Shown here piece by piece: positions 1-64,000 of a stretch of DNA of 64,000 nt (positions within the stretch are counted from its first letter, which is position 1; every line of letters starts with the position of its first letter). The notes beneath the pieces were generated by a model. It saw nothing but the letters and a program-made list of their open reading frames with translations. It was not told the origin of the DNA and ran no database searches. The position numbers were made by a program, and so were the translations under genes. This DNA comes from Pecten maximus. Taxonomy: Eukaryota. The stretch covers positions 17,608,001 to 17,672,000 of the forward strand of contig NC_047025.1 of the NCBI RefSeq assembly GCF_902652985.1, read 5' to 3'.

Positions 1-705
1 GATGATTTGGGCATAACAGTAGATGGTCAGTAGGACTTCCGTACGCATATGCAAAACGCTATTAATAAAGCAAATTCGGTACTGGGCATCATCAGAAGAA
101 TTTTTTTGTACATAGATGAATTCATGTTTAAACAATTGTTCAGGGCATTAGTCAGACCATATTTGGAATACGCGGCGTGTGCATGGAACCCCTACAAACA
201 GAGGTCGGAATATCAACATGATAGAAAATGTGCAACGAAGAGCCATAAACTCGTCCCAGGACTGAAGGAGCTAACAGAAGTTAAATCTCCCTACACTGAA
301 TTATTGGAGGATGCGAGGGGACTTAATCACAATTTTTAAAATAATTAATAACTTTTTTGATAACAGAGTAACCTCAAACTTATTTTCATTTGATATCAGC
401 CATCGACTCAGGGGCCATAGTTTTAAGATGTATAAAAACCGCTGTAATACAGAACTGAGAATGAACTTTTTTTTACATATAGAGTGGTTGATACACGGAA
501 TAGTCCCACAACACATGTTAACGTTCAATAATTATTCAATTTGAAAAAACAAGTGGTTGGTCACTCCAGGGATGTAATATATGATTATTGATATTCTGTT
601 GTATACAATGTTTTTAAATATTTTTATTTTTTTTTTGTGTGTGAAATATTAACTGATATGGACATAGAGGCTTTTATCCTGCGTCCATTAAATTCCATTA
701 AATAA
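1..705 (+). mobile_element. Decayed 3' end of a non-LTR retrotransposon (CR1/L2-like LINE, ORF2 C-terminus)
   Basis: Frameshifted ORFs 49-339 and 311-544 give INKANSVLGIIRR, LVRPYLEYAACAWNPY, RGDLITIFKI and LRGHSFKMYK, typical of the post-RT C-terminal region of CR1-type LINEs. Confidence 0.8.
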
Positions 706-742
706 GATTCCTTTACATAATCAATGCACTAAAGTGAATAGC

Positions 743-989
743 TATGGCGCGGGAAGGATGTCATAATTAAATATTTTTGCCTAAGCAAAAATATTTCTGC
801 CTAGGCAATATTCGATTTTTGCCTAGGCAAAAATAATTTTGTTTCGATTATTGCCTAGGCAAAAATCGTATTTTTCCTAGGCAGAAATCAAATTTTGCCT
901 AAGCAGAAATCGAATTTTGCCTAAGCAGAAATATTTTATATTTTTTTCATATTAAAAATATTTAATTAAGACATCCTTCCCGCGCCATA
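743..989. mobile_element. MITE / foldback element with ~35-bp terminal inverted repeats
   Basis: TATGGCGCGGGAAGGATGTCATAATTAAATATTTTT at 743 is the near reverse complement of AAAAATATTTAATTAAGACATCCTTCCCGCGCCATA ending at 989. The interior is made of TTGCCTAGGCAA palindromic units. Confidence 0.8.
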
Positions 990-1808
990 AAATATCAGGC
1001 TACATATGGTAACTTAGGGTCATGAATCGTGGTGAAGACTAACAAACGCATAGCCTTATGTCCAATGCTAAAAAAATGATAGGCTTGAAAACAACATTGA
1101 TACATTAAGGAGAACTACTGAACTCAAAAATTACAAAGGTATACTTTTGTTGGTAAATGGAATAGTCTATAGGTTTTAAAAAAGTAATGCATAATGTAAA
1201 ACAGTGTTTTCACGCATTACTTTTTTTTAAAGAAAAGAGATTGAACTTCTGTTGAATTCTGGATAAAATGTTCGCTTCAGTAGAACTGTACACCATTCGC
1301 ATCTTATTGATAAGATAACATATCGGTAGCTTCACATTCCACACAAGGGAAATAACTCGTAAATACACGAGGTAGGTAAGCCTCGTTCCTGCACCTTCGC
1401 GGGTCATCCTTGGCAGCCATTTTGACTCGAGAGAATGGAATACGGACTAAAAAGGAAATTCATCGGTGTCGACCTCCTTTGAAACAGTCAACACAGTGGT
1501 TTACGTGGCACCAATAGCTTCATCAGTTATTGAACTTTGAGATAGTGTCGATAGATTTATTCTCAATGTAGGTCTGTATGGGAAACGAACCAACATTTTA
1601 CATGGTACAACTAACGAGAGTTTCCAGTTTTACGGGAACCGGGAGGGTGCTGTCTCGGGTTCCTCGCATATGTTTAGTGTTTGTTGTGAAGTAAACACTA
1701 AACGTTTTCTTAGTTTGTTCCGTCCAAGAAACAGCCATTTTTCGCACATTCAGCAAGTACTTTAGGGAAATTAGTCAGTTAGGCCAATCTATACGAAAAT
1801 TTGCAAAA

Positions 1809-15752
<13,944 letters not shown>

Positions 15753-18527
15753 GGGGCCAGCAAACGTCACATTGCCTGCCTGTCTGTCTGCCTGAATGCC
15801 TGCCTGCCTGTCTGTCCGCTGTCAGATCAAATCTGTCGGCTAGTCGGTCTGTCTGTGTGGGCACATCCAGATCAGTATGTGAACATTTGTGACCAAGTGA
15901 ATGTGCTATATGGAAGATTTTAGTATCAAAGAGGGCCCAATCAGTACGTTAATGATGATAAATATTATTATAGTACCTGGTCTGAAAGTCAAAACATGTT
16001 CCATTGTGATGTAGTTTATAATGAAATGTAGTTGGTACATTTGTGACGATTATGTTACTTGGGTGTATTGGCTGTACCGCTATTAGTGATATTGACTTCT
16101 TGATATGAGTGAAATGTACGGATTTCCTCAACATTTACAGTATATATGGTGTACACTACAAACATTTGCAATTTTTAGCGCTCTGGTTAATGTACTGGAC
16201 AGTGTGGGGACACAGACTCCTTGAGTGATTTGTTGAAGGTGATATTACTCACCTTGTACATGACTGGGCAGGTTAATTACATAGAAGCTAGGTAACTAAC
16301 AGAGTAAGTGTCTATTAATGCAGTATTTGGTGTCTAACTCTTTGTGCTACAGATGTGTTATTAGTGTATATGAACATATTTAAGGGGACGGGGGATTCAA
16401 CAATTACAATACCTATTTACCTATAATAGATGGAGACATACCCTGTTTTGTCTCTAACTTTATCACCCATGGTCATTCACTTGCATTTATTTATTAATAA
16501 GTGATGTGTATAATGTATTGTAATGTGATTCGATTTATACAAATAATTAGAACAACAGTTGTGAAGTATAATACACTAGTATATTTGTTACAAGATAGGT
16601 GGTAACAAGTTTTATTAATAAAACAAATTGTATTGTTATTTGTATAAACTGATATAAAACAGTATAATATATTTTCATGATTGTCTCAAGTTGAAAGATG
16701 GTAAATCCCAGTTAAACTGAAGATGCAAACATATTGTTTAAGACATTACTGAGCATCAATTGTGTATCTGTATCGGCCTCAGCAATCACCATTTTCTGTT
16801 GCATATGTAACATGTAGACATACCTGTCAACTCTCACAATCTTGGTACAACAGTCTCGAGCTTTTATATGAAGCTCCATATTCTTGCAAAATCATCACGG
16901 ACATTGGTCTGGTTTATGGTAAAAGTGTGGGTGTGTGTGTGTGAAACTGATGATGATGGACTTATTGAACATTGGCCAGGGTGATCAGATATAACAGGGT
17001 ATGGGTGTTGAGGGCATTGGTGTGACTTACCAGGTGGCTAGTAGAATTCGTCAATCAGGGAAACTTGATTGACACTAGAGTGAAGGTCCTTATTCTGTAG
17101 TGTGTATCCAAGTTTTATCTCGGTCAATACATCAATATGTCTTGGGTATATCAATTTTGCATGTGTGTACATCCTTAGGTCAAGGAGTGTCACCATGGTA
17201 TATTGGGTATTGTATCCTCTAATTATGGCCCTTTTAATTGGTTGTTGCTTGACTTGGTAATTGATTCTAGAAAGTGTTATCAAATTTTTTATTTATTTTT
17301 TTCCCAAATGGTTTAAACACAGCACTGATCAAACCATGCTCTCTGTAAGACCAGTCTGTCTCTTTAGAAATCCAAATCTCACTTCCTGTTTTATGTTGGG
17401 GTTGACAGGTATGCTTGTTAAACCAACTAGATATAATCCCTCACAAATGGTGTGTCTATAGCAAGTTATATTTAGCAGCATAATACTTTGTTAAATATTG
17501 ACAATGGTTGAGTCTGTGTAGACAGAACAGGATAGATGCTTCATCAATGTTTTAACTGATACATGCTCGATAACTGGGTCAGAATGTCCTGTTGGTTCAT
17601 ATCACTTGTCATATCTACATAATGTTGCAACTGACCACAGTCATGTGAGATTCTATCATATTCTCTTTAACTTGTGTGTAGGAAGTATGACAGGAGGGCA
17701 ACCTGAGATTTTTATGTGATACAGTAATCTTATGAATGAATGTGTGCTTTACATGCCAAAATGTGTTTTAAGAAAATGTGAGGTTTATGTTCAATTTTTT
17801 TTAGAAGGCTGGTATGGGATAACACTATATTTGAAGCATATGTTTTGTTTAGGTTCCTAATGGACAAAAGAGTTTGTAGCCTTATATTGTGAATAAATTT
17901 TGAGGTAATTTTTCAAGAAAACATAAAACATGTTTTTTGTATGTTAAAATTTAAGATATTGTAAATTGGAAGTGAGTGACTTAGTATGTGTATTTGAATT
18001 TGCTTTGACATTATGATTGTTAGGGTACAATTTTTTCTTCTTCTCCAGACTAAAAGTTCAAACAGCTTCCATAGAACCTAAAATGCCCAGATACTTTGGT
18101 TTCTTTGTAGAGTGCAACCACATTCATTCATACACTGGTTTTTGGCTACAATGGAACCAAATTATCTGGACACTGGTTTCGGGTAATCCAGACACAAGGG
18201 TTTGTGTTTGCTCCCTCTAGATAAGTTTCTGGGCACTATGGAATGAACTCTAATATAACCTTTGTAGTTCGGACAATTTAGTTCCTTATTAACATAGACA
18301 TTATGGATCTGTATGCTGTGAAACCTAACAAGTCTGGTTTCTATCAAGTGTGGTTGACAGGGCCTCATTAGTTGATAAATTGTTTGCTATACAGTGACAC
18401 TTCCTTAAATAGTCATTTCGGTTCTTTGTTAAAAGAACTTTCATTATTCCAGGTAAAGGTAGTTACACTACTAATTGTACTAGACTGGACTGACCTGATA
18501 TTATGGAAATATTTAAGTTGCATACAT

Positions 18528-19370
18528 TCAGTCTGATCAATGTTATGTAGCACAAAGTCAGTCTGATCAATGTTATATAGCACAAACTCAGTCTGATCAA
18601 TGTTATGTAGCACAAAGTCAGTCTGATCAATGTCATGTAGCACAAACTCAGTCTGATCAATGTTATGTAGCACAGTCAGTCTGATCAATGTTATATAGCA
18701 CCAAAGTCAGCCTGATCAATGCTATGTAGCACAAAGTCAGTTTGATCAATGTTATGTTGCACAAACTCGGTCTGATCAATGTCATGTAGCACAAACTCAG
18801 TCTGATCAATGTTATGTAGCACAGTCAGTCTGATCAATGTTATATAGCACCAAAGTCAGCCTGATCAATGCTATGTAGCACAAAGTCAGTTTGATCAATG
18901 TTATGTTGCACAAACTCGGTCTGATCAATGTTATGTAGCATGAAAGTCAGTCTGATCAATGTAATGTAGCACAAACTCAGTCTGATCAATGTTATGTAGC
19001 ACAAACTCAGTCTGATCCATGTTATGTAGCACAAACTCAGTCTGATCAATTTTATATAGCACCAAAGTCAGTCTGATCAATGTTGCATAGCACAAACTCA
19101 CTCTGATCAATGTTACGTAGCACAAACTTAGTCTGATCAATGTTACATAGCACTGATCAATGTTACATAGCAAAAAGTTGGTCTGATCGATGTTACATAG
19201 CATTGATTGATGTTACATAGCATTGATCAATGTTACATAGCATTGATCAATGTTACATAGCACCAAACTCAGTCTGATCAATGTTATATAGCACAAACTC
19301 AGTCTGATCAATGTTATGTAGCACAAACTCAGTCTGATCAATGTTATATAGCACAAACTCTGTGATCAAT
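18528..19370. repeat. ~30-bp minisatellite
   Basis: Tandem CAGTCTGATCAATGTTATGTAGCACAAACT, with a shortened 20-bp sub-array near 19140-19260. Confidence 0.95.
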
Positions 19371-22300
19371 ATTGGATGTGGATGCATTGGTGCAATTCTA
19401 GCATAGGGTATGTATAGTCTTCAGTAACTTATCACTTACAGTAAAATAGCTGTGGATTTCATTGGGCATCAACAATAGAATAAAAAAAGCAGAAATAAAC
19501 ATGTTAAAATTGTATGTATGTGATCATGATTTGGAAGTAAAATCCATGTTCAGAGAATTTAAGTATGTTGAAAGTAATGGTTATGATATGTTGAATGTAG
19601 TTTTTAACTCGGCATAGTAAGAAACTAAAAAAGAAATATCAAAATCAGTCTAGTTTTATTTTTGAATATTCGTGACTATTTTAACACACTTTAAGTAATT
19701 TCAGGTATGAAGCTTGTATTAATGAATTCTTTATATTACAAAGCAAAGTATTGAACATGCATTCATATGAAGATAAATTATGCAAGTGCTGTGTGTATAA
19801 TAGTGTTGTATGAAGTATCTAGATGCACAAAGGCATATGTTTGTACCATAGAGCTGTGTATGAAGTCAGTCGCGATTTGGCTTCCCTGGTTCTGAAGCCA
19901 AAGGAGGTGGTCTTCACATGTTTATGTGGATAGTTATACAAGCATACAGGTGACCAAACCAAATCTTACATAGAGCAGGATACCGGAATTATTGATGTGC
20001 ATTGTTTGTTTTATTTATGTTTTCCTCCAAATTTTGTAGAAATGTGGGGATGGGAGGGAATAATACTGTTATAAGTTTTCTTTTCTTGATAACTGCATTT
20101 TAGTATGGCCTAATTTGGAGGAAAAAATGAAAGGAAACGGCTCTAGATAAACCGGTATAAGTTTCTCTAACATTTTTGGTAAATTAGAGAAACCCACGTT
20201 ACAGTATATTATTTCATTGATCTGCAAAGAATTTTAAAAAATAAAATTCTGAAATCTAGGTTGGTTTTATCTTTTATATGCAACCTAATGTTGCCTTAGA
20301 GATATGACATCACTAGTCACTATCTAGTTGAACAAGGGTTCTTCAGTAAGTGGCAGTTGGCAAATGCATATTGAAAATCATGGAAATGTATTTGCATCAT
20401 CCACAGGTGTACAGTGTTCCATTGTGATATTGATGGGCAAAATGCTAAATAAATACATGTATAGATTTTATGCTAATATTTGCTAATGAAAAAAGGTTGT
20501 TTTTTTTACACAAGTAAAAGCTATATGAGATATTAACAGCTATACTAATACCAAAGTCGGTTAACCTTAATTTTAACTCTGAATTTTTGGTGACAGCAGC
20601 TTTTAAATAGGTTATTTAAAATTCTGCAAAATTTCACCTATGTTAAACCATAATAGAAATACATAATATCAAGTAAATATGATGTAAGACTAAATTAATA
20701 ATCTTAGTTATTTTAGATAGTTTTAATTGCTTAGTAATGGTCATTTAAGATTTCACTTGGAGTGATCGGTCAGTTTTTAGTGAGTTCATTCACATGTGTT
20801 GCCTTATCTTCAAAATATCACATTCTGATTTACACCAAGTGTTTGCTGACAAGAGCTGAGGATTGTACTCTTATACTCATCCAACAAGATCTCTGCTTGA
20901 GATAACTAATTAGGAACACTAGATTTCATGGGTACTTGCTATTATAAAGATTGCAGAACTAATGTAATAAATTAAGGTTGATATTCGATACAAAACATCT
21001 ATTTGAAGTGTGATAATTGTTATAAAAATACTGTGTATGTCTACTAGCAATACAGTACTGAACACAAATTGAAACTTCAAAATTAATTTCTTTGGTTAGA
21101 AACAATATTAGTTAAATTAGGACCAAGTGGTGAAATTGATAATGTTTGAAATGTTATGAAGTTGTGTGTGGAAGAATAAGTTTGTATGTCCATAGTACAT
21201 GTATGTGCTCGATTTGAGCAGATATCTAAAACATTGAACAATAGTGTAAAAAATAATGGGTGTTACATTCAATCACACTTTTCATTTAATGCTATTGAAG
21301 AAAGGTTTGAGTTTATGCAATAAATATTCTGAGATAAACAAAATACTGTCATCAATTATTAGGGCCAACATCGTGAGATGTGGTGCCCTGTGGTAATCAG
21401 CCTGTTTGTTTGTCCAATTTTTGGGGTTATGCCTAGCTTATTGCACTTGACTTTATCCAGTGCTCAAAAAAGTGCTTGGTTAAGATAACTTATACCCAAG
21501 GTCATAAGTAAAAAGTCAAGGTCACTTACTATAGATAACTAGTTTATACATAACATCTTGTATTCTATTTGACTGATTACACTCTATTTCATGCTTCCTT
21601 GAAGAATGTGCTTCCGTTTGATAGATTTTTCATCCCAAAAGTCAATCAAAGTCATTTATTGTAAGCAGAAAAACAATTTATACAAAATATCAGTTTAGTT
21701 TGGTAGATTGCACTCGGACTCTATCAAGGTTTTTTTTTTAAGGAAGTGCTTGCTTTTGGTAGCTTTAAAGTTCCCTAGTAAAAAACATTTATGCACAATA
21801 TCTGAGTTCTGTCGGGACGATTGCACTTAACCCAGTGCTTCCTAAAAAAAAATTGCTTTTGATAGCTTTTCCATTTCCAAAGTAAAAAAACCCTCTATCC
21901 ATTTAGTTGATTGTTGTTCCATTATATTAAAATAATGCAATTCAATATCGGTGTAACACTTCTGTTAAGCTCTGGATAAGAGATGCATACGTTGCGGGGC
22001 CCTAAAATCATGACGTGTCTGCTACTCTAGTTAACTTTGTATTTACAAAACATTTGGCAGGAAAAGATACTTTTTGAATGTCTAGCAACAACCGAACATC
22101 TACTGGATTGGTTTGACGGCACATCAACACACATAAGGCCATGTAGGACCCAGCAAAGATAAGGGGGGACAGCGAACATTAAACAAAATCAATGTTTTAA
22201 AATGATGTGAAAGGGGGTAATTATATAAACACAGAAATAGTAGTAGTAATAGAGCGGTAGTGGTAGTAGTGTGTTTACTAATCCTCAAATTAAGGTACTG

Positions 22301-22899
22301 CAAAATTGGTACAAACTTAATGAAAAGGGTATGTAAAAGTCTCCTAAACGATGAACACAACATATATTTTCGGTATTACTCTTAAAGAATCGGTAGTAAA
22401 GCTTGTATTCAACGATACACCAGACACCTGTGTCAATAGTAAACGAGACTTTCATCAATCGATATTGTCAGTTAATAAGGTGACCATCAAATACTCTCCG
22501 CTAGAGAAATATGCAATTAACAAATGTTTTGAAGTTCCTTCATAAGTTTCTAAAAATAGTAACCCAGACCTCTTTTTGCATCATAGTACTTCGATACCCG
22601 TCAAAGAACGCGATTCTTATGCAGTTTTTATGTTCAGGTTAACTTAAAATTTCCTTAAAAGTAAACTAGAGAACTGCATGCAAAGTACTTTCCCAGAATG
22701 CGGCATAGCGATATTTGGGAGAGAAAATTTATTTGTAATAGATACATACTTTTAAACTTTTAACTGTGCTCGAAAACATAATGACAAAAATAAAACTAGG
22801 AAGTTTCATTTAAAATCCATCAAGAACTTGACGGGATACATTTTCTTCATTAGCCTACCAAAGGTAAGTTACTGGACGAACCTTCCGACACTGAAAAAC

Positions 22900-23425
22900 T
22901 TACCAGGTCAGAATTTCAGTCCAAACTGTCACCTTTCAAGTCAGATCGTCGGACCTTCTAGCCTTGTACAACTGACCAGATTGGAATTTCAGCGCACCCA
23001 AGTCTGACCTGACAATGTACAGCTGACCATATGAGAATTTTAGTAGTCAATCGCTTTCGAGTCTGACCTTGCTTGTAAAACTGACCATATGAGAATTTTA
23101 GTAGTCAATCGCTTTCAAGTCTGACCTTGCTTGTTAAACTAGTGCAGTCTGTCGCTTTCAAGTCTGACCTTGTACAACTGGTCAAATGAGCATTTTAGTC
23201 CATTGTGCCATCTTCAAGTCTGACCTGACGTTGTACAAATGACCAGATTATAATTTTAGTCCATTGTGCCACGTTCAAGTTTGACCTTGTACAACTCGCC
23301 ATGTGAGTATTTTAGTCCATTGTGTAATATTCAAGTCTGACCTTCTGACATTGTACGACTAGCAAGCTTTAAGGTGAGCATTTTAGTCCATTGTGTCGCA
23401 TTCGAGTCTGGCCTTGTACAAGTGG
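22900..23425. repeat. Degenerate ~55-60-bp tandem repeat
   Basis: Recurring TTCAAGTCTGACCTTGTACAACTGACCA...TTTTAGT units. Confidence 0.75.
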
Positions 23426-23434
23426 GCAGGTGAT

Positions 23435-23710
23435 TGGTTTGGGTTGGTTTGTTTGACGTCCTATTAACAGCCAGGGTCATTTAAGGACGTGCCAAGTTTG
23501 GAGGTGGAGGAAAGCCGGAGTATCCGGAGAAAAACCACCGGCCTACGGTCAGTACCTGGCAACTGGTAGGCTGGCACGTCCTTAAATGACCATGGCTGTT
23601 AATAGGACGTTAAAGAAAACAAACCAAACTAAACCAAACCAATCACCTTCCCACTTGTAGGTTTCGAACTCGCAACCCAGAGGCGGAGGGCTAGTGATAA
23701 AGTGTCGGGG
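23435..23710 (-). mobile_element. tRNA-derived SINE disrupted by an inverted duplication
   Basis: GGTTT tail; core GAAAGCCGGAGTATCCGGAGAAAAACCACCG; B-box-like GGTTTCGAACTC near 23660; tail shared with the element at 53833. Confidence 0.6.
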
Positions 23711-24969
23711 AAAGCATTTTTGTTCAGTCTGGCATTCAGGCACATCCGACTTTGACTAGGTAGGAATGTGAGAGAGATTAGTAGAAATATCAAACTCGTC
23801 ATATGGTATAGACATTATGTTGTAATAGACAAATGAACGAACATGCGAAATTGTGTAGTTCAACCAAAAATGTCGGACATCTGAATGCATTTTAGTTCCG
23901 TCATTACTGACAGGCAATTTAAGCGGTTATCATTCCAAGTTGGACCCGGTTTCATCAATGTTCCTAAATTAAAAATCCCCCGTAGGAAATCACTTAAGAG
24001 GAACTCTGTTTAAATTGTGTAATATTTTCCAATGGAAACGTTTAAGATATTGATGAAAATAGGGCGAAATATACTGCCCTCCATAAGTTCTGTTACACTT
24101 GGAACGTTTAAATCGTAATCGAATGGCTAGCCAACAAAACTTGAGAAAAAGTGTTGTGATATCCGTAAGATAATCCATTTGTAAGTGACGATCGCAAATT
24201 ATTTGAAAAATACCTCACTTCTTTGAAGTTGCAGGTAGAGGGAATGGAGGGTCCTATTTTCCATAATGTTAAAAATGAATAAAAATATGGTTTTTTTTAC
24301 AGACACGAATAAAAGTAATTGTTTAAGTGATTATCAGTAAAAATAATAATTAAGAAATGCATTTTTGAAATTTATATCAAACAAAGAGGGACATTTACAG
24401 AATGTTGCATTTTGAGGATTTCCATTGTAACGAAAACATATGCATTATCGAAAAATGAACATGAACATTTGAAATCATGAACAAAACCATCCTAAGAAGT
24501 TATGATTCTTACAAATTGTAATACAGACTTCGAGATTAACTTCGCTGTATTTTACGTTATAATTGTAACAGGGCTTTTTGAGGGCAGTGTATAGCACGCC
24601 ACCATCGTTAGAAATCGAATGCATGTATAGAAGTACTTCTGGCGTCTGGTACTACATCTATCCACATTAACCGCAACAAATCGCGAATTATTCGGACTAA
24701 ATAAAATGAAGAAAAAATATCATTGTTGAAGTGGTAGATTAAGTAAAATTGTCTTAAAAGATGTATGGATGTGCGCGGCATTCAGTTTTCATTCTGTGCA
24801 TGTCAACTTTTTGGTCACGGACATCGAAGCCACACATCATAAGTTGTCCAACAGAACTTCAGTCGGGGAGAGTACGCCTTATACTATGAGGCAGTTGTAT
24901 GTTTGTTTTTTAAAATTTAAAAACAAACAAAAAAACCCGTATGTTTCACATGTTTTATTACATCTTAGC

Positions 24970-27240
24970 TGTATCAGTAGCATTTCCCCTGTCTCTTATC
25001 TTTAGATCTTCTTTGGAAACTGGTATATTCCCAAAACAGTGGGAAAAAGCGTTAGTAATATTATTTAAAAAGGGGGATAAGCATGAAGTTTCAAATTACA
25101 GACCTATATCATTACTTAGCGCTGTTGGGAAAGTTTTTGAACGATTAATTGTGAAATATTTGAATAATTATTTATTAGAAAATTCCTAAGTATATAAATA
25201 TTCAACAGTGCACCAAATTATAGAATCATATCACACTTTATGTGAAAATTAAGAAAAAAACGTCAATGTTTATTTTTTTGTGATATATCAAAAGCGTTCG
25301 ATCGTGTGTGGCACAAGGAGCTGATGGTGAAACTGGCAAATTATGGCATTTCAGGGAAATTGTTATATTTGTTAGGTAGTTATATTAGTGATAGACAGCT
25401 GCAAGTCTTTGTTGCAAATAATAAGTCTTTAGTTAAATCTACAAATGCTCGGTGTTCATCAAGGCTCGGTATTAGGCCCTCTTTTAATTATTCTATATAT
25501 AAATGACATAGCCGATAACCTTGAAAGTTTATGTAAATTATTTGCAGATGATACTTCCTTACTGTACTCGGATACCTCTCCTCAAACTATTGAAACAAAG
25601 ATAAATAGCGATCTAGGTAAAATTAAACACTGGACAGAAAAATGGTTAATAAATTTTAATCCTGCTAAGACTTACTTGTTTCCAACTTTGAGCTTGACCA
25701 TGTAATTAAAATAAAGTTTAATAATGTAAATGTTGACTTTGTAGAGAATTATAAGCACCTTGGAGTAATATTAAATGAAAATTGTAAATGGAGTTGCCAT
25801 ATTGAAAATATTTGTAAAAATGTGTCAAACAGGTAAGTGTTTTACGAAAACTGAAGTATGTGTTGAACAGAGGAACTCTAGACAAAATAAACAGATCGTA
25901 CATTCTTCCTTTATTAGAATATTGCTGTGAAGTATGGGACGGATGTACTCTCAGTGATGCGGACAATTTAGAATAAAATCCAGGTAGGGTCTATTCGTGT
26001 AATTACTGGATTATCCTCTTATACAAGTAGGGAATCATTATATTCTGATAGTGCACTAGAACCATTAACAAATAGAAAGAAAAGGAGAAAATTACAACTT
26101 TTCTACAAAATTCACGCCAATCTAACGCCGAACTATCTTACAGATTTACTTCCTCCTTTAGTTTCGCAAAATATACAATATAACCTCCGTAATGCTAACA
26201 ACTACTGTTTACCTAATTTTAGACTTCATCTTACTAACACTTCTTTTCCCCCTCTTCTATTCGACTTTGGAACAACTTAGAACCTAACATAAAACAGAGC
26301 ATGTCAGTCTCAGTATTTAAAGACACTCTTCGTAAGCATAATGACATAAATATTCCTACTTATTATTTGATTGGTGACAGGAAAACTAAAATTTTGCATG
26401 CCAGATTAAGATGTAGATCTAGTACCCTAAATGACGACTTATTTCATGCTAATTTGATTGATTTCCAACTTGGACACTATATAGAAAATGCTTACCGTTT
26501 CTTCTTTAATTGTAACAAGTATGTAGATCAGAGAGTAAAATGGTACCGCGAGTTAAATTAGTTCATCCCATTAGACCTGCAACTAATATTACACGGAAGT
26601 CCTGATTTAACAAAGGAAGAAAACGAAAGAATATGTTTGCACACTTAGCAATATATTTGTGATACATATTTTGATTTCTGTATCTCCCTCTGCACTATTC
26701 CTCTCCCTCTATCACTCCCTCCCTACCAGCTTTCTTTCTCTTCCTTTAATCAAATATGTCACTTCAATAATATAAACTAAGGACAGCGTCTTTGATCTTT
26801 CTCGATTCATATGGAATTTGCGAAACGGCCGGATATATCAGAAGGAAAGACAGCGGTGAATTTAAAGCAAAACATGGCATGAGATATGATGAACATCGAA
26901 CAGCTGACAGTATGGAACAGCCCAATGTAAACAAATGGCAGCCGAGTCGAGTAAGATCACTCACTCTGTCTAAAAACAATACTTTAAAACTTTCTTGTCA
27001 AAAATTTCCTTATTATTCTTCAAAAATTGTAAACTTTTTTATCACACCATCTACAGAATACTCTTCTTAAACGTACATTTTCAAAAAATGAAATCACTTT
27101 ATTTAAATTCTAATGTCATCGTGTAAATTTTTGTGTTGTATATAGATCTACTATTTTTGGGAAAGGGCTTTATATATGTTGGAAAACTTGTGCCCGATCC
27201 CTTTGAATATTTATGATAAAATTAAATATATTTAAATCAA
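24970..27240 (+). mobile_element. 5'-truncated, frameshifted LINE (reverse transcriptase pseudogene)
   Basis: Fragments PLSLIFRSSLETGIFPKQW, FKKGDKHEVSNYRPISLLSAVGKVFE, DISKAFDRVWH, GVHQGSVLGPLL, LFADDT and ILHARLRC with many stops and frameshifts; 3' AAGGG...CCCTT stem-loop and AT-rich tail near 27160-27240. Confidence 0.9.
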
Positions 27241-28104
27241 TTTTTAGCTGTCATTTAGCTGTATTTATTAATGTTGATAATTAAATGACAGAATATTGTT
27301 GTCGTACGTTGCCACTTCCGTCATTTTTCTTATTTTCAGTAGATTCGATAAAAAAAATATGCTTAATTTTAGTCCTATTGACAATGTACGACTGAACACA
27401 GATATTTCTAAAAATTGATTCGATAATTCAACCGCCTTAAAATAAATAAAGAACTTTTAAATCTTCAACTTGTTGAAGGCGGTTATAAAATTTAGATCTA
27501 AGAAGAAATCTTGTATCTAGAAACTGTCTAAGTAGTCTAGTTACCATCGGTATATAGGCCTACTACTGTAGTGTCCGAGCTCAAGACAAGATGTTGCAAT
27601 CCTTGTTACTTTAAAAACAAACACACTGAATGTTTTTATGAAGCGTTAAGTACAGCGACATGTCCCATGTAAGGTCTAGCATAGACTGATTTGTTTGTAC
27701 TCGAGTACCTATATAGTACAGAGATTTTAACCGGAAGAACGAAGCACAACCTTTACCGGAAATTAATGTTTTTAAATAGCACCGAGGTTATTTGCTTAAA
27801 TGATTATTATCATCATCTATATATATCATGTTATATATATTTTCATAAGTAATAAATCGATATTGTATCATGATAATTTTGTTAAAGAGTTTGATTGCAA
27901 AAAGCTGCGTAGTACCTTGGATACATGCATGGCAACTATATTCATGCGCAGCCTTCTTACCGCCCTTGACAACTTGCTAAGTCTAGCTACACACAGTCAG
28001 TCTATCACTTAACAACGTGAACATCGAGGTAGCAGGACCTATGATTGTCGGTGGTCCAGAAGTACTGTTTTGATACATCTTAGTGTAATTTTAAGTTTTT
28101 AAAA

Positions 28105-30112
28105 ATGTTCAAGAACACATTTCAGAGTGGCTTCTTATCAATACTATACAGTATTGGAAGTAAACCCTTACAGATTTGGGACAAAAAGGTAAGGAAATCA
28201 TCTTTGTGTGAAAGACAGTTATCAGTCAATCGCCATAGTGACATGGCTGGCAACAAGTGCATCGGGTGCTTCTTTACTTCATATTTAATTGATTGATGTT
28301 AATAATGAACTGAATTATTTCACGTCAACATTGCTGACATACTTGTGTTTATATAGAAATTTGCCAATCGGTATTTTAATCGACGTTAAATGAAAAATGA
28401 TGCGATTTTACATAAACGGAAGTGGCATTCGCACTGTTTTCATTGTGTATTGCTTACATTGTATGGCTTCGTGTACAATAGTTTAAGCCGTACACACATT
28501 TTATGTCTATGTCCTGATTAAATAATTAAGCTAATCAATTAAAATCAAAAGAATGAATGTATAAACATTGATTTAATGATGAAAAATTACATACTTGCCC
28601 TGGCACGTAGACTAATTTGCACACGTGTGCTCCATCGGCAGGTACTGTTAAGATTTTGTTAAAATGTAGCATTATAAATTTAACATTTAACATCGATTTA
28701 ATAATATTAACGCGTTGTCATTATGTTTATCACGAGTATTTTCAAGTTATTTACCATTTAACCGATGAAATGTACGGTAATGTTCCCGTTGCTATGATGT
28801 GATCCGCCATTTGCAATTTTTTGTTTATCTCGTTTTCGACAACCTTTTGAAATATTTTGTTTTAATTTGAGTTATTATTGCTTTTAGGTGCGAAATGGTC
28901 ACATAAAACGTATCACAGACAACGACATCCAGTCCCTAGTATTAGAAATTGTTGGTACAAATGTAAGGTAAGTGTCAATATATCAAAATTATTATATCGG
29001 AGAGTTATCTCCCCTGTAGTTAAAGATGTAAAATAATGGGTCTTCATACCATTAAATTAAGACAGTACTTAGTTGCTGCAGAACGTGATTGTATGATATT
29101 GTGAATGAAATAGTTCATTATGAAGACTTTCAAAGTTTACACACATGTGTATCAGAAATATATTTTGAAAGCTCTATTAGATGAATAAAAAGAGACAGGA
29201 TACATCTAGTTATTTTACATTTAAGTTTTTAATTATCTATGAATTGTTATCTGTTATATAATGAGCATTGATATCATTTACAGCACAACATACATCACAT
29301 GTCCAGCAGATCCAAAGAAAACACTGGGTATCAAACTCCCATTCTTGGTCATGATCATCAAAAATCTCAAGAAATATTTCACATTTGAAGTACAGGTGCG
29401 TAATTATTGCAAGATTTATACTTTAAATTTAGATTCAGCAGGGCTTTGTGAGGTTTTCATTTGATTCCCTTTCAAAACACAGAAACTAAATATTTATTTT
29501 CTTTCATATACATATAATTGACAAATAGCAATTTTTCGATCAATAAAATAATAGCCTTTATCTTGTTTCATTTGTTTCCAAAGATTTAATTATATATTAT
29601 TTTTATGATATCAGGTTCTAGATGACAAAAATGTGCGGAGGCGATTCCGAGCAAGTAACTACCAGAGCACAACGAGAGTGAAACCTTTCATCTGTACCAT
29701 GCCAATGAGGTTGGATGACGGCTGGAATCAGATTCAGTTCAACTTGTCAGATTTCACACGAAGAGCTTATGGAACAAATTACATTGAAACACTTAGGGTT
29801 CAGGTGAGTTTAGATTGAGTTTTGATCTTGGATATTTTGAGAATAAAAAATTACACTAGAACAACAGATCCCTGTAAGAATGAAATAATGTGATTGTTTG
29901 ACACATTCATATCATATGGTTGGAAAATTGTATATTGATTGTACAAATAAGACATTATCACTAACCATTTCTTTTTATTTGTATTTCAGATTCATGCAAA
30001 CTGCAGAATCCGTCGTGTGTACTTCTCAGACAGACTTTATTCAGAAGATGAATTACCAGCAGAATTCAAATTATACCTACCAGTACAAGCAAAGGGGGGA
30101 GTTAGTAAATAA
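28105..30112 (+). CDS. CFAP20: Cilia- and flagella-associated protein 20 (BUG22/GTL3), 195 aa as read through to TAA at 30112
   Basis: Exons 28105-28188, 28888-28967, 29284-29395, 29615-29803, 29990-30112. Translation [39 protein letters not shown]...[17 protein letters not shown]...[37 protein letters not shown]...[31 protein letters not shown] is unmistakable. The last few residues are uncertain (possible donor at 30101). Confidence 0.97.
28229..28242 (-). promoter_or_regulatory. Candidate RFX X-box in the first coding intron of CFAP20
   Basis: GTCACTATGGCGAT on the minus strand fits the relaxed X-box palindrome; it lies ~125 bp after the ATG of a ciliary gene. Confidence 0.4.
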
Positions 30113-32414
30113 CATCATTCTGACATTAAACATTGACATTGTATATATATATGCAACAAATTTCAAAAATGCTACTCAAGAACTAGAAGAACAACAATGT
30201 GAAAAGAAATTAGGAAGATGAAATATATCGAGCAGTATGATCATCGGGTATGGCTGGAATCGAATGTCATTGAGCAGTAATTCTGCCAGTGTTACACATA
30301 TTCGGTATGGAATAAGGATGCAAAAGATGGTACCCGAACATAGTGCTGTCTTGTAAACTGAACAAATACCAATGCCATGGCCATTCTGAAGTGTTCATAT
30401 TACATTTATTTCCATGTACCTGCCCGTTGTCGAGTGCTACTGAAGGCACTGAACAGCCATATTGAAACTTGTCCTTTCTCCACAAAATGAACAGAACAAT
30501 CTCAGGAATACTTTCGGCAAGCAACTGCAGTTAATTGGAGAATGACTATCATGATAATGCTGAATTTGGAATAAGTGAACTTCCGCCAGAAGAAGGAAAT
30601 TAGATAATTGTTGGAATAAAGATAAATAGGAATGAATCTAGGTGTCTTGTATTCAGTTGGGGATATGTTGCAATATATACCAGATTACTTGTTAAAACTT
30701 GTTTAACGTATGTCCCAACGTTTCATCACAGAAAAATCTCATTACAATCCAAGTCATGGTAATATTTCAAATGTTACTACACATTATGATCAACTTGTAA
30801 ATACTTATATAGTAAATAAATTGTATATTGATGTACATACATGCCAAATATACTACTCGCTCATATTTGTTGTTTTTCAATAGCAGATTCTTACTTGGCT
30901 TTTGCAGTCCCAAGCACTTTGTCTTTGATGGGGAAAATCCTTTCTTTTATTGAAATATACATTTTAGTTAAAAACAAAAGGAAAAAACTTCATTACAAAA
31001 CCCAAACAAAGTGATCAATGTAAGTTGAAAACATGAGCATTAAACTTTCAAACAAACCATGAAAGTTTTTATATAGCTTATTGGTCAAAGTGCTTGTGCT
31101 GTAAATTTCAATACTAAAATCTGTTTTACCATCAGTTATATGGCTACTGATGCACGAAGATAACAATTTTAAACGCTAAAAAAACCCTTAAAATGGTTTC
31201 TATATCAATAGATTAATCTGTGGGAGAAAGTGACTCGACTTCAAATATACATATTTCATTTTTGTCTTGGTCAAAATATCATGAAAGGGAGACTATGAGG
31301 TTACTAATCTAATGATGACATAAACATTGCACTTTGGCATTTAGATCTATTGCTCCAAATGTATAAATTAGTGTTGATCCGATTAATCAAAGATTAGTCG
31401 TTATACCTCTATGAATAATCGATCATGGTTGGAATATAACATGGAATTTTTCAAAGTTTATAGCCAACTTCAATAATTAATAAATGAACAATATCACTGG
31501 TAAATTGAAATAAGAATGCATTAAAACAGCATTTTAAAAGATTGCTAGATGCCTTAAAACACATCCACAACATTTTCCCCTATTTTGTTAATGTTTTGGC
31601 TGATATTTCCCTTTCTGTTAACTGGTCATCCATCATTCAAGAAATGTTGATGATCGATCATGAAAATTATATAGTGATTCCCAAAACTAGTATAAATTCT
31701 TACTTTAATCAAACTTGGTATCAAATAGTGGACATTCCAAGAAAGCCATCACACAGAATCATGATCTAGTAAATAGTAATTAGGGATGCTGAGAAACTGC
31801 GCTTTTAAAAGTTATTCTCAGAAGATACCAATGTTATTTCAACCAAACCTGGAATATATTTACATTGTTGTACGAGCATCTCAACCCACCAGTTCCAAAT
31901 ATTGGAGAAAGTTCTGTAATGAATAAGAAGTATTTTCTTCTCATTTCTCTGGAAGAGTGATGTGTTGGGTGAAAATGTCATATTTTATAGGCCAATTTTG
32001 AGGAATTGGGAGGTGCTGACATATCACTTCATCAACTTGGATAATACATTTTACAAAGTTGCTTACTATAGTGAGGCAGATGAGACATGTTTTATGCTCA
32101 ATTCTTGTTTTACAACAAATATATCATAACTTAATTATTTCATAATGCAGTCATATTTTTTATCAAAATAATTTGCTGTATTTGCAATTGGAAATATTTC
32201 CAAGAAAGTTGGTAATGATGACACTAAGAACTTCTATACTGGATAGACATGAACATATTTCAATAATACTCTGCAGAGATTAAATTGTACCATTACATCA
32301 ATAACAAAATCAATTATAAGAAATGTATGACCAATTTCATTCCAATAATATATGGCATCAGAAAATTCAGAGGAAATTTTTGAAATAATTTATCTCTAAA
32401 AGATCTAACACTAA

Positions 32415-33060
32415 CTATAGTAACCATTCTCTGATCCGAGTATGACTAGGACAGCTACATAAAACCTGGGACATAGCTATGGTAACCATTCTCTGTTCCG
32501 AGTATAACTAGGACAGCTAGATAGTAACCCGGGACATAGCTATAGTAACCATTCTCTGTTCCGAGTATAACTAGGACAGCTAGATAGTAACCTGGGACAT
32601 AGCTATGGTAACCATTCTCTGTTCCGAGTATAACTAGGACAGCCAGATAGTAACCCGGGACATAGCTATGGTAACCATTCTCTGTTCCGAGTATAACTAG
32701 GACAGCCAGATAGTAACCCGGGACATAGCTATGGTAACCATTCTCTGTTCCGAGTAGAACTAGGACAGCCAGATAGTAACCCAGGACATAGCTATGGTAA
32801 CCATTCTCTGTTCCGAGTATAACTAGGACAGCCAGATAGTAACCCGGGACATAGCTATGGTAACCATTCTCTGTTCCGAGTATAACTAGGACAGCTAGAT
32901 AAAAACTGGGACCATTCTCTGTTCCGAGTATAACTAGGACAGCTAGATAGTAACCTGGGACATAGCTATGGTAACCATTCTCTGTTCCGAGTATAACTAG
33001 GACAGCTAGATAAAACCTGGGACAGTAAATATGGTATCTAGTTTTTGTCCTGAGTATAAC
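32415..33060. repeat. 63-bp minisatellite (~10 copies)
   Basis: Tandem CCATTCTCTGTTCCGAGTATAACTAGGACAGCCAGATAGTAACCCGGGACATAGCTATGGTAA; degenerate copies continue to ~33580. Confidence 0.95.
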
Positions 33061-33067
33061 ATGTAAA

Positions 33068-33295
33068 CTTTATTTATTTTACAACTACATATTGGGAAAC
33101 AAGTAATACCAACTTATATTAATCAGTCTCATTGGCCCATATGGAAGCACGTGAGAGGTCTTAATGTGGGAGGAAACCAGAGAAAAACCCACATTGTCGG
33201 GCAGGTGACCTCATACCTTTTCATGTTGGATCGAGGAATCGAACCCTGAACACCTAAGTGAAAGACAAGTGTGTTACCACTGTGCCACCCGGGCA
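33068..33295 (-). mobile_element. tRNA-derived SINE
   Basis: TTTA tail; GGAGGAAACC...GAAAAACCCAC core; B-box-like GAATCGAACCC and A-box-like ACCACTGTGCCACC on +. Same family at 41600-41830 (+) and 42180-42350 (-). Confidence 0.7.
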
Positions 33296-33318
33296 CAACT
33301 AGGAAAGCTAGGTTAAAC

Positions 33319-33407
33319 TAGCCCGAGTTTCCTCTGGCCCTGATACCATGTCTGGTGTAGGGGCCCTATACCAGACATGGTGTCAGGGCCAGAGAAAACT
33401 CGGGCTA
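33319..33407. mobile_element. 89-bp palindromic mini-MITE, hAT-like
   Basis: TAGCCCGAG...CTCGGGCTA near-perfect palindrome (3 arm differences), flanked by GGTTAAAC/GGTTTAAC (8-bp TSD with one mismatch). Confidence 0.8.
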
Positions 33408-36400
33408 GGTTTAACCTGAGACCGAAGCTATGATAACTGCCCTCTCTGACCCAGCATTACTAGGACAGTTAAACAAGACCTGGGACTAGCTTCTGTACCA
33501 TTCTCTGTCCCATTTAGGTAAAACTTGGGGTAATAGCTATAATGACAGCTATCTAAATATAACTAGGACAGCTGGGTACATTAGCTACTAAATTAGTATA
33601 TATCAGACGAGTTATGGCTGATAATCGGTATTATCAAGACTAGTTTATGTGTGGACCCAGCAATGCTTAATTTTTAAATGTTTCTGATTTTAAAATAGGA
33701 TCGGCCAATATGAATGTTTAAATAAAACAAAGAAACCTTCGGATTAGGGTGTTAGGTGACTCTGGACAGCCACTGCATGTTATGTTAAGATAGTGACGAA
33801 CAAAACGGTCAATGGCATGAAAACTTATCGACGTTAATTTACTTATAAATCTCATGTTCAAGTATATAGGTAACTACTAAAATCGCACACTTCACTTTTA
33901 ATCTGATTTAACTGGAGACATTTAATGTACACGTTTTATGCATTGAAAACAGAAAATCATGCAACCGAAATTGTAGGAAATTAACTTTTGTATTTTTTTT
34001 TAATGAATACCAAGCTTTACGTGATTTAAGCTTACAACCACACATTTGACATTAGTTATGGACGTATTATAGTTAATAGTAACATGATGCATTAGATATC
34101 ATTCTTTAACCGGAGGACAAACTGGCAGTCTGACAATCGAGGAAACAGAGGTATAACTGTTAGGCCGTGTGTTCGAGAACAGCTACACAGTATCTGACTG
34201 TATACATGTAGTGTGTGTAATATATATTGACAGTTTCCTTATCTTAATTGTACGGTAGCACGTTCACTCTGTGGACACCACAGGTTCTCCCTGCTTACAA
34301 CACGACTTATGTACACATACAGGTACGAACCGGCACTTCTATTTTGTTGTCAAGTAGAGAAACATCAATGTGTATATTTAAATCACAAATTGAGCTGATT
34401 TAGTGGTTCTAAGATAACGTCTTTATGTATAAAGGAGCATTTCTTGGAAAACATATTAAAAACAAACGCCATAACACTTTGATACAGAAGCCTTGAATGG
34501 TCGTGTCGGTTGGGTATGTTCCTTTGTTTTGATAATTTCTGATATGCTGTACAGTATAGGTTTTTGATTCTCAATCTTGCACGTACGTTGGCCTAAGTGT
34601 TGGTTATAGTCCAAGTGTGAAATTAATATATGACATAATTCGTGTCGACTCACTGAGCATTGGTTTTTAACCTCGACCCTATGGTCGACCTCATTTTAAA
34701 TGCCAGACAGTCTATTGTTAAATAAATGCATTTAAAAAAAAGATGAATTGATTTTTGACAGAATTTCACAAGTTGTAACGAACTGTTTCATTATAAACAG
34801 AGATTCACACTATTAAATATATATGCTCCTTACAATGTGTACTGACGATGACTGTCTTATTGATGTTGATGGCGATGGATATTACTTATGATGTTTGTTA
34901 TTGAAGATGATTGCTTCTAATATTAAATATGTTGCTATGTAGATTATGCATTAGCCAAATAAAGATAAACTAAAGATTTATTATTATCATTAAACTGTAT
35001 AGAGAGCGGAATGATCCCTACAGTGTCAATGATCCATGTAAAAATAAATTGAGCCTTCATTAAAAGTTCACCAAGATATAGTTATTACAATAACCATACG
35101 ATACCATGGTAACACATTTCTCTTGAGTTTATAAAAGCATGTCTGTTTTATTTGCTTATTGCTTTGTATCAGTATAGTCAACAGATCGGATAACTATGGG
35201 GCCGTGATGTAGCACCTATCACCAGGCACTATCTGGTCAGGATACAGCTTGGATACAGGGACTTGAAACCGATTCCCAATCCATGGTCCATATATGTATT
35301 ATATATAAACTATATATGGAACTGTGTTGGAAACTGGTGTCAAACTGTGGGCTCGGGGCGAATTAACAATTTCCTCGTACAGCATATCGGCTTTGACTAG
35401 GTTGGAAATCAGACAAATAAGTTCTTTTATTAAAAACAATTATAATTATCAGTAAATGTACACCCTATTAAAAATTAATATTAATTTAAAAGTGTATGTT
35501 ATACTGTGGTACTTTTTTTTTAAAGCTTTACATGTCATAGAATAAATAGTATAAAACAACATACATTTATTACATTCAGAACGAGTAATTTCCTGATTTA
35601 TTTATTAACTATCCAATCCCTTAACTAAAAATCGATCGTGCTCATTCTTGACAGCAACACGTGCAGTGTATAGTGTTTACGTTACTATGGAGATCAGTAT
35701 GCAGAGCGGGTCTGATTGGGATCAGTGTGATATGTCAGTCGCCTAGCTGCTGTTATTGTCTCCTGTAATTTAAAATGATTAATAAACAAAACTACTGTTT
35801 TGGAGTTCACTTTTAATTGTCTTGCACATTTGGTGACGAGTACGATACATAGCAGAATGGAAATCAAACGGTATTAGACTGTTAACCAGACTCTGTATCA
35901 ATCTTGTCGTAAAAGGCAGATAGCTAGGTCGTTGTGTATCCTTACCTACCAATAAACAGTTTACATATGTTGCGTGCGTGCACGTACATATGTAGAGAAA
36001 CGCTTGGGACGTCTGAATTGTAAATATATAATAACATGAGTTTAAATAATCAATCAAAAGGATGAGTAACAGGAAGTCTTTGATGATTTCCCCTCGTCAC
36101 AAGTTCGCGTGGATTCGTTCATCTGGGTATGATCCCATCAAAATGGGGGGAAAAAAAAAAAGATTTTGATTCACCAAATAAGTATCAGATATCGGATTCA
36201 CCTTACATATTTGAAATCAATATATCTTGAGTCACAGCGAGGGAGTCGACAGTCAGAATAGATCTACTTATACAAAGTTAATTTGTTAACTGTTAGGCCC
36301 AGAAATAAAACAAAAACGAACCCACACTATTTGATTTCTTTCCCTGGTTGATATCGAATTCATCTGGTTGATTGAAGTGTATACTTTATACGCATAGTAT

Positions 36401-36545
36401 GCAAAGATAAATGCATCGTGGGTATTGTTTATGATGTTTAGTAAACTCATGATATCATGCTCAAAGCTCTTTGTTTACGGTATCCAGGAAGCAGAGACAA
36501 GACAGGACTCCTACTCGCACATGTGTAGTTGTTTACGTTAACAGA

Positions 36546-36563
36546 GGCCACGCCCACTTCCGG
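36546..36563 (+). promoter_or_regulatory. GC-box (SP/KLF) plus ETS motif upstream of the ligase-like gene
   Basis: GGCCACGCCC abutting CACTTCCGG, ~150 bp before the ATG, in a locally CpG-richer region. Confidence 0.5.
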
Positions 36564-36710
36564 TCTAGGGATACGACTGGTGTTGCACAGTTACTCGAGC
36601 GTAGTAGGCAGACGTGGGTTCAAATTATTTTGTATAATCAAGGATTGCATCACTGGAAGTAATGCAAAATTTGGCGGACACAGATCAACATCTGATACAA
36701 GTAAAGTGAG

Positions 36711-39700
36711 ATGGCCTCCTCTGGAACGGGAGACCATGATCAACTCCGGCAGTCCATCGTAGAGAAGTTGGACGGGAATCCGTGTTATAAAGAGACCGAT
36801 GTGTTCCTGAAATCACTTTTTGAAAGTTCGACATCGAAGCGAAATAAGAAGGACCACGGACAGGCTGAAAAGTATGTTGCTTTCTTTCTGCCAATGACTT
36901 CATTTAGAACATTGCATGAACGCGACTAGTGGAAGGGAAGTAACTCTAATGCTGTACTTGGTAACCAATATATACTTTAGATCTGCCATAAAATAATTTT
37001 GGAATGACAAATTTTAGACTCATCGAAACATTGAATGGGTTGACAGGTATAAAGGACAGTAGAGTGAGTTACACCCTATATATTTTATTGTATTTGTTCG
37101 AATTTTAAATAATATATATATTTAAAAGTGTATGTATTTTATCAGAGACATATATATATATGTCTCTGATTTAATTAATATATGGTTAAATAAAAACTTT
37201 GTGTACATTTGTCATTTATATTTATAACGTCATCATTGCTTTCATATATCTTATGTTAGGTGGTTGTTTTGGGCACGACATGAATCCAAGCTCAGGTGTG
37301 TGAGAGCCAGCGTCCCTGTAGGTGTGTTGCCAGAAGGAATAGAGGGAGAATTGGTGGATGTCAAGGTGTTTTCTAGAGGGCCAGACGATGCGATATATGA
37401 CAACAATGACCTCATCAGACGCAAGGTATTTTGCTCACAAAGTCTCTAAACACAAAGTCTCTCAACACAAGGCATACCCCACCTGACAAAGTCTATAAAC
37501 ACACAAGGTATACCCCACCTGACAAAGTGTATAAACACACAAGGTATACCTACCTGACAAAGTCTATAAACACACAAGGTATACCTACGTGACAAAGTCT
37601 ATAAACACACAAGGTATACCTACCTGACAAAGTCTATAAACACACAAGGTATACCTACCTGACAAAGTCTATAAACACACAAGGTATACCTACCTGACAA
37701 AGTCTATATACATAAGGTATACCTACCTGACAAAGTCTATAAACACACACAAGGTATACCTACCTGACAAAGTCTATATACATAAGGTATACCTACCTGA
37801 CAAAGTCTATAAACACACAAGGTATACCTACCTGACAAAGTCTATATACATAAGGTATACCTACCTGACAAAGTCTATAAACACACACAAGGTATAACTA
37901 CCTGACAAAGTATACACACAAGGTATACCTACCTGACAAAGTCTATATACACAAGGTATACCTACCTGACAAAGAGTATAAACACACAAGGTATACCTAC
38001 CTGACAAAGTCTATAAACACACAAGGTATACCTACCTGACAAAGTCTATAAACACACAAGGTATACCTACCTGACAAAGTATACACACAAGGTATACCTA
38101 CCTGACAAAGTATACACACAAGGTATACCTACCTGACAAAGTCTATATACACAAGGTATACCTACCTGACAAAGTCTGTAAATGTAAGAGGAGTAGAAAA
38201 ATGCACGGTCATAACAGAGTTTGAACCTGGGACTTCTGAACACTAACCGGATGCTCTACCTGGTCGCCAATGATAGACTCAGTTCAGATTCCAATTCATA
38301 AATAAATAAGGTATACCTCATCTGACAAAGTCTATAAACACACACATAAGGTATACCTACCTGACAAAGTATACACACAAGGTATACCTACCTGACAAAG
38401 TCTATAAACAAGGTATACCTACCTAACAAAGTCTATATACACAAGGTATACCTACCTGACAAAGTCTATAAACACACAAGGTATACCTACCTGACAAAGT
38501 CTATATACACAAGGTATACCTACCTGACAAAGTATACACACAAGGTATACCTACCTGACAAAGTCTATAAACACACAAGGTATACCTACCTGACAAAGTG
38601 TATAAACACACAAGGTATACCTACCTGACAAAGTCTATAAACACACACAAGGTATACCTACCTGACAAAGTGTATAAACACACAAGGTATACCTACCTGA
38701 CAAGTACCCCTGACAAAGTGTATAAACACACAAGATATACCTACCTGACAAAGTCTATAAACACACACAAGGTATACGTACCTGACAAATTCATACACAC
38801 ACAAGCTATACCTAGAATGTGATCTTTTCACATTCTGTCTCTCAATCTGTCTATCCGTCCATGAAGCATTTTGTCCAGTACATATCTCATAATTGTCTTG
38901 TATTTATTTATAGATACTGTATTCAACCCAATAAATACACCTGTCCCTATAAGTGTACCCCAATCTTTTCATAGAAAGAGAATGTGTGCACGAATTGAAA
39001 CATAAAAAAGGTTTTACTCACTGATCTGCCAATATACACTTAGTCTTTCAGACAAAGGACTTCTCATATTCAGTGTTTCTCACAATACTCTGCCCTGTCA
39101 TTTCTTCATGTAGATGATATTATGACCTGATATTTGTAGGTGGCGAGGGGGAACTGTTTTCTCCATCTGACATCGGGAACAGAAACAGGTGTATCATGTG
39201 TCCTCCAGGCCATGAAGAAGTTTACAGGGGGTCTTGGTGATGATGATGACAGAGAGAGTGGAGACACATTCGTCTGGCAGAAATATTTCACTAAAGTATG
39301 TAGAGTACTAGTATCCTGACATCAAGATTTTGAATTTTTCCTGTTGTTGAATCCAAAAAAAAAAAAAAAGTTTTGAAATTTATATGATTGAACTCTACCA
39401 TGGTATTTATTTAAATGAACTATACCATGATATTTATATAACTTAACTATACTAACTGTGATATTTATATAAATTAACTATACTGTGATATTTATATGAA
39501 TTAACTATACTTTGGTATTTATATAAATTAACTATACTGTGATATTTATATAAATTAACTATACTGTGATATTTATATAAATTAACTATACTGTGATATT
39601 TATATTTAAATTAACTATACTGTGATATTTCACTTGTTCTATCATATTAATGAAGAAGGAAATGCTTTGATGATATAAATATGGTTATAGAATCTAGTGT

Positions 39701-42700
39701 GTAAGAGTTTGATATATCCTGTTCATTTTTTATGACCATTGGTGATATAAATATGGCTATAAAAATATAATCTAGATAATCTAGTGTGTAAGAGTTTGAG
39801 ATATCCTGTTCATTTTTTTATGACCAATGACAGAACAGTTATCAGTTCCTTAGGAATATTTGATATTTTGTCACATTAGTCTCTAGATAATGCCTCTGTA
39901 GTCATAGCAACAAGGAAAGCCAATGGAGAAGCAGCACATTTGAGTTGTCGTTTGATTGGTGGAGAGTATGTGTTGTGTGGAGGCTCCAAAAATGTACACA
40001 TGTTGTTCAGAAGAAAAGGTATAACATATTTACTGTATATGTGAAAAAAAGTATAAAATCTATTTTGTACCTATTTTAACAGATAATTATTTATATGTTG
40101 ATTAAAAGTAGAATCACATGGAAAGATTATGATATCTCCAGACAAATTATGTGGGAAAAATGAAGATTCCTGAAAGAAAAAAAAGAAAATTAGTTTTACT
40201 GAATTTTTGTTGAAAGTGTCATGGGAGTTTTCTATGACAGTTTTTATCCATAAAATACCACACTTTTTCTATTAAAATGACTCATACCAGTATATATATA
40301 TACTTATCTTCCTGAAGAGGACATAGCTAAATATGGAGAGCCTCGCTTCAGAATCGCTAGAGAAGTGTGTGCAACGATCATGGATTCCATAGATAAGATG
40401 AAACCAGAGGAAAAGGAGAGGTAAAACACTGATATTATCTCATCCTCTCATGTTACACAAACACAAGATAAAGTTTAATATATTTCTTGAATTTGATGTA
40501 GAAAAAATACCTGAGACTGGATGGAAACTTGGTCATTAATATGTGTTAATTTATTTTGTGTACAGACTGTTGAAGTTCCTGGTGATCAGTCAATATACAG
40601 GTGTGTTTGAAATCCTTGCACCTGACCACCAACATGTCGAAGATCTTTCTTACCTGTCTGGGTAGGTAGAGAGTACTATAGCCAATTGGTCAAAGGGAGA
40701 TAATTAGAAAAAAAATGTGGTATATTTCCAGTACACTTGCTGTTCTTCCCATCTTGAGTAAAGTTATTTTAAGTTTGATAAAAAAATGATATGCCTTCAT
40801 AAATTGTTTGGCAACAAAACTTACAAAAAAGGGCCATGAAAGCAAATTGATTGTTTTGACAACAGAACAATTTTATCACAGTGTAATCTCATGTAATGTC
40901 CGATACAATTCTATCTTCAATATAATCAATGATGTTTTATTGGTCTTTTAAAAAAATTGATATTCAGAAAAAAAGTTACATGGTATTTTAGTTTTATGAA
41001 AAAAAAGTTACATTCTCTTTTAGTTTCATGGATCTGAGAAGACAGGATTTTTTGGGGATCAGTAGGGGAAGGGGAAATATTAAGTCTGTGACTCACAACA
41101 AAATGAAAAAGTTCTAATCTTTGACATTAAATTTGATCAGATTATCTGTTACTGTGAAGTCTGTTACGTTTACATCATAAATATATTACCATAAAATTTT
41201 GTTTACTATGTTTAGCTGTAATTACATGTTTGATGCTCGCTATGAACCTACAGTATCAAAAATCTGAAGGATATTATTGTTGTTTCAGTCCAGAGCTACA
41301 CTTCATCACATGGACACGCTGTGACCTTGACCCGTCAGGAGAGGATGTTGCAGCTGTTCCACCCCACATTGGTATAGAGGTAGGGATAAATTGCTCATAG
41401 TTTTATTTCTATATTTGTCTCACTTTAGTTGGTGATATTGTTGAATTCTATGGTTTGTCAACAATTTGCTTTCTGCTCTGTAAGTTCGAACCTGTATCAA
41501 CAGCTTGATGTTATAGTAGGCAGTACGATTCAGGTACTTATTACTTAGTTCATTTACATAGTCTTACATTTATATTTATTGGGTGGTCGAGTGGACGGGT
41601 GGTCAGATGGTCGGGTGGCATGGTGGAAACGCATTCCCTGTCACCTAGATGGCTGGGGTTTGTTTGCCCGATCAGATGTGAAATGGTATGGGGGTCACCT
41701 GCCTAACCATTTGGGTTTTCACCATGTACTTCGGTTTCCTTCTACACTAAGACCCGCCATTACTTCCTTCTGGGCCCACAGGACTGATTTACATAAGCTG
41801 GTATAACTTGTTTTGGAATTGTTGTAAATGGAAAAAAATTATATTCACTTAATTAAGCAGTAATCTTATTGTAGCACCTTTCGCGTGGGAAGCCTTTCAC
41901 CTAATTATAAAGGTGCTATCAAAGGTAATATAGGAGTTCCACTTCATTGTGTTAAATCTGTTAAAATTTAGTACTAATTATTAGTGTGTCAGAGTTAGTC
42001 TGTTTAGAGTATACGTGTACTTAAATACTGTATGTTAATAGAAATATTTTGTCTCACAGACAACCCGAACCCGCCATGTGCTTGCTGGAAGAGACCTTTT
42101 TATTGTTTTCAGCAAGGAGAGTTACAAACAGGGTGGGACTAATCATAGAGTCGGAGACTGTGACATATATCTGGAATACTACTTTATAGCAAATACATAA
42201 CGGGAAACAAGTAATACAACTTATATTAATCTCTGTCGTTGGCCCTGATGGAAGTATGCAAGGGGTCTTAGTGTGGCAGGAAACCGGAATATCCGGAGAA
42301 ACATATGTGGTCGGGCAGGTGATACTTCAAATACATGTGGTCGGGCAGGTGATACTTCAAATACATGTGCTCTATATTGTGTTTAACTTACTATATGATT
42401 AGTTTATTATTTCTAGACTTTTTATCCCATTCTTTGGACTAACAAGTTGCCGAAATTTTCTGATCAGAAATTAGTGAATTAGATATTTCAGGTGACACGT
42501 CAATATTCTATAGTTCATCTCCTTGATGTCATCAATAGTTTAGATGTGATATGGTTTTCTACAGATAGCTCAAGCTTTAGGTCTGAAGACAGTCAAGTAT
42601 GACCAAGTGGCCATCCCAAACCTGGACAGGAGGATGAAGGAGGTAATGTCTTCAAAGTCGTAATCAGCTAAAAAATATTTACTGTATCTTCATATTCAAC

Positions 42701-45700
42701 TAGATGTATTATAATGACTGAAAATGAAGTATTTTATTGATATTTTGTACAGTGCTTTACTCAGAAATCCAGCAATAACTGTTAAATATACATTATACCA
42801 TTTCAGACACTAGTTGGAGAAACTAGCTGTATAGTTTGTAACTCCATGTACTATAAAACTGAACATTTGACATTGTAATAATAAAGCCATATGCTGTAGT
42901 TAATTAGGTATTCCGTACATGTCAACTTGTTTAGTCCATCTTATAGTATAAAACTTAGTGCTGTATGAAAGTTTTGTTTTTCAAAGATAAAATGATGTAT
43001 GATTATTTGTCCTAGATCAGACAAGGGTACCAGTTTGAGGGAGAAGTATTGTATTTCATTGACAGTCAGGGCGTAGTTATGGGACTCCTGAAGAAGAAGA
43101 CAGTGTGGTGAGGCTATAGTTATCGTATTTCCGCTCTATATCTAATTATTACTTAATCATCCAAAACACTAGTCCCAAACACTGGCTTCTCATCCTTCCC
43201 AGTACAGAGACAAAACACTAGTTCTAAACACCAGCTTCTCATCCTTCACAGTACAGAGACAAAACACCAATCCCAAACACCGGCTTCTCATCCTTCCCAG
43301 TACAGAGACAAATTACTAGTCCAAAACACTAGTCCAAAACACCTGCTTCTCATCCTTCCCAGTACAGAGACAAATCACTAGTCCAAAACACTGGCTTCTC
43401 ATCCTTCCCAGTACAGAGACAAAACAAAGGATGAGAAGTCGGTGTTTGGGACTAGCGTTTTGTCTCTGTACTGGGAAGGATTAGAAGCTGGTTTTAGGGA
43501 CTAATATTTTGTCTCTGTACTGGGAAGGATGACAAGCCGGTGTTTGGGACTAGTGTTTTGTCTCTGTACTAGGAAGGATGGAAGCAGGTGTTTAGAACTA
43601 TTGTTTTACCAAATTGATGGTCTTTTTTTGTGAAATTATTTTTAACATGCTGTTTTTAATTTATTTTCAATTGATAGGTATGTTTCCATACCATAAGAAC
43701 ATTGTCAGTGATGTGGTACACTAATTACCTTAATTGTTTTAATGAAAATAAAATAAAAAATCAAATGAAAACACTTATTTGATTCCAGGTATATCATGTG
43801 TAGAGCAGTCAGGGAAAAACTCCGAGCTGCCTGTATCTCTCAGTCTAAATACAGGGAACAATTCACCATCAACAGAGTACTGAAAAAGGTAGGACCACTT
43901 GATGGTGTTAACTTCATTATTAATTGTGTAGAAATGTACTCCTGTCTTATTATGGCTATTCCAGAATTATCTCTGTGGGAGGGGAGGGAGGCACTGACAT
44001 TAGGGCTATTCCAGAATTATCTCTGTGGGAGGGGAGGGAGGCACTGACATTAGGGCTATTCCAGAATTATCTCTGTGGAAGGGGAGGGAGGCACTGACAT
44101 TAGGGCTATTCCAGAATTATTTCTGTGGGAGGGGTGGAAGGTACTGACATTAGGGCTATTCCAGAATTATCTCTGTGGGAGGGGAGGGAGGTACTGACAT
44201 TAGGGCTATTCCAGAATTATCTCTGTGGGAGGGGTGGGAGGCACTGACATTAGGGCTATTCCAGAATTATCTCTGTTGGAGGGGTGGGAGGCACTGACAT
44301 TAGGGCTATTCCAGATTTATCTCTGTGGGAGGGGAAGGAGGCACTGACATTAGGGCTATTCCAGAATTATCTCTGTGGGAGGGGAGGGAGGCACTGACAT
44401 TAGGGCTATTCCAGAATTATCTCTGTTGGAGGGGAGGGAGGCACTGACATTAGGGCTATTCCAGAATTATCTCTGTGGGAGGGGAGGGAGGCACTGACAT
44501 TAGGGCTATTCCAGAATTATCTCTGTTGGAGGGGAGGGAGGCACTGATATTAGGGCTATTCCAGAATTATTTCTGTTGGAGGGATGGGAGTAAAGTGCTG
44601 TTTTTCTAATATTCCTTTTACTAAATTAGGTTTTGTATTTGAATGGGGATGGGGTGTCTCCCCTCCCACACAGATAATTTTGGAACAGCTCTTGATTATT
44701 GCTGGAGCATACCAAACAAATGATTCAATCAATCAATTTTAACTCTGACCAAATAGAAATTCTGAAACTATGTTCCAATTCCATTAACTTTTCAACAAAC
44801 TATGTTCTATTCCATTAACTGTTTGTCAAATTAAGATCTATTCCAGAAACTGTTCATCAAAATAATATTATTATGGTCTATTCCATAAACTGTGCATCTA
44901 ACTATGGGCAAACCATAAACTGTTCATCAAATTAAGATCTATTCCAGAAACTGTTCATCAAAATAATATTATTATGGTCTATTCCATAAACTGTGCATCC
45001 AACTATGGGCAAACCATAAACTGTTCATCAAATTATGGTCTATTCCATAAACTGTTCATTAAACTTTGGTGTATTTCATAAGCCGTTCATAAAACTATGG
45101 TCTATTTCATAAACTGTTCATTAAACTTTGGTGTATTCCATAAACCGTTCATAAAACTATGGTCTATTCCATAAACTGTTCATTAAAGTTCTTGTATCTT
45201 CCATCAAGTGAAATAGTGAGATTACTGTTTTACAGGTAGAGAAGAGGATGAGGGAGATACAAAAATGGCTGGCTCTAGATGATGAAGTAATCGACTTCTG
45301 GAATGTAAATAGTATATCTCAAATTCTATAGCAATGCAATGAGTGAGCTTGGTTAAGAAAATTAAATCCAATCATGGAAAGCAATCTGGATTATTAACTT
45401 TAATTAATAAGAAATAAACAAGATATGAATACAGCTTATCATTTTAAAAACTAAAATCTGTAATCAGCATATGTGCTTTACATAATATCAAAAGATTGAA
45501 TCTTTCATATCTTAAACAGACTCTTGGTGGCAAGTTCTTGCAGTGGACATTGAAGAAATTTGAAGAAGGTTCCATTACAAAGGATGAAATAGCCGACAAA
45601 TTCCCTGTTGTTTGGTAATTATATTTTGTTTCTGTAATGAATGGTTTGATAACAACACTTCAGAATAGACTGTACCTGTATAAAACATGTAGTATGAATC

Positions 45701-46649
45701 CATGATGTTCAAGGATAGTGTTCATTTACCATGGGTAACTAGGAATTGGTTGCCAGAAGAGCATACAATAATTCTGATGTTCCTTACATGCTGGGTATCT
45801 AAAATTTATGTGTGGATACATTTCTGGAAGAATTGTGTCACATACCAAAAGTTAATTGCTCTGACCTGTGATGTGACCTTCTCTTCTTGGGAAGACTAGT
45901 AAAAGAAGGTCACCATGACCTGTTTTAATCTATAAAAAAAAGTCTCCAGATTTTATCTTTAAGGGATTGTGTATACATAGGTACGTCTTGGAAGACTCTG
46001 TGTCATGTACAAGCGTCGGATTAATGTGACTTATATGTTTAATTTTGACCTACATTAAAAGAAATATTGATGCTAAATTTTATCGAGGTGACTTAAGTGC
46101 CAAATACCTCAGTATGTAAAATGATGGCATGTCATCCTGCAACCTCCACATTTATCATTTATATAAGTAATGATCTGTGATACCATGTTATATTATGATT
46201 GTATTGAAGGAAGAATTTAAATCATTTCCAGGAAATCATTTCTACAAAGCACACATGAATGTGATGATTATTCTGCTCTAAAGAAGAAAGGGGCAGATAA
46301 CTCTACTCATCCAGGGCGTGATGATAATCATGAGACAGGCGACAATTCAAGCTATGACAAACATTCAAATCAAACAGGGACTGACAATTTTACTGATTCT
46401 TGTGATCTGTGCGAGACAAATAGCAATTCAGAGAATGAAACCAACGGTGACAAAAGCTCAGCTGGAGTAGGGGCAGATAACTCTAATGATCCAGGGAGCT
46501 CGAGTGATACTTACGAGGAAAAAGAAAGATTAACCGATACAGCTGGTGGAACTTGTCTGACTGAGAACCGATTTTCTGTATTAGAAAATGCCATTGAAAG
46601 TAAAATGGCAGCTACAGAACTAAACAAGTGTGAAGACAGTCCTCATTGA
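36711..46649 (+). CDS. Putative ATP-dependent RNA ligase (T4 Rnl1/Trl1-like nucleotidyltransferase domain), 587 aa, 13 exons
   Basis: Exons 36711-36871, 37260-37425, 39140-39295, 39880-40018, 40318-40420, 40566-40661, 41289-41379, 42565-42642, 43016-43107, 43789-43888, 45236-45304, 45520-45614, 46232-46649; all GT-AG, phases consistent, 1764 nt with no internal stop. Motifs in order: ARGNCF..MKKF, I TRKANGE, Ia GSKN, III TGVFEILAPDHQHV, IV FEGEVLY, V LLKKKTVWY..RAVRE. The gene structure is high confidence; the function is inferred from motifs. Confidence 0.85.
37450..38810. repeat. ~36-bp minisatellite in ligase intron 2, interrupted by a SINE-like fragment at ~38180-38305
   Basis: Tandem CACAAGGTATACCTACCTGACAAAGTCTATAAACA. 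Confidence 0.95.
39400..39630. repeat. AT-rich ~28-bp tandem repeat
   Basis: AAATTAACTATACTGTGATATTTATAT units. Confidence 0.85.
41600..41830 (+). mobile_element. tRNA-derived SINE (same family as 33068-33295)
   Basis: GGGTGGCATGGTGG head and GGGTCACCTGCC...GGGTTTTC...CGGTTTCCT..ACACTAAGACC body match the reverse complement of the 33.1-kb copy. Confidence 0.65.
42180..42350 (-). mobile_element. Truncated SINE copy (same family)
   Basis: GGGAAACAAGTAATACAACTTATATTAATC...GGTCTTAGTGTGGCAGGAAACCGG...GTCGGGCAGGTGA matches 33090-33210. Confidence 0.65.
43160..43606. repeat. Inverted minisatellite: ~50-bp units forward, then reverse-complemented
   Basis: About 5 copies of CCAAACACTGGCTTCTCATCCTTCCCAGTACAGAGACAAAACACTAGT up to ~43425, then about 3.5 copies of the reverse complement. 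Confidence 0.9.
43951..44692. mobile_element. MITE whose left end is amplified into a 50-bp G-rich minisatellite (13 copies)
   Basis: Unit TAGGGCTATTCCAGAATTATCTCTGTGGGAGGGGAGGGAGGCACTGACAT; right TIR TCCCCTCCCACACAGATAATTTTGGAACAGCTCT at 44659-44692 is the near reverse complement of the unit start. Confidence 0.8.
44770..45190. repeat. Degenerate ~30-bp tandem repeat
   Basis: CTATTCCATAAACTGTTCATCAAA(A/C)TATGGT units. Confidence 0.8.
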
Positions 46650-48467
46650 TAATGATTGTCTGTAGGGCTGTTAGACACGGGTAAATACATCAACTGATCA
46701 CCATATCTGAATTGGTGTGTAGCTATTTTAATAAACTTGCTCAGTTATTTACTGTAAACTTTTAAAATTTGTATAGGAATTTATATATTTATAAGGAAGT
46801 GTACTATATTTATGTCATTTTTAACTATTAATTGTAAACATTTTGTACAACCACCAATTTTATATTTCCTGTGAAATACCATTATATAAATATGCATGGT
46901 TCTTCTGGCTTGTTTACATATTGGTCATATTTATTTAAATAAGAATTGTTTTCTGCTCTGAGGATGAAAAAAAAACCAACAAATTATTTAAGTATGAAGT
47001 GTACAGTTGTTATTTATCAAGGACAGCTGAAATGTATGACATTATCGTAGAGTTTGTATCCATTAAGACATGTTTTTCTATATAGTTATATCTGTGTTGA
47101 GTCATGATTTGATACTCGTAGTATTTATTATTTAGTAATTCAAATAATTTCTAAAATCATAGTTGAATACTTTCATGGCCTGTGTTTGGTCAGTAATATA
47201 CATTAGGTATCCAGTCCCATTTTTGTTGTAATCTGAAATTATATCATATTTATTGAAAAGTTGTACATGTAATGTTTTTTTTTTTAATTTTCAAAAATGA
47301 AATTTTAGAAATAGCAAAGCACTTAAATTCAGAGATAAAATTATATTTTTCTGTAAAAACTTCTAAAAAGTTTTTTTTCATGTTGAACAATGTACTGTAA
47401 TCATTCTGTTCAACAAAGGACTAATATACAATATAACTATTCCTGTGATATCCTGCACTTTATTGCCAGTGTCTTACACATTTATATAACATATGTACTT
47501 TTATTTTTACCGCATTTGTCAATTAATTTGATTATCTTGATTTTTTCCAAACTTGAATACTTTTAAATTTTTTAATGTATACCTTTGTTTTCCATGTTAA
47601 TTTTCAGAAATTTTATCTACTAGATTTCCCCCCCAGAATACCTTTTATCATTGTATGTTTGACTATATTCTTATTACATACTTTTTCAAATGTTACATAC
47701 AGTTTTAATATTTATTGCCTCCAAGGAGAACTAATAGCACTCTAGTTTGATATGAAGATACATATATTAATCACTAAAACTACTTTTCTCTGTTTCAGCT
47801 TTAATAAATAGAGGATATTTTGTCTATATTTTAACTATACTGTCAATCATTTGTCAAAATCATGGGGCATGAATACAATTTCAATTTTATCATTGGTTTT
47901 TCATAAAAATATTTTGGAAGTTTTAATAAGATTTCCAAACAACCTAACCAGCTCCATAATTGTGCATATGTCCCATATTTTTGAATATCCATCAAGTGAT
48001 ATGCTGACTGTACCTCAGTTATCAACATATGTGATAGAACCTTTAATATCCCCTTATCAAGATCGTACTGTAATACTGCAGACCACCATTCCGTCTGTCC
48101 ATCCACGTCAACATTAACAGACAATATCTCAAGTTCAAATAGACTGATCAAACTCGAACTTCACTCAATGCTTCCTAATTGGAGAGTTTGCTTGGGATTT
48201 CTTTGCAGGCTTAAAGGTAAAAAAGAAAAGTGAGGGAGTTTCTTGAACTAATGAACTCAAACTTAAGTTAACACAGTGCTTCCCTACCAACACACAGAAA
48301 ATTTATTTTGGTCGATAATGAGAATTCCCTTATACAGATCTTGTTAAGATTGCCATCATTTCTGCACAATTAAGTTCAAGTGGACAAAATCTGTCCACAT
48401 TTAGGTATTTAACATGTATAGTCAAATTACGATACAACAATTCATCCCCGCTATGAGTCAATTACTT

Positions 48468-48636
48468 CATAGTATGGTACAATTTGTCTCAGAGCTGTAG
48501 GTCAGTCCAACTTAGTATGGTACAATTTGATAGAGCTGTACATGTGGGTCAGTCCAATTTAGTATGGTACGATTTGAAAGAGCTGTGGGTCAGTCCACTT
48601 TAGTATGGTACAATTTGATAGAGCTGTAGGTCAGTC
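48468..48636. repeat. ~40-bp tandem repeat (4 copies)
   Basis: TAGTATGGTACAATTTGATAGAGCTGTAGGTCAGTCCAA. Confidence 0.8.
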
Positions 48637-49769
48637 ATGATCATACATTCTGGTATATAAGGTCCCACAATACTTGCATTAACAGCTTATGGTTATCCTT
48701 TGTAAGCTTTTCAATTTCCCTCAGTTTTCAGCTACTGGTATCCATCTCTCACCAATGGAGATGAGACACAGTTCAAAACTCATATTGCAAACTTAAATAA
48801 AACTTTCAAACTTCATATAATGTCTTTGTGATTTTTGATGTTGAGAATTTAAAGGTGAGATATATGCATATTGATATCCACAGGGCCTTGGCACAAATGA
48901 TAAATTCTAAATTGCTGTCCATATCATATATGGACCATATAAGCCTGGTATCTGGCATTCACTGGAAATATGTTATATTTCCACTGGAAATATGTTATAT
49001 TTCACTGTTGTTTGGTAAACAAACAAGATCATAATTAACCGGTATTAGGTTTCAACTTTATAACATAATATTCTTCATGATTTTAGGTTTTTTTTCACAA
49101 ATATTCTTATCTAATGAATTTTAATTTCTTTTACAATCATTTAAAAATTTCACCAAAATCAATCAAATGTACAATGTCATATTTATTCAATGATGTTTAT
49201 TATTAACAGAAATATATATAATACAATCATATGGATGATAATCTGGTGTGCTGGTGCAGCTGTTTATTGTGTGGGCCAATGTAACCACATGGAAACTGCA
49301 AGTAATCTTCAACTGATAACATCCTTTCTATAAACCATCCTTTCTATAAACCTGCTGAATGCAATTCTTTAAGGTATCAATCATTTCCTTTTTAGCTATG
49401 TGTCAATTCTGAATTGGGCTAAGAAACTTTTTTCAAAAAGATTCAAGTAAAGCAGTTTTCTCTTTTTTTTTTCAAATTTCAAACTAAAATGATGTACTAT
49501 TCCATAAGAGCTTCTCTTCTTCTCTTTTGAGAAAACAAGAGATCATCCCAACAACCATTTGTAGGACTTCAACACATCTAAGACACAGGGCCACGTCACA
49601 TACCAGGAGTGATTTTAAATGCTTATTGCCAAATATTTTAAGTAGACAGAAGTCTATTGTATCTGGCTAATATGTAGCTCCACTGCGTCTTTCCTCATAG
49701 TAAAAGAGCACTATTTATGATGAAATAGCACTATGACATATCACTCTTTTTAACTTAAGTTTACAACTT

Positions 49770-57294
<7,525 letters not shown>

Positions 57295-57676
57295 TTGTAA
57301 CCGGCGTTGTAATTCACTGTCGATGACTCTTCAACTTTCCGACAATGGCGTAAGGCGTGCTTCCGGTGTTTTCCCGGAAGTCAGAAATATTAATGCATTT
57401 ATTTCCACATTTTATCCTGATGACATTTAGTTATCTTACATTTTATTTCTGATAAAGTAGGATTTATAATTACAATCCCGCCGCTTTATGGCTTTCCTAA
57501 TCCAGATGTAGGAAAAATTAAAAGTAAACATGCTGTGATCTATTTTGTTAGGTGCTTGACAGGAAGTGGCGGAAGCCAGTTTACTTATTGTTGACAGCTG
57601 CTAAGCAATCCAGGATGCAGACGAATTTTACTACAGATGCTTGGTAAACAAGATCCGCGTTTTTTATTCGGGAATA
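57295..57676. promoter_or_regulatory. Bidirectional promoter between PSMD7 and the coiled-coil gene
   Basis: Start codons diverge ~380 bp apart; ETS-type motifs CTTCCGG (~57360), CCGGAAGT (~57374), CAGGAAGTG and GCGGAAG (~57560-57575). Confidence 0.65.
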
Positions 57677-60600
57677 ATGAGTCATGACAAAAATGAAGAT
57701 GACAGGGAAAGAATCCCACGAGAAAAGTTACATGATCAAAACGAGCAGTTAACGCAGAAACACGTACAGACTTTACAATTCGTGCAGGAAATTGCACGTG
57801 AAAACAAGGCACTGAAAGCTACAATCGCTGAATATGAGGTAAGGACCAACTTCATATAGCCATGTGTGGCTGGATTCATTTATTACATTAAAAGCTAATT
57901 AAAGAAACTTATACAAAATAAGTGAACCCTGCGAACGTGATCGAGGAGTCGATCGCTACATCTAAAGTGTAGCTCTAGTCCTGGCACATGCATTGTGCTG
58001 CATCCTAGATACTCTGTTGTGGCCCAGTCAACTCATTACGTGTAAGTCATTAGCGCCGAATGACACCTCCAGGTGAACTCATCAGAGAGTTGAGAAAGGC
58101 CCTATAAGAAAACGACAGATACTAATTTGTGAACCGCTTTGGGGCAGCGCTAGCCTAGCACAGATTATTATTGGTATACCATAAAACAGTATGTTAAATA
58201 AATCTGAAGAAGAACTTATTACAAGGAATCACTAGAAATTATATGATGTGGTAGGCGATCCAGTCAATTTTCTGTGTTTTGAATGCAGCTGGTTGGTAAA
58301 AGTGGTTTGGAGGAATGAGTAGAGCTTTCCTTATAATGCTATCAAAAGTTGTTTTTAATTTTGTATAGAGTGATGAGGCGTTGGTCTTTTCTGTTGGCTA
58401 CAAATTTAAGGTGTTAAGCATGTCACCAACACTGAATGTATGACCAGATCATCTCCTAGTCTGGCTATGACATCACAGTCTGTATACATTTTACAAACAA
58501 AATTATCTCATGAGAGCTATTATTGCGACAAACATATTTGCATATACGGTAATTAGATATCTGAACAACAACAAGGTATATATAATATCAAGTTTAAACA
58601 GATTTCACCTTTTACATAATTAGATTGTAAGTCAATTTTAGTTCAAAAATGAATGCTAACATTAAAACACTCAGTGGCTAAATTAGATATAGGTTAAAAC
58701 ACTATCAGAACATGTGTAATTATACTAATAAAGAAAAGGGTAAAATTTGACAGACTGTATACTGATATACATATATTGAATTGAAAATATAATGAAGAAT
58801 TTAACGATCCAACATCTCTGTAGTGATCATGATCGATTGAAAACGTTGCACTATTACTGCCTTGGCTTCCAAATGTTTGAATTTCTAATTTTATCTTTTA
58901 AATTAAAGCAGATCAATAATTAATTGAATCCCAAAGAAATTTGTGTTCTGTCTCTATATTTTGTAAATTTGTCTTATAAGCAATACTCATTGCAATGCTG
59001 TTATCATTTTTGGGGGGTTTCTTGATGTGAATTAGGTATACATGTATTTCTTTAAAGTGTGTATCATTTTATGCATTTTTGTGACAAAACGTGTATATCT
59101 TATCAGTGAAGTAGTATCTTTAAAAAACAATATGATTAAACATTATACAAAGCTGTTAAGTCGAAAAGATTTAAAATTACATGTGGAAATTATATTACCC
59201 GATAAACACAATCATAGCAGAAAAAAAGAGAGAAAAGCAAATTAAATAAACACTATAAGTGAAAAACAAAACTACATAATATTACAACCAACATGAGACA
59301 AAGGTACATATGTAATTGTAATATAGTAGAGAACATTGATAGCTACTATACGTGTAAATATCTGTGTCCAGTTCATGCATTCAGTTTTGTGCTGAGAAGA
59401 AAATTTCAATATTGAGAAAGGACAATGTAAAAATCATATAGGTTCTCATCTTTATACATAAAATTGGTAAGTTACTGGCCTGGAGAAGTAAAAAAACAAC
59501 AACAAACACTTCATAGAATTTATGTCTTTATTTAAAAACACAAATGTTTTCTTAATTTACCCAACAAATTATTAATTTAACATGCACTCCTTCTTTAGAA
59601 TGGATGATAATCTATTGAAATGTGTGGTAATTCTGATTGAAAGGTGATAAAACTATTGAAATGTGTGGTACTTCTGATTGAAAGGTGATAAAACTATTGA
59701 AATGTGTGGTACTTCTGATTGAAAGGTGATAAAACTATTGAAATGTGTGGTACTTCTGATTGAAAGGTGATAAAACTATTCCATATTGTACTATTTTCAA
59801 AACAAGTTCTGGATAATGTTTGATGACTGCTGTATCTTAAAATATTTATAAGATAAGGAATAATAGACAGGGTTATTATCAATAGTTGTGTATTTGTTTT
59901 TGCTTTGATGGCGCATCCAGGTTGTAAGAGTTGCATTCACGACATGTTTGAAAGGTTGTCATTGTCTGTTTCTGAAGTGTATGTCGGTAGTCTTCCACTC
60001 AATGGTTTATTAATGTGTAGGACACATTTCTAACAATAATGGTGTGGTAAGTGTTCTATAATAGTGATGTCTTACCAAGGTCTTTATGTGGGGGTGTTTA
60101 CTGTTTTTTAGGTTCGAAGGAAGTTTAAGTATATCTTATTGAAGGACAAATAGCTATAACTATACTTGTATTTCAACAGTCATTTTTCAAACTGTTATTG
60201 TTTTGTTTGTTAATTTTTATATGTAAATTTTAATGATTTGGGAATATTTCATACTATTATTTCAAAACATCCCAATGGAAGTTTTATTTTTGTTATTTGT
60301 GAAAAACTAATCTTGTGATGTAACAATTGACCTCTTTACAAATTTTGTCCCAAGCAAGTTATTCCATTGATATAATAGAAGAATATAAGATTTCTATCTG
60401 AAATGTTTGGAGTCGTTGTGATTGTACACATGCAAAATTTGACTAGTTTTGAAGCAGAAGTAGATTTTCTTTGGATACGTAATCAAGGCTATCATTATTG
60501 AATGGTATCTACGCTATCATTAACATTTCAGAAAGAAAAGGAGAAATGCAAGGAAATCCATGCCATTGCGGAGGAGAGTCAGACAAGGCTCAAACAGATG

Positions 60601-63084
60601 CAGGAACAGCTACAGCAGAGAGGGGACGAGATTAATGCTATGTTGATAGAGAAACACAAAGAGGAGGTAAGCAGTGGATATCACAGTATTGTCCTTATAA
60701 CCTTACCGAGATATCATAGTATTGTCCTTATGACCTTACCTGGATATCACAATATTGTCCTTATAACCTTACCTGGATATCACAGTATTGTCCTTATAAC
60801 CTTACCTGGATATCACAGTATTGTCCTTATAACCTTACCTGGATATCACAGTATTGTCCTTATAACCTTACCTGGATATCACAGTATTGTCCTTATAACC
60901 TTACCTGGATATCACAGTATTGTCCTTATAACCTTACCTGGATATCACAGTATTGTCCTTATAACCTTATCTGGATATCACAGTATTGTCCTTATAACCT
61001 TACCTGGATATCACAGTATTGTCCTTATAACCTTACCTGGATATCACAGTATTGTCCTTATGACCTTACCTGGATATCACAGTATTGTCCTTATGACCTT
61101 ACCTGGATATCACAGTATTGTCCTTATGACCTTACCTGGATATCACAGTATTGTCCTTATGACCTTACCTGGATATCACAGTATTGTCCTTATGACCTTA
61201 CCTGGATATCACAGTATTGTCCTTATGACCTTACCTGGATATCACAGTATTGTCCTTATGACATTACCTGGATATCACAGTATTGTCCTTATGACCTTAC
61301 CTGGATATCACAGTATTGTCCTTATGACCTTACCTGGATATCACAGTATTGTCCTTATGACCTTACCTGGATATCACAGTATTGTCCTTATAACCTTACC
61401 TGGATATCACAGTATTGTCCTTATAACCTTACCTGGATATCACAGTATTGTCCTTATAACCTTACCTGGATATCACAGTATTGTCCTTATAACCTTACCT
61501 GGATATCACAGTATTGTCCTTATAACCTTACCTGGATATCACAGTATTGTCCTTATGACCTTACCTGGATATCACAGTATTGTCCTTATAACCTTACCTG
61601 GATATCACAGTATTGTCCTTATAACCTTACCTGGATATCACAGTATTGTCCTTATAACCTTACCTGGATATCACAGTATTGTCCTTATAACCTTACCTGG
61701 ATATCACAGTATTGTCCTTATAACCTTACTTGGATATCACAGTATTGTCCTTATAACATTACATGAATATCACAGTATTGCCCTTATGACCTTACCTGGA
61801 TATCACAGTATTGTCCTTATGACCTTACCTGGATATCACAGTATTGTCCTTATATGACCTTACCTGGATATCACAGTATTGTCCTTATATGACCTTACCT
61901 GGATATCACAATATTGTCCTTATGATATTACCTGGATATCACAGTATTGTCCTTATGACATTACCTGGATATCACTGTATTGTCCTTATAACCTTACCTG
62001 GATATAACAGTATTGACCTTATAACCTTACCTGGATATGAACAGACTATACATTATATTGTAGCTATAGAAATAATTCACTCACATTCATACAGTGAAAC
62101 CTGACTTTGTGAGTCAATGTGTCAGATATGACAGTGTGTCAGTAAACTGAGTAAAGTCAGTGTTGGCAATGACATTGGAGCAGCATGTCACCATTCTGGT
62201 AGGGCTGTAACGATATATCAATACTACGATAAATGTCGTCGTACAAAACCGCGATACGATACACGATACGTAAACTTAGTATCGCGATACCTTAAATTAC
62301 TTACTATAAACGAGTTGTCGCCCTTTGCGCGCTCTCTAAACCTACTACAAAAAGCAACATGGCCGAGAGGAGGAAACTTGCCTCACCACCTGCAACATTG
62401 AAGTCGCCCGTTTGGTGACAATTTGGATTCCCATACGAAACAGTTGACGGGAAAGAAACAGTAAACAAACATGTTTAAAGATCTAAACAAATTTAAACAT
62501 TAAATTCTGGAAAGCAAAAATTATCTTATTGTTTTGTAATTTTGTGAAATCATTTTATGTATCGAGATACATATCGTATCGTGGGTCCTGTATCGAGATG
62601 CGTATCGTATCGTGAGGGAAAGTATTGTTACAGCCCTACATTCTGGTGGATATATGATATGATATGATAAATAATGGATGCAGGCAATATGCCTCTATAT
62701 CCATATCTCAATTATTCAATTAAAATGTTAGCGTTTCTTCTGGATGTTGTGTTATAACCCGCCAAATGGTTGTATTTCAAATCAAGGTCCTTCCAGTGGA
62801 TATCAAGGTTGATTTCAAAGTCTTTAATTGTTGGAGAAACAACAACACGTTCGGGAAGACTGTTCCAGATGTCCTCAATTCTAAAACATTCTATGGTTGG
62901 ATGTTACAGGATGTCATTAAAGTCAGGGGTCAGTAAAGTCAGGTTTCACTGTGTATATCAACAATTTAAATGATGTTATTGATCACCATTTTTATACACA
63001 ATATATTATATGTACAGTACTCAAATAAAAAATTGTAAATAAGAATAATTACATACACAGACTCCAGCCAAGAAGGATCCTGAG
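57677..63084 (+). CDS. Unidentified coiled-coil protein, 5' part only (continues beyond the window)
   Basis: Exon 57677-57838 (MSHDKNEDD...EIARENKALKATIAEYE, donor GTAAGG); exon 60532-60666 (KEKEKCKEIHAIAEESQTRLKQMQEQLQQR...EKHKEE, donor GTAAGC); possible 24-nt microexon 63061-63084 (TPAKKDPE). All phase 0, E/K/Q-rich heptad-like sequence. Confidence 0.65.
59612..59780. repeat. 41-bp tandem repeat (4 copies)
   Basis: CTATTGAAATGTGTGGTACTTCTGATTGAAAGGTGATAAAA. Confidence 0.9.
60675..62038. repeat. 33-bp minisatellite (~41 copies), intronic
   Basis: TGGATATCACAGTATTGTCCTTAT(A/G)ACCTTACC; starts ~8 nt after the donor at 60667. Confidence 0.97.
62200..62638 (+). mobile_element. Internally deleted hAT transposon with a perfect 8-bp TSD
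   Basis: TIR TAGGGCTGTAAC...GTTACAGCCCTA; TSD CATTCTGG on both sides; remnant MAERRKLASPPATLKSPVW*QFGF from 62359 resembles a BED-finger transposase start. Confidence 0.9.
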
Positions 63085-63089
63085 GTAGG

Positions 63090-63407
63090 CTTGTCTGTTG
63101 GTTGTAAACCCTGTACCTAATTTGTGAGAGTGATGTGGTTTGATACTGTTGTACTGGACACTATTTAGACTTGTCTGTTGGTTGTAAACCCTGTACCTAA
63201 TTTGTTAGAGTGATGTTGTTTGATACTGTTGTACTGGACACTATTTAGACTTGTCTGTTGGTTGTAAACCCTGTACCTAATTTGTTAGAGTGATGTTGTT
63301 TGATACTGTTGTACTGGACACTATTTAGACTTGTCTGTTGGTTGTAAACCCTGTACCTAATTTGTTAGAGTGATGTTGTTTGATACTGTTGTACTGGACA
63401 CTATTTA
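63090..63407. repeat. 80-bp tandem repeat (4 copies)
   Basis: CTTGTCTGTTGGTTGTAAACCCTGTACCTAATTTGTTAGAGTGATG...CACTATTTAGA. Confidence 0.92.
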
Positions 63408-63488
63408 ATTAATCTTCCTTGTTACCATGTCTGTTGACTAACTATACCCTCTGTCACATTGAGGTGTGAAAGTGTACAACATTGTAAT

Positions 63489-64000
63489 TACAGTCAAACT
63501 TCGATGTTTCGAAGTTCAAGGGACTTGCAGAAAAACTTCGATACAGCGGGACTTCGAAATATTCATGGTTGACAATAGGTCGACTTTTTTGATAATGACC
63601 ATAAATCTTATATAGCTGTTACATGTCCTCGATGTCGTAGTGTCGATCGTCCCCTGTCAGACTCATATTGAAACGTTAAGTTGATTTACTTCAAACACAA
63701 CAAAATAAAAGATACTTTTCATTCATTCATAAAGCATTTTATTAATTAAATGAGTATCATTTTTACAAAACAATTAGATATATCACATTTTAGCAAAACA
63801 GAGAAGTACAAGGCACACTTACGTTAACGTTTTCCCCCTGATGAAGACACATTGTGTTTACGTTATACGAGCATATAAAATGCGGAATACCGACCGCGAC
63901 CATATACATACGAAACGAAAAATCAATATGAAGGCACTAACACCCTTGCACTTTTTCATAATAAACTGAAAACATCGCTAATTGTTTGTGTTTAAAATCG
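63489..64000. mobile_element. Probable left end of a Tc1/mariner (pogo/Tigger-like) element
   Basis: TA-CAGTCAAACTTCGATGTTTCGAA start with TTCGA subterminal repeats; the other end is not in the window. Confidence 0.45.

What the first reader, a model, noticed from the sequence alone, without database searches (positions are those of the whole stretch)
36711..46649. Intact 13-exon animal gene for a stand-alone Rnl1/Trl1-type ATP-dependent RNA ligase
Seen: a phase-consistent exon chain gives 587 aa with, in the right order, ARGxxF and KKF, motif I KANG (K174, codon 39916-39918), motif Ia GSK, motif III TGVFE..PDHQHV, motif IV EGEV (E at 43037) and motif V KKKTVWY followed by RxxRE. Established: these are the covalent nucleotidyltransferase motifs of T4 Rnl1 and of the fungal tRNA ligase Trl1 ligase domain. 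KxNG (rather than KxDG) and the post-motif-V RxxRE are Trl1-like. Animals splice tRNA and XBP1 mRNA with RtcB, and 5'-phosphate RNA ligases are patchy in animals: a stand-alone one was described in the lancelet Branchiostoma, and RLIG1/C12orf29 is a separate family. Seen: no P-loop kinase or paired HxT 2H-phosphoesterase domain follows; there is only a ~100-aa helical region and an acidic disordered tail. Inference: this is the sealing half of a split heal-and-seal RNA repair pathway in this animal, needing a separate PNK/CPDase, for repair of broken tRNA/rRNA or antiviral or stress defence. Twelve introns and a housekeeping-type promoter argue against contamination or recent transfer.
Basis: partly seen in the sequence, partly recalled or inferred. 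Interest (0 to 1): 0.9.

Follow-up and report, generated by a model that had tools for sequence, protein, structure and literature searches.

The report
Scallop stand-alone Trl1-type RNA ligase gene
This is a real, expressed 13-exon scallop gene for a yeast-type (Trl1/Rnl6) ATP-dependent RNA ligase without its usual end-healing domains; it is the counterpart of an enzyme already characterised in the lancelet, so it fills an annotation gap and is not a new kind of enzyme.

Summary
Thirteen GT..AG exons (36711-46649, + strand) give 587 codons. They match, residue for residue, the RefSeq protein 'uncharacterized protein LOC117337457 [Pecten maximus]'. RNA contigs from three independent studies show six of the twelve junctions directly, and their overhangs match two more.

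The protein belongs to Pfam DUF7920. This family is single-copy here and occurs in molluscs, annelids, nemerteans, hemichordates, lancelets, rotifers, tardigrades, crustaceans, a sponge and a choanoflagellate.

An AlphaFold model (pLDDT 82) matches the fungal Trl1 ligase domain over its whole length, including the C-domain that defines the Rnl6 clade (Z 26, 352 residues). T4 Rnl1 matches less well (Z 18.6). The His-Arg-Arg triad that makes fungal ligase require a 2'-phosphate end has invariant counterparts: H265, R366 and R369.

The same genome encodes RtcB, a CNPase-type kinase/cyclic-phosphodiesterase gene (the missing healing half) and many Tpt1 copies.

Novelty is modest, because the gene tree makes this the orthologue of the Branchiostoma protein that I take to be the characterised lancelet ligase BfRNL. 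It is a new member of a known kind. No biochemistry was done.

The parts
36711..36871 (+). Exon 1 (start codon, residues 1-53 plus two bases); start of the N-terminal helical extension
   Evidence: Identical to P0129 residues 1-53. Donor GTATGT. The X3 RNA contig carries about 390 bases upstream of exon 3, which fits exons 1+2 plus a 5' UTR of about 65 bases.
37260..37425 (+). Exon 2 (residues 54-109); start of the Rnl1-like N sub-domain, including the PDD motif (D96, D97)
   Evidence: tblastn hits from all homologues. Identical to P0129. The overhang of the RNA contigs before exon 3 reads the last 30 bases of this exon.
39140..39295 (+). [quoted passage not shown]
   Evidence: These residues are invariant in 44 family members. 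The contacts are described in PMC6379707. Joint 39295|39880 is seen in RNA contigs.
39880..40018 (+). Exon 4 (residues 162-207); motif I KANGE with the predicted adenylylated K174 (39916-39918) and N176, and motif Ia GSKN with K198 (39988-39990)
   Evidence: K174, N176, G177, E178, G196, S197, K198 and N199 are invariant. Used alone as a query, this exon found 103 relatives. Joints on both sides are seen in RNA.
40318..40420 (+). Exon 5 (residues 208-241); helices of the adenylyltransferase domain
40566..40661 (+). Exon 6 (residues 242-273); motif III E257 (40609-40611) and H265 (40633-40635), the candidate counterpart of the 2'-phosphate ligand His227
   Evidence: E257 and H265 are invariant. 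H265 lies 8 residues after the motif III Glu, against 9 in Chaetomium (PMC6379707). Joints are seen in RNA.
41289..41379 (+). Exon 7 (residues 274-304); strand with F279, the likely motif IIIa aromatic residue
   Evidence: F279 is at least 90% conserved. Strand 276-284 in the model. Joints are seen in RNA.
42565..42642 (+). Exon 8 (residues 305-330)
   Evidence: RNA contigs carry a Q318R variant at 42605.
43016..43107 (+). Exon 9 (residues 331-360 plus two bases); motif IV E338-G339 (43037-43042) and motif V K356 and K358 (43091-43099)
   Evidence: E338, G339, K356 and K358 are invariant. The E-to-K spacing of 18 equals that of yeast Trl1 (E266 to K284; PMC6379707). Joint 42642|43016 is seen in RNA.
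43789..43888 (+). Exon 10 (residues 361-394); start of the C-domain with R366 (43802-43804), R369 (43811-43813) and E370, an RxxRE matching 334-RxxR-337/E338 of Chaetomium Trl1-LIG
   Evidence: W361, Y362, R366, A367 and R369 are invariant. The overhang of the RNA contigs after exon 9 reads the start of this exon. The triad is described in PMC11404444 and PMC6379707.
45236..45304 (+). Exon 11 (residues 395-417); C-domain helix
   Evidence: This junction was not covered by the reads laid.
45520..45614 (+). Exon 12 (residues 418-448 plus two bases); C-domain helices
   Evidence: This junction was not covered by the reads laid.
46232..46649 (+). Exon 13 (residues 449-587 and the stop). It holds the end of the C-domain (to about residue 471, base 46298) and then a scallop-specific acidic, Ser/Asn-rich disordered tail. 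The tail ends in a conserved segment (about residues 555-587, predicted helix 564-580).
   Evidence: pLDDT is below 50 for residues 481-568. The tail is absent from non-pectinid relatives. The terminal segment is conserved in three pectinids.

Best explanation
The locus is an intact, transcribed, single-copy gene of the scallop Pecten maximus. It encodes a stand-alone ATP-dependent RNA ligase of the Trl1-LIG (Rnl6) type and is the orthologue of a Branchiostoma protein that I take to be the characterised lancelet enzyme BfRNL.

Inferred mechanism: K174 attacks ATP to form ligase-AMP. Motifs III and IV (E257, E338) and N176 hold the catalytic metal, K356 and K358 hold the alpha-phosphate, and R112, K136 and K198 hold the leaving pyrophosphate. 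AMP is then passed to a 5'-phosphate RNA end. A 3'-OH end that carries a 2'-phosphate, read by H265, R366 and R369, attacks to seal the break and leaves a 2'-phosphate at the junction.

The healing steps (opening the 2',3'-cyclic phosphate and phosphorylating the 5'-OH) would be done by the separately encoded CNPase-type PNK/CPDase. The junction 2'-phosphate would be removed by Tpt1. RtcB is also present, so this is a second, yeast-type ligation route.

Shown here: gene structure, transcription, family membership, predicted fold, residue conservation, and the presence of the partner genes. Inferred only: enzymatic activity, the 2'-phosphate requirement, and the cellular substrates.
For: Gene: 13 GT..AG exons, identical to RefSeq protein P0129. 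Six junctions plus two overhangs are seen in RNA contigs from runs X3, X7 and X1 (X16 looks like X1 filed twice). All 13 exon matches in the 918-Mb genome are at this locus.

Family: Pfam DUF7920, E 7e-12, 45.4 bits against a cut-off of 27. All 44 aligned members match DUF7920, and 13 of them also match PF09511 RNA_lig_T4_1 weakly, best E 3.5e-6. With DUF7920 excluded, 26 of the 30 nearest named ESM Atlas clusters are PF09511.

Residues invariant in 44 sequences from choanoflagellate and sponge to lancelet: K174, N176, G177, E178, S197, K198, N199, E257, H265, E338, G339, K356, K358, R366, R369, R112, K136, F137.

Fold: model pLDDT 82, pTM 0.77. The top Foldseek hits are all fungal Trl1-LIG, E about 2e-10. 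VIA-align gives Z 26.2, rmsd 3.1 A, 352 residues, model 23-465 against 6n0t 21-406, so the Rnl6 C-domain is included. T4 Rnl1 gives Z 18.6 and aligns only to model residue 407-415.

Literature: the residue roles and the RxxR/His triad that enforces 2'-phosphate specificity are in PMC6379707 and PMC11404444. BfRNL is a stand-alone 3'-OH,2'-PO4/5'-PO4 ligase that complements yeast trl1-delta when given a healing module (PMC10946426).

Orthology: the gene tree follows the species tree, and the scallop protein is 48% identical to the Branchiostoma protein.

Partner genes in the same genome: RtcB; a P-loop plus CNPase 2H gene on C19 whose two parts can be joined by an in-frame consensus intron; Tpt1.
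Against: No enzymology was done here. P0129 itself does not reach Pfam's RNA_lig_T4_1 model, and HMM searches against PDB sequences found nothing, so the link to Trl1 rests on a predicted structure, motif logic and weak profile hits. The tools gave no residue-level structural superposition, so H265 = His227 is inferred from spacing, which differs by one residue. The motif IV Arg that contacts adenine N1 in Chaetomium (R305) is Tyr343 here. The 2010 lancelet paper is not held, so I could not confirm that the Branchiostoma DUF7920 protein (XP_002604648 and relatives) is the published BfRNL. Junctions 1|2, 10|11, 11|12 and 12|13 were not seen directly in reads.
Confidence: 0.85

Rival explanations
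1. It is an active RNA ligase of the Rnl1/Rnl6 lineage that seals ordinary 3'-OH/5'-phosphate breaks and does not need a 2'-phosphate. It would then act like T4 Rnl1 or RLIG1 in RNA repair, and not as the sealing half of a yeast-type pathway.
For: T4 Rnl1 is the second-best structural match, Z 18.6. The nearest non-DUF7920 clusters by language-model features are phage and giant-virus Rnl1-like ligases. The 2'-phosphate requirement was not tested here.
Against: The Trl1-specific C-domain aligns and the T4 Rnl1 C-domain does not. [quoted passage not shown] The lancelet enzyme is reported to require a 2'-phosphate (PMC4408790 and PMC10946426).
Confidence: 0.1
2. It keeps the ligase fold but no longer ligates RNA, acting for example as an adenylyltransferase on another substrate or as a scaffold.
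For: Pfam calls the family a domain of unknown function and RefSeq calls the protein uncharacterized. In scallops a long disordered tail with a conserved end has been added.
Against: Every catalytic residue of motifs I, Ia, III, IV and V and the RNA-end triad is invariant across roughly a dozen animal phyla plus a choanoflagellate. Variants seen in RNA contigs are synonymous or conservative. Both facts point to selection on catalysis.
Confidence: 0.04
3. It is a contaminant or a recently transferred fungal, protist or viral gene, not an animal gene.
For: Trl1-type ligases are best known from fungi, plants and protists.
Against: The gene has twelve spliceosomal introns, spliced RNA in several studies and animal housekeeping neighbours, and lies 17.6 Mb into a 44-Mb contig. 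The gene tree follows animal phylogeny.
Confidence: 0.01

Closest known systems
Branchiostoma floridae RNL (BfRNL; Englert et al. 2010, as described in PMC3400036, PMC10946426 and PMC4408790)
   Same: Both are stand-alone animal ligases homologous to Trl1-LIG, with the healing enzyme encoded separately. The scallop protein is 48% identical to the single Branchiostoma DUF7920 protein. The two fall in one gene tree that follows the species tree.
   Different: The scallop protein has an extra disordered tail of about 110 residues with a conserved end. The scallop enzyme has not been assayed. I could not confirm by accession that the Branchiostoma DUF7920 protein is the published BfRNL, because the paper is not held.
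Fungal Trl1 ligase domain (Rnl6 clade; PDB 6n0t, 6n67, 9qw7, 8rbj)
   Same: The model and the fungal domain align over the N sub-domain, the nucleotidyltransferase core and the five-helix C-domain (Z 25-26, 350-360 residues). Shared features are the KxNG motif I, SK motif Ia, EG motif IV, KxK motif V, RxxRE and a His at the triad position.
   Different: Sequence identity is only 15-16%. No kinase or CPD domains are fused. There is an extra N-terminal helix of about 20-45 residues. The motif IV Arg is replaced by Tyr343. Sequence and HMM searches do not connect the two.
Mucorales 'sealing-only' tRNA ligase (PMC10680797, PMC10946426)
   Same: Both are monofunctional LIG-only enzymes that depend on separate healing enzymes.
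   Different: The Mucorales enzyme is a fungal Trl1 orthologue that lost its healing domains. It was not compared by sequence here, because no sequence was in hand.
T4 RNA ligase 1 (Rnl1; PDB 2c5u, 5tt6, 9do4; Pfam PF09511)
   Same: The adenylyltransferase domain with its N sub-domain is shared (Z 18.6, 253-275 residues). Weak PF09511 hits occur in 13 of 44 relatives.
   Different: The C-terminal domain differs, and P0129 itself is below detection for PF09511. By published work, T4 Rnl1 does not need a 2'-phosphate.
RLIG1 / C12orf29 (vertebrate 5'-P RNA ligase; PMC13247085)
   Same: Both are ATP-dependent 5'-phosphate RNA ligases of animals.
   Different: RLIG1 is a separate family. No RLIG1 match appeared in the Pfam scan or among the top structural matches. 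No direct comparison was made.

Membership tests
Pfam DUF7920 (PF25536) | Match to the family model above its curated cut-off | tested here: met
   P0129 scores 45.4 bits, E 7e-12, against a cut-off of 27, over residues 83-368. All 44 aligned relatives match.
Rnl6 / Trl1-LIG clade | Covalent nucleotidyltransferase motifs I (KxNG), Ia, III, IV and V, in order | tested here: met
   K174-A-N176-G177, S197-K198, E257, E338-G339 and K356-x-K358 are invariant in 44 sequences. Their roles are taken from PMC6379707.
Rnl6 / Trl1-LIG clade | [quoted passage not shown] | tested here: met
   R112, K136 and F137 are invariant. The structural alignment starts at model residue 23 against chain residue 21.
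Rnl6 / Trl1-LIG clade | Distinctive all-helical C-domain after motif V | tested here: met
   The model has helices at 360-381, 388-406, 410-432, 438-455 and 462-471. The alignment to 6n0t, 6n67 and 8rbj runs to model residue 465-466 against chain residue 406-407, whereas T4 Rnl1 stops at model residue 407-415. This rests on a predicted structure, not a solved one.
Rnl6 / Trl1-LIG clade | His-Arg-Arg triad that binds the terminal 2'-phosphate (Chaetomium H227, R334, R337) | tested here: inconclusive
   H265, R366 and R369 are invariant, and R369 is followed by E370 in the scallop protein, as R337 is by E338. Spacing from motif V is +8/+11 against +9/+12. Spacing from the motif III Glu is +8 against +9. 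The tools gave no residue-level superposition.
Rnl6 / Trl1-LIG clade | Biochemical requirement for a 3'-OH,2'-PO4 end | not testable with these tools
   This needs recombinant enzyme and defined RNA ends.
Orthologue of lancelet BfRNL | Single-copy gene whose tree follows the species tree and includes the Branchiostoma protein | tested here: met
   The gene is single-copy in this genome. Branchiostoma proteins form one cluster of eight, apparently one gene per assembly. Tree.
Orthologue of lancelet BfRNL | The Branchiostoma DUF7920 protein is the published, assayed BfRNL | not testable with these tools
   Englert et al. 2010 is not held, and no held paper cites the accessions.
T4 Rnl1 family (Pfam PF09511 RNA_lig_T4_1) | Match to the family model above its cut-off, and an Rnl1-type C-domain | tested here: not met
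   P0129 has no PF09511 hit at E <= 1. The best relative scores 27.4 bits against a cut-off of 28.3. The T4 Rnl1 C-domain is not aligned. The protein is related at superfamily level only.

The most novel reading that the evidence does not exclude
Scallops, and by extension many invertebrate phyla, may run a complete yeast-type heal-and-seal pathway in parallel with RtcB. Its parts would be the Rnl6 ligase, a CNPase-type PNK/CPDase and a strongly expanded set of intronless Tpt1 genes. The pathway would have its own job, such as repairing stress- or nuclease-broken tRNA/rRNA or countering RNA-cleaving toxins and viruses. The Tpt1 expansion would then reflect a heavy load of 2'-phosphate junctions.
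Probability: 0.2. Interest if true: 0.6.

Novelty: new member of a known kind. Interest (0 to 1): 0.35.

Why it matters
The result gives a function to a RefSeq 'uncharacterized protein' and to a Pfam 'domain of unknown function'. DUF7920 appears to be the stand-alone Trl1-type (Rnl6) RNA ligase of animals and their unicellular relatives.

The family is present in roughly a dozen invertebrate phyla. No vertebrate, insect, nematode, echinoderm or cnidarian appeared among the 120 relatives listed.

[quoted passage not shown] The breadth of this second ligation route therefore seems under-appreciated.

The scallop genome holds the ligase, a healing enzyme, Tpt1 and RtcB together. That makes it a usable system for asking what the yeast-type pathway does in an animal that also has RtcB.

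Tried and rejected
- Single exons against Pfam gave only a sub-threshold DUF7920 hit on exon 4.
- The six-frame search of the genome with PF25536 found nothing, even at this locus, so exon-wise family searches here are insensitive. For the same reason the blanks for PF08303 and PF08302 say little.
- phmmer and hmmsearch of P0129, of the 44-sequence profile and of P0147 against PDB sequences found no ligase. Only fold comparison made the link.
- No profile-profile comparison with Trl1 could be run, because no Trl1 sequence could be obtained through the tools and I did not type one from memory.
- The look-up of encoding contigs holds no record for P0129.
- Englert et al. 2010 could not be read, and no held paper mentions DUF7920 or the accessions.
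- Rfam and tRNA scans of the window were blank.
- A search with the CNPase-type ORF was uninformative because of the tool's length window.
- Contamination or gene transfer was considered and rejected (see rival explanations).
- The joined spliced model was never typed or sent to a search tool. Exons were searched by reference. From then on, the identical database protein P0129 was used by its id.
- Inside scripts, exons were only compared piecewise with P0129, and the two L013 ORFs were joined only to test the reading frame.
Full report
**Observation.** tblastn with ten full-length relatives, followed by inspection of splice sites, gave thirteen + strand exons: 36711-36871, 37260-37425, 39140-39295, 39880-40018, 40318-40420, 40566-40661, 41289-41379, 42565-42642, 43016-43107, 43789-43888, 45236-45304, 45520-45614 and 46232-46649. 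All introns are GT..AG and the phases fit. The total is 1761 coding bases, or 587 codons.

Compared exon by exon, the translation is identical to database protein P0129, RefSeq XP_033754337.1 'uncharacterized protein LOC117337457 [Pecten maximus]'. The assembly has 918,306,378 bases in 3983 contigs, and a second gene is 100% identical to a P. maximus RefSeq protein. The window is therefore from the king scallop.

**Handling of the spliced model.** The joined model was not typed or sent to any search. Exons were searched by reference. After the identical public protein was used by its id.

**Transcription.** Contigs of public runs were laid on 38850-43140. They come from three independent studies, because X16 looks like X1 filed twice. 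They show six joints: 39295|39880, 40018|40318, 40420|40566, 40661|41289, 41379|42565 and 42642|43016. Their overhangs read the last bases of exon 2 and the first bases of exon 10. One 3924-base contig carries about 390 bases upstream of exon 3. That fits exons 1 and 2 plus a 5' UTR of about 65 bases, and implies a 3' UTR of about 2 kb.

Five positions differ between the contigs and the genome. Three are synonymous. The other two, Q318R and I345L, change to the residue found in other scallops. Junctions 1|2 and 10|11 to 12|13 were not covered.

**Family.** Exon 4 alone (46 residues, motifs I and Ia) found 103 relatives among 1.84 billion proteins. The full-length relatives all carry Pfam DUF7920, and so does P0129 (45.4 bits, cut-off 27). 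A search with the Nucella protein listed gastropods, bivalves, a chiton, nemerteans, an annelid, a bryozoan, a flatworm, rotifers, a tardigrade, barnacles, a copepod-like entry, hemichordates and Branchiostoma. A sponge, an ostracod and a choanoflagellate had already been named among the exon-4 hits. No vertebrate, insect, nematode, echinoderm or cnidarian appeared among the 120 listed.

In the scallop genome the only matches are the 13 exons of this locus. A maximum-likelihood tree of 44 sequences follows the species tree (quick search only). The two scallops sit inside bivalves, bivalves inside molluscs, and Branchiostoma groups with hemichordates. This is vertical descent, and the scallop gene is the orthologue of the single Branchiostoma gene (one cluster of eight proteins, apparently one gene per assembly).

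**What the protein is.** The following are invariant in the 44-sequence alignment: D87, R107, R112, G113, K136, F137, K174, N176, G177, E178, G196, S197, K198, N199, H201, E257, H265, E338, G339, K356, K358, W361, Y362, R366, A367 and R369.

Sequence methods barely connect the family to known ligases. Thirteen of 44 members hit PF09511 RNA_lig_T4_1 below its cut-off (best E 3.5e-6), and HMM searches of PDB sequences find nothing. A protein language-model search that left DUF7920 out returned PF09511 clusters for 26 of 30 hits.

The AlphaFold model built on the alignment is confident for residues 5-480 (mean pLDDT 82, pTM 0.77) and disordered from 481. The first seven Foldseek hits are all fungal Trl1 ligase domains (E about 2e-10), followed by T4 Rnl1, archaeal Rnl3 and Naegleria Rnl5. 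With VIA-align the Trl1-LIG structures give Z 25-26, rmsd 3.1-3.6 A over 352-362 residues, model 23-466 against chain 21-407. That is the whole LIG enzyme including its C-domain. T4 Rnl1 gives Z 18.6 over 253-275 residues and stops near model residue 410.

**Mapping to the literature.** Banerjee et al. (PMC6379707) assign roles in Chaetomium Trl1-LIG. The scallop counterparts below follow from order and spacing.

| Role | Chaetomium Trl1-LIG | Scallop |
|---|---|---|
| Motif I | TLK148-E-N150-G | TRK174-A-N176-G |
| Motif Ia | S-K169-HS | S-K198-N |
| Motif III | E218 | E257 |
| Motif IV | E300-G | E338-G339 |
| Motif V | K323-x-K325 | K356-x-K358 |
| N sub-domain contacts | R99 / K120 / F121 | R112 / K136 / F137 |
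| Sulfate / 2'-phosphate site | H227, R334, R337 (followed by E338) | H265, R366, R369 (followed by E370) |

The spacing between motifs IV and V is 18 residues, the same as in yeast Trl1.

Mutating the His-Arg-Arg triad slows RNA adenylylation 60- to 580-fold, and the triad is called the enforcer of 2'-phosphate specificity (PMC11404444). The scallop triad is offset by one residue relative to motifs III and V. I had no residue-level superposition, so I rate this feature as probable, not proven. One difference stands out: the adenine-contacting Arg of motif IV is Tyr343 here.

**How it most likely works.** The protein is the sealing enzyme of a split yeast-type pathway. [quoted passage not shown]

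The scallop genome supplies the other parts:
- **RtcB** on contig 7.
- **A healing enzyme** on contig 19. A P-loop ORF (GPPGSGKS; AAA_33, E 2e-14) is followed 320 bases later, in the same frame, by a CNPase-family 2H ORF with HCTA and HITI motifs (E 1.8e-27). A consensus CAG|GTAAGT ... TTTCAG| intron would join the two. This is the architecture described for the lancelet PNK/CPDase (PMC5434554).
- **Tpt1/KptA 2'-phosphotransferase** genes.

Which RNAs the pathway acts on, and whether it is redundant with RtcB, is not addressed by anything here.

**Surroundings.** The neighbours are ordinary animal genes. An MPN-domain gene (JAB plus MitMem_reg) lies on the minus strand at 49.8-57.3 kb, tail to tail with the ligase gene. 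A SIKE-family exon lies at 57.6 kb, and a reverse-transcriptase fragment at 24.9-26.5 kb. There is no Rfam or tRNA hit in the window. Introns 2, 3, 9 and 10 hold minisatellites.

**Novelty.** The call is right but not new in kind. The gene is annotated (without a function), the family has a Pfam entry (without a function), and a lancelet member has been characterised. What may be under-appreciated is the breadth of the family in invertebrates and its identity with DUF7920. No held paper mentions DUF7920, and a 2026 review of metazoan tRNA ligation does not mention Trl1-type ligases in animals. I could not read the 2010 paper, which may already list such homologues. Interest 0.35.

Noticed in passing
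G000 contigs C3560, C1760, C3559 (tandem units of about 2 kb); C13:12.36-12.42 Mb and 25.31-25.43 Mb; C5:32667021-32667482; C3, C14 (loci L011, L012, L014, L015): There are 37 matches to Tpt1/KptA RNA 2'-phosphotransferase (PF01885). Most are complete intronless ORFs of 170-214 aa. At least 15 near-identical copies sit in a head-to-tail array of about 1989-bp units on unplaced contig C3560. This is an unusual expansion for an animal. Close relatives were found only in scallops (Pecten, Mizuhopecten).
   Followed up: partly
L013 (G000:C19:17018764-17022327), ORFs 460-1164 and 1486-2061, + strand: This is a candidate healing enzyme. A P-loop kinase domain (AAA_33) and a CNPase-type 2H phosphoesterase with two HxT motifs lie in the same frame, and a consensus 360-base intron (donor at 1124, acceptor before 1484) would join them. 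Splicing and expression were not checked.
   Followed up: partly
Proteins P0209, P0212, P0215 and other relatives of 676-710 aa: Some relatives, known from metagenomes and one transcriptome, carry a C-terminal B3/4 domain (PF03483, as in the phenylalanyl-tRNA synthetase beta subunit) after the DUF7920 ligase. A tRNA-synthetase-type domain fused to the ligase fits a tRNA substrate.
   Followed up: no
window 46299-46646 (residues 472-587): This is a scallop-specific disordered tail, acidic and rich in Ser and Asn. It ends in a segment conserved in Pecten, Ylistrum and Mizuhopecten (GT..NRFS.L......MAA..LN.....H; predicted helix 564-580). Other molluscs and phyla lack it.
   Followed up: partly
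window 37465-38814, 39374-39630, 43162-43607, 43949-44590, 44765-45187: Minisatellites lie in introns 2, 3, 9 and 10 of the ligase gene, with units of 35/70, 27, 49, 50 and 31/62 bp. The 49-bp unit given for 43427-43607 looks like the reverse complement of the unit given for 43162-43426, which would form an inverted pair.
   Followed up: no
window 42605 and 43058: All RNA contigs that cover these sites read G and C where the genome has A and A. This gives Q318R and I345L, the residues found in the other scallops. They are probably alleles of the sequenced individual, not RNA editing.
   Followed up: partly
window 49773-57330 (- strand), 57605-57856 (+), 24914-26558 (+), 60502-62101 (+): The neighbours are an MPN-domain gene (JAB plus MitMem_reg), a SIKE-family exon and a reverse-transcriptase fragment. 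A 451-aa open frame runs from a coiled-coil-like start into a long minisatellite encoding repeats of the form YCPYNLTWISQ.
   Followed up: partly
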